64,000 bases of DNA from Microbotryum violaceum (taxonomy: Eukaryota). The DNA is taken from assembly GCA_001244265.2 (NCBI GenBank), contig CDLV01000013.1:186001-250000 (forward strand). The letters are read 5' to 3'. Under the pieces are notes generated by a model, which worked only from the letters and a program-made list of their open reading frames with translations, had not been told where the DNA came from and searched no databases. A program made the translations under genes and the position numbers. Positions 1 to 64,000 of the stretch are shown one piece after another. Every line of letters begins with the position of its first letter. Within the stretch, counting starts at the first letter, position 1.

Positions 1-293
1 GCTACTTGAATCGCTTCATAGGTCGCAGAGGTCACGGGACCATGAAGCTCCGTGTCGGACCAGCTGGGAGCCCCACCTGCGTCGCGGGCAACTTCCTGGC
101 ATCACCAGAGCCAAAAGACAGAAAAAAGAGATTTCACGTACTCGTAGAGCAAGTCCTGATCGTCCTCCTCGGCGACGGCGCATAGTTTGGGTGACAGCGA
201 CTCGGACTTGGCCGTTGTATCGGGTGACCAAGTCGAGGATCGTGTACCATAGGGAGAAGAAGCCGACATTGTCGTGCTGTCCGATAAGGACAT
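1..293 (-). CDS. Probable first coding exon of a gene running off the left edge (hypothetical protein)
   Basis: ATG at 293 in good context (CAGCCATG). ORF MSLSDSTT...EEDDQDLLYE is followed by a GTACGT donor at ~141. No recognisable domain. Confidence 0.4.
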
Positions 294-1055
294 GGCTGGG
301 TGAGGTCCGAGCTGGCGACGTCGTCAGCGCGATCCAGGCGTGGTGATAAGCTCTTATCAGCTGCAGCGGAACGAGCGTTCGATCGTGCGGGTCGACGAGG
401 GCGAGGAAAGACAGATGAGCGGGTCCAAAGGCGTAAGCAAGCGATGGTGGTAAAGTCAAAGCATCCTTTATGGTGTTGCTCCAAAGATGTTGCTCCTTGT
501 GAATAGGACGCCACGTCGAGATGAGTGACGAAGGTCAGGCTCGCAGCCGCCGGGAATGAGGCTTCAATTGAATCGATGCGGCGGAGGAGCATTATTCGGT
601 GTAGCGCCTCTGGTACTCGAGCTGCACATCCCCTCCTCCTCAGCTTTTTGTTTTATTTTTGATATCAAGCACAAGGTTGGCTGTCTGGCTATCATCGGTC
701 TTTGTGAGGAGATTTGTGAGACTTTTTCGGCAGCACATGGCGATTCGCTTCTGCCTCCTGTTCTCGGATCAGGCCGCGATCCACACGACTATGCACCGTG
801 ACCTTGACACTGATACTATGTACACTGCGCTTTCTAGAGTCTTTAAAAGTTCTGTCGGCTCTATTATTTCGTTTCCGTGGTGCATTCCATGACCTGAAAA
901 GTGTGATCGTTCCGCCGTCGCTAATTCTCCGACTGAATCCATCCGAAACCAGCGTGCCCGTGCCCCTAAAATGTAAAGCCATAATCTCGAGGTCAAGAGC
1001 AATGTCATCACTATCTATTCCGCAGGGAGGCTTGACAAGATCTGCAAGTCCATTC

Positions 1056-3191
1056 CTACTCGGCAATCCGTTCCCTGGGCTCCTCGGCCGCTTTCGCGTC
1101 AATGACCTTCGTGTGCGCTGCCTCCTCCTCCTTAGTGTCAGTAGCCAACACCGAAAGCCCCTCCATCGACGGGAACTTGGGAAGCGGACAATCCATCTGC
1201 ATAGCCCTCAGAGACGAAGAAGTCGCCTCCACTTGCTGCTCAACCTGCAAACCCTCAACCATCCGCCCAGCGCGTTGCCTCTCCGACCCAATCCGTTCTG
1301 ACGAGGACAAATTGGACGTCGACCTGGCCATTTCTTGTCCAATCTCATCGAGCTGGAGAACCCTTGCGTCTTCAGGCTCATCATCGAATAAGTCTGGTCC
1401 TTCGGTGTTGGTGGTATCTCCAGACGCTTCGCTCTCGTCGGGGTATTTACCATAAATGTTCGCCTTCAGAATGCGCGGTAAGGAGAACCCTGGGTATGCT
1501 ATTGAATTCAAAGACGAGGAGACTGGGATTGAGCTCTGTGTTGGTTGTTGAGCATTAGAGACAGCTCGTCGCGTCCGCACCGGCTCGGTCCTATCGAGGC
1601 TAGGCGAAGTAGGCAGTGGGATGAATCGCGGGGTCGAGGAAAGCCCAACGGTCGAAGACACACGTCGCATCACGCTCGACGGGGAAGGCGACCCGGCCAT
1701 GGCTCGCTCGGTTTCCGAAAATGAGTTTCGTCCAGAATACGATTCGGTTGGTACAGGTCGGACTACGACCGAGATGAGCTCCCACTGTCGACGCTTGCTT
1801 CGACGAGCTTCCCTTGCCCGCTCCCTTCGGAAGATCTCGAGTGTTTGGCCCGAGGACTGGCTCACATCTCCGGCGGCATGTGAGGGATCAAGACCACCTT
1901 GATACGAACGCCCAGGCTTGGGTTTGGTTGATGGTTCGGATTGCGATGGGGTGCCATACCGCAAGGCTCGTGGGACGGCAACAACTCGGACCGATCGCGA
2001 TGCTGACGGCTCGGAATCCGAATCTGAATCGTCCTCGACTGTGCGAAGTCTCGCCGGCAGCAGTGGAGGGTTCGTATTTGTATTCGAAGAAGACCGTCTC
2101 CGGTAGGGTTCGTACGCCGGTCTTATTGGAGCTTGACTCGTCGTCGATGGAGGTCTCACCGGGCTGCTAGGTCCTGGTCCAGCCAAGGGATTGCTCGCCT
2201 CCGAGGAGGGACTCTTTGTACCAAATATTTTCTCGCTCAATCCTTCGAATAAGTTGCCGGGACCGGAAGAAACGACGTCCCACAGGCCCTGTTCGTTCGG
2301 TCGTTTTCTTCGCTGCGGTACCGATTCGACGATGTAGTCGTAGTCGTTCCAATCCGACCTGTCTTCGCATCGCGGACCGGGGAAGGTTGGGTCTGTGGCG
2401 TATTGTACCCGCAATGTCGATGTGACCGGATCAAAGACGAATTGTGGGCTAGGATGAGAGCGATGCGATGGAATGGACATGACGGGATGCGGGTAAGCGA
2501 GAGTCAGGGCCCCGTCTGCAGTGCGACCGGCGAAAGGGAGGAGGCACGTGACACGTGGAACACGCGAGGACAGGGGGTTAGCTGAGTGGAGCTGACCGCA
2601 TGCCTGGACGAACATCACTTGCCTACGCATTCAACGGGTCGGGAAGCAGCGACACTGTAAAGCAAACCATCCCAGCCAATGAACCACCTGGGCGCAACGA
2701 GAGATGAGTCAGCTTCACGTCGGCTGATCTGCCCTCGTCACAAGTGGGGGGAAGATATCCCGAGTCGCGTCGGGACAATTGAGAATCGGCGGCGAAAGGG
2801 CTCACAGTTGGTTATTGGCTCTGCACTGAAGTTGGTCCACATCTACTTGAGGTTGTTTGAGAGGGTGCAGTCCAATAAGAGCCCCTTCGTTGGTCTTGTG
2901 GCCAAGCAGATCTAGCACCCTTCCACCGGCGCCGCGGTTGCGAAGGATGAAGTAGCCCGATGGGAAGCCCAGTGCGGCCTGGGAATGATCAAATGCGGCG
3001 TGGTTGGGAAATATCGAGTGCGCGGATATGCTGGATTGGGCGGTCGCGTTCGCGGTCCCAAGCGAGGGCGACGACGGCGATCCGGGGACGGGTGCGACGA
3101 GCGAGGCGTATGACGGAGGTGGGGGCTGGTCTGACGAGTGGCCCAAGTTTGAGGCCGGATTATGTGCAACAGGGCCTGATGCTCGGTCCAT
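1056..3191 (-). CDS. Ricin-B lectin/CBM13-like beta-trefoil protein with long disordered Ser/Pro/Arg-rich C-terminus (spliced)
   Basis: Exon 3191-~2805 has GFPSGYFILRNRGAGGRVLDLLG...ALIGLHP...NNQL before a GTGAGC donor. The downstream ORF has AYPHPVMSIPSHRSHPSPQFVFDP...DYIVESVP. This pattern matches the basidiomycete ricin-type family as I recall it. 3' end uncertain. Confidence 0.55.
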
Positions 3192-6049
3192 GTTGGAAAA
3201 CTCTTCTGCGACAATTGAGCGGTGAAGTCCAACTTCACGACACGCGACACAAACGAGTTACAGACAGAGAGTCAGAGAGGTTTATGTCTGTTGAGTGCCC
3301 GGGCCGTCAACACGCCGACAAAACTAGGGACAAAAAACGAGACGAGCGCGCCAGTTGGTCCTGCCCGGGCACCTCGATAGTACGCTCCGGGGCGGACAGG
3401 ATATTACAGGTAATGTAGGGCTTTTATGGGGGTCTTTGCGGGCTCTATCATGCTCTACTAGACTTGAATAGTATGCATACGGTAAGGGAGGATGATACAT
3501 GCAGATTAGCGGGAGCTGTAGTCATTTCTTCTTTTTTTCGGGACGTTACCGCACATCCGTTGGCGTGGAGTACGCCTTACGCTCTGCCTATAGTGGGGCG
3601 TACTCCGAGGCAAGTACGCCCGGGGCGTACGTACCAAAACTTCGGAAAGCGTTCATTGCTGCCACTACACCTACCTATGGCATCTCCACCTGATGCCCCA
3701 ACGCCCAGCATTATCTCTTTCAAATTCGAACACAAGCCGAGAGCGCGAAGTGGGTCAACCCACTAATTCCTAATCACGTTCAGAGCGCCATTCCAAAGTC
3801 GGATCATGTTGCACTTTAGAGTGGAAGCGGCTTCGAAAACTCGCGGTCCCCTCAATCTAGTGCAGAGTATCGAACATGTGGCAGTGGCAGTCACCAGGTC
3901 GCCGATTGGCAAGGTGAGCACCATCAGAACGACGGAGCTCCAGGCGACCTCCTCTGTGCGACCGCCTGCTGTTCGACCGGTGCGGGCAGCAACGTTGCAC
4001 GACAAGTATACTCACCGTTATTAAGTAATAGGTTGCAAGGCCGAATCGGGAGATGATGTCCCTTAAACCATCGCGAGGGTGATCGTGCAGTGATGGGCTT
4101 GGGGTCAGGATGGGTCCGAGCACCACCAGCGGATCAAAGACGGCGGTCCCGCCCGATCAACGACGAACAAGCAAGAGCAGGACAAGCGAGCAAGTGGGAA
4201 GAAAAGCACTCACGGGTCGGGAGGTAACTACTCTGGTTGAATTATCATCACCAGTCATGAGGAACAGGTATTTCCAAAATTGTCGCGTTCGCTAGGCCCA
4301 AAGTGCCAACTGGCCAGGCCGATGAATAAGAAAGAACAACAGAAGAAGGGGTATGCGAGGTCGTCGCTGACTTGGAGGTGGGCGAAGCGTGCTGAGTCCT
4401 ATCAAGGACGCCACTGCCTCTGATCTTCGCCACCCCTGCCGAGCACCGAGCGCGGCGTGGCGCGGATCTGAAGCGAAAGCGCGGACAGGGGACCGTTCAC
4501 CACACAGCGAGGACGACGAGCCACCCCTCGGAAAGACCGAACACGTTGTCGATTGAGCTCGGTCACGTTTCAGCAGGTAGGGTGAGCTCTGATTATCAAC
4601 CCGGTTATGAGACCGCCACCATCGATACGGTGGCTGTTGCTCCAGCAGCTTTTCTCGCTATCACCTAGATCCACTCGGTACTCCGAGCTCCGTGGCGGCT
4701 TGCCTCAACTTACTGAAGCAACGAGAGGGTCGGTACCCAATTGAATGGATTCAGAGGATCGAAGATGTAATGAGGTAGAGGTTGGAGCTCAATGATCCTT
4801 TTGATCGATTGTGCCTTGGGTCGATGACTCGAGTACCACGCCATGTCCAGCCACCAGCGGTATGACTTTGGGTAGACAGGGAATGAGAATGAGAATTTGA
4901 ATTCCAGCTAGTCTACAAAGAGACGACCCTTTTCGGGCGCTGGACCACAGGGAGACTTCCCCAAATTGGCCATTACTCATCCCGAAAGCGATTTTGGCGC
5001 GGGCGAAAACTGGTATAAAGGGCTCCTGCACCTTCCGCGTTACCAGACCACCGTCCATGCACGGACCATGTCTAAACTCGCCGCCGGACCATCGCCACTC
5101 CTTCGCGATGACAGCCGAATGCAAATCCAGGGGAAAATGTAGTTTGAACTGCCAATCGTTGTCACCTTTTTCCAACGAAAGTGAGGCCATCACTGTGCTC
5201 ACCTCGCTGAGATGATCCCCGGGTAGTCTTATGAAGGGGTTGGCGCCGGAGGAGTTGCCTTACTGCAGCTCTGAACGAGATATTCGGCAGGTGGGGAGAT
5301 GACTACCGAGCGGGGCGTAGGCTGTGGCCTCGAGTGCATATCATCATAAGTCCCATCGATCTCGCTGTTGGAAGTTCTCTTCACACGGACAACAACAAGG
5401 CGTGCTCGACCTTCCAATTTCGAGCGACAAGAATGAATAGGTCGGGGCCGGGCTGCAGCCTGGGCTGGAGAGGGCGGCGGCGGCGGCGACTCGTACCAGG
5501 TGGTTGAAGACGGTTCCGGAGCTCTCGTAAGGTGCAATGCTGCTGTTGTGAACTCTCCTGTTCAGAGAATCATGCAAGGCCTTTTGAACTATAGAGTCGC
5601 AGGAAGGTGCATCTCAAAATTCGGTTCCATGTTTCACATTCTGTCACGCTTCTCGGCCGAGGCTCATCTGGAGAATCGAGATCCTTGTGCAAGCGCATAC
5701 ATCTACCCCAAAGCGAAAGCACGCCATCCGCCGGCGACTGAGCGCAAGCGCGGTACGGCGGCCGCGCCCGTACCCATCAGCGCACTTGTTGCGCGATTGG
5801 TCAGGTCGATGATCTGCGAGTTTTGCTAAAGGAAAGACTAGGTCCCCTCCCTAGCATACCACCTCTCAAATCTGAAGTCGATCCTCTCTCCTTCTCCCTC
5901 ACCTCCTCCACGTCGGTCCCTTTCTCTTCCCTCTCGTTCCACGTGCCACCACTGCACTCGCCGCATCTTCGAGCTGTCGGCGCTCGCCCAGATTTCGTCA
6001 CCGTCACCGAATCGACCGTCGCCGCTCGCCCAACGCAGCCTCTGCCACA

Positions 6050-8856
6050 ATGGCCACGATAATCGAACTACCGCAGCAAAAGACCTTTAAGGAAAAGGCG
6101 TTCGCATGGCTTGGACATGATCCCATCATCACGGAGACGGCTTCGACCCGAGGTGAGTGCAGTGCTTCAGTGGCCACGAATGCGCGTCGCGTTATTGCCG
6201 AGTTTCCTCCGAGTCCCGGGCCTTGCGAAAATGTCATCATCGACGCCCTCCGTGTTGCGCTCGCCCGCGGCTAGTGGTGATTAATGATTGGTCACCCGCT
6301 GGCCTGGCCGTGGGATTTGCCTTGCATGGGCATGGTAGAAAGCGTACTGACGTGGACTTAACACCCCCTAACAGATGCTCTTGCATCCGCCTCGAGTGAC
6401 CTTCCTGGTGCTGTGAGTGCTTTTTCGTGTATGACAGTCGAGGAACTCGGAGGGAGCGTGTCGACACGTCGCGTCGGAGAGCGAAGATTCGGCGACGCGC
6501 GCGGCACGCGACCGACCCCCTTTTCACTGCGCAGCGCACTCACGCAGTATCTTGCTTTGGCTTGGCTGGTGCTCTTGCGTGCCTCGTCATTTCAACCTTC
6601 CCACAGGCCGCGCACTATGTCAACCGCCTGTTCCCCTTCACCAAATGGATCCTCAACTACAACTTGGGATGGCTCACCGGTGATCTCATTGCCGGCTTGA
6701 CCGTCGGCATGGTCGTCGTACCTCAATCCATGTCGTACGCCAAAATCGCCACCCTCCCGCCCCAGATCGGTCTTTACTCGTCTTTCGTCGGTGTCATGAT
6801 TTACTGGCTTTTCAGTACTTCCAAGGATGTCACCATCGGTCCCGTCGCCGTTATGTCGCTCGAGGTATCCAAGGTTATCAAGCACGTGCAGAACAGTCCA
6901 ACTGGCAAGCAGTACTCGGCCACAGAGATTGCCTCGACGCTTGCGCTCATTTGCGGCATCATTGTGCTTGGTATCGGAGGCCTCCGTCTCGGCTGGATTG
7001 TCGAATTTATCTCGGCCCCGGCTGTCAGTGGCTTTATGACCGGATCCGCCATCTCCATCATTGCCGGCCAGCTCGCGGGTCTGATGGGCTATTCCAACAA
7101 GTTCGATACTCGGGCGTCGACGTATAAGGTCATCATCAACTCGTTCAAGTACCTTCCGTCGACCAAACGCGATGCCGCTTACGGTCTCTCGGGCCTGTTC
7201 TTCCTTTACTCCGTTCGCGCCGTGTGCAATCACTATGAGCGCACCGGCCGCACCTACACGATCCGGCGCACGGCCTTCTTCGTCGGCACCTTGCGTACGG
7301 CGCTCACGATCATCTTCCTCACGCTCTTCGCCTGGGTCCACTTGCGCCACCAGAAGCCGGCCAACTACGATATCTCGATCCTCAAGACCGTGCCCAGTGG
7401 TTTCCAAAACATGCAAGTCCCTCGTTTCCGCACCGGACTAATCAGCGAACTCGGCCCCCTGTTGCCCGTCTCGACCATTATTCTATTGCTCGAGCACATC
7501 GCCATCTCCAAGTCTTTCGGTCGAGTCAACAACTACAAGATCGACCCTAACCAAGAGTTGATTGCCATTGGTATCACAAATGTCTTCACCCCCTTCTTCG
7601 GGGGCTATCCGGCCACTGGATCTTTTTCGCGAACGGCCATCAAGTCCAAGGCTGGTGTGCGCACTCCTTTGGCCGGTGTCATCACGGGTATTGTCGTTAT
7701 TATTGCCATCTACGGGTAAGCCAGCCTGCCTTTCACGCCCTCATTTTGTGCACCGAGGTTCTGACATTCGTTCTCCCATATCACCAGGTTGACCGGCGCC
7801 TTCTACTGGATCCCAAATGCCGGTCTCTCCGCCGTCATTATCCACGCAGTCGGTGATTTGATCGCTTCGCCTCCTCAGGTCTATTCTTTCTGGCTCGTCT
7901 CTCCTCTCGAGGCCATCATTTTCTTCGGCTCCGTCATCATCACCGTCTTCACGACGATCGAGATCGGTATCTACGCTTCCGTCGCCGCCTCGGCTGCCTT
8001 GCTCCTCTACCGCATCGCCAAGCCCCGTGGAACCTTCCTCGGCCGCGTTCGCATCCACTCCGAGGACAACAACATCACGCGCGAAGTATTTGTGCCTCTC
8101 AATAAGGATGGCGTGCACAACCCTTACGTCAAGGTCGAGGCCCCGCCGCCAGGTATCATCGTCTACCGCGTCGAGGAGTCGTTCTTGTACCCCAACGCCA
8201 GTCGCTATGTCGACCACATCGCCGATTATGCCAAGGAGACAACTCGATCGGCGATCGATTACGACTCGTTGAGCTTGTCGCAGCGACCGTGGAACGACCC
8301 TGGACCGTTGCGCTTCTCCAAAAAGAAGACCCTCGTCCCGGGCCAACTCTCGGCCACGGACGCCAATGCGGCCAAGCCTCTCTTGCGCGCCATCGTCATC
8401 GACTGCTCTGGTATCAGCAACATTGATTCCACTTCGGTGCAGAACCTAGTAGACCTTCGTCGTGTCCTGGAGCGATATTCGGGCCAAGAAGTCGAATTCC
8501 ACTTTGCGTCCATTCTCTCGCCTTGGATCAAGCGTGCCCTGCTCGCCGGTGGCTTCGGTCGAGGCCGAGGCAGCCAACCGCTCGAAATCGCCGCAGTCGT
8601 CCCCGCCGGTACTGAGGCCGTCATCGAACGATACGAAAAGCACTTTCCTTCGTCGCCACCGAACGGTCGTATCCCTTCGGACGATAGTTCGAGTGCGAAC
8701 TCAAAGGTGCCTGACATCGAGGAGGCCGGCGGATCCCTCGACCAGCGATTAGGCGAGCATCTCACTCCAACAGGCCCTCTCGTCTCTGCCTTGACAAATC
8801 GCTTTCATCTCGATCTCGCAGCCGCCGTCGCCGCGGCAGCTGGTCGTGAATGGTGA
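6050..8856 (+). CDS. SUL1: SLC26/SulP sulfate permease with C-terminal STAS domain
   Basis: Exons ~6050-6152, 6375-6412, 6607-7715, 7789-8856 with consistent phases. Motifs GDLIAGLTVGMVVVPQSMSYA, GLYSSF, IGPVAVMSL, NQELIAIG, TGSFSRTA, and STAS IYRVEESFLYPNA...IDCSGISNIDSTSVQNL. Confidence 0.93.
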
Positions 8857-9640
8857 GCGTCGATTTATCAGGTGCCTCTTCTCGAGGGTTCAAGGTTATA
8901 GTGGAGTACTTCTCGTCGTGTCTCTTTGGGCCAAAAAAGCCGTGCTGCGGTGATCGCATGTTAGTTAGTTCCCCTTGTTTTCTTTTGGTTGTATTATAAT
9001 CTCATTATGCGCCGAAACAATATACTTCTGGTACGGATGTACCCTCGAGATGAGCTCAGTCCGCGCGAGGTACGATCGTCAAAAGCCGAACTTGGAAAGA
9101 ATCGGGCCGCCCGTGCCATACTCGACTCTCAAAATCCCGCTACGGGCCAAGTTTCGGATCTTCATCTACGTCAGGGACTATTTCAGGATTTATTGCGGTG
9201 GTTGTTGATCACCCGCCGATGGGGTTTGTCAGAAGCAATTTCAACGACTGAGACCGTTCTTCACTCTAACCGGAAAAAGGTTGGCGAGGCCCGCGCTCCG
9301 TGAGCTCTGACCTCTGATTTTGCAGTGATTGGCTCGTGCTAAACCGCCGCCTGACCGCGCAACTCGGGCAGCACTGCCTATTTTTTCTCGTACATCTACT
9401 TTTCCTCCCATACCAGACGCATACGACATCCGGTTTCATCGTCCGCGGAGCTCGGTTACGTAGACAAGACCCGGTTGCGGCTTCCAAAAGTTCAAGATTG
9501 CGCACTGCCGTTCTTTCCGAGCTAACTCCGCCGCGACACCCAAGCCGCGCCTCCATCATCTCGATTCTCCATTATGGCTGCTCCATTGGCAGCACTCATC
9601 AAGCTCCTCCAAGACAATGTGGGGGAGAAGATTGCCTCCG

Positions 9641-11489
9641 AATGGTTCAACCGCTGTAAGTTAGAGCTATCTACGATATTTCTCCCGCTCGGTAACCAGT
9701 ACAGGGGCTCGTAGTCACCCAGTTCCGCTCTCCGATGTTCCCCAGACGGCCCCCCCACGTTTGCAGCCATTGCGGAGGATCAGAATCCTTTTAATTTCAT
9801 CCTCGCGGCGGCTCATGAACTAATTTTTCCGGGACTGGGAAGATCCCCGATCATGTGAGTTCACCCTCTGCCGTGATCACCTTCCAAACCTCTCGGACTA
9901 CGCTAACGTAACCGCTCGACTGGATCGAACCGCAGACAAGCCTGGTGCCTCGTCGCGCTTTTCATCGTATCTATGATGATAGCATTAGCGGGACTCATTC
10001 TACGTCTCCGACAAGGACGCTTTTGGCTCGTCCATCGTATCGACTCGAGGGTTACGATGCCCAACATTTCTATCCAAAACTCTTTTTGGGCTTTCATGTA
10101 CAGCGCCTTGAGCATCGTCGCCCTCGCAATGACCGCTCGAATCGCGGCCGGTACCGACTACTCGTCGTGGTACGTCAACTTCGGTAGCTTCTTACCCCTC
10201 GTGCTGTTCATGGGCCAATACGCGGAGATCTGGGCAAGCTGCTCGAGCTATTTCGTCCGCCGAACCGGACGCCACGAGGACGACCCGCTCCTCGTCTCAA
10301 TTTGCTTCATGTTCCTCCCTCTCGCCTGGCCCCTTTTAGCCATCATCCCACCCCTCGTTGGCTTCATCATTGCGGCCCAGAACCTTCATCAAATCTTTGC
10401 GGGCGCGCGGAGATGCCTCAGCAATTTCCAAGCCCTTTCGGCAGCGTGGGTACCCGGCATGGGCACAGATAACCTTCTTGCCCAACTCACCGAGGGCATG
10501 GAACCCCTGCACCAGGTTCTGGCCAGCGGGTTAGCTTACACGAGCTACACTCAACTTGCCTTCGGTTACATGGGCTCCATATTGGCCATCACCTTTGTCG
10601 TATGTTCGAGGATCGTGGCGCAACATGTTCAAACGGTGGCCTACCACTGAATCACTGACACTTCGACCTGCTCCACCCCGTTCTTCAACAGCTGTACATC
10701 ATCGCCTCCGTAGTCGAGGTAATGAACCTCCGACGCCAGTCGCACAAGCTTCGCCAGCAAATCCAGGTTGGACTTGCTAGACCACCCCAAAGGCTCAGCT
10801 TCCCACCGAAAATCTCGTTGAACAGCGCTGCGGGTACGATTTCCAGTGAGCCGGCTTGGAATGGCTTTCAAATGGACTGCTCGGGGGATGATGCGCTCAC
10901 GATCCAGATCAAGTAAGTATGCATCATCAAACATGAGCGATCCGGGAGTTGAATCCTGACCCAACCCTCTTCTGGAAACCCCACCAGAATCCAAGAAAGT
11001 CTCCTCGAATGGGCAACAACGAACCGATTCCTCACGGCCATCCCCGTCTCCCTCATGCTGCTCTTTAACTCGGGCCTCTCCTTGTGGTCCGCGGCGAAGC
11101 CGATTCACCTAGGCAACAATTACCGCCCAGTGCAAAATATGACAATCGTCGCAGCTTGGATCAACGTGATCCTTTCGACCATTGTTGCGGTGTTGATTCT
11201 GTTCCGATCGCTTAGTGGTTCGCCGGAGGTCACGCTTAAAGTGAAGAGTTGGGCCCCTTGGTTACCTTTGGCACCCACCAGCACATCTCCCACAACGACC
11301 TTCACCGCGCCAGCCCCCTTAACTATGTCGTATCACACCGGGTCGACGAAGAAGAGCTCCTTCATGTTGGCGGAAGATTCTCAGAATGACCTGACGATGC
11401 CCGAGTCTGCGGGAACGGTCAGCGGGATTACGATCCAGAGGGAACGACAGGTGTTGGTCGTTGATGGGACTCAGCATTCTTCTGTATAA
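9641..11489 (+). CDS. Uncharacterised multi-pass (about 7 TM) membrane protein, spliced
   Basis: ORFs 9973-10650, 10722-10916 and 11055-11489 carry successive hydrophobic segments separated by GT..AG introns. The start (ATG 9641 followed by GTAAG) is tentative. Confidence 0.6.
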
Positions 11490-11637
11490 GCCTTCTCAAG
11501 TTCGGTTCAATCGTGAATTCCTTATCTCTCGTATTCGATTCCTAAAGGGATCGGGCCTCCTTGTTGTTAAATCGGTTATCTTTCTCAGCTTCATCTGAAT
11601 TGCATTAGCACCTCGTCAACCTCCATTTCCCTCCTGC

Positions 11638-13861
11638 CTACTGCCCCGGAAGTCCATCAAAGTACCCCTGACAAGTCTTCTCGATATCGATGACCTCCTT
11701 CGGTGCATCGACGCTGAGAATGACTTGATCCCGCTCCCGAACCAAGATCTCGTCTTCGACGCGGACGGAGGTGTTGTGGAATCCGACGGGGAAGGAGGTG
11801 TGCGGTGGGACGAAAATGCCGGGCTCGATCGTCTGGTGAGTCATGGGCTGCACGTAAGTAAAGTTTCCCTCCAAACATCGGGTTCGAGCGTCACCGAACT
11901 CACAATGACCATCCCCGCTTGGATGCTGTTCAGGGCCGAACCAGATCGAAATCAGTGACCGACCTCTGCAAAAGAGAAAAGCCCGCCCGCACTTACCTCT
12001 CCCCCCGACTAAACCCTGGCGTATCATGCAAATCGATTCCAATCGGATGCGTCAAGAAATGCGGGTACAGCGTCCTCTCTAAATCGCCGCCTCTCAAATG
12101 GAAGCCCAAATCCGTCAATTCAACCCTCATGATATCCACGCTCCTGCGATGCAATTCCTCCAAAGTCATCCCCTTCTCGGCGGTACAGAGTTTGATACAC
12201 TCCCTTTGGACGCGAAGGACGACTTCGTAGAGATGTTTTTGAGGGGTTGTGAATGACCCGGAGACGGGGAAGGTGCGGGTAATGTCCGAGGCGTAGCCGG
12301 CGTATTCACAGCCCGCATCGAGGTTGACGACGTGATTCGGAAGGAGGGGGAGTCGATTTGATGTGTAGTGGATTGTGAGACCCGAGGGGCCCGAGGCACA
12401 GACGGGGACGTAGGCCGGTCGTGGTGAGCCTTTTAATGCGCAGTGGTATTCAAAGTGAGCAACGATGGAGGATTCGTCGATCGCATCGGCAGAAGTAGAT
12501 GTAGGTTCGCAGAACCTCATGGCCTGTTCAACAATCCAATGTCAGCAAGGAAGGCAGCTTCACGTTGCTCGGGCTGGGAACTCACCTTGGCATGCCCTCG
12601 AGCCGAGATCTGCGCTGCTGTGGTCATAACCTTGATCTCGGCCTCGTTCTTGATCAATCTCAACCTTTCGACCTGCGCATTCGCCGACTTGACCGTCCTC
12701 CCACATCCACTCAGAAGTTCGAGAACTTCGCTCGTCTCGTCCAACGCATTCGCTTTCGGAACGAGGTAATCGAACAGACTCTTCTTCTTGGGCGGTAGTA
12801 AGGCCCTATTCCGCGAGGGTGTAGGTTCACCCGGCAGATCGACGTATATCGACCCATTCAAAGACGAGGAAGAAGACGGCGAGTTGAGGATAGCTTTGAG
12901 ATGTGTCGAAAGAAGTGCGATGTCGTGGGCCTCGTCGGCGCCGAAAACTTGGCAGGCGCCTTCTCGACCTGACCTCGGGCCGTTCCACGCTTCGTCGTTG
13001 GCGTCCTTGGGGGGTACGAACATGATCATCTTGTATCCTTTCAAACTCGAATCTTTGACTGTGGGAGATCCCGAGGTTCCGATATCAGTCTTCCGACCAC
13101 CTTTGTCGAGACGAGTGGCAAGCAACGAACCGAGAACCAGAAACGAATCAGGTTCTTCCCACCCCGTCAGGTACCTGCGAGCGTCAATCCACACACGAGT
13201 CAGCCAGATGGCCACGCCACTAATTGGTATGCCGGATGAAAGAGCCCTTACCAAAAGTTGGAATCTTGCCTAAACTTGTAGCTGCGCGAAATTCAGAATC
13301 GGCGAGGTGACGGGGCCAGGGTCAGCTGAGGCGTGCGGCGTACCACTTTTCTCAACAAAAAAGAGGAACAACGCACAATATCTTGGCCGTGGCATACTTT
13401 AGTCTAGCCCCAGCGATGACGACGATGCTCCCCGAGTCGAGGCGGTCCATGAGCGTGCGCCGTCGTAGCTCGTATTCATGTGCGCTGATGCCCGGTGTCA
13501 GCTCCCCCTCAGCCAAGAGGTGCGGATGCGTCGAGGGGAGAGGTTGACCGTATCCGGGGGAGGACATCGTCGAAGGATCGAGTGATGGTCCATGTGTCAA
13601 GGCGGTGGGCGCCGAGGAGGAGTGGTAAGCGTGTGATCGAGGTCGGAAGGAACAGATCGCGAACGAGGCAGCGGAGATCGAAGAGGAACACGCCGGCTGA
13701 CGAGTGCCAGATGGTGGTGGCGAGCGACCAAGCCGAGAAATGTGAGCAAGCGAATGAAACGACCTCGGCTGCATCCCGTCTTGGTGGTGGTACAACACTC
13801 TATGAGGAAACAAGGGCGAAAGATTACCAGCAAGCAGCCGCGGAGGAGCGACGATCGTCAT
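11638..13861 (-). CDS. ICP55: Mitochondrial intermediate cleavage peptidase / Xaa-Pro aminopeptidase (M24B)
   Basis: Motifs [31 protein letters not shown], 30-nt exon [10 protein letters not shown] (13252-13281), [36 protein letters not shown] and TIEPGIFVP...RVEDEI. Arg/Ser-rich presequence-like N-terminus. Start is ATG 13861 or 13774. Confidence 0.92.
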
Positions 13862-14156
13862 TGCGCGCCGGAGAGAATCGGGCCCGAAGCCGACAACAGG
13901 ATTCGTAAACAACATGTCACATCCGAGATAGAAACCTCGCAAAAAGGGCTCCTGAACATGCTTGGGTCTTTCCCATATTTGGAATGTGCCAGCGGGCTGT
14001 AGAAGTAGAATTCTCAGCAGCAGAATATTTCCCCAGAGTTCGGCCGGCCAGCTCCGCAAGTGTCACGTGACCGCGAGGACGACTGAAACGTGACTTTTTC
14101 CCTCGAACTCGTTCTCTTCCTTCAGCTGCTTACCCTTCTTGGCCACCACGCGCGCC

Positions 14157-15031
14157 ATGAACAATGTCATGATCCCCAAGGACGAGCAGTCCGCCCAGGA
14201 TCTGGAGTTCATGGATCAAGCCATTGTCATGGTACGTACACCTTGTCGCTATGTGGTGCTCGAGCTTCGCACGCACCGACCTCTTCCCCACCTTGCCTCA
14301 CTAATTATCTCATCGGCCGCCTCCAGGCCGAGGAAGCGTTCAGCGTATCCGAAATCCCGGTCGGCTGCGTATTCGTCTACGACGACCGAATCATCGCGCG
14401 CGGTCGTAACCGTACGAACGAGCAACGCAACGGTACCTCCCACGCCGAATACGACGCCCTACGTACGATCCTCCCCTCGCTCAAGACCCAAACGGCGTTG
14501 GATATGACCCAGGTCACGCTTTACGTTACTGTCGAACCTTGCATCATGTGCGCGAGCGCGTTGAGACAAGTTGGGATCGGCAGGGTCGTGTATGGCTGTT
14601 CGAATGACAAGTTTGGCGGCACCGGTGGGGTTGCGGATATTCATAACGAGTTTGAGTTATGGCATCGAAACGACTGAATGATGTGAATCGTATCGAGCTG
14701 ACCCACCCCCCACCCTCCACGAATTTTTTCCCACCAGTCCTCGGTTGATTTACGCTCCGCCGTACGAAGCCGTCGGCGGTTACCGAAGAGAAGAGGCGAT
14801 CATGCTCCTGCGGCGATTCTACATATCAGAAAACACAGCAGGTGAGGCACTTCGTCCAGCTCGAGTGTTCCCGATGAGCCGATAAGCTGACTCTAACCCA
14901 CGACCTCGGTTAATCCAGCGCCCAATCCAAAGAAGAAGTCGAATCGAGTGCTCAAGCACGTCATTGACGAGATCCCCACTCCAACAAGTAGGACACAATC
15001 TCCAGCTGGTTCCGATTCAGGTGCGAGGTAG
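14157..15031 (+). CDS. TAD2: tRNA adenosine-34 deaminase catalytic subunit
   Basis: FMDQAIVM|AEEA..EIPVGCVFV, zinc-deaminase motifs HAE and VEPCIMCASAL, GCSNDKFGGTG, EAIMLLRRFY..EN..AP.PK. Four exons, stop TAG at 15029-15031. Confidence 0.93.
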
Positions 15032-15423
15032 CCACTAGGGTACTACAGCGAGTGCTGCGACTCGATGCGGCAGCGAGAAGGGAAGCAATCTGAATCAGTT
15101 CGAACAGATGGTGTTCTCTTTAACGGTATACTGAGGGTATTCATTTAGGTAGATGGTTATGTTTATGTAACAAGGGTGTATTTGGATCGAGAAATGAGAT
15201 GAGTGATGATTTCACGGGCCGAACTTTGAACGTGAGCACGTCCAATGGGGGACCAATATCTAGGACAGGTGCGAGAACGAACCCAGAAATAAGAAACAGG
15301 GCAACAGCATGAAGATAATGCAAATGGAATGCGAGGCTCTAAGGTGAGAAAACATGGGGTTCTACTGGACCTCAAAGGTTCCATTAAGCTCCGGACGGCC
15401 AGACCCAAGGGTCAGTGGCGTCA

Positions 15424-18328
15424 TCAAGCGAACACACCAACGAAAGAAATCACGTCCCCCTGCATATTCTTCAACGGACTCAGATGAAGCGTACCCTCAA
15501 CTTTCGGACCCCTGAACGAAAGTGCGCATCTCAACGAGCCAGAAACACCTTCTTCGATCGTTGTCTTGATTCGTTGGCGTATCCTCTTTTGGTCTGGCTC
15601 GTGGACTGTCGGTTTGACGAGGTTGAGGAGGTCGAGGTGGACGAGTTTGGAGGTGTCGACGTCTTGGAGGGAGGCACCGGGTAGGCCGAGGTAACGGAGG
15701 AAGCCAGAGGTGACGAAGAGGATCTTGCGATCTGTTTTGAGAGCCGCAAGTGGCGGTCAGTAATGTTTTCGGGGCGGGAAATGTGAAAGGTCACGAAGGA
15801 AAGCGCTCACTATCAGCTCGCAAAATGACGACTCGTTCGTACGTCATCTGGAAATCCAACAACTTCTTCTCGATCGGTGCGGCCCCATGTTCTATCGAAG
15901 GATCGACACCTGGTTGTTTGAATCGAACATCCTTGACGGACGCCGCACGCTTCCGAGGAATTGGCCTCGAAGGCGGGCTCACGGTTGACGTTCGGGATTG
16001 AATAGGAGCGAGGATAAGCGGTGCGGGGACCTGTCGCTGTTCTTTCTTGCTCTTTGATGAACCCGATCCTTCGGTTCCTTTGGAACGACTGAACAAGGAG
16101 AGGAAGCTAGGGCGTTTGGTGACGGCGGGTTGCGCAGAGCCACTCATCATGTCCTCGCACGACATCATTGTCGAAAGCGCAGCGGGCTCAACGGTCGAGT
16201 ACCTCCTTCTCGGCGATGGCTTGAATGTTGGGATGGTCGTGCTCGGCGATTTGGGGGCCATAGACTCCTTAGGACTCAGGGCGGAGGGTTCAATTCCGCC
16301 TTGTTCGCGAAAGATGTTGGACTCGACAGCGTCGGTATAGGACCCCGGGTCAATGACCGGTCCACCTTCCGTATCATCGGACGACAAGACGAACGACAAA
16401 TCCTCTCCCGAGCCAGCGGCGATCGCACCGGTCAAATTCGTTTGCCCTCCAATGAAGTACATTAATTCCCCCGCCGCATCCCGAAGGGGCAAGATGCACA
16501 ATAGGTTCCAGAACGGGGCCCCCGAAGCGGTGTAGTTGAGCAAGAGTTGCGTAATCGGTTCCTCCTTGTCGATGGCGGTACGGATCGCTTGAACGCTCTC
16601 CGGTGCCGTCGCTTGACCTTGTAAGAAACGACAGTTACGGCCGATGATTTGATGCGCGGCGTAGCCCGTCAAGGCGCAGAAAGCCGGTGATGCGAGGACG
16701 ATAGGGGCGTCTGGTAGACGGGGGTTTGTGAGGCAAAAGACGTCTCCGAGACCGCTGCGTTCGTCGTTCGTGAGCTCGTATTTTGAGAGCTGAGCACGCG
16801 TGTGTTGCAAGAGGCGGTGTCGGATGAAACCCTGTTTGTGTCGGAAATGACAGAGGCTCAGCTTTCAGAAGCTGGCTATGCTGACAGTTCTGACTTCGAA
16901 CCTACATGGAATTCATTCGCGTACAACGTGTTAAGCAAATGTCGACTCGGCTTCTCCAACCCTAACCCGACGACCGAAAGCGCCGTCAACTGTTCTCCCG
17001 TGTCCCTCGCGAAACTCGGAGCGAATGGAGCGATTGTGGCGTTCTCTAGCGCAAAATGCACCTCTTGAATCGCCTTGGCGGCCATCGCGCTTCGACTCGT
17101 TGTCGATTTCAACGTATCAAGATCCTTCCATAGTTCGAGAGCATGAACGGCAGCAGTGGGTCCTCCAGTTCGAGAGAGGTAGTTGTGGAACTGGGCAAAG
17201 CCCGCAGGTGTTGCGAGGAAGGCATCGAACGTATTGCGAGACAGGAGGCGCGCGAGTGAAAACGCCAACGAAGCCTGCAAAGGCGACAGCGCCGCGGGGG
17301 GGAACGGATGCGAAGATCTACCTTTCCACGGGTCCGAAAGGTTCAGAGGTCGTTCGGGAAGATGCGAGAAACGTATCGAGCTCGAGACCGAGACGATCGA
17401 ATGCGCGTAGGCCGGTGCGCCGATGCCGACGGTCGGGGCCAAGCCTGGCTGAACGTCGGCGACGGGTGAATATTCGTCCCGGAAGGTCCTCTCCGCCAAC
17501 GTGGCAAGTACGCTCTCCTTGTCGAATGAATCGAAGGAGGTAGGTGCGGTAGACGGTGAATTCAAGTCGGTGACCGTGCAGGTACCGTGGGCCCCGTCGT
17601 GCAGAGCATGGTCCTCGTCGCCGCTCGAGTCGCCTTCAGTCAATTCTGGTCCGAGCAAACGTGGCCGTAAGGGGTCCAAACTGGTCAGCTCAATAGCTCT
17701 GCCTTCTACCCAAGACATGGAAAATCGTGAAGCCCGACTGGAGCTAGTCTCATGAAAAGTCCCGAGTGCATCCCGTCGGACCGAAAAGACCGAAGGGGCC
17801 TCCTTGCCAAGTCTCACTACGAGCACGCCTAAAGAGGCTCGAGGGCTCGGGGACTCACTAGCGTTTGCGCTTGCTCCCCCCACTATGAGTGCTGGCCCTG
17901 ATGACGGTGCCGCCGCACGTGACGAACCATTCGCCCGTAAAGATGGATCCATGACATCGTTCGCTTTCGGACTTGAAGGATCATTCTGCAGCGCATCGCG
18001 ACTACTTGATCGTATCCGCAAGGTCAAGGCCGGCATCGATGAATACGCCGACGGGTCGAGGCCCGATGGCTTGGCCGGGCCTCGATTGCCTGCTGCCGGG
18101 GCCGAAGATGATGGCGCATCGTATCTGCGCGATTCGATTCGGAGATTGACGTCAAAAAAACCGCGTCGGTCACTCAGGAAGGTTCTTTGAAAAGCCAGGA
18201 CCACAGGAAATGACTCTGGGCGGACCGAACGGATGGACTCACGAGTGGGCGCTGTGGAAAGAACGTGGAGTCGTCGGTACTTCCGGCAGAGGCCCTGCAG
18301 GCGCGGGGAGAGGGGCCCAAGAACTCAT
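15424..18328 (-). CDS. RGS-LOV-PAS/DUF blue-light photoreceptor (BcLOV4-like architecture)
   Basis: Exons 18328-18243, 18184-16906, 16831-15811 and 15731-15424 with consistent phases. RGS-like region (FDAFLATPAGFAQFHNYL...LELWKDL), LOV domain with GRNCRFLQG (~16617-16643), and C-terminal PAS-like domain ending GTLHLSPLKNMQGDVISFVGVFA*. Confidence 0.88.
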
Positions 18329-18942
18329 CTCGGACCTCGGAGATCGGCTGACGGTATCGGAGATCTGGGTGTCGACTTCAAATCGGTTGGACCAGGAGAG
18401 CACTCGATGTGCAGAGTGGGAGTTGGAGAGGTGAAGATGCAAGGAAGGGGGCAGACCAACGTACTTGGCAGCGGAAACGTGGCAGGAGCCCCAATAAGTG
18501 GATTCAATCCGAAGAGTCCGCTTCCGTTTTGCTCGCTGGATGAAGAGGAGATGGCCAAAAGCGAAAATTGCAAGGAGGCCCCGACTTTTGTCCAGCCGCT
18601 GAAACAGCCCTAAGCAGACCGAAACGTTCTATTGCGTCGCAGTCGCACTCGAAACAAGCGTATTCAATTCAGGCGATTTTGGTGCTGATGCACATCAAAC
18701 AGCTCGGCCTAGATCTAGAAATCAGAGCGCCGAACGTTGAAGGATCGGACTTCAATATAGTGGTGAGCAGGGCCACCTCAGATCAGGTTTGTCTCCCCAG
18801 GGTGTAAGGTGTGAGCCTGGGCCTGCACTGCAGCTGAGAAGCATATTTTGAACTCTGGTGAAGGCTTGCTTCGGCGGCGTCAAACCCTGCCTAATTCGGC
18901 GCAAAACTCAAGGGCTCGATTCGCGGGCGCGATCGCCCTCAA

Positions 18943-19320
18943 AGACGATCGCGTAGGCCGGTGCGCCGATGCCGACGGGTGAATATTCGTCCCGGAAGGT
19001 CCTCTCCGCCAACGTGGCAAGTACGCTCTCCTTGTCGAATGAATCGAAGGAGGTAGGTGCGGTAGATGGTGAATTCAAGTCGGTGACCGTGCAGGTACCG
19101 TGGGCCCCGTCGTGCAGAGCATGGTCCTCGTCGCCGCTCGAGTCGCCTTCACTGCCAATTCTGGTCCGAGCAAACGTGGCCGTAAGGGGTCCAAACTGGT
19201 CAGCTCAAAGGCTCTGCCTTCTACTCAAGAATGAGAAATCGTAAAGCCCGACTGGTTGGATTGTCTGGAGCTAGTCTCAAAAGTCCGAGTGCATCTCGTA
19301 CCGACAAAACCGAAGGGGGC
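18943..19320 (-). pseudogene. Degenerate direct-orientation duplicate of part of RGS-LOV exon 2 (source ~17391-17799)
   Basis: Near-identical to 17391-17799, with 6-nt and 33-nt deletions, a +2 indel, a 13-nt insertion and increasing divergence towards 19320. Confidence 0.92.
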
Positions 19321-19337
19321 GGGGCAGGCGAAGTACC

Positions 19338-20110
19338 CCATGGTCAATTATGAACCGCAGCGTGTAAGCAATGTTGCTTTCGTAGGTCATCACCGCTTCA
19401 GCCGTGACCAGTTCCTGAAAGTTAACCTCGCCACGCTCGAACGCGCCTCGGACCTTAGGGTACGCTCGCAGGTCGCTGATGGTGATCTTGATGAAGGGCA
19501 CGGTGCCATCACCCTTGTATCCCCATAAAGAGCGCTTGTGTGCGACTTTGATCGAGTGAACCGGGTTCGAATCGCCAGGGATCATGGCCTATTGAATTTG
19601 TTTGAGCTTGTTCGAGTTGAGCGTCCGAAAACAGATGCACGGTCGGACAAAGGACTTACATTGAGGTGACCCAATCAACGGGGCACAAAGGTCATTCACA
19701 AAGCCCTTTGGCGCAGCAATCCAAAAATAAGGCATGAAACCCGTGATATGCAGCAACACAAAATGCCCAGCCTGCTCGTGGTCATCTCGTAGTGATGAGC
19801 TCTAGCGAATACGATTCTGCTAGGAGAGTGCGACGACGTACCTGTGTTACACCAAATGCACGAATCTGCGGGACCGTCCCGGGCACCACGTGTTCTTCGA
19901 GCTCGATCTGCTGGAAAACTGTGATCCGATTCGGGGTCGATGTGTCAGCTTGGGTGGGCGGACTGGGCACAATTTGCAGAGCTTAAAGGACGAACTCAGA
20001 GCCATGATCTCTCGTTGTGTTCGATACGCTGGAATGATCTACTACACAAGTGCACCTTGCGTGAATGGACATGATCGTGGGCCAAGATTTTAGGTCTTTT
20101 CCACTCGCGC
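19338..20110 (-). pseudogene. POL3: Truncated, frameshifted N-terminal fragment of the DNA polymerase delta catalytic subunit, introns retained
   Basis: EWKRP...|FQQIELEE...IRAFGVTQ|AGHFVLLHITGFMPYFWIAAP..|..HKRSLWGYKGD..PFIKITISD..PKVRGAFERGE..TYESNIAYTLRFIIDHG. Exon 19771-19660 is 112 nt between phase-0 junctions, so it carries a +1 frameshift. No polymerase domain follows. Confidence 0.88.
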
Positions 20111-22038
20111 GTGGATGCGATTGTCGTCTCGCATAGGTGTGCGTCCGAAATCAATTTCGGACAGGAGATGGTGCGCCGGCGCTGGGGCGGGGTGGGCACA
20201 CGGACCCAAACGCCCACCCGTCTCTCGGTTCCTGACCATCAACATTCGCCTACAAGTGCTCTCGACACAAAAAAAGTCAGACACTATGCCTCCCCACCCT
20301 TCTGACACCCCCGAACGCCCCAGACCTGCCCTGCAGGCTCTGGAACCATTCCTTCGCCTCCTGGCGATCTCCCACCGTCAGATCGAGAGCGTCGTCGCCG
20401 ATGCGCTCGGTCGATGCCTCGGGTTCTTGACGGGCGCGCAGTGGAAGGAGCTTGGCTTGAACCAAAACCGCTGGCGCGCGTTTTTCATGTCCATACTCCA
20501 CCTGCCCTAACCCCGCACCCAAGTCAGCAACCACCTCGAGCTCGTCGCCTCTCTCTCTTTTCTCCTTCCTTCTCCTCGTCGACGCGCTTTGCACTTCTCG
20601 CACCACTTAATCTTGCCGACATCGCCCCCCTTCTCAGGAGGGTACGAAACGGTGGCCTTTGTGGTGTGGTAGAGTCTGTCGTTCGATCCCTCCCACCGTC
20701 AAAAGTGTGAGTAACCACCTAGCTGTGATCGTGTTCGTGTGGCGTAGGGTCGGACTGACTCGTCTCGTGTTTACCCGTCTCGCGTCCATCTTTCACCACC
20801 CCACCTCCATCATCTTACCCCGCACGACCTCTCCCCTCTCCCCTCTCACTGCGATCTCTCGCTTCCTGTCTGTCACGGCGTCACGGCCCCATTAGCCTAT
20901 CCACTCGTCGACGAGTGTTGAATGGCGCCTACGGCATGTCACTGAGGTTGTTCCTGGTTTACAAGACCGCTTGCATTTGATCGTACCCTGTGAGTCTTTG
21001 CTTCGGCCCTTGATCGATCGATGGATCGATCGTGCTCGCCGGCCCTTGCAGTGACGACGGGCGAGGCGGGGCTGACGATTCGATCCTCGCCTACACTCTC
21101 CAGACAAGCAGCCTCGGAACCTCCACTGCGTTCCCGAATCGACCGGTCTCACCTGCTCGGATCGAAGGGGGTTCACGGTACCCCTAACATCAGTGAGTAG
21201 CATGTACCCTAATCCTATGGTACCAGGTAGCTTACTTCCGGTGTACGCGTCAACCTCCAGCTGCACACGGTCTTCAAGCCATATCCACCTCGGTCGACAA
21301 GGTCCCCTTCTGTTTCTGTTAATTTCGAATTGGTTACACCTCGGAACTCTATGTTGGCGGTGCTAAGTGGCAGGCGACTTGTCCTTGTTTAGCCTAGCCA
21401 GATCCAACTCCTACATTGAGCCTCCCTCGTGAACCCTTTCCGTGTTTTGTAGTTTTTGAGTGCACGTATCGAGGTGCGCATGCACCACGGATTTGAAATT
21501 CGACAATCAGCAAGTCTTTGGGGGTTCAGGCGATCGATCCGTGTGGTTCACTTTCGTTCGATCGGTTTGTATCGTACGGGTTTGCGCCAAAAAAAAAGAA
21601 GATACGATGCGTATTACGCATACGCATGGATCGGGCGTTCTCAAGGGTTCAAATCTTCTAGCCGGCGCAAAAGACATACTAGAGCCATAGAATGAGGCGA
21701 GGTTGAGCGTGCACTCCTACAACCACCAACGCACATACAAATAGCTTTGCAAAACGACACCGAATTCAAGAGTCGAACTGCCCGATGCAGGCTCGGAGGG
21801 GCTCGGTGTTGACACCGCCTCTCTCGGGGTATCGTCTCCACATTTCTAAGCCCGTCGACAGCATGTATCCCCATTTAAAACTCCGTGTGATGCTCACTCT
21901 AAAGCCTCCAAGCCTTCACATGTGTTGGTCTCGCTCTCGATCGTCTTGCTCGCGACTGCGCCCGCCCCAGAGACATGAACGAATCACTTGTAATACAGAT
22001 TGACTAGGACGTCCTTCCATCCCAGCTCCGGCTAGCGT

Positions 22039-22679
22039 CTACTCGTCATCCTCTGCCCCCTTTGCAGCAGCAGCAGCTGCTCGTTCACTCGGTTTTTGGG
22101 CCATCGGTCCCCATCGTGCGATCGGGTCGTCCTTCTTGGCGCCGAGCACGTCCCATTTCAACTGTTGATTGATTCGAGTGAAGAGCAAGATACGTTCGGG
22201 TCAGTCTGAGGAAGAAAAAGGGGAAGGTTGAAGGTGTACGTACATCTGTTCGGAGAGCGAGGGCGTAAATGCCGACGGGGACGAGCACGCCCCAGATCAA
22301 CGAGAGGCGTGTGGTGCGGTTCGTGAAACGAAAGTGACGCCAGACGTTCTCTCGCTGTGTTTCCAGGAGGAAGAAGAAGGACCTGTCAGCTCGAGGTGTG
22401 CCAAGCAGGGCGCGACTAGCTCGCGAGCGCACGAACAACAGCTCGACTAGAACGTACCATGTAAGCCCATGACTCGACTGCGGGGTCGATCTAACTCAAA
22501 GCATAGTTGGGGTGAGTACAAGGTGTGTTGGACGAGACGTGGTGCACGTGCCAAGGCGACAGGAGGTGTTTGTTACCTTGACCGGTTCTGAGCACGGCCA
22601 CAAGAGAAGGCATGTCAGTACACTGGGAGCTGCAATCCCATCCGCACGACTTACGGTATCCGTGTCCACCGCCGGCCAT
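22039..22679 (-). CDS. NDUFB4: NADH:ubiquinone oxidoreductase accessory subunit B15 (NDUFB4/NB5M family)
   Basis: Spliced product MAGGGHGY|QPVK|IDPAVESWAYM|RENVWRHFRFTNRTTRLSLIWGVLVPVGIYALALRTD|LKWDVLGAKKDDPI...DDE*. The DPA.E.W..MREN...FRFT pattern plus one TM helix fits the family. Confidence 0.85.
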
Positions 22680-22881
22680 GATGATGTTGTATTGGTGTGA
22701 GTGGGTGAGGGGAGAGTGAGATGGTCAGAAATGCGCCAGAGCGGCAGAGCGCGCCACCAGCTAGTCACCAGCCTTCACCAGCAATCTCCAGCAATCTGCT
22801 CAGCGCGCTCCGCCTAACCCCGCGGCGCTTTGACCCGGTCTGTCTGCTTCTTCCCCTACACACTCCCCACCTCTACTAACC

Positions 22882-23501
22882 ATGGCCATCCGACCCCTCG
22901 TTGGCACCCCCCTCGGTAAGCCAGCACTCCCCCTTGATCGCGAAACACCAAGCTGACGCTCCCCCCTCCCAACACCCCGGAACACCCCCTAACACGCTCG
23001 TACTCGCCTCGCCCCACCCAGCTGGCTGCTGCACCGTCCTCTCCGTCCTCGGGATCGTCATCCTCTTGGCTTTGGGTCTCGCTTTCGATCATGGGGTCAG
23101 TTCATTTCGTTTAGCTCTTGACTGGTCTCTCCCGAGTTCCCTCACCAACGCTCCTCTTCGATCATCAACGGTGCTCGATCCTCCTCCTCACCGCCTCCCC
23201 ATCCAATCAAACCTCCACGCCTCGCTCCCAAACGGCCCAAACCTCTACAAACCTCAGGCTGATGTCTTAACCGGTTCAACCAAATCACCCAAAGACGCCC
23301 ACGCCGTAGCTCAACAATGTTACCGCGCCGCGATCGTCTACGCCGCGTTCGTCGGTTTCTGCGGATGTCAGGTCAGTTTTAATTGATCGGACCGTCCTCA
23401 AATTGCCGGTCCTATTGGTCTTGATTTTCTCCAACTCGGTTTTTTCAATTAACTAGATCGGTATGAACGCGAGGCACGCAAGAGGAGCGGTTAGGATTTG
23501 A
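22882..23501 (+). CDS. V-ATPase V0 subunit f / RNASEK-family small two-TM protein
   Basis: Spliced product MAIRPLVGTP|..GCCTVLSVLGIVILLALGLAFDHG|ADVLTGSTKSPKDAHAVAQQCYRAAIVYAAFVGFCGCQ|IGMNARHARGAVRI*. Resembles yeast YPR170W-B (CCTVLS..G.VIL; AA.VY..F..FCG.Q). Confidence 0.82.
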
Positions 23502-23597
23502 ACGACTGCGGTGACCACATACGCGCCACTGCGGAGAGATATAGATATGTAGCAACCCATCACTGTAATAATACGTTCTGCGATCTACCAAGATCGT

Positions 23598-25028
23598 TCA
23601 TTCGAAACTCAACAGAGTTATCTTCCGAGCAGTAGCGATCGACGTAACGGGCATTAGATATGAACATTGCATCAACGCATCCGAGAACTCGTCGCTACAA
23701 ACATGAACAAGAACGGAAAAAACCACTTGGAACGATGGGATGTACCTTTTATCATATACTCCAAAAATGCCAACATCCAAAGCGAAGCCCCGTCGCCGAG
23801 TCCGATTCGGTCGACGGAACGACGACTTTAGAGATGTTGGATGAGCTTTCATGAGTGCGGGTGCGATCCAACGTTGTTGCGATTGCTGCCCTCGGAACGA
23901 CCGTGGTGGTGAGTGCCGAACACGAGACCGTGCATCTCGGCGTAGTACGACTGCGATCGGGTCAAGGTTTTTCGGTGAGCTTTTCCAACCTCGACTCGGC
24001 CGGACAGTTAATCAGGCGATATTAGATGTGTCACTTACCTTGAGGCCCTCGACGGTATTGTCCTCGTGGAGGAGATTTTGACCCAACCTCACCAAGGCGT
24101 AGATAGCGAGCACCCAGCCGAGCGCGCACAAGCTGAGAAAACCCGTCACGAACAAGGTGCCGATCAGGAGCGTGACTGAAAGTTCGCCGCGACCGGAATC
24201 AGCTACGATGACATAGTCTGGCCGAAGAGCGACGTGCAAGGTAGCTCACCCGCGGTACCAATGACGAAAGTGAGGATGGCGAGAGATATGATGAGAGCGG
24301 TTCCACCGACGGTGAGGATGGCGCCGAGCGAGAAGAGCACAAAGGTGACGATGGGGAAGAAGGACAGCGCAAAAAATACACCGAGCAGCGACTGTGATGA
24401 TTCATATAGATGTTAGTCGGTTGACCATACCTTGAAGTCAGGTCGTGCTGCGCCAGGACCCGATCGACCTGACCCAGCGAGCCGAGGCCACGAGGAGCGC
24501 GGTTGAGCGTGAAAGCCAGTTAAGACGCGACGAGACGCGTGACGACGAGCACACCGACGAAAGAGAAGGCAACTGACGGTCATGATGGGCCGTGCATGAG
24601 CCTGTGCCACGAGATACTCCTGCGCTGGATCTACATAGTGCTTCCTCGCACTGTCGGTCATCCCAAGTTCCCGAGCGTTGCAGTGGGTTGGGGCGATCGG
24701 CGGTGGAGCAGAGTGCAGTCAGCTTGTGTTCCGAGTGTGAGCAGCTTGTTGCCGACCAGACATCCAAGGACTTGCATCTCGACCTTCTCGTTCAGTACAA
24801 CTTGCACCTTTTGAACATCCTTCATCACCTGATCCTTGTCTGTGGGGGTGCGACCGAGGTCATTCGTAGCTCGGGCTCGGTCAGTCTCGCTCTCGCACCA
24901 CACCGTCGTCATCGCCAGTCCAAGCGACGAGCTCGAGACGTGCAGTGCAACTCACAAGGTTCAAGGTTGTCCGAAGAGGTGGGAGGCTTCTCGCTCTTAA
25001 TCGTTTGGGCAGTGTGTGAGTGGGACAT
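23598..25028 (-). CDS. Promethin/LDAF1-like hydrophobic-hairpin membrane protein (tentative), multi-exon
   Basis: Exons encode ...AQAHARPIMT|SLLGVFFALSFFPIVTFVLFSLGAILTVGGTALII...|VTLLIGTLFVTGFLSLCALGWVLAIYALVRLG, a long uninterrupted hydrophobic stretch. 3' end uncertain. Confidence 0.55.
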
Positions 25029-25488
25029 GGTCGTAGTAGAGTCGAGTTGGTGTTGTTGTTGACTGGGCGAGTGGACGTGAGGTGGTAAGGACGTGTGGAG
25101 AGAGCGATGCGTGCGGGGGAAAGGCAAAGTTGTGCTCCTGCCGAGCCGATCGAGTCGAACCCGGCGGGGGCTAAATTTGCAAATATCCCTCAGGGCGATT
25201 TATCATGGAACAGAGGGTTCATCTAATTTAAAATCACCACCTCGCACGTTCAAATGCTTAGCCAAATTCTCCCGCTGCTCCCGTCTTTCATAGGTCATCG
25301 GTCAGCGCGTAGCACAACGACCTCGCTCCTGTCCCTCGATCACCTTCCCTTGCTCACATTGTTCCGCTGAGAAGAGGGTCGCACCAACCATAAATAGCAT
25401 GCTACGGATAGAATAAATAAACAACAAGAGCTACATCAACCCACATGAACACATCTTGCCAAGGCCCCGCCCAAGGCTTATAGTACGC

Positions 25489-28400
25489 TCAGAATCCAAC
25501 CATCCTCAATACCAGATACAGCGTCGAGCCGATCAACCTAAACGCCGACAGCGCCGCGACGGCCCAAAAGATGCCGACCATGTAATAATTGATCACGACC
25601 CCATTCTTGGACTCTTTGGCCAAGAACTCGGTCCAGAATTTGGAAGTGAACCCAATCACTAAAGCGAGATTGATCCCTAGGTAAGAGAGCAAGACGTTGG
25701 TCCTTAATACGGCGAATCGATCCGCTTGCTTTTGATCGATCGTTCGTTTGGTGTGGGTTTCGATCACCGGTTGCGACATCTCTTTACGCATTTGAATCCA
25801 CAATGCGTCAATGTCGTCCGGCGCGGTCGGGATGTCGACCTCGACAATGTCTTGCCCGTCCTTGTCTTTGGTCTTGGCAGCGTGTCCGAGATCCTTGATC
25901 ACGGTCGAACCTTTCGTGCCCCATGCCAGCTGCAGGAGCGAGGGGAGTAGTTGGGTCAGTAATAGCGCTTACTCTGGTTTGTGTGGTGAACTTACATCGT
26001 GCAAATTTGCGAAAGAATAAATGGTAAGAACGCTGATAAAGGACGGCAACAAGAATATGCTGCGCAACAAAAGTGCAGATCGAAATCAGCAACCGTTCAG
26101 CGAAAGCCTACTGCGACGAAGGGGACTCACTATTGGATGAAACAAGTAAAAAGATGCCAAGGGTCATAATGCAAGATTGAACTGATCAAGTACATGCCAT
26201 ACGTCGCCGCGAGGGAGATGACGATGTTCTGCGCACAGTGAGTGTCGAAGCCGTCAGGGGCGAGTCTTCAGCGAGGGGGCGAAAAAGTCCAACTTACTCG
26301 GAAACCACTCCGCTGCAAGAGCGCGTCAATATTCTTCCATCCGGACAGGGTATGCGGTACAGAGAGGTAGATCGTCCATGCGGTGCAATACAACGCGACT
26401 GCGACCGAAAGAAAGACCGCATCGGGTCAGCACTAGAGCTTTCGAGGAGGACTTGCTTCCGCGCACTCACTTCCGAATAAGACCGCGAATGACGTCATCA
26501 CCGCCACATACAGCCATTTCGAACCCGCGGGCTTATTCCCAAGTGCGCAAACGACTGCAGGAGGATTGAGAACGTCAGCTTTTCCGAAATTATCAACCGA
26601 CGCTGCGCACTCCCGTCCAAAAAAACCTACTCGTGATGCCAAGCGTAGCGATATAAACCGAGTTGGCGACGGAGATGATATCCGTTCCATAGCCTCCAAA
26701 TCCATCGTGCGCCGGATCGCTCGTCGCCGAGTTGCAAATGAAGAAGAAGGCGAGGTAGAAAGAACTGAGCCCGATCGTTTGAAACAACAATTGAATAAAG
26801 TTGTACAGGTAGATGACGCTGAGCCACAACTTCCTGAAGAACCCTTGCCCCGAGGTCCAAACGCGGTAATAGTGGAGCGACGAATGCAACGAAGCGAAGA
26901 ACGCGCCGTTGAGCCATCGTCGACGTTGGCCCAAGAACTCGGGCAACGTGTTGGGCGTGTCGGTCGAGGCCTTGGCGGATTTGACGTACTTGAGCGTCCA
27001 CGCCTCGTTCTTCTTGCACGTGATTTCCATGCACAGCAGACGATCTTCGGCGAGGTACATATTGGAGTCCGAGAGCGACGCGACGTTGCCCGGAGCGTGC
27101 ATCTTTTCCCCCAAAAAGTAGACGCGCAGAGGTTCGCCCAGGAGTGCTTTGTAGCGATACGCCGAAAAAGCGCCGGGTAAGACCGAGATGAAGCCAAAGA
27201 CCGATTCGAGCGGTTTGTCGAGGATGTTGGACATCTTGTACTCAAAGTTCTGCGCTGCGACGAGCGGGTTGAACAAGTTGCTGCAGCCTCGTCCCGTGTC
27301 GACCGTGATCTCTCCGCAAGCACCACCGATCCCGGAGTGCCTGTCAAATTCCTTCCACAAGTGGTAAATCGACGAGCCACCAGGGCGCGTACCTACATCG
27401 AGCAAGACGCAGACGTTGGGTCGTAATTGGTGACAAAAGGCGTTAAAGGCCCATCGATGCGAATTGAGCTTCTTCTTGTTCTGCTCCTTGAGGCAAAACA
27501 GGATCTGAATCGGCGAGATCCCACCCGAGACCTTGCCTTCCTTGTCGACGACGACCTGGGTTGTGTATTCGAAGAGGTGAGCCTCGACATCCGTCTTGTC
27601 GACCGTGTCCTTGGCAATACCATCCTGGAAGCAGCCGTACAGTCCCAAGATTTTGAGCGTGCGAGGATTGATCTTGGCCCGACCGTCCGAAACGATGCAA
27701 ACGACAATCTTTTTCCACGACTGTGATCCCCACGTTTTGGACTTTTGGCGTTCCTGCAGCATCTGTATGTTCTTGATCACGGAGGTAAAGGTACGACAGA
27801 AGAGTTCTTCGTCCTCGTTGTACATGGTCAGACAAATGAACAGCTCCGTCTGTCGTCCGTACTGCACTTGTCGTAACCTGTACCGTTGGCGCGTAAAGTC
27901 GTCGGGGTCATCGGTGACGGCCGTGTACCGCATCGTGCCCGATTCCTGATTCATATCTTCACCGCGGTACTTGTTGAACTGCTGAATAGACCTCGGTACG
28001 GGCAAGTCCATCACGAGATGGCCATCGACCAACGCGATCTGCCGTACAGACACGCCATCCTCAGTCTCAACTCCCGTTGAACGAGTGGCCGGCTCGGAGG
28101 CCGAAAGAAAGGGAGCCAGGGTACGAGCGAACTCACTTTTTTCCTACCACGCCTTTGCATGACCTTCATTCTCTCCTGATGGAAAGCACCTCCATTGTTG
28201 TGGTAATTTCCCAAAACACCACCTGCGCCGGGGATGTAATGCGTCGCGGGAACATAGGTCGGACCGACAGGGGCCGGGGCCTGCCAGGGCACGTGACGGA
28301 ATCCTCCTAGGTTAGGTGAAGGCGGAGGGAGGGCTTGTTGCTGAAACAGTTGTGGTGCAGGGTACGAAAGAGGGTAGAAGCCATCCTTTTCGGACTGGAC

Positions 28401-28853
28401 GTTCAACGCCGTATGCGAATTCGTCTGCGCGAACGTAGGGTCCTGGTAGACGCTCGAAGCGGGGTAAGTCGAGTGATGGCGAGTCGAGCGCGCCTGATCG
28501 ACATCGTCCATATCGCGTTCCATGTGGTAGTAATACGGATCTGTAAGCTCAATCGCGCTATGGTTCGTGGGTTCAGGTGCAGGGGTTTGGTAGTAAGGGT
28601 CTTGGTACGAATTCATTTGCGCCAAGGTAGGTCTTCGTGAGGGTAGGGCAAGAGGTTCCTGCGGTGGGAATGTGTGATCTTGTGGGCGTCCGAGCGGTTG
28701 ATTCGCCGAAGATCTGGGCGGACTCCGGTTGCGGACCGCGCCGCTATAGGACGACGCGGCGTCGTCAGGGTGGTATGAAGGGCGAGGTTGGGAAGGGTGG
28801 GCACCATAGTAGGTACTCAACGTCGTACGAGGTGGGGGACGATCTCTTGACAT
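25489..28853 (-). CDS. CHS: Chitin synthase (GT2, division 1)
   Basis: [73 protein letters not shown] and QRRRW, followed by C-terminal TM exons and a Pro-rich N-terminus. Confidence 0.96.
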
Positions 28854-30231
28854 CGTTCAGACCGGATGCTGTACAATAAAATCGGGGGCGAAGAGTTGGG
28901 AGAACGAAGATGAGCTCGAGCCGAAACACGTTGAGACGCGAGGGACGGACGCGCGACAAGGGGATAATATGGTGCATCCCAAAGTGGCTTCTCAACGACG
29001 CGTCGAGTTCAACACCTTCTTCTTTGGGTAGGAAATGGACTTTTCGGAGTCGTGGGAGGTCGTGGAAAGACGTGAACAGTCAAAAATAATTAAAACGAAC
29101 GTTGCTCAATCAGCGGCCCGTACTCTGATGAGCACTAACCCTCAAGCACAGCAACGTAAACCAGGTATATCGGAGTGTGATGAGGCCTGAGAGACATGAG
29201 TCCGGTGCTCTGAGCCCACAGGCCGCTGCGCGCTGGAGTCGCTCAGAGACGACCCGAGCACCCACTACACTTGATTGCCGCAAAAACTTTGCCCTGTTCG
29301 AGCCGTTCGTACGGGAACCAAGTCCAAACTCGCTCACATGCAGAAGCTTCACACGATGATTGGCGATTGGCAAGCTCGAAGAGGCACCCATTGGGCTCAC
29401 GTGGCCCGAGCGCGCACTGTGACCAACTTGCCCTCGAGCCCCGCAAGGCTAAAGTATGGCTAGATCAATATATTTATTACAACAAGATGCGCGCGGTCTG
29501 CTGTTCAACGTCATCGTCTTCTTCACTGCGACATCCACTTTTGATGCCGTCCAAGAATCGAAACGAGGTAACCGAACCCAAGAAAAAAAAAAGAAAAAAA
29601 AAGTCAGCACACGGTCCACGTGAGCAGGTTCTAGTGAATGTTGATCAGTGAGGCGAGGAGACAAGCAATGGGATCTACAAGCATGGAAAGCTCAGATCAG
29701 TAAGTGATCCTTTTAGCGGCCCAAAAGCCGAAGACTCACCAGGGTAACTATGAAATGACCATCATTGTGGGGTCGCAATGCCAACCACGGTCTGGCTCTC
29801 CCGCAATGGAAGAGGATCGATTTATACGCGAAAAATGGCGGTAGCGTCTCATCACATCCCATGCTTTTGGTTCTTCCTCCTCTATGGCAGTGTCGCCTTC
29901 CTCGAAGGAGACTGGAACAGCTTGTGTGCAGAAAATGTGTGTAGAATCAAGACTCACCCATGATGGCCGTTGGACATGCCCCGCGCCGATGAGCGGTGAC
30001 CGATGTGGGGAGTAAGAAAGCAAGAGGGAACGAACACGCCCAGTCGAGCGGCGCGTTGCGAAACTTTTCCCGGGCAAGCCACTGCGAGTGCTCAGCGCGC
30101 GCGCGAGCTTCGGCGGAGGCTGCGTGGGGGGCAAACCATCCAGCGTGGACATCTCAGCACCGCTGGCAACCTCATAAGGAGCCAACAGTCCAAGCTCACC
30201 CGTTACAATGGTGGATGGGTCGTGTGCTCGG

Positions 30232-30747
30232 TTACGAAGACGGTGTGGCGGGTGCTGTAGGATCGAGGGCCGGATCGAGGGCCGGAGACGCCTTGCTGCC
30301 AAGCCTGACCTCGTGCACCAGCAGCGGAGGAGGAAGCACCGACTGCCACATATACTTGAGAGTGCCCTTGACCCTTTCGTATTCGACGTCGTCGGGTGTC
30401 ATCCTCTCGCCTGTGCGAGTGTGGTAGAGGGAGAAAATGGCGAGGTCAGAGCGACGCTCCACTCCAGTCGACAGGTGTGGTGGCCACTACGACGGTGACG
30501 ACTGCTCACCCTTCCAGTAGAACACCCCCCAAATCCTTCCCTTAGGTTTAGGACCCGAAAAGTCAAGTCGAACCTTCTTGATCTCCCACCTCGACGTCGG
30601 CGGCGCAGAGACTTTGCTGGCGGAGTAGGTCGGTACGGGGATGCCCATTTCGGCCCATCGCGTCTCGTACACGATCGCGTTGAGACCGTCTCGAGGGAGG
30701 AGAGAGAGAAGGCGAGGGAGTTGAACAGGTCGAGACGCGAACGACAT
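30232..30747 (-). CDS. Small basic protein, putative mitochondrial ribosomal protein mS34-like
   Basis: LLSLLPRDGLNAIVYETRW...RWEIKKVRL...GRIWGVFYWKG|ERMTP...ERVKGTLKYMWQ. Resembles the mS34 pattern from memory. A longer spliced isoform to 29748 is possible. Confidence 0.55.
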
Positions 30748-31156
30748 GGCTGCCGGTTGAACGTGAAAGGTCGGTGCGGGGCAGGAGGGAGGCAGAGATG
30801 GGACCGACTGGCGCGCGTCATGGCGGCCACTGCACGACTCTCGATCTCGGCCTCGAGGGATTACGATCAAGTAACATCATCGAAAGAACCTGCAGCTTTC
30901 CAGTGTCATAAAATACCGGACTGTCTCATAGAGAATTGTCAATCACTGAGATCGCCTGTCGTGTAAGGCTGACTCTCCTTTTCCGAGACAGGAGGCTCGA
31001 GCCTCAAGGACCTCGACCGACGCACCCGTCTTCGCATTTGAATGGGAAAAGAAGAAGATTATGCAATTGCGTATCAAACCGAAATCATTCTTGCTACACT
31101 ATTCAACACACACGAACCCTGTCGCAAGCATTAGGTTTACCATCGAACCCATTTTA

Positions 31157-33120
31157 TCAATCGAGATCATCAATCGGCAAGCTTTGCCTCTCCTCCTCTG
31201 CGGCCCTGGCTCTCCCCGCAGCTCGAGATGCCGATCGAGAACGTTCGACATCGGGCCAGCTCCCAGGCAGGCCTGAGGTATCCTCCCCATCACTTGCGTT
31301 CGAGCCACCACTGCCACTCCCATTTGCTTCGGCCTCGGTTCGGGTATTTGAAGCCGACGCCGCCGCGGTAGTTCTAGCTTGGTTTCCAGTCGCGGCTCCA
31401 TCGGCAGCAGCATCAGGAAGCACACCATTGACAGGTTGCGGCACGAGTTGAAATCGACATGTAGGACACGTCCCCGATTGTTCGAGCCAAGGGACCAAGC
31501 ATTCGTCGTGGAAGGCGTGCTTGCATTGAAGAACGAGGAAGCGGTCGCCGACGCTTGCCGGGTCTTGGCAGATCGTGCAGTCTTGAAAGTGCGAAGTGGG
31601 GTCGTCTGTCGGATAAAGACGCTGTGCGATCAGCTTTCTAGTCAGGTGTTGACCCTTTCCGGAATTGCTCACCGATCATGGCTTGAGAGACGGTGACTCT
31701 CGGTAACTCGTCGATCATTTCCTTGGGTGCCGGTTGAGGGCCAACTCGGCCAGAAGCCTGGAGTGTGCACGCAAGAAGTGAGGTTCTGTAGCGACAGTAG
31801 AGTTTGAATGGAAGCACTTACATGTGCCATGAGATCATTCAGCAAATTCTGAAACGACTCCTCACCCCAAGCATAGTCCCTTGGGTTGCTCGCCAAAGGC
31901 ACCGCCGCTCCTCCGCCGAAGGCGTTCAACATCTGAATGAAGTAGTCAAACGGCGATCCTTCTCCCGATTCACCGCCGCGACCCTGTTGAGCCCCTCCAT
32001 TCCCGCCTTGGGTATTGCCGTTGTTGTTTTCGTCATCGTCATTGTGCCCACCCTCGGCGAAAGGGTTATTGTGAGGATCGTCGGCTGGGTCGACAGGTGG
32101 AGCTCCGAAAGCCTCACCAAGAAAGGCGCTGTGTGCGTCGATTCTGCTGATCAGACGAGTCTCCAACTTACTGATGGTGCCCATCTGGACTCACGCAAGG
32201 TTCCGTAGCGGTATCTCGTCTCCTTCTGCCCTCGGTCGCTGAGCGTCGCCACCATGTCGCTGACCACCGTAGGGTAGGTCATCATCATCCGGATCGCCAG
32301 GATCGTGGCCCTCCTGCTCTCTCCTCCTCCTCTGCTCTGCTGCTCGACCAGCTGCACCCGCTCCTCCATCGTGTGCCTGTGCTTCTGCACCTCCTGGCTG
32401 AGCTGGTTCTGGGTTCGGTCGCCCCTGAGCGGCTCCAATTGCCGCTCCAAAGGCCCTCAACAGACCCATCACACCTCCCCCAGATGCATTCACGCCCTGA
32501 GCATTCCCACCCGCGCCTGATCCACCAAATTGAATGACTCTTGCTTGACCATCTGGTCCTTGGGTGATGATGCGCAGTGCAGGAACTCGTCCTGCACCCG
32601 CTGCTCCACCAGCCCCGCCTTGCCCAGCCGCCGCTGCTGCTTCAAAGAAGCCAGACGGCCCATCGTTGACAGCCGTGCCGGGTGCTTCTGGATAGCCAAA
32701 GTCTCGAGGGTCATCGTTCGAGTCTTCTTCCACCTGAGAGAGGGACAAAAAGCAGATGAGCGTTGAGAATTGGATGGTAGAGGTGTGGTGCAAGCTGGAT
32801 GGAACTGACCTCTTCGACGAACGAGTCGCGACATACAGAGCAGGTTGGTTCGGGTGCTCGGATGATGGGTTGTTCTTGCCCGCAGGCGTGACTGTAGAAG
32901 TACCTGATCTAGTCAATCCACCGTTCCGCAGACGGTACCCGCTCTAGAGCTACTTCGATGGTCACGAGCTGACTCTTGGCCGGCCGAGACGGAGGCGATG
33001 ACAGCTATCCACTGCACGGAGCTGGTTGAACCAGGTACGTGTTTCATGTCGCAGCCTGCAATCGCAATCGAGCGGAAGTAATACTCACCACCACCAACGC
33101 GATTCGTTGTTGGCCGACAT
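31157..33120 (-). CDS. RING-H2 E3 ubiquitin ligase with N-terminal zinc ribbon (RNF126/RNF115-like)
   Basis: Spliced N-terminus WWCHAC...PTCSVCRDSFVEE, then NPRDYAWGEESFQNLLNDLM, and RING-H2 CTICQD...CKHAFHDECLVPWLEQSGTCPTCR. Confidence 0.88.
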
Positions 33121-33639
33121 GGTTCGGGTCGCCTGGCTGTCGTTGCTGCTGATATTGACCGGTGCAGAGCGTTCAGGCGGCGCGAGAGAGCTTTTGAGAG
33201 CTTCCGGCAGATGTTGCAATTAAGGTGGCGTATCTGTCAAGGTGTTTACTAATCGCCATTCTCCGCGACACGCCCTGCAGTGGCGAGCACGGACCCATGT
33301 TTGATACTCGTGGACCGCGAATTTACGCACTACATATCTGGCACTCGCTGGAGACGCGTTCTGAGATTTATTTCGTTTCACCACCAGCTGCACCTGAGTA
33401 AGACGATGTTTTAGACATACAAAAGCTAGGCCTGACAATCAAAACTAAACACCGCGGTGAAGTGAGCCCAAAGCGTTAGGCGACCCGCCGGAGTTGAGCA
33501 TTACCGAACGTAAGCGCGGCTGCCGACTTGCCGGGATTGCCGCGCAGTTTCTTTCCTCCACCTCCTCCACCTTCGCCTTCCCTTGCTTGGCACATTTTTT
33601 CCCTTCCTTCCGCACCTCCGCACCGCATTCACCCGCACC

Positions 33640-35492
33640 ATGTTCTCCCAAGTCGCCCGCCGCTCCGCCCTCGTCGCCCGTGCTGCAACCGCTTCCACTC
33701 GACGGGTTGTGCCGTCGGCTGCTCGGTCAGTCTGCCCCTCCGCTCCTCCCCGGCTTTCATGCTCGAGTGGTCCACAGTCGACACTTGACGATCGTGGCGC
33801 GTGGACCCCTTTTCACACGAATCTACGCTGATACCCCCCTCTCTCACGTCTATGCAGTGGTTTTGCTACCGAGTCTGAGCTGCCCACGCTGTCGTCGTTG
33901 TACAAGCTCACCGATGAGGAGGAGATGCTCCGTGATGCCGGTCAGTCGACAGTCGACGCCCACACTCCTCGTTGCCGTCGGGTGCGGAGAGCGGGCCGTC
34001 GCGATGGCGTACGACCGCAGGTCCGATCAAGCAACTCGTGAACTGAAACTTTTAGTGTTCGATACACAGTCCGCAAATTCGCCGAAGAGGTTGTCGCACC
34101 CAAGGTCGAGGCGATGGACGAGGCCGAGAAGATGGACCCGGTCATCATCAAGGGTCTCTTCGACCAGGGCGTCAGTCCATGGTTCATAACGTGACTTGGC
34201 ACAGGATCGTATTGACCTTGCTTGTATATCTAAATCGACAGCTCATGGCCATTGAGACCGACCCTGAACTCGGAGGTGCCGGCGCATCCTTTACTTCGGC
34301 CATTTTGGTGATCGAGGAACTCGCCAAGGTCGATCCTTCGGTCTCGGTCTTGTGCGATGTCCACAACACCCTCGTCAACACGATCCTACGCCATTACGCC
34401 ACCCCTGAGCTTCGCGAAAAGTACTTGCCCCAACTTTCGGCCGACAAGCTTGGCTCGTTCTGCCTTTCGGAACCCAATTCGGGTTCGGATGCGTTTGCGC
34501 TCAAGACCACCGCCATCAAGAGTGCGGATGGGTCTCACTACGTTATCAACGGATCAAAGTCATGGATCACCAACTCGGCCGAGGCGGGCCTCTTCCTTGT
34601 CAGTTCCAAATGGCCCCAGCTGGTGGTTTAAACCACTTCAGGGCACTGACTGACCCGAACCGCTCGATGGCACGCACACACTCTCAGGTCTTTGCCACTT
34701 CTGACGCTAGCAAGGGTTACAAGGGTATTTCATGTTTCCTCGTCGAGAAGGAGATGGGTGTCGAGATCGCCAAGAAGGAGAAGAAGCTCGGTATCCGCGC
34801 TTCGTCGACGTGCACGCTCAACTTTGACAATGTCAAGGTCCCCGCCGCCAGCTTGATCGGCGAAGAGGGCAAAGGTTACAAGATTGCGATCGAGATCTTG
34901 AACGAAGGACGAGTCGGTATCGCGGGACAGATGGTCGGACTTGCACAGGGTGCCTTCAACAAGGCCGTGCCGTACACGTTCCAGCGCCAGCAGTTTGGTC
35001 AAGCCGTCGGCTCGTTCCAGGGGATGCAAATGCAGTTTGCCGAGATTGCGACCGAAATCGAGGCCGCACGTTTGTTGACTTACAACGCCGCAAGGCTGAA
35101 GGAGGAGGGACAGCCATTTACCAAGCAGGCTGCTATGGCCAAGTGGTACGCTTCCGTCGTGGCGCAAAAGGCATCCGGTGCGGCTATCGAATGGGCCGGC
35201 GGTGTCGGGTTCACTCGTGAGTTTCGCTCGCTGCTGCATGGGCCGAGACGAGGGGATGGGACCTTACTGATTTTTTTGCATCCATTTCTGCAGGTGAGGT
35301 CGGTATCGAAAAGTTCTGGCGGGATTCCAAGATCGGTGCCATCTACGAAGGCACCTCCAACATCCAACTCCTTACGATCGGTGAGTTCGGCGATAAACGT
35401 CAAGCTGGGGGAATCCAGCAAGTAGAAACTGATCCTCCAGTTCTCTCTTCTCCATCCTACCAGGCAAATTCATCACCAAAGAGCACTCGTAG
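33640..35492 (+). CDS. ACADSB: Mitochondrial short/branched-chain acyl-CoA dehydrogenase
   Basis: Presequence [107 protein letters not shown]. Confidence 0.94.
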
Positions 35493-35855
35493 ATTATTTT
35501 TGTATTGGTCCCGTTTTTGGTTAATATCCCATTGTTACTCCTTTTCCTCGCATCCCATTCAATCTCGCTGTGCGAGCGCCTGGGTCTGGAAATCCAGTTG
35601 CTAGCCCTGAGGGGGCGCAAGATCATCAGAATGTTATATGTGAGGACGTTCAGATGTGATGATGGGGATATTCATTCCTCGTGCTCCCGAGTGGCAACCG
35701 CCTCGAGCGGCAAGCGACGGTGTTGGGGTTGGATCTCGCTGGACCGTTCGCATTGCCTCGCATCTCCTCGCATTTCCATTTGGCTCTTATCCCCACCGCG
35801 CTCAAGCCGCTATCCTCCTTTCCTGCTCCTTCTCAAACCATCTGATCACGGCAAC

Positions 35856-38694
35856 ATGAGCGATTCTACGGCCAACACAACCGTCACCAGTACCCCTGCA
35901 AGCTCGGACTTTGGGGATGAGGCTCAGTTGGTACATCCTCCCCTGCTACTTTCACGAGTGTGAAGGCCGCGTGAGCCTTTCGCCGCGCCGCTCCGCATCG
36001 GCCTTCGACCTGCCGCGCGTGCACCAGTGATACGCACCGCTCGATCAAGCATAATATAGATGGAACAAGAAATCAAGGGTAATGTAGAGCTTCTTTCGTC
36101 TGTTCTTTCTGCGTCGCATACATCCACAGTCGCGGTCCTCGTTCAGAACGGCGCAGGGGGGTGTTTTTGGAGCGGCCGCTAGCGCCTGATTGGCCCAGCT
36201 GGCGGAAAGCCGTCGCGCGACCGGCGGCTCCACCTCTACGAACTCCTCCTCACACCGCATCCCAGTCCCTTTCCTCTTCATACACATCCGATTCTTCTCG
36301 TCTCTCCAGGGTGAACCCTCCTTTCGGCGGTCCGTCGAAGGTTCTCTGGGCGGTCGGCCACAAGACTCGCCGCTTTCCTGTGGTCGAACCCCTTGCCACG
36401 ACCCCCACATCGCTTTCCCCGTCGCCGAGATCAGGGGAGCTCTTTGGGAGATTCCGAGCAAGCTTGGGATGCAACTTGTCGCTACGGGTGCCTGCTGCAA
36501 CTTCTTCAGTTGGCATATCTTCCCTGGCCTCTTCACGAGGTTAGGGAAATAGTCGATCAGAGAATGGTGAACAGTGCTGAGATCATACCGTCTGAACTTG
36601 AACCGCGTTCGTACGCGCGTAAGAACAGCGATTGCAAGTTTTCTTCATTTCCCCTTTCGGTTTCTCGTTTCTTCGTGTCTCTGGTGTCGAATCCTTGAGG
36701 AGCTCCGGAGCCTTCGTTTTCGTGGGCTCTCTCTTCGGCTGCTCAATGGCGTGCATTTACTTTCCACAACCTGGCGTCGGGGTCTGACCGGCACGACTGA
36801 CGGAATATCATTGGGGCTTGTCTGCGGTTGCTTCGTACGTACGAACCCAGGCTTCGCTCGGGTACAAACAGGTGCTGCATCGAACTTGGCACACTTTTGA
36901 AGCCTTCATGGCTGGGTAGGTCGGCTTCTCCGTTCCTGTTCACTTGGACTTGGACCTTATCCGCAGCGCGCATATTCTTAACAGTTTTGGATCGCTCTAT
37001 GTCGTTGGCGGTGTTCGCTACCTCTTCTCGATCGGTATCTACTCGTTAGTTCCTCTCGTGTCGAGTGAGGTCTCCCTGCCTTTTCACTTCCTGACATACC
37101 TCGCCTTCCACAGTGGTGGACCATTGGCGCTCTGGACGACAATGTTGGCGACCATCGTCTTCATGACGATCACGGCCGCCTCCCTTGCCGAGGTAAGTCT
37201 CGTGTTTGCGCCTTCACGTCCTAAACCAGCTTGACACGATAACCGACTCCGATGTTGACCCTACAGATTTGCTCGTCGCTGCCTCTCAGTGGTAGCATCT
37301 ACGCTTGGGCCGGTGCAGCCGCAGGTCCCAAATACGGCCGGTTCTTCGCCTTCATCGTCGCCTACTGGTCGACGACGGCATGGACGTCCTTCGTCGCGTC
37401 CAACACACAAGGCACGATCAACTACATCCTTACCGAGCTGACCGTTTTCAACCACGCCTTCCCCGGCGGCCTCGACTCGACCAACATCAAGTTCCGGGCC
37501 GTGCAATGGATCTGTGCCGAGATCTTCCTGCTCCTCGCCGTGCTCAGCAACGTGCTGTCGCCAAGGAAGTTCACTTGGGTCTTCAAGGCTTCGGCGGCTA
37601 TCATCGCAATCGATTTCTTCTTGACGGTCATTTGGCTGCCTATCGGCGTGTCCAAAACTTACGGGTTCCAGCCTGCATCCTTCTTGATGACGACATATAA
37701 CGTGAATTGCGCCTGCGCATCCATGCTATTCCTGACCTCAGTAACTGACTCCTAGACGCGCTCGTGTCCTTCTCTATCACAGGGAACGGGCGCCTCGTCT
37801 GCGTGGAACTACATCCTGGCTTTCCTGTCATCCTCGGGCGTGCTGACCGGATTCGACGCTTCTGGACACATCGGGGAAGAGACCAAGAACGCATCGCTCG
37901 CCAATGCTCGCGGCATCTTCTGGTCGGCCACGTTCTCAGGTTTGCTCGCATTCCCTCTCCTCATCTTGTTTCTCTTCTGTTCTCCTCCTCTCGACACCTT
38001 GTTCGCGATCGAAGCTCCCCAGCCTTTCGTCCTCATCTACACGCTCGCGCTTGGTAAGGGAGGCCAAATGATCATGACGCTCGTAGCTACGGTCGGCCTC
38101 TTTGTCAACACCAGCTTGGCTATTCTCGCCGCCAGTCGTCTCGTCTTTGGTATCGCTCGAGACGGCGTGTTGCCCGGCTCGAGTTGGATCGGCAAAGTCG
38201 ATCGCAGTGGACAACCCCAGAATGCGATCATATTTGTCGGTAGCATCGCCGCGGTCCTGCTCTGCACGATCTTGCCCTCCCAGGTCGCATTCACGAGTCT
38301 GATCAGTGCATCCGGTCTACCCACGATCGCTGCTTATGCTTTGATCCCGATTTTGCGCCTGCTCTTCACCCGACACGAGTTCAGAACGGCCAAGTGGTCG
38401 AACGGGCGTTTCTCGGAGCTCTTCTGCCTCATCACGGGCATCTGGAACCTGTTCCTGATCACCGTCCTGGTTTCGCCTTACGAGTGGCCCGTCACGGCGC
38501 AAAACTTCAACTTTTCGAGCGTGATCTTTGGAGCCGTCACCTTGCTCGCGATCTTGACCTGGTGGTTCGCCCCGGAGGAACGATGGCTCAGTCACCGCGA
38601 CCTCCTCAAGATCATCGACGGCACACATCAGCAGCAGCAGACGGCGACGGTCGACGATCATGCTTCAATCCCCAAGAAAGGACTGTCGGAGTGA
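35856..38694 (+). CDS. APC-superfamily (GABA/polyamine/choline-type) permease; inferred Thi9-like thiamine or precursor transporter
   Basis: Exon 1 (35856-35930) joined to 36851 gives DEAQL|ASLGYKQVLHR. Also SLAE|ICSSLPLSGSIYAWA, GFDASGHIGEETKNAS, LAASRLVFGIARDGVLP and YEWPVTAQNFNF. Substrate inferred only from the intronic TPP aptamer. Confidence 0.9.
36473..36640 (+). ncRNA. TPP (thi-box) riboswitch aptamer in intron 1 of the APC permease
   Basis: P1 AACTTG-TCGCT (36473-83)/AGCGA-ttg-CAAGTT (36627-40). P2 ACGG (36484-87)/CCGT (36588-91). GGTGC...GCTGAGA.CATAC motif (TGAGA 36578-82). J2/4 TGAA. P4 CTTG/TAAG. P5 CGCG-TTCGTA-CGCG followed by the CG bulge. Confidence 0.93.
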
Positions 38695-41165
38695 TTATGT
38701 GCCTACCTAGCTTGGTAGATACCCACAATCTTACCCCACTTCTTGGATTCCTGCTCAATTTTTTCCGCGAGGCGTTGTTGAATAAACCCCCCCCCCCCAC
38801 CTTTTCCCCTGTTCAACACGGGCGTTCTAGAAGGCTTTCCGTTTTCGCCTTGCTTCATATTTTTATATTCAGGTGGATCGGTGACTTTTGTGTAGTGCTT
38901 TTGAATACAGAATCACGACGTACCCTATATATAGCCGACGAGTTTTCCTGGTACCGTCGGCGAGTTTTGTTTGGTCGGTTGCGCTATACGCGCGTTCTCG
39001 CATCCCGAGACGCAACGACCAGCTTTCTGATGAGCTTGGCCTCCAATACTCCAGTGCTGCGGCGGGAAGCGCTAGTCACTTGAAGGGACACAGATTCTTA
39101 TTCTCGGGTGCCGACTCGGAGCTCACGGCATCCGCCATTGATTCCGAAGCTAAATGAAAGCGGAACGTCACAGTGAAGCATTTCCTGCAGAGGTGGAGCT
39201 CAGTTGGGAACTTGATAATAACCGCAACGCCCACAAGTCTGGCCTCGGATCCTCGTCCTCCCCTCTTTCCCAACAACTTCAGTTCGAAGGCGCGGGCAGG
39301 AATGCTCGCTTTCGGACGGTCCGCTTTTGGGATCGATCGACGGGTCCGTGCATGCCGAATGCGGTAATAAATTTTGAGCTTCGAACTTCGTCGTAATCGT
39401 CACTTTGCTTGCCTACCCCGGTAGCTCCTTTCTATCACTTCTGAAGCTTGTATATGTGCCCACCACCTGTTTAGGTGCTTCTTTAGGTAGCTCTCGACCA
39501 ATGTTTGCTCAAATTGGCTAGGGCTGCCTTCGTTCAGGAGGGACGTGTACTGTTTCCATAGTGCAACTTCCTAGAGGCTACGATCAGTTTTTCACCAATT
39601 ACCATGTTTTCTGGTTTTTCTTTCTGAGGAGTGGCATCTGCAGCAGGCACGGACACGGTCTTTCTGGCATCATGGTCGGCATGTGCTCGCCTCGCGAAGC
39701 CTTATTAAGCTTGTGCTTAAAACCCGCATGGCCCCGCGGTCGCCGCCGACGGTTCCACCGTCGAAATTGAAGAGGCTCTCCCTGTCGGCTCGGTGCTTTT
39801 TACTACTCAGATCAGTAGTCGTTGGAATGCTCCCAGATTTTTTGTCCAGCCCGGCACTCCCGCCTGCTTGCGGCGGTCGCATCCGAAAAAAAATTGTAAT
39901 CAGGCCCCTAGGCTACGATCGGTGCCGGTGGCCTGGATAAAGTTGTATTGCGGAGCAAGGGCGGCGTCGGACGGCCGCCGATGACGTATATCGAGCGATT
40001 GCACAAAGCTAGTCATAAATATCGTGGCTCCCAACACACCCGACCAAGTTCTCGGGTGTTGGTTGCATTGTTGATACATCGACCCGCTGCAAGAGGGTAG
40101 GGAGGAGGAAAGCGAGCAGGGTAGCACAAATTTAGAGGCACCTTATTCTTGGGTGTTGGGATCTGTGATTGTGCGATGGCATCGCATAGTCGGGTGCAAC
40201 CTTTTGGCGCCGTGGGAATAGGCTTTGATCGTGGCCGACTAGTCTCTTCGAGGCGAAAATGTGAGCATCGCATTGCCGCGCGGCCGCCGGCCGCGCCAAT
40301 ATTGTTTCGATCGACTCGAAGGTCTGTCCCGAAGGCTCGCTACCGCGCTTGTGAGGTGAACACAGCACCGACGCCCTACGACTTGCAAAGGTGAAGCCGC
40401 CTGAAAGGCGTAAAGACGTCGCTCTCACTCTTAGTAGCTCTCAGTCGCCCTCGCTTGAAACGCACGAGCGCCGCCGAGCTCGAGCTCGAGCTCGTCCTTG
40501 TACTTGCCCCTCTTTCATCCTGGGCGTCCCGTTCGCTTCCGCTTCCGCACACGTCTGTTGACTGTTGTGGACCTTTTTGCTGCACCTCTTGGAGAACGCG
40601 ACCACTAGCTCCCGCTTGCATCGGTTGTACTTGGCTCCAGCACGACCTCTCGCCTTCTTTCAGCAGAATTGGTTTGTGTCAGTCTGTAAGGCATATTGCA
40701 CCGACGGACGAGTCGACGCCTTGCGCTAGTGCCTTCGGCTTCGCCTCCGACTCAATTCCCAGCCCCCCCTGGCGCTGGCCCGGGTTGGACCTGATTAACC
40801 CCTGTTCACTAGCACCGCCTCGTCACGCACGGGTCTTCGGCAGAACGGCTACTCCAGCTGATCGACCTCACCTTCCTCCACGTACCTTGGTTCGGCGCTC
40901 GACGCGCAAGGAGTGATCAGTCGGGTATTGGGGAAACCCCTCCCACCCCGTTCCCCTCACCTCCACCCCGCCGAATCTCGTCCCGAGCCACGTCGCGTTC
41001 TCGTCGTCGTCAGGCTCTCGATACCCAGAAGTCATATCCAAGGTCTTGCTTTGCCTCGTGGCATAGCCTTTGCTCAGGATATCCTGGAACGCCGACGACT
41101 CGCCTGGAGTGCCACGCCTGCGATCTCACCCCATAGCTACCGACTTTCCCTCCGACCCTTACAAT

Positions 41166-43860
41166 ATGCACGCGTCCTCGTCAACTTCGTCTGCATCCGC
41201 GATCGCGCCGGTTCGATTACCCCCGGTCTCGATTCCCCGCGATGACGAACTCCTGCCACCTCCTGTGAGTCCGTCGCCGTCGAGCCTCGTGGCCAGGCAG
41301 CTCGGTCCAACGAGGGGGGACCGACCCCGTGATCCGAGAGGCGAGCTGAACCGTGCCCCATGCCCATTGCCCGTTCGTCGGGTCATTGTCGGCCATATCC
41401 TTGCCTCTCGCGTTCTTCGTGCCTCCGTCCTTACTCTTTTTCAAACAGGCTACTGGTTTCAACAGTCTGAGAAGGGTGTCTCTCAGTGACCCATTCTTGC
41501 ATGCCTACCCTCAGTCGGGTCCTGGCCCGAACGGCCAGGGAGCGGCCTCGTCCGGATCGGGTATGGATCCTCCGTCGCCGACCTCGGTCAATTCGCAGCA
41601 AACGGGCTTCTCTGCAAAGCGACGCGACATGGATGACGAAGGCGAGGCCAAACCGCTCGATCCTAACGGCCGGGGCCCACCTCAGCAACCGTATGCCGAA
41701 GGCTCTCGTTCGGGCTCGCCGACGCACCCTTACCATGGCCATTCTCAGGCCAACTATGGCGGGTACGGTCCCGGGGGTCACTTTATTCAACAGCAGCAGC
41801 AACCACTTTCGCAACAACACTTGTCGCACCACCCCCACCACCCGCAGTCACAGTCTCATCTCTACGGCTCCAGCCATTCCGGACCGGCTGTACCGGTGTC
41901 CCAGCAACAGCTGGGTCCGAGTTCGAGCTATCGGTTCGGCGGTCCGACACCGATAGGGCCTTCGCAGGAATCAGGTTCCTACTTTGGTAAGTACTGTGTC
42001 CTCGATGTCGGCCTTTTCGAATGAGTTGCGACTGAATAAAGTGATTGTTGTCCATCAATAGATTACTCCATGAGGCGGCACTCGCTCTCAACGAATGGGA
42101 TTCTCGGTGCCCCCGGCTTAGCGTCGGCAACGCCTTCGTCGCCGACACGACGGATATCCGCCGAGGCCGCTTCCGGCAATCTGAAGCGGAAACAATCCGG
42201 CGAGGGTGTCATCCATGAGGAAGGAGGATACCAACACGCCGGTGCTTACGCCTATTCAGGCAATGGCAGCAACGGCATCATGCCTCCCCACCAGATCAAC
42301 ACCCAGCCGCCGCCTCCCAAGCGCCGAGGCTCGTCTTTGACTCATGACAAGATGGGCAATCTTAGCCTTGCCGAGCAGCAGGCGCGAAGGGACTCGGGTA
42401 TGAGCTCGCAGAGCAACCTGAGCTCCTGGGAGGACGACCGACGCGGAAGCGGCGGAAGCTGGACGAGCGCAGGGAGTCAGGGTTACTCCATGTCGAGCTA
42501 CCCTACGGATCCTTACGACCAGCGAGGTCCTCCCCACGGCCTTCCAAATGGCACCTACGATTCGCCGAGGGGCTCAGTCTCTGATACGACATATACTGGC
42601 GACCCTACAACATTCGGACGTAGGCCAAGCATTGGGATCAGTCAACTCGTCCAGGGTGGTTCAAGCAGCTATGGTGGACCGCCAGCGTATGCGAGGTCGC
42701 TACCTCCTGTCGCCCACTCGCCTCCTGAGGAGAACCGCGACTCGCCCCACTCGGTTCATGCGATGGCACCGGAGCGAGGGGGGCCGTACCTAACCTCGGC
42801 ACCGGCCGGTCCTCCACTTGCCCCACCGAGTGGTCCTTGGCGCCCCGCCCCTGGATCCTACAATGAACCCCATCGCGATAGTCGTCAAAGCTCGACCGGC
42901 TCTCTCGGACCGTACGGCATGGGCATGGGTGGCGATGGGGACCCGGACAATTTCAAGGATTCGCCCTACGCCCGCAGCCCCGAGCTTCGCATAACGCACA
43001 AGTTGGCCGAGCGCAAACGCCGCAAGGAGATGGCGCACCTGTTTGATGACCTGCGCGACGCATTGCCTGTCGACCGGGGTCTCAAGAGCAGCAAATGGGA
43101 GATTCTGAGCAAAGCCGTCGATTTCATCCAGCAGCTCAAGGCGACGAACGTCGAGCTCGGCAAGGACAACGCCAGGTTGAGGGCTCATGTCGGTTATGGT
43201 CCTGGTTCTATCGTCGGTACATGGATGCCGGGAGGTGTTGTCAATTCGCCACCACCGCACCCACCGCATATGCAGAGCCCTAGGATGTCGATTTCGGCGC
43301 CTTCCCACCCGCCGCCGCCGATGTACCAGAACCACACGAGGCAGCCAAGCGATTATTCCTCACACCCCGTGTCGGCTCAGTCGGGGTCGTCTTCGGCTGC
43401 GGCCTCAGATTTCTCAGGCGAACACGCTCATCAACAGCAGCAGCAGCAGCACTCAAAACAACAGGGGCAGCAGCACCAACACCAACGGCAGCAGCAGCAG
43501 CAGCAGCCGTCGCATCAACAGATGCAGCAGCAGCAGCAGCAGATGCAGCAGCAACAGCAACAGCAGCAACATCACCATCACCCAGGACAATCTCGACATG
43601 GGTCCTACGAACACTCTGCCCCACCCCAACACCAGCGCACAACCTCGACGATGAGCCTCGCCTCAGATCGAGGATCGAGTTCGCCGAGCGGGGTGAGGGG
43701 CGGCAACGTCGGCGATTCGGGCTTGATGATGGCTTCAGACCAGTCCGACTTCAACGGTAGCGGTGTTGGCGCTAATTCTGGCGTCAAGAACGCTTCGCCT
43801 CTTTCCAACTCTTCGGTTACGTTTGCGCCGACGGTAGACGCCACAACCGTCGCCGCCTGA
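41166..43860 (+). CDS. bHLH transcription factor (Esc1/DevR-like) with polyQ C-terminal region
   Basis: PYARSPELRITHKLAERKRRKEMAHLFDDLRDALPVDRGLKSSKWEILSKAVDFIQQLK. Upstream exons from ATG 41166. Confidence 0.88.
43432..43571 (+). repeat. Coding CAG/CAA microsatellite array (polyQ/His)
   Basis: Several runs of 5-7 CAG/CAA codons encoding HQQQQQQH...QQQQQQ...MQQQQQQMQQQQQQQQHHHH. Confidence 0.9.
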
Positions 43861-45539
43861 GCTCGTCGCCTCCTTTTGGAACACCCCTTTCACCTTCCTT
43901 CGGGGATAGGACATTATTAACTGCGCTTCCTCCTTCGCTTCATCTTGTCCTCTCATTTCTTTGCCTTGGAATTTGGTACCGTATCTGCTTTCTTGCGCGG
44001 TACCTTCTCGCCGCTTTCTCTTATCAGTAGTAGCAAAACAGCGCGGTTGTTTTTTTGATCCTAATATATTTGATGCAGTTTTTCTCCTTTCAAGGACGAT
44101 CCGAAGGATAGTGAGATGTGAGAACAACTGAAATGAGTTGATAACGGTTGAGCTGTATAACTGGTAACGAGGTAAAGGTGGCGTAGGATCGATTTTTGGC
44201 AGCTGTGGACGCATGTTACGACATGTAAAAGATGCTTCGAGTGTAACGGCATGTTTCAAGACATCTCGAAGACGTTACATCAGTGTCCCACGGTAAGTTG
44301 AATGGCGAGTCGTAACGCCGGCCGGGCTCGTCGAGTCGGCGCTACTACGTAGCGATACCCTCAGACGAACGAAAGGCGCGTTCCTCCCGCGCGAGGGATC
44401 GATTCATTGCATAAACTTTCATAAATCGAAAACTAGCCTAATTCGCGGTCCATGCTTTGGTTAGTTTCGTCTCCTCAAGCTCATACCGCCGGAGGTTGGC
44501 CCTACTACTAGATGTTACCCGAGTCATCAACCCGGTCTTTCTCATGTTTCAGATTGGTTCGAGGAGCTCTGAAGCGGTGCTTACGTGTCCGGCGACTCGT
44601 CTTTATTCAGCCTGGCCAGATTCGACATACATTCAGCCTCCCTTGTGATTCCCTTTGTGTCTTGTAGTCTCGAGTGCAGTAGCAAGATGCGTATACACTA
44701 CGCGTGCAAAATCGCCTTGGCCAGTGGCAGTCGCAGTCTAACCCGTCGCCGGTTGTCGCCGGCTGTCGCTGGCTGTTGCTGCTCGGGCCCGGCCGAATCC
44801 AAGCAGATCCAAGCGACGACGCTCAGGCCGTGTTGTCACCATCTTTCGCAACGTCCGCCACCTTCCTTCCCCCAGCTCGTTCCCGGAAGAGTTGCTGTAC
44901 ACCCATCAGCCCAACCGAGAGTCCCTTGACCTCGGGTGCAACTTTGGGCGCGTTCGATTATCGAGTGCGATCCCGAGTCAGGACCACCGAATCGGTCAAC
45001 CTGCCGACCAGCGTGACCGCGTCGACTCGCCGTCACTGCCCGTACGACGTGAACGACGATCGCCCGCGCCCGCCAGCCTGCCCGCTGCCCATTGCCGAAC
45101 GAGGCTTCCTCGTCGCTCTTTGTATTGGCGACCCGCGATTTTTTTACGGTCTCATTGGGAAATAGAGCCCAGTGAGGCCAGCATCCGCAGCATCCGAATC
45201 GACTCTGTGGACACAGCCCTCCGCGGCCTTACCGACCGTGGACTATAACGTAGACTGGCTGACTCCCACACTCTGTGGGGGCGGACCCTGTTGGCGCTCA
45301 GCGCTCAGCTCTCTCGCGATAGTCTACTGCTGGTGTCCGGGTCCTCCTCGGACAACACAGCCGAGTCTCATTCATCTCCAAGTCGCCTTTACCTTCCGTT
45401 GTAATCGACATCTTGGCCAACCCATCCCACCACCTCCACGCTTGCATCGGCGGCGAACCGCGAATCGCCTCAGGCGGCTCTCGTTCCCCTTCTCGACTCG
45501 GAGCCAGCGGCGACAGAGGCCCAAGCGATCGTCGATCCT

Positions 45540-48500
45540 ATGCCGCGTCGCATGGGCATCCCGGTTGCGTCGGCGCAGAGGCCTACCACCCTACAATCCG
45601 GAACTACCAATGCGGCCATCTTTTTGGCGTCAACGAGCGCGGTCTTCAACTCGGAAGCGGCGCAAGATCTCGACATCCCTCAATCGGCTTCGTCGTTAAG
45701 CACCGACTTTTCGCCGCGCTCAGATCGGCGAACGTTACATGGGTATGACCGACTTCCAACCTCGGGTTCGATGGACGCCGTAGCTACTCCAAACCAAGGC
45801 AATCAGGATAGCGACGATTCGGACGCGCTTGAGGAGCCGAGCATGGTGCGCGACAGTGATGATGATGACGACGGATCGGACGATGGCCGAGCTTCGGACA
45901 TCCCCGCCACCCGCATGGGTCTCAGGGACTCGATGATGGGATCTACTCCTCCGGAAGGTCTTGGAATCGGGATGGACGATGCGCAGGACTTCAGTGCCTC
46001 GAACGAGCCAATGGCCGGTCGCCTCAGACGCTGTCAGGCCATGACCGGCTCACTCCATGTTGGGCTTCAATCGTACTCGATGCAAGACCCATTCGTCGCT
46101 GCGATCGAGGGGCCAACTACCAGGCATTCCCATGTTGCTTCCGTAGAAAGTCTCGCAACGCAACAGCAAGACTCGAACTCGACCTCAGACCTGTCAACCG
46201 CCTCGTCATCAACGCGCCACCGTGGCACATACTTAAGCGTAGCCAGCGGTCCGTTGGCCAGGTATACAAGTGAGGGCCCTTCGCGGCCACAGGTATGTCT
46301 TGACGATCAATGATATTCCCTCATCCTCCGACCGTCTGATCTGATCGTGGTACTTTCCATCCAAGCAGTCATCGATCCGCAGTAGCCCAAAGTCGTTCTT
46401 CTCGAGCCTGTTGAGTCGATCGCCTCGCTCCGTCAATCGATCCCCGGGCTCCGGCCCAGATTCAATTGAGTCAGCTTCTGGTTCTGCGTCCACGTCTCGC
46501 TGTCCTCAATTATCGACTCCGCCTCGCCGATCTCGGCATTCCGTCGAGGGCTTGTCAACCAGTAGCTCACCTCAACCGAACGAATATTTGCCGAGCGCCT
46601 CGAGCCCCGAACTCGTGGCTTGCTCACACTTGACCGAATCTACGACTCCGACTGGTCCGAGGACATTGCTCACGTCCAGTGCTGCCAAGGGGAGTAATGG
46701 CTCAGATGCGACGGCACCGAGTCAGAGCCCTCCTCAACGCCGTACCCCACTTTTGGCCGCAGTTGCATCCTTTACCCGGAGCGCTTCCATGATGATAAGA
46801 GCCGATTCCAGCCCTAGCTCATCGACGATTCCGTCCTCGAGTCGATTGCCAACACATTCGAACTTGACGCCGACAGAGGTTGCCTCGATTTCAGGGAGTG
46901 GAGCCATCAGCACGGGGCGTACACCGGAGCCAACGGCCCGCGTCTTCTCGGCTCCACCACAACGATCATCCGAAAACTCATCCAAGCTCAATGGCTCAGC
47001 GACCGAGACCGAAGTGGCGCCGACACTCGAGTCGATTGGGCTAGGGCTCGCTTCGCTCACGCAATCGTTGTCGACCTCGAGGCATGCTCAACCGCTCTGC
47101 GGAGCCATTTTGGATGACAAGTACTTGCTTATTGGTGAGATTTTCTTTTTTGCTTTTGCCTAGTGAGCTCGCGGTAGGATATAAGCCTGACTTGTCTTCC
47201 CGGGTCCTAGGAACGACGGCTGGCCTTGAATTTCTTCCGCTGCCGGTCCCCGGAGGCGCTGCGCAAAATGTTGAAGGCGGTAGACTGTCCAAGAACACAC
47301 GCAAGCCGATCCAACTCATCAAAAAGACGCGCTTTAAGGAGCTCACCGTGCTGAGCGAAAGGAGCAACATCCTACTCGCCATCGCGGGCCGCAATGATCA
47401 CGTTCGAGTGTACGCTCTAGAAGGCATTCGTGCGATGATCAACCGGGCGATGGCGACGTTGGATTTGCAGGACGGTTATGCATTCTCGAACGGGAAGAGC
47501 GTAGAAAGCGCAAATTATCTGGCACAGGAGGATCCGAAAGGCAAGGGGCGAGCGACGTCGGGCTCACTGCCCCAGCCGGCACAGGCTTTCCGTTTTCCCG
47601 CACGTGCCCCTGCTCCCATCACGGTACCGCCGCCTCCCGAGTACTCGTCCCTTCACACTGCGTCAAACATACCGGTTTCCTCCCCAACATGGCCGCCCCA
47701 TCGTCGACAGGCATCGCTCACGACTCGAGCTGGCCTGCGTCACAGCAGCTCATCTAGCATCGTGCGCGCCGTTCCGATGAATCCTCGACCCGTTTCGTAC
47801 CATGGAGCTTCCACTTCGGGGCCGACGAACGCCAACGCACTCAACGCCTTTGCTTCTTCGACGACCAATGCCCATGCCTCGGCGCGCTCATTGCGGGGAT
47901 CTAAATCTCGCGAATTCGTGGCGAGTCGACGCAACTCGACTGCGACGATCGTCTCGAAGCGCCGATCAAAAGGCGATTTGCACCGGTATTCTATGTCTTC
48001 GCTGAACGGGGAGCGCTTGGACAGTTCGGATGCTGGACCCTCTTTGGATGAGTCGGTGTCAGGGCTGACGTCCACCTTGAAAAACGCTGCGAGCGCGGAC
48101 GTCAACCACGGTCAGGGTAATCAAGATCAAAGTGGTCGGTGGAAGTCGTTTACCAGCGCATCCGACTCTCCTTCTTCGCAATATACGAATGGGATTGGTT
48201 CGAGAAGTCTGTCGACCACGGCGACTGAGCCCGATGCGCTGCCGACAGATTCGGGACATTCGGCTCAAGCGTCACCAGAAGTAGAAGTGGAGCCTGGTCC
48301 CAAGCCCGCTATGCCTACGTCCGACATAGAATCGGACAACGCGCAACGAGATGGTTGGATCGACGGGACGCGCGTGACGGCGATCAAGAAGATCGTGCCG
48401 AGGGAGCCGACGATACCTCGCATCGCTTCTGGCCAAGTTTCTCCTTCGATGATGCTCGCGGAGTTCTTCCACGACTCGGAGCCACCTATGGAGACGCAAG

Positions 48501-50953
48501 ACCTTGAAGTGCCGCACGACTTTGACTCGAATCGTTCGTCATCAGACTCCCTCGCTGCAAGACGCAATTCGGCGTTACCCAGCCTCCCGGACGGGGACGG
48601 GAATGACCCCCCTCAAATGCGCGATCGCGATGGGGACGCGGAACCACGTGGTGGTGAATTGCTCTCAGGTCGTTCGTCCTCGTCAAGTGGATCTGCGCTG
48701 TCGCACGTTTCAGAGTCAAGGGTGCCTCCTCGTCGGATGATTGCGCGAGGCGCCAAGACGACTGTGCGATCCGAGAATGGTGACCAGGGGCCGACTGAAG
48801 CCATGCGCGGGCTGACACTATCCGAGATCATCCGTGACGAACCACCACCACCAGCAAAGTCTCGTGTGCTTCCAACTTCAACTTCGGCTCCGAATGGACT
48901 GTTGACCGCTCCGTCTCCTTCGACGTCGGGAAGCGGCGCACGAGCGAGCAAAAGATGGTCGATGGGCAACGTTGGCTCGAGGCTGCTCAGTCGACCCAGC
49001 ACTAGCAACGTCGATGGCTCAGTTTATTCCTCGCAGTCCACTCCTGAGAGTGCGCTCACTGCCGCAGCAAGCGGTCCCTTGCCGTCGACCTCCACGCCCT
49101 GGATGGCCCCTAGATCAGCTTCCGCGCCCGTTCTGGCCGACAACTCTGACGGAGACTGGCCTCTTCCGCCTCGGCCTTCTATTTCCGAGACGGTGGCTTC
49201 TTCGTCGACGATCGACAACAAGCGTCGCAGCCGGCTGAACACTCTTGAACCGCCTCTCCTGAAGGTGCCTCAGTCTAGCCGAGTGCCGAGCGATGCCCAT
49301 CCGGCGAATGTGAGTCGTTCTACCTGTTCGATGTCCAGCATATCCGCGGAAATGATTCCAACAATAAATTACGTTACAGGCCTCCAGTCCGTTGGACTAT
49401 GTCAAGCTAGCTCGAACCAAAGGCGCTCGTCTGCTCCGGGCTGTCGAGACGAAGAAACGGACCTATCTCGCAGTACTTGGAGGTGATGAGGGCGACCGCA
49501 TAGAGCTCTTCACTGGCTCGCGTGGTATCTCGCTCTCGCTCAACCGCACTTTCGTCCTCCCTGAACGCCCTCGTACGATCGAGTTTCAGCTTCAGGGTGA
49601 TGATTTGGTTGATATCTGTCTGTTCCACCTCCGCATGCTCCCTCTTCACGTCGGTTTGCTCGGTGCAGCTGACACAACGTGTACTCCTGGCAGATCTCAT
49701 CTACTCCGAATCCATCTTCGCTCTTGAGCCGGCGACTGTGCGAGTACGGGAGGTCGGTGTGGGTCGAGGAGAGCGTCGGGCGCGCCGTGAGCGGGAAAGG
49801 CGCATTCGAGATCTGGCAGCATCGGCGTCCGAACCTGTCGAAGGCGCGGACTTGGGCGAGCATCCGCTCGACCCATCGCTCACTCCGCATCCAGCTGAAT
49901 CGGTGTCCCGGCGGACGCCGACACCCGACAGCGGGCGCGACGAACCATCCACAACATCGCCGGACATGCCCCAAGCCGCCAGCTCCGCTGGAAGCTCAAC
50001 CTCTGGCACCCCTTCGGGTATACCTCCGCCTTCGCACCTCCCGCTGGGTCCCAATGGCGACAATTTGGACACCCCATCGTCATTGTCAACGCCCACGATG
50101 GTTGACAGCCCGCACGACCCCGACGACCCTTCGACAATTGGATCTCGCCTCAATGCAAAGTTCATCAACGCGCCTTACACCACGTTCCAGCAGCTGCCGT
50201 TCATACCTCCGGTCCCTTCGTCAATCTTGGCCTCGGCTTGGACCATTCCACCCCTCTACACCGATGTCATTGGAGCAGATGCCGACGCCGATGGCAGTGC
50301 CATGGACGATGCCGATGCCGATGTGGCGATGCCGGAACCTCCCTTCTCGATCCCGACGGCCGTGTACTCAAACAAGGCTTTCAGCACGGGTGCTTCGCGT
50401 ATCGAGCCTCCCCTGCTTTCGCCCATCTCCTTGCTAGGGCCTGCGGCGCACCGCTCGCAAGGCCCACCCGGCTTGTTCTTTGTCACCAAAGGCTCGAACC
50501 TTTCGGGCATTGTCACCGCAGAAGGAAAATCGGGTAGGTTCCCTGCTGGTATCTGTTGGCCGTGACCTTGGTCCACATCAGTGTAGCTGACATGGTCGTT
50601 ACTCCCGCGCAGTGATCAGACGACCTTTGGTTTGGAGCGAAGCGGCGATCAACCCGGATCCCGAACAAGCGAGCTTTGTCGAGCCCAACCGGATCGAGAT
50701 GCTCATCTGCAAGCGAGCCAGAACGGTCGTCATCAACCTCGCCCGCTCGGGGATCCACGCGATCGCCGTCGCAGGACAAGAACGAGATGAAGCTCCTTTT
50801 GGGGAAACGCTCTCGGTCGCTCCTGCGTCGGGTTCGAGCGGGAACAGTTTGAAGGAGATCGCGTGGCTCGGGACGCATGCCTCGAGCCAGCTTTTCTTTG
50901 CCGAGCGAGTCGGGTCCAGTTTTGTTATCAAGTGCTTGTACGCCAGGCATTAA
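45540..50953 (+). CDS. Large CNH (citron homology)-like domain protein with extensive disordered regions
   Basis: LCGAILDDKYLLIG|TTAGLEFLP...IKKTRFKELTVLSERSNILLAIAGRNDHVRVYAL, then DYVKLARTKGAR...TYLAVL...IELFTG...LNRTFVLPERPRTIEFQ. Start uncertain. Confidence 0.65.
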
Positions 50954-51121
50954 TTAGGATATCTCCCGCAGCCGGGCTCGTTCGTTTTGTCTATAGGCCT
51001 ATACAATTTGACTGTACGCCACTTTGCTATGCTAAGCCTCTTATCGCAACGTAAGTTGTGGGGTATAACAAAATTACTGAACTGGCACTCTTCGGATCTT
51101 ACTACTGGATGCTCGTCATCT

Positions 51122-54100
51122 TCACTCGCCCGCCATCTCCCCACCCACGGAACGGCGCTGAAGCATTCGAGCGGGTGGACTTTTTGCACGAGTGAAGAGT
51201 TCGACCGGAGGTGTCTCGATTGCTTCAGCGGTCGAGCTGACCGGGGTGAAGAACTGTCGAGAGACCGATCGTTCGGGCGGTTCAGGTGTTTGACGCGCGG
51301 AAACAGGCTCCTCTTCATGGTCTCCGTCCAGCGATTCGTACACGGATACAAATGAGGCATCGTCAATGTCGGTCGAGCCATCCCCGCTATTGACCCGGTG
51401 GTGGCGAGACTGGAACTCTCGATCGTACAGACCGAACGAGCTTCGACCTTCAAGGTCAAGCGTCTCTTGTGAGTAGCGAGCGGTGTCGTCGCTGTCTGCA
51501 ATTGAACCGTTCTCATTCAACCTGAGGCCCCCAGCGGACTCAGGAGGGTTTGGTTCAGGGGTGGTGGAAGAGCCGTCGCGTGCGTCATGGAAAGAGGCAA
51601 TAGACATGATTGACTCGTTGGCTGCATGATTTTGAAAGCGAGGGCTTCCATTCGTCACGCTTCTGGTGCCCGAGAAGCATCGGTTGTGCTCAGACATGGG
51701 GGACGTGCTGCGCGCGTCCGCGCTGGTAACCGTCGGCGAAGGCGTGAGACTGAAGGGTTTGGGCTGGAAGCGACGAGGCTCGCGATACTTGACACCAGAA
51801 TTGGGCTGCCGAGCGGTTCGGAACGTGTGGAACGAAGCATCGCTTTCGGCTGTTGATACGATCGAAGTGCGACTAGCCTGCACCGGGGTCTCTGGCAGCG
51901 GTCCACCCGGAGGCCGTGGTCTTCCGGCCGACGCTTGCGGAATGTTGATCGTCACCGTCTCGTCCTCACCAAAAGCTTGACCGATCGTAGATGTTGATGC
52001 TCGCCGAGGCTCAAGAAGGTCTACCACGCTTCCAGCGACCAATGTTGAATCGATGGAGATACGATGGTCGTTGGAGTGCTGGCCGATCGACTCGGCGTTC
52101 CTGAGCACGATTTGGAGTCGAGACTGGATCGAGCGTAAGGTTTCTTGAACTGCTGCGCGCATGGCATCCATCTTCTCGGGATCCTCGACGTCATCGATAT
52201 TGAGCGAGGGCTTGCTACACTCAGTGGTAATCTCCTCCTCTGCCGTTGGCGGTAAAGGTGATGTTCCGCCGTCAGATGAGCCCGCTCGACGATTGAGATG
52301 TGCACGCAAAGACTGCGCTGTTTCGGGTCGAGACGAAGCATCGGAGCGACTAGACAAAGCCTCGATCCGTGCGAAGACGGTCTCGACGAGAGGCGATGAG
52401 TCGCTGTCGGTGGCCAAGATCAAGTGCATCTCAGTCATGAGCATTTGTTGCTGCCTCTCGAGATCATCACGTATTGCTTGAACGTTTGAAAGTTCGGACA
52501 GAGCTTGCTCTCGTGCCCGTTCAGTCGCTGACAAACTTGCTTCAAGATCGGCTTGTCGCTTTTTCTCGACCGACAGCGTGCCCGTCAAACGGCGTGCCTC
52601 GCGGCGCTCCTTTTCCAACCGTGTCTTGAGTTCAACAGACTCTTTGGTGAGCTTGTCCGAGAATGACTTGAAAGTGTCGAAAGAGCGCTGCCACTCTTGG
52701 CTTTCTGTCATCAGAGACGCCAGCTGAGGAAGGACTGCAAAGTCAGCTTCCGGGCGCTTTCTTGATCTTTAAAAGGTCTTGCAGTACCTTGTTGTTGAGC
52801 TTGTTGATTTTCGTTTCGAGACTATGAAAATTAATAGAAGGCGAGATTTAGCTGGCTGTGGGAGGGTAGGTTTGCCGACCTTGCCGATATCGTTACTTAC
52901 TCGTCACGCCGATCGACAAACGTCTTCGCGTGCCTGCGCACCACTGCTTGAACGTGCTTCGCCGAGGGATCCAACTCCGCCAGCTTGCGAGGCTTCTTGG
53001 CGTTGAAGAAGCGACCCAGCCCTGTACGCGGCTGTTCGGCCAGAATAGCGTCAAAAGTCTGAATGACGCGTTCCTGATCCCAAGCCCAACTGTCACTCGG
53101 CTTGATCCTCTCCGCATCGCGAACGACCCCTGAGACCTCAACTTGATCGAAAGGTCGGAAACGACCGGCCGGAAACGCTTCGACTAGATCTGAAGGGACT
53201 CCATAGTGTCCTCCCACGTTACCAATGGCTACTTCGAGTCTTTTCCTTGCCTTGTCGCGCAATAGTCCGCTGGTGATCGATCCGGGCTGCGGTCGATCGC
53301 AGTTGACGGTGTTGGAATCTAGATCTACGACCACGACCTCGGGCTGCAAATCGACGAGCGCGATTGAGCGGCATAACGAGGTGACTCCGATCAGCCATGG
53401 TCCTGGATCTTCGAGGTATATTTTGATGTCTCGGGCCGCAACAGCTGGGTAGACGAGTCCACGCCAGCCTCGTAGCTCGAGAACGTGCTGGAAGGTGAAC
53501 GTCGCAAGACTGAGCATAATCGGGTGCGCCGAAACGAACAGCACTCGACCCAAGGGGGAGAGGGCAATCTAGTGGTCGACAATTCAGTTTCACAAAGACA
53601 AATTCTCCGGTAGAATTGGATCGCGTACCTCTGCGATCGTGAGCAAGTTGTCGGCGTGGAGGCACTTGAAAATCGGGAACATGATGAAATTGTGATCGAG
53701 CGACCCCCCTGTCTTCCAATCGAGGGTTCCTGGCATGGTCTAGGCATCGCACAACCGCTGTCATCATCAGTGTTTGCCATAAGCTGTAAGGATAGCCTTG
53801 TGATACCTACAGCAACGAAGTAGGTGTTCTGTGCCGTTGCGGTGGCGACGGAGACTGGCACGCGGATTTGCTCTCCGACCCGAGGAGCTACAAAGTGAAG
53901 AATGCGCTCCATCTGAAGTGAATGAGATGCGATGTCTTGATGGTAGCTGCATACATATAGGTGAAGAATGAGCAATCGATGAACATAGACGAAAGAAAGC
54001 TGAATCGATACTAAGACTAACCGTGCCCAACTGATCCGCAGAATGTCGCTCAAAATGTTCTGTATGGGGGTGCGCAGTCATCAGTTTGCGCACGCAATGG

Positions 54101-56932
54101 AGCTGAGGGGGGACTGAACGCACGTATACCGGCGCATGTGAAATGAGTATAAGACTGAAAGTCAAAAACGTCAGTTGTTTGATCGGAGATAAACACGGAG
54201 GAGTGGCGACCGACCTGTAAGGAAGCCACAACGGTAAGCCCACGGGCAAGTCGGCCAGTGGGGACGCCGTAGCTGCAGAGTCACCCCACTCGCTCTCGGT
54301 TGCTGCGAGGTTGTACAACGACAATTCAGAAACTAGTACTGGAGCATTCACGATGGCTGGACTCGACTCACCAAAGCCGTCCGTCTCAAGATCAAACTCG
54401 GTCGTGTCCGTCTCGTTCCCCGCTCTCGTCCAATCCCGTCCGTCCCTCAGAACTGCCCCCATGGGAGATTTGAGTTGCTTCGCCAACTTAGCACCCAATT
54501 TCTTCCCCGACCTCGCAGCTCTGACCGCTTTATTCACTGCATAGTTCTTGGCTTGAGATCCAGAGTGTAAAGCTACGCGAATCGCATTGGATCGAACTGC
54601 ATCGGCATGCGACCAAACGTTTAAGCACGAAGCATAGAAGGTTGTCTCGCATGAGGAACTGAGCGTGCGAGCCGACAATGACGACTCCCAAGCGGCTGCT
54701 GTCGACCCAGAGAAAGCGGGCACGCTGCTCAATTTGGACGAAGTTTGCACGACGAAAGGGAAGTGGGCGACGGTGGCCGGAGGCTGGGTGGTCGAAGCGA
54801 GAATTTCCACGTCCCGCGTGAATGCGAGCTGAAGACGCAAATGGAACTCCTGAGTCAGCACATTCAGTTCCAGAGGGAGGCTAACATGGTATTTCTGAAC
54901 TACCTTGGTGGCTTTAGCTTGCATCTTGGCGATCTCCTCCTTGGACAATGCTGCAAATTCGGGTTTGGAAGTCGAATCCGCTTGGATGTGCAACCCACCA
55001 CGGCTGGATGATCGACCCGTCGTCGTCCCTGTATTGCAATCCAGACTGTCCAAAGCTGGACTGGACTCGTCATTTGTGGTCATGCATCCGAGGACTTCGG
55101 GTCGCCAGAATCGAGGAACGGCGTTTGGAGAATGATCAGGCGCCGGCGTGCCGGGGTCTGAGAAATCGGTGAAGCTCCAGGTAGCAGGATCTTTCGGCAG
55201 ACCAGCAACGATGTACATTGTAGCGAGCGGCTTGTTGACGAAGGACTTTTCCATCGACTTGCTGGTCTTGGAGAGTGGATTTGCTGATGGTGCAGACGTC
55301 GGCTCCTTGTGCGTGCCACCGCTATTGCCAAGCTCGGTTCTCACGCTCTGACGAGACTCGGAGGGACGTGGAGAGGCCGGGGGTGAGGTCTGGGGTTCTC
55401 CCATGGCTACATGATTCGCCATCATTCGAACGTTGTGATCGCGAATGGCGGCGCTAGTAGTCGAGCTGTCGATCGTTGCACTGCGCGAGTGAGGATAGGA
55501 TCTCGGCGGTTCTGTGTAGCTGATCTGAGCAGGACTGCGGGCCACAACAGACAAAGGCGAATACAAGGTGTTGGAACTTGACTGATCTGAGAGTTGTGGT
55601 GAAGTATTGGCAGTCGCATCGGATTGAACCGCACTCGGTGGGTTTGGATCCTCGGCCATCTCGATCTCCTCGCTGGCGGGATCGTAAGGTTCCTCCTCCT
55701 CCAAGACATCGTGGACGGTCGGACCTTGCGAAAGGGTTGAGCCGAGCCTTTGTCGAATCAAGCTGGAAGGATATTCACTCCCTATCGACGAGTACAAAGT
55801 CGAGCGGTCGGCTGTGTTGTTCGTGGTTGCCGAGAAGATGGAGAGGCGTGCGTTGTCGGGTACGACCCTTCGAGTGGGAGCGTCCGTGGTCAGTGCGAGA
55901 CCCAAACCAGCCAGTCGATCATCTTCGGTGTAGACACTGGTGCGAACTTTGAATATCCCTTTATCGGATCAGTACTCGTCAGACTCGAATCGGGCTAGCT
56001 GAAGACACACCTCCTATCTTCTCGACCCCATTCTTGCTCGAGATCGATGATTGCTGCTCGCCAATACCGAGATCTTCGGACGTTGGAAACTCGATGTCTG
56101 ACGATGTAGCGGGCCCCTGTCGTGTGGATATTGGAGACCTACGACGGAAACTGTCGAACAATTTGAGCGAACCTCGGTCTGAACCCGTTCGACTGGCGGT
56201 CGTGGCGTCGTCGGCTAGACTGCCGCCGATCGATCCGAGAGAGCGTCTCTCCAACGAGCTCGAGCGACGGAGGCGAGGTGAGGATGGCCCGGATCCGTTG
56301 CCATCCTTTTTGGTCCCTTGACGAAGGGACATGAGTGACGATGCGGCTCGCAGAGGGGCGAATCTCGAACTAGTTGCGCCTGCACCGGGCCCCTGAGCCG
56401 AATTCCTTGGCGACGAGATGCTCTTGGCTTTGGACGTGGACTGTGACAGGCTCGAAGTCGACTCGCGCCTCTTGATGACCAAGCCAGCAAGTATACTAGG
56501 ACGACGTCGAGGGGGTTTCCCCTCGTCCCCTGTTGGTCGACCATTGTCAGCCTCGCCCAAGACGGATTCGTCACTCATGCGTTCCCAGTCGTCGTCGCCT
56601 GCGACCGCAAAAGGGTCGTCGGTCGGTTTGATGGTCAAGCTGTTATGCTTGGACGCCGTGGACCACGAGTGGTGTTGCTGGAGAGGAGGGAGCGAGTGAG
56701 GGACCGATGATGCTGCACTCGATGCGCGGCCGTGGCCGACGCTGCTCCGGGTGGGACTGGCAGCCTGGGGAGCCGGATGACTCGGCGCTGCAGACGAGCC
56801 ACGCCCGCTATTCGCTGGAACCGCGCTGCCAGCGACGAGTGCAGCACTAGTGTTCTCATCTCGTTGAGCTCTAGCTCGCAGTGAGGTGCTGCTAGCGAAA
56901 CGCTGGGCAATGGGAGTACCATGCTTCGACAT
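51122..56932 (-). CDS. DENN-domain protein (putative Rab GEF) with C-terminal coiled coil
   Basis: uDENN/cDENN-like segments MYIVAGLPKDP, FWRPEVLG, TFYASCLNVWSHAD, LWLPY|.LILIS, FPIFKCLHADNLLTIAE|IALSPLGRVLFVSAHP..LEDPGPWLIG. Heptad-rich ORF 51122-52711. Start uncertain. Confidence 0.72.
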
Positions 56933-57982
56933 TCTGCGCCGCACCGTGAGTGAATCCCGAGTCGACGTGTCGATCAAGCGCGTGAGTCGCCTGCAAAGTC
57001 AGACACGGCAGTGTTCTGTCGCGGCCTGGCGGTGAGTGGGGAGTGCGCAGAGGTTGTCGGTCACCGTTAAAATGAGTTCGAAGGTACGGCAACGGGCTGA
57101 GACTAATCATGGTGATCAAAGTCGCAAGCATCCCCCCACCCGCGCTCGCTCCGTTTACGCGCTTGGGCCCCTGCGCTTCAGTCGTTGACTGGCTCCTAAT
57201 CGAGAGCCCCTCCCTCGCGGGATAAAGGAGGACTTGGCCAAATCGAGCTCTTCGAGCGCCGCTTGTATCTAAGAGGTACAATTGAACGAGTCTGAGACAG
57301 GCGCTTCTGGCAGCCATCGTCGGTGTTGCAAATAGAACAGCACTCGAGAACATCCCTCCGGCGCGCAGAAGCACGGACCTCCCCGAGTGCATTCGACCAG
57401 CGCTATGCGGCTATTTCGATTTGATTTCGCTTTTCGTTGAGGCGGCGCTGACCCAGAGAGGCGCGATGCCGGCTCAGCGCGAACAAGACCAAACAACGAC
57501 GTCACCGCGCGCGCTCCTTGCGATAGGCGTCCATCACCTTCATTTCTGTCTCTAAACTCGTTCGACTCGCGCAACGCCTTGCACACCCAGCACACAGACC
57601 AAACGCGGATTCCTGTCAAGACTCAAGCTGGCCCCGTCGAGTCCGATCCGGCCACACCTACATTCGTTACAGCCCCACAGAACGCCTGTCCATTCACTCC
57701 GAGTTGCGGTGGCCTTTTCGATCTCGCTAGCTCCTTCCTCGACCTCGCCTTCGCGCCTCAACAGGCCTTCGGACTTGGTGTGGCCCCGCTCCGGTGACAG
57801 ATCAACAATCGAACAACACCACTGGGATCTACAGTGAAAAGAAACACCAACTGTGCTGAAACCCCATCGTGATCCGGTCGTGCCCGACGTGACTGTGGCG
57901 GCAGCTTGTAACCACCCCCGACAGCCCGAGCAACGTTGCACCGACAGGCCCACCAATCCCATACATAGCTCGAGTCTCAGGC

Positions 57983-60900
57983 ATGGCGACCTTGAAGGAG
58001 CGCAACTACATCAGTACCGTCAGTACCCTCCTGATTTACCTCATCGCTCGCATCTGGCTGGGGCCGGGCTCGTGAAGACCAGCCGATGTTGATCGTCGAC
58101 TGCTGTCTTCTGTCCCAATCCTATAGTTCGCAGGTCTCAAAGGCACGGCCATCACAGCAGGATCGTTCCTCGTCGTCGGTTTCACTATGAATGAGGTCCT
58201 CAAGCGGCTGAGAAGGTACCCCGATGAGGACCGCCGACGCGCCAAGGGCGAGAAGGTGCGCGATCGAGGCGTCGAGGCCTACGCGATGGGCTACTTGTAT
58301 CGAGCAAGGTCGTTCGTGCCACACCTCCCAACACCTGACTTCGGAACCAGACCATGGGCTTGGATCTATTCGACCTCGTACAAGCTGCCCGAAAAGTTTT
58401 ACGAGGTCCACTGCGGCGCGGACGCGACGACCTATCTGAGATTTCTGCGCGGCACCTTCTACTGGACCTTATTGCTCACATGTACCATATTTCCCCTCCT
58501 GCTCTCGATCCACTTCATCGAATCCGATGCGACCGTCAGCACCGCTTCAATTGATCGTGCGTCGCTGACCTCGCTCGTGCTCAAACCGAACGGCACGCGC
58601 CTGCTGTGGGTGCACGTCATCTGCATCTGGCTCATGACCTTCTCCTGGTACGCCGTGCTGGGTTGGATCGGTTACGGCACGGTGCGCATCCGTCGCAACA
58701 ACCTTCGTCGACTGTTGCGCGACGAAGCCGACTTCCTCGCTAAGGGCCACACCGGATCCGCCTTTGCAGGATCAGAACCTAGGCCCATGAACCCCGACGA
58801 CGAGCGACCAGTGGGATGGAGGTGGAGGACGATCCTGATGCGCAACATCCCACCAGCTATGCGGTCCGACGAAGCCATTCGTGAATACTTCGAGTCAGCT
58901 CTACGCTACGATGGCGGGCCTTCATCGTCGGACGTCGACAAGTCTGAGGGCAAGGAGGCGGAAGCGATCGAGATGAAGAGCAGCCGCCGTGCATTGCCGC
59001 CGACCACTCCTCGATTCAGCTCCTCGGCGCATCCTCGACTCATCTCCGACATCATCCTTGTGCGCAAGCAGAACGAACTGAACGAGCTCTATGTCAAACT
59101 GCGTGCTGTTCAACACGAACTCGAATCGGCGCATACCGAGCTGGCTCAGAACGTGATGAAGTTCGTCACGGCCAAGGTCAAGGAGCAGAGGAGGCGCGAC
59201 GAAGGTCTGCCCGTCAAAAAGTCGTTTTGGCGTCGCCTGTTCAAGCAAAAAAAAGCGACAGTCGACGAAGATCTGGAAAGTGTGGCCAGGCAGGGCGACC
59301 ACAAGATCATCGATGCGCTGCGCAAGTTCCTTGTGGATCCGGATCAGCCCCTCGACTATGGGGAACCTGGAGCATTCTGGATCGCCCTGAATGCATTGCA
59401 CTCCTCGGATATCACCTTACTGGATCGATTTCAACCCCTGGTCCAGCTAAAGCACTTTTACAACGGACAGAAGGTGCCCTCGATCGACTACCACCTGGCA
59501 AAAATGAATCTGCTCACTCGCCTCATCGAGGAGATTCGAGCCAACCCCGAGCAGATCGAAGTCGCCTCGTCGGCGTTCATCACCTTCGAATCCGCCACGG
59601 ACGCACGACGAGCTCGAAAGGAGCTGAAACCCAGGATGCATGGGCGCCATCGCTTCGGGCAGCAAGCACTGGCGTGCAAGATTGAGATTGCCCCCGAGAA
59701 GCGCGATCTCGATTGGAACAAGCTGGTCAACATCTCCCTGTCGGGCGACATCCTGCGTGGCTTCCTCTTGCAGACCGCGATTTGGGCAGCGACGATCATT
59801 TGGGTCATCCCCGTGTCCTTCGTCGTCGGTCTCTTGTCGCTGAGCTCGATTTCCAAGTACATTCCCAAGCTCGCCAAAGTCTTGGAGGGCAACACCGTGA
59901 CCCAATCCTTATTTCAGAGTTTGTTGCCGACCTCGATCGTGGCATTGCTGGGTATGCTCGTCCCGACGTTGATCGGCATCATCACGAGGAACGGACAAGC
60001 TCTTATCACCACAACCCGTGTGCACTCCGCTGTCCAAGCGAGGTACTGGAAGTGGAGCATGACCAATATTGTGCGTTTCTCACCTCGTGCTCGTGGGCAG
60101 CAATTTTTCGCTTACTAGACTTTTGCTTCACAGATTCTTCTTTTCTGCATCGGACTTACCGCGTTCAACGCTTTCTTGAATGCGTTCAAGCAACCCACGA
60201 GTGTCCTTACTGTTGTCGCTTCGTCCTTCCCGAAAGGTGCGACTTTCTTCGTTTCATGGACGCTCCTGGTTGTTGGAGTGCATCACGGAATCGAAATTGC
60301 TCTCTTTGGTATTCCCTGGATCAACCATGCCTCGTGAGTGGGAATGTGTGGCAACGGGATGCAGGCACAAGTGACTCACCCACTTGGCACCTTTCCGCCT
60401 TCGCAGAATCCGCAAGTACAAGGCACCTCGCAAGCGCGCCTTGGAGAACGAACCTCGCTTCTTCAACTATGCCTATTGGATGCCGAATCATCTGATCGTC
60501 TTCGCGGTGACAGCGATTTTCGCCTGCCTCAATCCTCTCGTTATTGCGTTCAATATGTTCTATCAGCTTTTCGAGATGATTGTGTTCAAGTCTCAGGTTA
60601 GTGATCATCGTTTGAGACGGACTGCTCCCACTCTCGATACTGAGCTGATCGCTGATCCCGTATCACAGGTGTCTCATGTATACTGGAGGCGGTGGTATGA
60701 GAACGGCGGTCGATACATCTACCGTCGTCTTTTCCGCTACTCCCTGGACGTGTTTCTGGTCGCCCAGGCGATCATCATGGCGTTCATGTTCGTCACGAGA
60801 AAGCCAAAGTACGGCGGTGCGGTCATCCCTCTGTTACCCGTCACGGTCATCGTCAAACTCATCGGAACGAGATGGTTCGATGCCCTACTGGACGAAATTG

Positions 60901-62577
60901 ACGAGGCCGAGATTGATATTGTGTGCTGCGATGATGCTCAGATCATCGAGGATCTTTCCGTGCCTTTGACCGACTTTGACCACAACATGCATAATCTGTC
61001 GCTTGGCGAGGCGTACGGAACGATCAAGGCTTTTACTACGAGGTCAGAAACACGATGAGCTTTTATCTTCATTTTTTGACACAATGCTGACATTCGCGCA
61101 CTTTGATTCGCGTAGTACTCTGCCCGCTCTCGCTCTCCGCCCACACGAGAAGCTTCCCGTTATCCCGTCGCCGGCCAAGAGTGCCGAGCACCTTCGCAGT
61201 CGCGCTGGATCTACTAGTACTGCACAGAGCCCCACTGCAGGTCACACAAACCATCGCCACCACCATTTGAGGCCCTCTTTGGACGACGATGTGCCGTTGA
61301 CACAGGTCGAGATGCTGCGGACGCCGACGCCGACGACCGCCGATCTCACGGTCACGGATGTATTCGGCCCCAAATCGAGCCCGCCTTCAGCTCGCGATAC
61401 GTTCGATCTGAAACGATTCGCGCAAGGCGATCATGGATCAAGGGCGCCGAGGCCTGAGTTTGTTGACGGCACGAAGTTGATCGCGCTCCATCCTCCACTC
61501 ATGCGCGATGATCGACCGGTTACCAATGTCCGGTACGACAACCCCGCTCAGGTCGCGCCTTTGGATCGAAGCCTATGGCTACCATCGAATCCGCTCATCC
61601 CAGTTGACCTCGGGGATACGATCGATTACTACGGTCGCGCCTTGGTTTCAAGCGAAGGCGGAGATGGACTGATTGGGAGGTGGGATGATGACGAACATCT
61701 GAGCGATGAGACTGCAATCGTTGCGGCCGATGGTCAAGCCGTGACCACTCCTGGTGGTGAAGGCAATGGATTCCTGTCTGTGCTTAAGCGTTCGTCCAGT
61801 CGAACCTCGGGTAGCACCAAGAGCCGACCCGTGCTCAGCGGTAACGAGCGTATTCGAGTTGCTAGCGATGTGGCGCTTCGCATCCAGGCAGAGGAGACTT
61901 CGATCTCAGTCGTTTCTAGCGAGCGTCCGCGCAACTCGAGTATTGGGTCAGCTTCGGGTTCGATGATGCCTTCCATGCATCGAAATTCGGTTTCGGAAGC
62001 CAATCAGATTCAAATCGTAACTAGTCCGTCGCCGGTTGGGACCTCACCGACAGAGGAGTTCGGTCAAGGCTCTCCTGGACCTCGTCAAGGATCGTCGCCG
62101 TCGATGCTTCACTCGCCTGCCAGCAATCTTTCATCAGCTAGTCCCGCAACACCGTTGCAAGACGACGCTCAAGTCCAAGAGGACGGCACCCATCTGACTG
62201 TGACACCTCGTCGGCCGAATAAGCTGAACCTCGGTGACTCGGCACCGTTCCGAGTTCGAGACCGCTCCAACTCGGGTCACTCTGGACCTCGAACGCCTAG
62301 ATATGCCTCTAGAACTCGCAACGCGCGCTCACCCTCCGTCGCACCATCAGGCATCTCGATCGCTGAAGAGGTAGAAGGCCACAGCGGCGTGGTCGTCATT
62401 TCCCAATCGATCGCCTTGATCGAGGAGGTATTGGAGGAAGAACGTAAGGAACACGAAGAGAGGAAGGAGAAGGAGCAAAAAAGGCATGCGCAGGAATCGC
62501 AGGATCGTAAATTGGGTTGGTTCTCAAAGCTGTTGCTCAAGTATGGTGAGGATGAGGATGAAGCTAAATCGACTTAG
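57983..62577 (+). CDS. OSCA/TMEM63 (CSC1/RSN1/PHM7, DUF221) stress-gated cation channel
   Basis: GADATTYLRFLRG, LLWVHVICIW, RTILMRNIP...IREYF, SSAFITFES, APEKRDLDWNKL, LLPTSIVALL, FPKGATFFVSW, LNPLVIAF and YENGGR, with a long disordered C-tail. Confidence 0.9.
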
Positions 62578-62752
62578 CGGGGCGATAATGGGTCCCGGGC
62601 GTGGGTGTCCGTTTTTATTTTCTATTTTTAATCTTGTTACTTTGTTAGGTTTGTTTTCAAGATTGCTCGTTTCATCCATGTGGTTACCGTAGAGACAGTG
62701 GAACCAACATCATCGCTCTTTGAAGGCTACGCAACAACGCATAACGACTCTG

Positions 62753-63815
62753 ATGAACCAGTATTTGAACACGTCCATGTGCCGCCATCCCCTACGGACG
62801 AACCTGTTCACTCGTAGCAGTTCTCTGAAAAAGCTCTCCATATTTCAACCACTGCAAGACAAGCCCACCTTGTCATTCCAACAGGCGACCACCCTTAAGT
62901 CTTGGGAATCTTCGGATGACTTCCTGCTCTCAAAGCTGTGTGGCCACACCTCGATCCATTCCCAGAGTCGGTCTCGTCGGTTTCTGTGTCGAGCGCGACA
63001 TCAAGATTTCTCTGGACGACGAGCAAGTCAAAAATTGGCTCAATCTATACAAAAGCAGTTTTCGATGCGACCCGTCTTCCCCATTCATCGTCTCGAACAT
63101 GCTCCGTCGGCGACGAGAAGACTGTTTCGCCAACTCGCTTTTCGGGTTCCCAAAGAGAAGCTGAGGTGGCTCGGATCGCAGCAGCACTGCTCGAAAATGG
63201 ATGTTTTGGCAGAATTGACCCCCAAAAAATCAAGGGCACGAAAAGGTACAGGGCAACAGCAGAAGCAGAAGCAGAGAAGGATATCGACCGTATTCTGGCA
63301 TTCGTCCAAGCACGCACGTACTTCAACCAGGCGAGACTCGCTCAACACGCTCGCTTTCACTCTTTCAGTTTGTGCAGTGCCGCCGCATCGGATCCGAATA
63401 CATGGCCAGGAACAAGGCCTTCTTCACGCAAGTCACGCATACAATCAACTAAATTCTCGTATGGGTAAGCTGATCTGACAATCCTACGGCATGGTCATCA
63501 TTGCAGCCTCGTCCCGCCGGGCCCCTTTTCTCACCGACCGTCCACCGTTGCCCGGAGAAAAAGCTATCACCGGTCAAGAGGTCCATTACCGACGCCGATC
63601 TTGACATTGACCATGCCCCTCCCAGTAACCATAAGTGGCTCCCTGAAGTCTCGCTCTCTCAACGTCAACTGAAACCAATTCTTATAGCCAACAAGTTCGG
63701 TGAACGTCCGATGTGGGTCCCCGGCGCTGACGACCACATGCAAACACTGCAAAAAGTCGTCCAGACACGGACTGTGACTCTGGTGCTGCATGCCCGATCC
63801 ATGGCACGTTCTTAG
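62753..63815 (+). other. Fragmented overlapping ORFs; possible degenerate gene or element
   Basis: Three overlapping + ORFs and a GTAAG...CAG intron-like segment (63465-63506), but no coherent frame or recognisable domain. Confidence 0.2.
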
Positions 63816-64000
63816 TAATACTAGCTGACGTTGTCAGTCGGTGTTACTCCGTCAAAGGTTCAGGAACCTGTCTTCCCCTCCGGGGGCGCTTTAATAGCCT
63901 GTACTACCTGATGGCGAGAGATGAGAATAATGGGATACCAACGAGGAAATAGTTTGAGAGTGATTCGAGCAAGGGGGGCTTAGGGGCGCAATGGTCCGCC

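What the first reader, a model, noticed from the sequence alone, without database searches (positions are those of the whole stretch)
15424..18328. Basidiomycete RGS-LOV-DUF photoreceptor with intact photochemistry residues
Seen: an RGS-like helical domain, then LOV with the adduct-forming Cys (GRNCRFLQG), flavin-contact Asn residues (LLNY, FWNLL) and signalling Gln (FIGGQ), then a PAS-like C-terminal domain. The last exon is missed by the ORF track. A low-complexity N-terminal extension of over 300 aa precedes the RGS region. Established: Botrytis BcLOV4 has RGS-LOV-DUF architecture and binds anionic membranes in blue light. Inference: this is a non-White-Collar light sensor in a yeast-like basidiomycete and a possible optogenetic part.
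Basis: partly seen in the sequence, partly recalled or inferred. Interest (0 to 1): 0.7.

Follow-up and report, generated by a model that had tools for sequence, protein, structure and literature searches.

The report
Anther-smut RGS-LOV blue-light sensor gene
An intact, spliced gene of an anther-smut fungus encodes a member of a known family of fungal blue-light sensors that jump to the cell membrane, but in this untested branch the G-protein-braking domain has lost its contact residues, so light probably signals through something other than G-protein shut-off.

Summary
Real, and a known class. The minus-strand gene has five exons, not four: a 213-nt in-frame intron was read through, so the N-terminal extension is about 240 aa, not over 300. 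The 806-aa product is identical to Microbotryum lychnidis-dioicae MVLG_01931. The LOV domain keeps Cys431, Asn463, Asn473 and Gln494. Its family aligns with ascomycete BcLOV4 relatives across RGS, LOV, linker helix and DUF (HHalign E 4.9e-60). Basidiomycete members were already listed in 2018 (7 of 66, PMC6099885), and this scan met the class before in lichen fungi (e1-7653061); I found none tested.

What differs: (1) the RGS-like domain has no Pfam RGS hit and 0 of 5 canonical G-alpha contact residues. These are kept in the ascomycete and chytrid members and almost wholly lost in 21 basidiomycetes. (2) The LOV-DUF linker is twice as long. (3) The membrane helix lacks the FKK/FFK motifs and is weakly amphipathic.

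Best reading: a blue-light membrane switch whose RGS-like domain is a dark-state cage, not a GAP (0.55). Photochemistry is likely (about 0.9) but untested. A diverged paralog and a WC-1-like gene lie elsewhere in the genome. Interest 0.4.

The parts
15424..18328 (-). RGS-LOV-DUF gene, 5 exons (18328-18243, 18124-17859, 17645-16906, 16831-15811, 15731-15424), 806 aa
   Evidence: Spliced product identical to P0256 = KDE07837.1 / MVLG_01931, 0 differences; all four introns skipped in run X6 contigs
18125..18242 (-). Intron 1, 118 nt, GT-AG
   Evidence: Joint; a second X6 contig (18095-18272) lies across it unspliced, so it is partly retained
17646..17858 (-).
   Evidence: Joint 17645/17859 in X6; absent from P0256, P0001, P0002
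16832..16905 (-). Intron 3, 74 nt, inside the last RGS helix
15732..15810 (-). Intron 4, 79 nt, inside the DUF
17284..18328 (-). Ser/Pro/Ala-rich disordered N-terminal extension, aa 1-238
   Evidence: pLDDT mostly under 50 in the model of the close ortholog P0001; composition
16787..17283 (-). RGS-like helical domain, aa 239-379; His285, Ala286, Pro324, Asn361, Gly365 stand where RGS4 has E87, N88, N128, D163, R167
   Evidence: HMM from 11 Pfam-RGS-positive homologs: 65 bits, E 5.5e-19, best of 1000 shuffles 2.5 bits; model pLDDT 90.9; alignments
16433..16753 (-). LOV domain, aa 391-497: Cys431 (16633-16631), Gln435, Asn463, Asn473, Gln494 (16444-16442); Cys397 in the register of BcLOV4 C258
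   Evidence: Cys-to-Gln spacing 63 and Cys397-to-Cys431 spacing 34 equal BcLOV4 C292-Q355 and C258-C292 (PMC6099885)
16310..16342 (-). Short helix after the LOV (aa 528-538), J-alpha candidate; aligns with a conserved basidiomycete FSP motif
   Evidence: Helix 545-554 in the P0001 model
16079..16117 (-). Candidate membrane helix AH1, aa 603-615 (KRPSFLSLFSRSK), with basic flanks
   Evidence: Aligns with the Sclerotinia FFKSFKK helix in MAFFT and HHalign; hydrophobic moment 0.39, net +5 over 26 aa
15941..15967 (-). Second basic patch (aa 653-661) inside a stretch that only the two Microbotryum orthologs have between AH1 and the DUF
   Evidence: 26 sequences
15427..15877 (-). C-terminal DUF, aa 683-806, PAS-like alpha/beta fold (the temperature-sensing domain in BcLOV4)
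   Evidence: pLDDT about 90; aligns with the ascomycete DUF; 15 of 15 PDB sequence matches at E<=10 are LOV proteins, best E 0.71; PAS clusters at 0.92-0.93

Best explanation
A cytosolic blue-light switch of the BcLOV4 class whose RGS-like domain no longer works as a G-alpha GAP. Steps: (1) the gene is intact and spliced (shown). (2) The LOV domain binds flavin, and blue light forms a Cys431-flavin adduct and flips Gln494 (residues shown; chemistry from established LOV knowledge; about 0.9). Cys397 suggests fast dark recovery, as in BcLOV4 (inferred). (3) The light state releases the helix at aa 528-538 and the linker, exposing the FLSLF helix and the neighbouring Lys/Arg patches, which bind anionic inner-leaflet lipids, probably helped by clustering (inferred from BcLOV4; about 0.6). 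(4) The RGS-like domain serves as the dark-state cage, a role shown for BcLOV4, and has lost the surface used to stimulate G-alpha GTP hydrolysis (residue loss shown; loss of activity inferred; about 0.75). (5) The DUF may re-cage the helix with warmth (analogy only). The output at the membrane is therefore something other than G-alpha shut-off, most likely delivery of a partner bound by the N-terminal extension, the linker or the DUF (inferred, partner not identified).
For: Gene model identical to an annotated protein and supported by spliced contigs. Adduct Cys and signalling Gln invariant in 26 of 26 aligned family members. Whole-architecture homology to ascomycete members, HHalign probability 100, E 4.9e-60, 445 columns. 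At family level a basic amphipathic segment is enriched in the linker: 25 of 52 homologs reach moment 0.5 against 7.6 expected from shuffles, and this protein's segment sits in that column. G-alpha contact sites read by eye, in the order E87, N88, N128, D163, R167: basidiomycetes 0, 0, 2, 3 and 2 of 21; Pezizomycotina 4, 3, 3, 4 and 4 of 4; a full-length chytrid member keeps 5 of 5, so the canonical surface looks ancestral. The Sclerotinia RGS matches human RGS7 at E 2.8e-11, this one RGS16 at E 0.77. N128 and R167 are needed for RGS4 GAP activity (PMC7895990, PMC11065749). Removing the RGS raises dark lipid binding of BcLOV4 (PMC6099885). The genome has three other loci over the Pfam RGS cut-off.
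Against: Nothing here is a measurement. This protein's own helix is weak: moment 0.39, matched by 49% of 2000 shuffles of its linker; no FKK or FFK. It lies 112 aa after the LOV Gln (51 in Sclerotinia) and 78 aa before the DUF Tyr (35), in a linker predicted disordered, so tight caging is harder to picture. Even among ascomycete homologs only 8 of 11 translocated (PMC12667789). The RGS fold match is middling: no Foldseek hit at E<=0.001, rmsd 13-16 because two helix pairs are modelled as single long helices, best Z 8.5. Residue counts rest on alignments near 22-24% identity, only four Pezizomycotina sequences, and reading by eye, although MAFFT and HHalign agree for this protein. Some RGS-homology domains bind G-alpha through other surfaces (recalled). 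No GAP activity was shown for an RGS-LOV protein in the parts of the papers I read.
Confidence: 0.55

Rival explanations
1. A true blue-light receptor that does not switch membrane binding: the long linker leaves the basic helix uncaged (always on the membrane) or too weak (never on it), and light instead controls clustering or a protein partner.
For: Linker 200 aa against 86-98 in four Pezizomycotina; weak helix without FKK/FFK; 6 of 52 homologs have no qualifying helix at all. Clustering and membrane binding depend on the charge balance of the J-alpha/AH1 region in BcLOV4, and 3 of 11 homologs did not translocate (PMC12667789).
Against: A basic amphipathic segment is kept at a similar distance before the DUF across most of the family (median 41.5 aa) and is letter-for-letter conserved between two Microbotryum species in an otherwise diverging linker.
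Confidence: 0.25
2. A light-gated regulator of G-alpha, as proposed for BcLOV4 and MoRGS5: light brings an active or G-alpha-binding RGS domain to the membrane and tunes cAMP or mating signalling.
For: The domain is RGS-derived. The isolated MoRGS5 RGS binds MagB in two-hybrid tests and the knockout raises cAMP (as cited in PMC6099885). The domain is kept and 94% identical between Microbotryum species.
Against: 0 of 5 canonical contact residues, with Pro at the N128 site and Gly at the R167 site; loss shared by nearly all 21 basidiomycetes aligned; no Pfam RGS match.
Confidence: 0.13
3. Not a working photoreceptor: a flavin-binding redox or temperature sensor, or a decaying gene beside a rearranged upstream region.
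For: Several homologs have substitutions at flavin contacts, including the paralog in this genome. The upstream region carries a mosaic of copied fragments.
Against: Every LOV motif residue checked is canonical here; the frame is intact, spliced, and 95% and 86% identical over the LOV exon to two other Microbotryum species.
Confidence: 0.07

Closest known systems
BcLOV4 / RGS-LOV-DUF (RGS-LOV-TSD, RLT) family; Glantz et al. 2018 (PMC6099885); preprint PMC12667789
   Same: Order of parts (disordered N-terminus, RGS-like, LOV, linker helix, PAS-like DUF); Cys-Gln spacing and the C258-type Cys; homology over all three domains to the Sclerotinia-type profile; members of the 2018 set (GAA97696.1, KDN36092.1, EDN96453.1 cluster) are among my homologs.
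   Different: 806 against 595 aa; linker about twice as long; no FKK/FFK; RGS has no Pfam match and none of five G-alpha contact residues. BcLOV4 itself was not retrieved; Sclerotinia P0361 stood in for it.
Canonical RGS GAP domains (RGS4, RGS7, RGS16)
   Same: Remote homology and helix order; 7 of the 10 best VIA rows and 33 of 42 listed Foldseek rows are RGS or RGS-homology proteins.
   Different: Contact residues lost; modelled as an elongated helical hairpin, rmsd 3.2-5.7 over 79-102 residues in VIA and 13-16 in Foldseek.
White Collar-1
   Same: A fungal LOV sensor; 37% identity over the LOV.
   Different: The WC-1-like gene on G000:C6 has LOV plus further PAS domains and no RGS; it is a separate gene.
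Phototropin LOV2 and Brucella LOV-HK LOV domains
   Same: 43-53% identity in the LOV core, rmsd 0.5-2.3.
   Different: No kinase; a single LOV.

Membership tests
RGS-LOV-DUF (BcLOV4 class) | Single LOV domain with adduct Cys, flavin-contact Asn pair and signalling Gln | tested here: met
   C431, N463, N473, Q494
RGS-LOV-DUF (BcLOV4 class) | RGS-homologous domain N-terminal to the LOV | tested here: met
   Transitive HMM 65 bits against 2.5 for shuffles; HHalign to Pfam-RGS-positive ascomycete members. The direct Pfam test is negative.
RGS-LOV-DUF (BcLOV4 class) | Low-complexity N-terminal region | tested here: met
   aa 1-238
RGS-LOV-DUF (BcLOV4 class) | C-terminal alpha/beta DUF homologous to that of ascomycete members | tested here: met
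   Aligned to the last strand; PAS-likeness itself only weakly supported
RGS-LOV-DUF (BcLOV4 class) | Polybasic amphipathic helix (AH1) in the LOV-DUF linker | tested here: inconclusive
   Right column and basic flanks, but moment 0.39, p 0.49, and no FKK/FFK
RGS-LOV-DUF (BcLOV4 class) | Flavin photocycle and light-switched binding to anionic membranes | not testable with these tools
   Needs protein and cell assays
RGS-LOV-TSD (RLT) | Temperature-dependent re-caging by the DUF, giving pulsed responses | not testable with these tools
   Known from BcLOV4 and 8 homologs that responded (PMC12667789)
Canonical RGS GAP domain | Pfam PF00615 match | tested here: not met
   No match at E<=0.1 or E<=1 on the exon; 25 of 43 homologs match at E<=0.1
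Canonical RGS GAP domain | G-alpha contact residues (RGS4 E87, N88, N128, D163, R167) | tested here: not met
   H285, A286, P324, N361, G365. RGS4 numbering assigned through the RGS7 alignment and recall.
Canonical RGS GAP domain | Compact RGS fold | tested here: inconclusive
   RGS chains lead both searches but best Z is 8.5 (rmsd 4.4, 91 aligned) and no Foldseek E<=0.001
White Collar-1 | LOV followed by two PAS domains, no RGS | tested here: not met
   One PAS stretch by Pfam, RGS-like domain in front

The most novel reading that the evidence does not exclude
Basidiomycetes (and separately or jointly the Taphrinomycotina) carry a second functional kind of RGS-LOV protein, in which the RGS domain was converted from a G-alpha brake into a pure light-released cage or a dock for a new partner. 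This would be a light-to-membrane signalling route in smuts, rusts, red yeasts and mushrooms that is independent of White Collar and of G-alpha, and a one-component optogenetic recruiter free of G-alpha cross-talk.
Probability: 0.35. Interest if true: 0.65.

Novelty: new variant of a known kind. Interest (0 to 1): 0.4.

Why it matters
What RGS-LOV proteins do in their own hosts is open; the standing proposal is light-controlled delivery of a GAP to G-alpha. A large branch that keeps the LOV chemistry, linker helix and DUF but drops the G-alpha surface says that the conserved function may lie elsewhere, and it makes that testable with a side-by-side GAP assay. No basidiomycete member was tested in the texts I read, so this gene also extends the BcLOV4 optogenetic and thermogenetic family by a distant, long-linker member. 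It gives Microbotryum, a model for host castration and sex chromosomes, a concrete candidate for non-transcriptional light sensing. The class, the architecture and its presence in basidiomycetes are already known, which caps the surprise.

Tried and rejected
Four-exon model (877 aa): rejected. Single-copy claim: rejected after one search found a diverged paralog. Direct RGS detection: Pfam negative, PDB phmmer E 0.77, ESM Atlas no usable hit. Whole-protein fold searches returned only LOV/PAS rows and did not test the RGS or DUF; the DUF was not folded alone. RGS-domain homodimer prediction gave no verdict (score 0.01) and is not used either way. Run search: no RNA holder listed; run X6 is treated as RNA only because its contigs skip GT-AG introns, and contig depth is not used as an expression level. 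BcLOV4 itself was not returned by three homolog searches and one profile search. A tree and scripted residue counts were planned but not made, because the script machine was lost; the counts were read by eye. Literature searches that found no paper on this gene or on a tested basidiomycete member: 0 papers with Microbotryum + LOV + photoreceptor; no listed paper holds MVLG_01931; PMC13608869 main text has no mention. Supplements of PMC4469406 and PMC5919739 (expression by life stage) were closed, and those of preprint PMC12667789 (full list of 11 tested hosts) were not seen; both could bear on expression and on the claim that no basidiomycete member was tested. Assembly artefact as the cause of the upstream copy: not supported, as a contig of run X2 carries the junction, though X2 may be the same material as the window. 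Earlier findings by sequence: none.

Full report
Gene. The region holds one minus-strand gene from ATG 18328 to TGA 15424. A first model with three introns gave 877 aa and all quoted motifs. Laying four public runs on 15200-18940 showed that contigs of run X6 (kind not on record) skip four stretches, 15732-15810, 16832-16905, 17646-17858 and 18125-18242, each GT-AG on the minus strand. The 213-nt one is in frame and stop-free, which is why it was read as part of a long N-terminal extension. The five-exon product is 806 aa and has no difference from P0256, KDE07837.1 / MVLG_01931 of Microbotryum lychnidis-dioicae, annotated only as hypothetical or PAS domain-containing. The best homologs of the LOV exon are from M. 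saponariae (95%) and M. intermedium (86%), among 273 hits at E<=1e-20 out of 8000 candidates scored.

LOV domain. Pfam PAS_9 matches at E 1.3e-15 and solved LOV domains at E 2e-30. A model of the ortholog P0001 (43 sequences, mean pLDDT 61.4, high only in three domains) matches LOV structures at Z 21.1, rmsd 1.8 over 113 residues. Cys431, Gln435, Asn463, Asn473 and Gln494 are canonical. The Cys-to-Gln distance (63) and a Cys 34 residues before the adduct Cys equal BcLOV4 C292-Q355 and C258; changing C258 slows the BcLOV4 photocycle (PMC6099885). A photocycle is therefore likely, by established LOV chemistry, but not shown.

Family. I read parts 1-4 of 7 of Glantz et al. 2018 (PMC6099885) and passages of its supplement. 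It defines the class as low-complexity region, RGS, LOV, polybasic amphipathic helix and DUF; lists 66 members, 7 of them Basidiomycota; and cloned five proteins from ascomycete hosts (phylum recalled). From preprint PMC12667789 I read passages and section 12: the DUF senses temperature; 8 of 11 homologs translocated; the word basidiomycete does not occur in its main text; its supplement was not seen. Members of the 2018 set are among my homologs (GAA97696.1, KDN36092.1, the EDN96453.1 cluster). A profile of 43 close homologs (basidiomycete where named) aligns with a profile of 5 ascomycete members over RGS, LOV, linker helix and DUF (probability 100, E 4.9e-60, 445 columns, 24% identity). Membership in the class is established; BcLOV4 itself was not retrieved, and Sclerotinia P0361 stood in.

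RGS-like domain. Pfam RGS does not match this protein but matches 25 of 43 homologs at E<=0.1. An HMM built from the same region of 11 of those 25, none from Microbotryum, finds aa 241-379 at 65 bits, E 5.5e-19; the best of 1000 shuffles scores 2.5 bits. Folded alone with 76 sequences, the domain reaches pLDDT 90.9 and is all helix, with two very long helices. Foldseek gives no E<=0.001, but 33 of the 42 rows listed are RGS proteins or GRK2 (RGS-homology domain recalled), at rmsd 13-16. VIA-align ranks RGS7 first (Z 8.5, rmsd 4.4, 91 aligned), and 7 of its top 10 rows are RGS or RGS-homology domains, below the tool's safe level for helical bundles. So descent from RGS is well supported and a compact RGS fold is not proven.

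Loss of the G-alpha surface. The Sclerotinia domain matches human RGS7 at E 2.8e-11 and keeps the SEN, IN and D-x-x-x-R signatures; this domain matches RGS16 at E 0.77. RGS4 N128 and R167 are needed for GAP activity, and the conserved stretches are E82-N88, A123-R134 and K154-S171 (passages of PMC7895990 and PMC11065749; the roles of E87, N88 and D163 are partly recalled). In alignment A3 (21 basidiomycetes, 4 Pezizomycotina, 1 chytrid fragment, chosen by me from the hits; read by eye), the sites E87, N88, N128, D163, R167 are kept in 0, 0, 2, 3 and 2 of 21 basidiomycetes and in 4, 3, 3, 4 and 4 of 4 Pezizomycotina. This protein has His, Ala, Pro, Asn, Gly, and HHalign gives the same register for its ortholog. 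A full-length chytrid member and one unnamed member keep 5 of 5, while Saitoella keeps 0 and Neolecta 1. The canonical surface thus looks ancestral and lost in basidiomycetes and Taphrinomycotina; no tree was built, so the number of losses is open. Three other loci in the genome pass the Pfam RGS cut-off. That the domain is not a GAP is inference.

Linker and helix. Across 52 homologs, 46 have a basic amphipathic 11-mer in the LOV-DUF linker, and 25 reach moment 0.5 against 7.6 expected from shuffles. Here the segment KRPSFLSLFSRSK (aa 603-615) aligns with the Sclerotinia helix but scores 0.39, no better than 49% of 2000 shuffles of its own linker, has Ser on its polar face and no FKK/FFK. The linker is 200 aa (family median 154.5; Pezizomycotina 86-98), with extra sequence and a second basic patch between helix and DUF. 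Membrane switching is plausible and less certain than in BcLOV4.

DUF. Well folded in the model and homologous to the ascomycete DUF. All 15 PDB sequence matches at E<=10 are LOV proteins (best E 0.71) and language-model features point to PAS clusters at 0.92-0.93, behind three unnamed clusters at 0.94. PAS-like is a fair label on weak evidence.

Other LOV genes. A search with P0001 found only this locus and a LOV-PAS-PAS WC-1-like frame on C6. A search with the M. intermedium paralog P0172 found a second, intron-rich RGS-LOV-DUF gene at G000:C11:82689-85694, about 118 kb away, with Ser for the Gln after the Cys motif and Thr for the second Asn.

Surroundings. A convergent deaminase gene (TAD2-like) ends about 390 nt downstream. 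Upstream, 620 nt from the ATG, lies a mosaic: a copy of this gene's 17404-17798 at 18950-19318, a DNA polymerase delta fragment (19320-20002, 92% to C4), a C5 fragment (20001-20505, 97%) and a truncated 1.24-kb repeat (20510-21503). It does not break the gene.

Verdict. The class and its presence in basidiomycetes are known; the scan met it before in lichen fungi (e1-7653061). What this gene adds is an untested branch with a degenerate G-alpha surface, a doubled linker and a weak helix. Searches found no paper on this gene or on that loss; subscription papers and closed supplements were not seen. New variant of a known kind; interest 0.4.

Noticed in passing
window 18950-21503: Mosaic of abutting pieces: copy of this LOV gene (exon 3 plus intron 2; 33-nt deletion at a 6-nt microhomology), DNA polymerase delta fragment from C4 (92%), fragment from C5 (97%), and a truncated copy of a 1.24-kb non-coding repeat. 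Looks like templated insertion or element-mediated capture; no element type assigned. A contig of run X2 carries the left junction.
   Followed up: partly
window 18950-19318 versus 17404-17798: Identity gradient: nearly identical up to about 17695, across the exon-intron boundary, then many changes and indels; fits a recent gene-conversion tract on an older copy.
   Followed up: partly
window 18243-18940: Run X6 contigs cover the whole upstream region and skip 18787-18863, which reads GT-AG on the plus strand: a spliced transcript opposite to the LOV gene that runs towards the gene copy and could make antisense RNA to exon 3.
   Followed up: partly
G000:C11:82689-85694 (-); loci L028-L033: Second, diverged RGS-LOV-DUF paralog with adduct Cys and Gln but altered flavin contacts; ortholog of M. 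intermedium BQ2448_3818, whose linker helix is strongly amphipathic (moment 0.72).
   Followed up: partly
G000:C6:1433690-1434640 (+); locus L027: WC-1-like LOV-PAS-PAS open frame of at least 981 aa.
   Followed up: partly
P0003, P0004 and gene pairs such as P0009/P0048, P0012/P0018, P0023/P0026, P0024/P0108: In Sporobolomyces and Rhodosporidiobolus the family occurs as neighbouring gene pairs by locus number, or as two units in one predicted protein.
   Followed up: no
window 16222-15941 (aa 568-661): Basic Ser motifs (RRYS, KRPS, KRAAS) that resemble PKA sites (recalled consensus) lie in or beside the basic patches; phosphorylation could tune membrane binding. Not tested for enrichment.
   Followed up: no
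window 14158-15031 (+): Intron-containing TAD2-like zinc deaminase gene, convergent with the LOV gene.
   Followed up: no
P0205, P0370 (Cladochytrium), P0233 (Saitoella), P0268 (Neolecta): RGS-LOV-DUF proteins occur outside the Dikarya in a chytrid, with a canonical RGS surface, and in Taphrinomycotina with a degenerate one; the 2018 set was Dikarya only.
   Followed up: partly

What the first reader, a model, noticed from the sequence alone, without database searches (positions are those of the whole stretch)
35856..36870. TPP riboswitch in an unusually long first intron of an APC permease: thiamine-controlled splicing of a Thi9-like transporter
Seen: intron 1 (35931-36850, ~920 nt against roughly 50-250 nt for most introns here) contains every element of a TPP aptamer at 36473-36640. 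The intron interrupts the CDS exactly within the conserved DEAQL|ASLGYKQ motif. Established: fungal TPP riboswitches act through alternative splicing. The experimentally studied ones are Neurospora NMT1, THI4 and the transporter NCU01977, and S. pombe Thi9 is an APC-family thiamine transporter. Inference: this 'amino-acid permease' imports thiamine or a precursor and is feedback-repressed by TPP. Comparative surveys have, to my recollection, noted some riboswitch-bearing APC permeases, so the class may not be new, but its mechanism in basidiomycetes appears uncharacterised.
Basis: partly seen in the sequence, partly recalled or inferred. Interest (0 to 1): 0.88.

Follow-up and report, generated by a model that had tools for sequence, protein, structure and literature searches.

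The report
Thiamine riboswitch inside a transporter intron
A vitamin-B1-sensing RNA switch sits in the long first intron of a membrane-transporter gene of an anther-smut fungus and probably turns the gene off by redirecting splicing; this switch-plus-transporter pairing is real but already known from surveys of fungal genomes.

Summary
A full-length TPP aptamer lies at 36474-36643 (+): RF00059 41.3 bits, E 1.1e-5, below Rfam's 54.3-bit cut-off. It sits in a 920-nt intron (35931-36850) that splits ...DEAQL|ASLGYKQ... of a 541-aa APC permease. The gene is 99% identical to a Microbotryum silenes-dioicae protein.

The same aptamer lies upstream, on the gene's strand, in 35 of 40 related metagenomic loci that have enough upstream DNA. 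Covariation is strong: 16 of 21 pairs change on both sides, and 0 of 500 shuffles reach the observed values.

Spliced contigs from two public runs use a second donor at 36079 joined to the same acceptor. That isoform stops after 35 codons. The layout of first donor, in-frame stop, second donor and aptamer recurs in 22 of 32 distinct loci.

The most likely reading is a TPP-repressed splicing switch on a Thi9-type thiamine importer. TPP dependence, use of the first donor and the substrate were not tested.

The class is in print: riboswitch-bearing amino-acid-transporter or THI9 genes in Basidiomycota (PMC5882874, PMC5997356, PMC11683625). This is therefore a new member of a known kind. A roughly 520-nt anti-aptamer helix over the decoy donor is only a candidate. 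The scan's earlier notes hold no similar fungal case.

The parts
35856..35930 (+). Exon 1 of the permease: ATG plus 25 codons, ending ...FGDEAQL
   Evidence: Sequence. Homology to the N-termini of P0003 and P0007. The same exon end followed by GT is found in 31 related loci. It is not annotated in the two Microbotryum database proteins P0001 and P0002.
35931..35936 (+). S1, the distal (productive) 5' splice site, GTACAT
   Evidence: Inferred from homology and reading frame. No junction contig was seen.
35961..35963 (+). In-frame TGA met when S1 is not used; the peptide ends after 35 residues
   Evidence: An in-frame stop between S1 and the aptamer occurs in 30 of 32 distinct loci.
36060..36062 (+). 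Only ATG between S1 and S2. In the S2 isoform it opens a 22-codon out-of-frame ORF that ends at TGA 36898-36900
36079..36084 (+). S2, the alternative (decoy) 5' splice site, AGG|GTAATG
   Evidence: Contigs of runs X1 and X2 join 36078 to 36851, a GT..AG skip of 772 nt. A strong second donor after the stop is found in 22 of 32 distinct loci.
36074..36116 (+). Candidate alpha region, core 36096-36107. It is complementary to the 3' part of the aptamer and its 3' flank, and it overlaps S2
   Evidence: Duplex search and global MFE. Statistical support is weak.
36474..36643 (+). TPP aptamer. P1 36479-83 / 36627-31. P2 36484-87 and 36489 / 36585 and 36588-91. P3 base 36490-92 / 36575-77, with an 82-nt insert at 36493-36574. 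J3-2 UGAGAU 36578-83. P4 36597-600 / 36620-23. P5 36604-07 / 36614-17. GCG 36617-19. No P3a
36616..36659 (+). Candidate alpha' (core 36621-36631 = P4 3' strand, junction and P1 3' strand) plus the 3' flank that can pair with S2
36784..36801 (+). Two CTGAC motifs (36784-88 and 36797-801). They are likely branch sites, 50-63 nt before the acceptor
   Evidence: That CTRAY is the fungal branch-site consensus is recalled, not tested.
36849..36850 (+). 3' splice site AG, shared by S1 and S2
   Evidence: Joint. The frame is restored.
36851..36915 (+). Exon 2 (ASLGYKQVLHRTW...)
36985..38694 (+). Exons 3-6 (36985-37044, 37114-37192, 37267-37701, 37783-38694 including the stop). Together with exons 1-2 they give a 541-aa APC permease
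   Evidence: GT..AG joints. Intact ORF, 70% identical to P0003. PF13520 with E 8.7e-30 on exon 6.

Best explanation
The region is a eukaryote-type TPP riboswitch: long P3, no P3a. It is embedded in the conserved first intron of a Thi9-type APC permease of a Microbotryum species, and it most likely acts as an OFF switch on 5' splice-site choice.

When TPP is low, the distal donor S1 (35931) is joined to the acceptor at 36850. This gives the 541-aa transporter, which imports thiamine or a close precursor.

When TPP is high and the aptamer is folded, the pre-mRNA is instead spliced from the decoy donor S2 (36079), or left unspliced. The exon-1 frame then runs into TGA 35961-63 after 35 codons. 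The only other upstream AUG (36060) opens a 22-codon out-of-frame ORF, so no full-length transporter is made.

What is shown: the aptamer and its conservation, its position in the intron, use of S2 in RNA-derived contigs, the premature stop, and recurrence of the S1-stop-S2-aptamer layout in relatives.

What is inferred: TPP binding, the direction of the switch, use of S1, and the substrate.

A candidate for the coupling is a long-range helix between 36074-36116 and 36616-59. It covers S2, and its inner half competes with P1, P4 and P5. Predicted stability is -32.9 kcal/mol in full, but only -11.3 kcal/mol once the aptamer strands are taken up by the folded aptamer.
For: RF00059 matches full length at E 1.1e-5.

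My own model R1 hits the window once in 64 kb. It hits 49 of 80 related permease loci, always on the gene's strand. Among the 40 loci with more than 1500 nt upstream, 35 have the aptamer 674-1799 nt before the large exon.

On 46 distinct aptamers, 86.9% of cells are paired, against 72.2% in shuffles. 16 of 21 pairs change on both sides. 0 of 500 shuffles reach any of the five measures, and slid controls give 29-55% paired. The window keeps 26 of 27 conserved columns.

The host gene matches PF13520. It forms an intact 541-aa ORF once the six exons are joined.

Contigs of runs X1 and X2 join 36078 to 36851, GT..AG. The same runs show five further GT..AG skips, so they derive from spliced RNA.

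A stop lies 30 nt after S1. An in-frame stop occurs in 30 of 32 distinct loci, and a strong second donor after it in 22 of 32.

In a distant relative, contig L059 carries the S2-type junction when laid against genomic L041. It keeps the stop between S1 and S2 and has the aptamer removed.

Contigs L006 and L031 read ...QL-xLGYKQ... in one 536-aa and one 561-aa ORF. This fits the S1-spliced form.

In the literature, the amino-acid-transporter / THI9 class of fungal TPP riboswitches is described in PMC5882874, PMC5997356 and PMC11683625. A two-donor-plus-stop scheme is described as Type III in PMC5882874 (section 7 read). It is seen experimentally in Candida DUR31 (PMC5997356, passages read).
Against: The Rfam score is under the curated cut-off, 41.3 against 54.3.

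Nothing here shows that TPP changes the fold or the splicing. The growth conditions of the RNA samples are unknown.

The productive S1 junction rests on homology alone.

The intron is 920 nt. That is far longer than the 200-400 nt given for Type III, and S2 lies 395 nt from the aptamer. A simple local masking of S2 by P4-P5, as in NMT1, therefore does not apply: the P4-P5 5' strand pairs with the S1/S2 region no better than shuffles do (z +0.99).

The long-range helix is weakly supported. 7 of 300 target shuffles and 15 of 300 query shuffles reach its energy. The fraction reaching it was 0.18 with another choice of segments. Other 44-nt pieces of the intron pair more strongly with the same target, at -39 to -44 kcal/mol. 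The predicted unpaired probability of S2 does not change when the aptamer is enforced, 0.12 against 0.13.

The substrate is inferred from riboswitch association and from what papers say about Thi9. No Thi9 sequence could be compared.
Confidence: 0.75

Rival explanations
1. The riboswitch works mainly by intron retention, that is, by blocking S1 or the branch/acceptor region when TPP is bound. S2 would then be a constitutive minor donor and not the regulated element.
For: RNA-derived contigs of X1 and X2 run unspliced across the acceptor, 36702-36879 and 36699-36879. Pieces of the intron (36184-36488) are also present. In Candida parapsilosis DUR31, thiamine raised the unspliced RNA. The authors saw little evidence that the second donor is regulated (PMC5997356, passages read).
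Against: The strong second donor placed after an in-frame stop is conserved in 22 of 32 distinct loci. That argues it is selected. Folding with the aptamer enforced changes neither S1, the CTGAC region nor the acceptor in predicted accessibility (the branch coordinates in that call were off by about 10 nt).
Confidence: 0.15
2. The transcripts that carry the S2 junction start inside the annotated intron, near 35950. If so, the switch works like a 5'-UTR riboswitch of the NMT1 type: the decoy AUG at 36060 and its 22-codon ORF block translation, and exon 1 belongs to a separately regulated promoter form.
For: The two S2-junction contigs begin at 35953 (X1) and 35964 (X2), with no further 5' letters. 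The only AUG in 35931-36078 opens an out-of-frame 22-codon ORF. The next in-frame AUG (36908) would give a protein lacking the conserved LGYKQ.LHR segment.
Against: Contigs cannot show RNA starts; the tool says so itself. Exon 1 and its donor are conserved in 31 related loci and in annotated orthologs.
Confidence: 0.07
3. The aptamer is a decaying relic, or a chance match, with no regulatory role in this species.
For: The score is below Rfam's gathering threshold. One conserved column departs, A at 36624.
Against: 26 of 27 conserved columns are kept, all helices are intact, the model match is full length, and the position is the same as in 35 of 40 relatives. Low Rfam scores are usual for this class: 16 of 20 related loci are below the gathering score. 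PMC11683625 attributes weak detection to P3 length.
Confidence: 0.03

Closest known systems
Fungal THI9-class TPP riboswitch genes, also called the amino-acid-transporter class. Sources: Moldovan et al. 2018 as summarised in PMC5997356; Mukherjee et al. 2018, PMC5882874; 'TPPsw-AA' in PMC11683625
   Same: A TPP aptamer sits in an intron of an APC / amino-acid-permease-family gene. The pairing is reported as widespread or predominant in Basidiomycota, and the gene is predicted to import thiamine. The window shows the same pairing, and so do 35 of 40 related loci.
   Different: Microbotryum is not named in the main text of PMC5882874; the supplements could not be opened. The intron here is 920 nt and S2 lies far from the aptamer. 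No member of this class has been tested experimentally, according to PMC5997356 ('remain to be experimentally characterized').
Neurospora crassa NCU01977 (DUR31 / urea-transporter family) TPP riboswitch with long-distance alpha-alpha' pairing (Li and Breaker 2013, PMC3597705)
   Same: The intron is long and separates coding exons. There are several 5' splice sites. It is an OFF switch. A sequence about 520-530 nt upstream can pair with the 3' shoulder of P1.
   Different: The host gene family differs (APC, not DUR31). The candidate alpha here overlaps the decoy donor S2 and does not lie next to S1. It does not fit the published alpha consensus RGCGGYRRY. Its support here is only thermodynamic and weak.
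N. crassa NMT1 and THI4 riboswitches (as described in PMC3597705 and PMC5882874)
   Same: Choice between two 5' splice sites, with the downstream one giving a non-productive mRNA. Eukaryote-type aptamer.
   Different: Those aptamers sit in 5'-UTR introns and use uORFs. P4-P5 masks a donor right next to the aptamer. Here the intron splits the coding sequence, the decoy form carries a premature stop, and P4-P5 shows no special complementarity to either donor.
Candida parapsilosis DUR31 riboswitch (Donovan et al. 2018, PMC5997356)
   Same: The intron lies in the coding sequence with two donors, then the riboswitch, then one acceptor. A premature stop lies between the donors. Unspliced and partly spliced forms are non-productive.
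   Different: Different transporter family and phylum. In that case thiamine mainly raised the unspliced RNA.
Schizosaccharomyces pombe Thi9 thiamine transporter (Vogl et al. 2008, cited in PMC5997356 and PMC12329505; not read)
   Same: A permease of the amino-acid-transporter type that carries thiamine. One database relative of the window's protein (P0056, 53.5% identical) is named 'Thiamine transporter thi9' by its source.
   Different: According to PMC5997356 the riboswitch is found in Thi9 orthologs of other Taphrinomycotina, Pezizomycotina and Basidiomycetes. Orthology of the window's gene to Thi9 was not tested by sequence here.

Membership tests
TPP riboswitch aptamer (Rfam RF00059) | Significant full-length match to the covariance model | tested here: met
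   Model positions 1-105 of 105, E 1.1e-5. It was the only family with E up to 1 in 6 kb.
TPP riboswitch aptamer (Rfam RF00059) | Score at or above Rfam's curated gathering score (54.3 bits) | tested here: not met
   41.3 bits. This is a curated cut-off, not a structural feature. 16 of 20 related riboswitch loci also fail it. PMC5997356 reports the same for one of the three N. crassa riboswitches.
TPP riboswitch aptamer (Rfam RF00059) | P1-P2-P3 / P4-P5 architecture supported by covariation | tested here: met
   16 of 21 pairs change on both sides. 86.9% of cells are paired, against 72.2% in shuffles, with 0 of 500 shuffles as high; slid controls give 29-55%. The alignment was fitted to the model, which favours the structure.
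TPP riboswitch aptamer (Rfam RF00059) | Conserved ligand-sensing junctions, UGAGA in J3-2 and GCG next to P4 (their roles are recalled from solved structures) | tested here: met
   UGAGAU at 36578-83 and GCG at 36617-19. 26 of 27 conserved columns are kept.
TPP riboswitch aptamer (Rfam RF00059) | Binds TPP | not testable with these tools
   Needs in-line probing or ITC.
Fungal THI9 / amino-acid-transporter class of TPP riboswitch genes | Host gene is an APC / AA_permease-family transporter, with the aptamer on the sense strand inside the gene | tested here: met
   PF13520 with E 8.7e-30. The aptamer lies in intron 1 on the + strand.
Fungal THI9 / amino-acid-transporter class of TPP riboswitch genes | Orthology to S. 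pombe Thi9 | not testable with these tools
   No Thi9 sequence could be fetched. The only support is a source-given name on P0056 and the statement in PMC5997356.
Type III splicing riboswitch (Mukherjee 2018, PMC5882874) | Two alternative donors S1 and S2 upstream of the aptamer, and one acceptor just before the next exon | tested here: met
   The S2-acceptor junction is in contigs. S1 is placed by homology.
Type III splicing riboswitch (Mukherjee 2018, PMC5882874) | In-frame stop codon between S1 and S2 | tested here: met
   TGA at 35961-63.
Type III splicing riboswitch (Mukherjee 2018, PMC5882874) | Internal intron of 200-400 nt | tested here: not met
   920 nt. In the relatives, the distance from S1 to the aptamer is 78-450 nt, against 543 nt here.
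NCU01977-type long-distance riboswitch (Li and Breaker 2013) | An alpha element near the distal donor that pairs with the 3' shoulder of P1, matching consensus RGCGGYRRY | tested here: inconclusive
   Complementary stretches 36096-36107 and 36621-31 exist and appear in the global MFE. They lie at S2, not at S1, do not fit the consensus, and are only marginally better than shuffles. Across relatives, 11 of 31 distinct loci have a duplex reached by at most 5% of shuffles, with median z -1.16. Those loci are related to each other.
NCU01977-type long-distance riboswitch (Li and Breaker 2013) | Host gene of the DUR31 / urea-transporter family | tested here: not met
   The host is AA_permease_2.
NMT1/THI4-type riboswitch | P4-P5 nucleotides pair with a nearby second donor; the aptamer sits in a 5'-UTR intron | tested here: not met
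   S2 is 395 nt from the aptamer. The P4-P5 5' strand pairs with the donor region no better than shuffles do, z +0.99. The intron interrupts the coding sequence.

The most novel reading that the evidence does not exclude
In Microbotryum the THI9-class switch would combine the two mechanisms known from Neurospora. It would use a decoy donor with a premature stop, as in NMT1 and Type III. But the decoy would be controlled from about 520 nt away. An anti-aptamer helix of about 35 bp (36074-36116 with 36616-36659) would lock S2 when TPP is absent. When the aptamer takes back its P1, P4 and P5 strands, the helix would shrink to a weak outer stem of -11 kcal/mol. In addition, the recurring contig boundaries inside the intron may mark further processing of the riboswitch intron: 36184/36186, 36486/36488 and 36699/36702, each beside an AG or GT.
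Probability: 0.25. Interest if true: 0.5.

Novelty: new member of a known kind. Interest (0 to 1): 0.3.

Why it matters
It corrects the gene model. Both database proteins of close Microbotryum relatives miss exon 1 and start inside or after the riboswitch intron.

It gives one of the few pieces of transcript-level evidence, an alternative-donor junction, for the THI9 or amino-acid-transporter class of fungal TPP riboswitches. So far that class rests on genome surveys alone.

It also marks this permease as the likely thiamine importer of an anther-smut fungus.

It does not open a new class of regulation.

Tried and rejected
Whole-genome search for further TPP riboswitches: no genome is held for this window.

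RNA runs: no RNA holder is listed. The library type of X1-X4 is a guess by the tool. I treat X1, X2 and X4 as RNA-derived only because their contigs carry six GT..AG skips. X3 runs straight through three introns and says nothing about splicing.

No contig covers exon 1 (35856-35930) or shows the joint 35930-36851 in X1, X2 or X4. No contig covers 36079-36183 or 36489-36698. These blanks are no evidence either way. Only contigs were available, not reads, and only one read-laying run was allowed.

Rfam at the gathering score on 20 related loci found only 4. I therefore built my own model.

NMT1-like masking: duplexes of the P1 5'/P2, J3-2 and P4-P5 5' segments with the S1-S2 region were no better than shuffles.

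Thi9 orthology: the Atlas search returned only generic 'amino acid permease' clusters. Moldovan 2018 is not held. No route to an S. pombe Thi9 sequence was available, so no tree was made.

Thiamine need of Microbotryum: the search gave nothing on Microbotryum itself. It gave only thiamine-dependent growth of related Aimea yeasts (PMC13082103, passages read).

Experimental work on a basidiomycete TPP riboswitch: none was found by the searches. Those searches cover the held library only.

Earlier notes of this scan: only bacterial TPP cases, and none on this genome.

Supplementary datasets of PMC5882874 and PMC5997356 list the species and genes of these surveys. They could not be opened and may already include Microbotryum.
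Full report
**1. The observation**

A scan of 34000-40000 against all Rfam families gives one match with E up to 1. It is RF00059 (TPP) at 36474-36643 on the + strand, covering model positions 1-105 of 105, at 41.3 bits and E 1.1e-5.

The score is below Rfam's gathering score of 54.3, so the whole-window search at gathering level is empty. The alignment shows why. The P3 stem carries 82 extra bases and the P3a hairpin is absent. Both are usual for eukaryotic examples; that is my recollection, and it fits what PMC11683625 says about P3 length and detection.

All helices are present:
- P1: 36479-83 with 36627-31.
- P2: 36484-87 with 36588-91.
- P3 base: 36490-92 with 36575-77.
- P4: 36597-600 with 36620-23.
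- P5: 36604-07 with 36614-17.
- Junction motifs: UGAGAU at 36578-83 and GCG at 36617-19.

The 170-nt stretch folds better than 199 of 200 shuffles (z -2.35). The canonical aptamer fold with a long irregular P3 hairpin lies 6.1 kcal/mol above the MFE.

**2. The gene**

Spliced contigs from public runs define four short introns of 69, 69, 74 and 81 nt. It is 70% identical to Rhodotorula toruloides P0003 over 532 aligned positions, and 99% and 96% identical to proteins of Microbotryum silenes-dioicae and M. saponariae. The window therefore comes from a Microbotryum species.

Exon 6 matches PF13520 (AA_permease_2) at E 8.7e-30.

Exon 1 ends ...FGDEAQL and exon 2 begins ASLGYKQ. P0003 reads ...YGDEEQLASFGYKQ... 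across this point.

The two Microbotryum database proteins lack exon 1. One starts at the Met in exon 2, the other at an ATG inside the intron.

**3. Conservation of the pairing**

A protein-guided scan of metagenome contigs returned 80 loci that encode relatives of exon 6. A plain motif search already found the aptamer core upstream in 28 of them.

I built a covariance model from the window's aptamer plus the four related aptamers that pass Rfam's cut-off. It finds one hit in the whole 64-kb window and hits in 49 of the 80 loci, all on the gene's strand.

Of the 40 loci with more than 1500 nt upstream of the exon-6 match, 36 have a hit. In 35 of them the hit lies 674-1799 nt upstream; in the window the distance is 1141 nt. 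The exception is L046, where the hit lies downstream. Four loci have none: L033, L044, L051 and L069.

On the 46 distinct aptamers, 86.9% of pair cells are standard pairs, against 72.2% after shuffling. 16 of 21 pairs show changes on both sides. None of 500 shuffles reaches any of the five measures. Sliding the partners drops pairing to 29-55%. The caveat is that the alignment was fitted to the model.

The window agrees with 26 of 27 columns that are at least 90% conserved.

An exon ending D[DE]E.QL directly followed by GT lies upstream of the aptamer in 31 loci. The intron position itself is therefore old.

**4. Splicing**

Contigs of runs X1 and X2 (one study) join 36078 to 36851. The same runs carry five more GT..AG skips and leave the small introns uncovered, so I take them to be RNA-derived. 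The tool itself marks the library type as a guess.

This second donor, S2, lies 148 nt after S1 and 395 nt before the aptamer. If S1 is not used, the exon-1 frame ends at TGA 35961-63 after 35 codons. The only ATG between S1 and S2 (36060) opens a 22-codon out-of-frame ORF.

The layout recurs. Among 32 distinct loci including the window, 30 have an in-frame stop between S1 and the aptamer. 22 have a strong second donor after that stop, within one mismatch of GTAAGT or matching GTAAYG.

In a distant lineage, contig L059 was laid against genomic L041. It keeps the stretch from S1 to S2 with its stop codon, and then jumps from a GTAACG donor over the aptamer to the exon that starts QLGYKQ. That is an S2-type isoform in a relative.

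Contigs L006 and L031 carry a single 536-aa and 561-aa ORF that reads straight through ...QL-xLGYKQ.... This is as expected for S1-spliced mRNA, though an intronless gene is not excluded.

X1 and X2 also hold contigs that run unspliced across the acceptor, and pieces of the intron.

**5. How it most likely works**

The arrangement matches the 'Type III' scheme predicted by Mukherjee et al. (PMC5882874, section 7 read). It also matches the two-donor-plus-stop intron shown experimentally for Candida DUR31 (PMC5997356, passages read). In that scheme S1 gives the transporter, while S2 or retention gives a truncated product, and TPP favours the latter. I rate this at about 0.75.

The open point is the coupling, because S2 is far from the aptamer. 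P4-P5 shows no special complementarity to either donor. The best candidate is a long-range helix.
- The stretch 36096-36107 pairs with 36621-31, which is the P4 3' strand, the junction and the whole P1 3' strand.
- The flanks 36074-89, including S2, pair with 36641-59.
- The helix appears in the unconstrained MFE of exon 1 through exon 2.
- It is worth -32.9 kcal/mol in full, but only -11.3 kcal/mol for the outer part that remains once the aptamer is folded.

This would lock S2 without TPP and loosen it with TPP.

The support is weak:
- 7 of 300 target shuffles and 15 of 300 query shuffles reach its energy.
- Other pieces of the intron pair more strongly with the same target.
- The predicted unpaired probability of S2 does not change, 0.12 against 0.13.
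- Across relatives, the 3' part of the aptamer finds its best partner 5-94 nt after S1 in most loci. 11 of 31 distinct loci are at or below the 5% level of shuffles (median z -1.16), but those loci are related to each other.

I keep this as the novel reading, not as a finding.

**6. Comparison with what is known**

The class is in print.
- Mukherjee 2018 describes TPP-riboswitch-regulated amino-acid-transporter genes as 'widespread in Basidiomycota'.
- A 2024 survey calls TPPsw-AA the predominant group in Basidiomycota.
- Donovan 2018 lists THI9 among five riboswitch gene groups. [quoted passage not shown]

Moldovan 2018 is not held. The supplements that list species could not be opened. Microbotryum is not named in the main text of PMC5882874.

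Two searches found no experimental study of a basidiomycete TPP riboswitch in the held library.

Compared with NCU01977 (PMC3597705, sections 13 and 17 read), the intron length and the idea of long-range pairing are alike. The host family, the place of alpha and its sequence differ.

**7. Verdict**

The finding is a new member of a known kind.

Its value lies in three things: the corrected gene model, the transcript evidence for a decoy donor in this class, and an unusually long intron that makes a long-range mechanism testable.

**8. Unexplained**

In the RNA-derived runs, contigs inside the intron start at 36184/36186, end at 36486/36488 and start again at 36699/36702. Each boundary lies beside an AG or GT. 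No contig bridges these points. The S2-junction contigs begin at 35953/35964. Contigs cannot show RNA ends, so this needs reads.

Noticed in passing
window 35856-37200, against database proteins P0001 and P0002: Both annotated Microbotryum orthologs have wrong 5' ends. P0001 starts at the Met in exon 2 and reads through two short introns. P0002 starts at an ATG inside the riboswitch intron (about 36749). Neither contains exon 1.
   Followed up: partly
window 36184-36488 and 36699-36879: RNA-derived contigs of three runs cover these intron pieces but not 36079-36183 or 36489-36698. The boundaries recur within 2-3 nt between runs and lie beside AG (36181-82, 36698-99, 36701-02) or GT (36488-89, inside P2 of the aptamer). 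This may reflect further splice events or a structure-related loss of coverage. No bridging contig was seen.
   Followed up: no
hits (Agaricomycetes proteins of 1150-1811 aa): 44 of the 120 listed hits are annotated as one protein that joins eIF5B/IF-2 domains to the permease. These are probably fused gene models of conserved neighbours. The unannotated riboswitch intron and 5' exon may contribute to the error. The search was limited to proteins longer than 532 aa, so the share is biased.
   Followed up: no
L046:7042-7154: In this locus the aptamer match lies about 145 nt downstream of the permease match, not upstream. The permease match is 43% identical. The aptamer may belong to a neighbouring gene.
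   Followed up: no
L074 about 4776-4800 and L056 about 4751-4775: A second sequence resembling the P1-P2-P3 5' half of the aptamer lies about 140-170 nt before the aptamer start called by the model. The true P3 insert in these Sporidiobolales-like loci may therefore be about 190 nt, and the model's 5' end may be misplaced. Their scores are low, 43.5 and 28.8 bits.
   Followed up: no
window 35221-35616: The upstream + strand gene ends at 35604. It has an 83-nt intron (35381-35463) confirmed by spliced contigs. Its C-terminal peptide looks like an acyl-CoA dehydrogenase; that name is recalled from the motif and was not tested.
   Followed up: no
L033, L044, L051, L069: These four relatives have more than 1500 nt of upstream DNA but no aptamer. 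They are 39-50% identical to the query and may be riboswitch-free paralogs of the permease.
   Followed up: no
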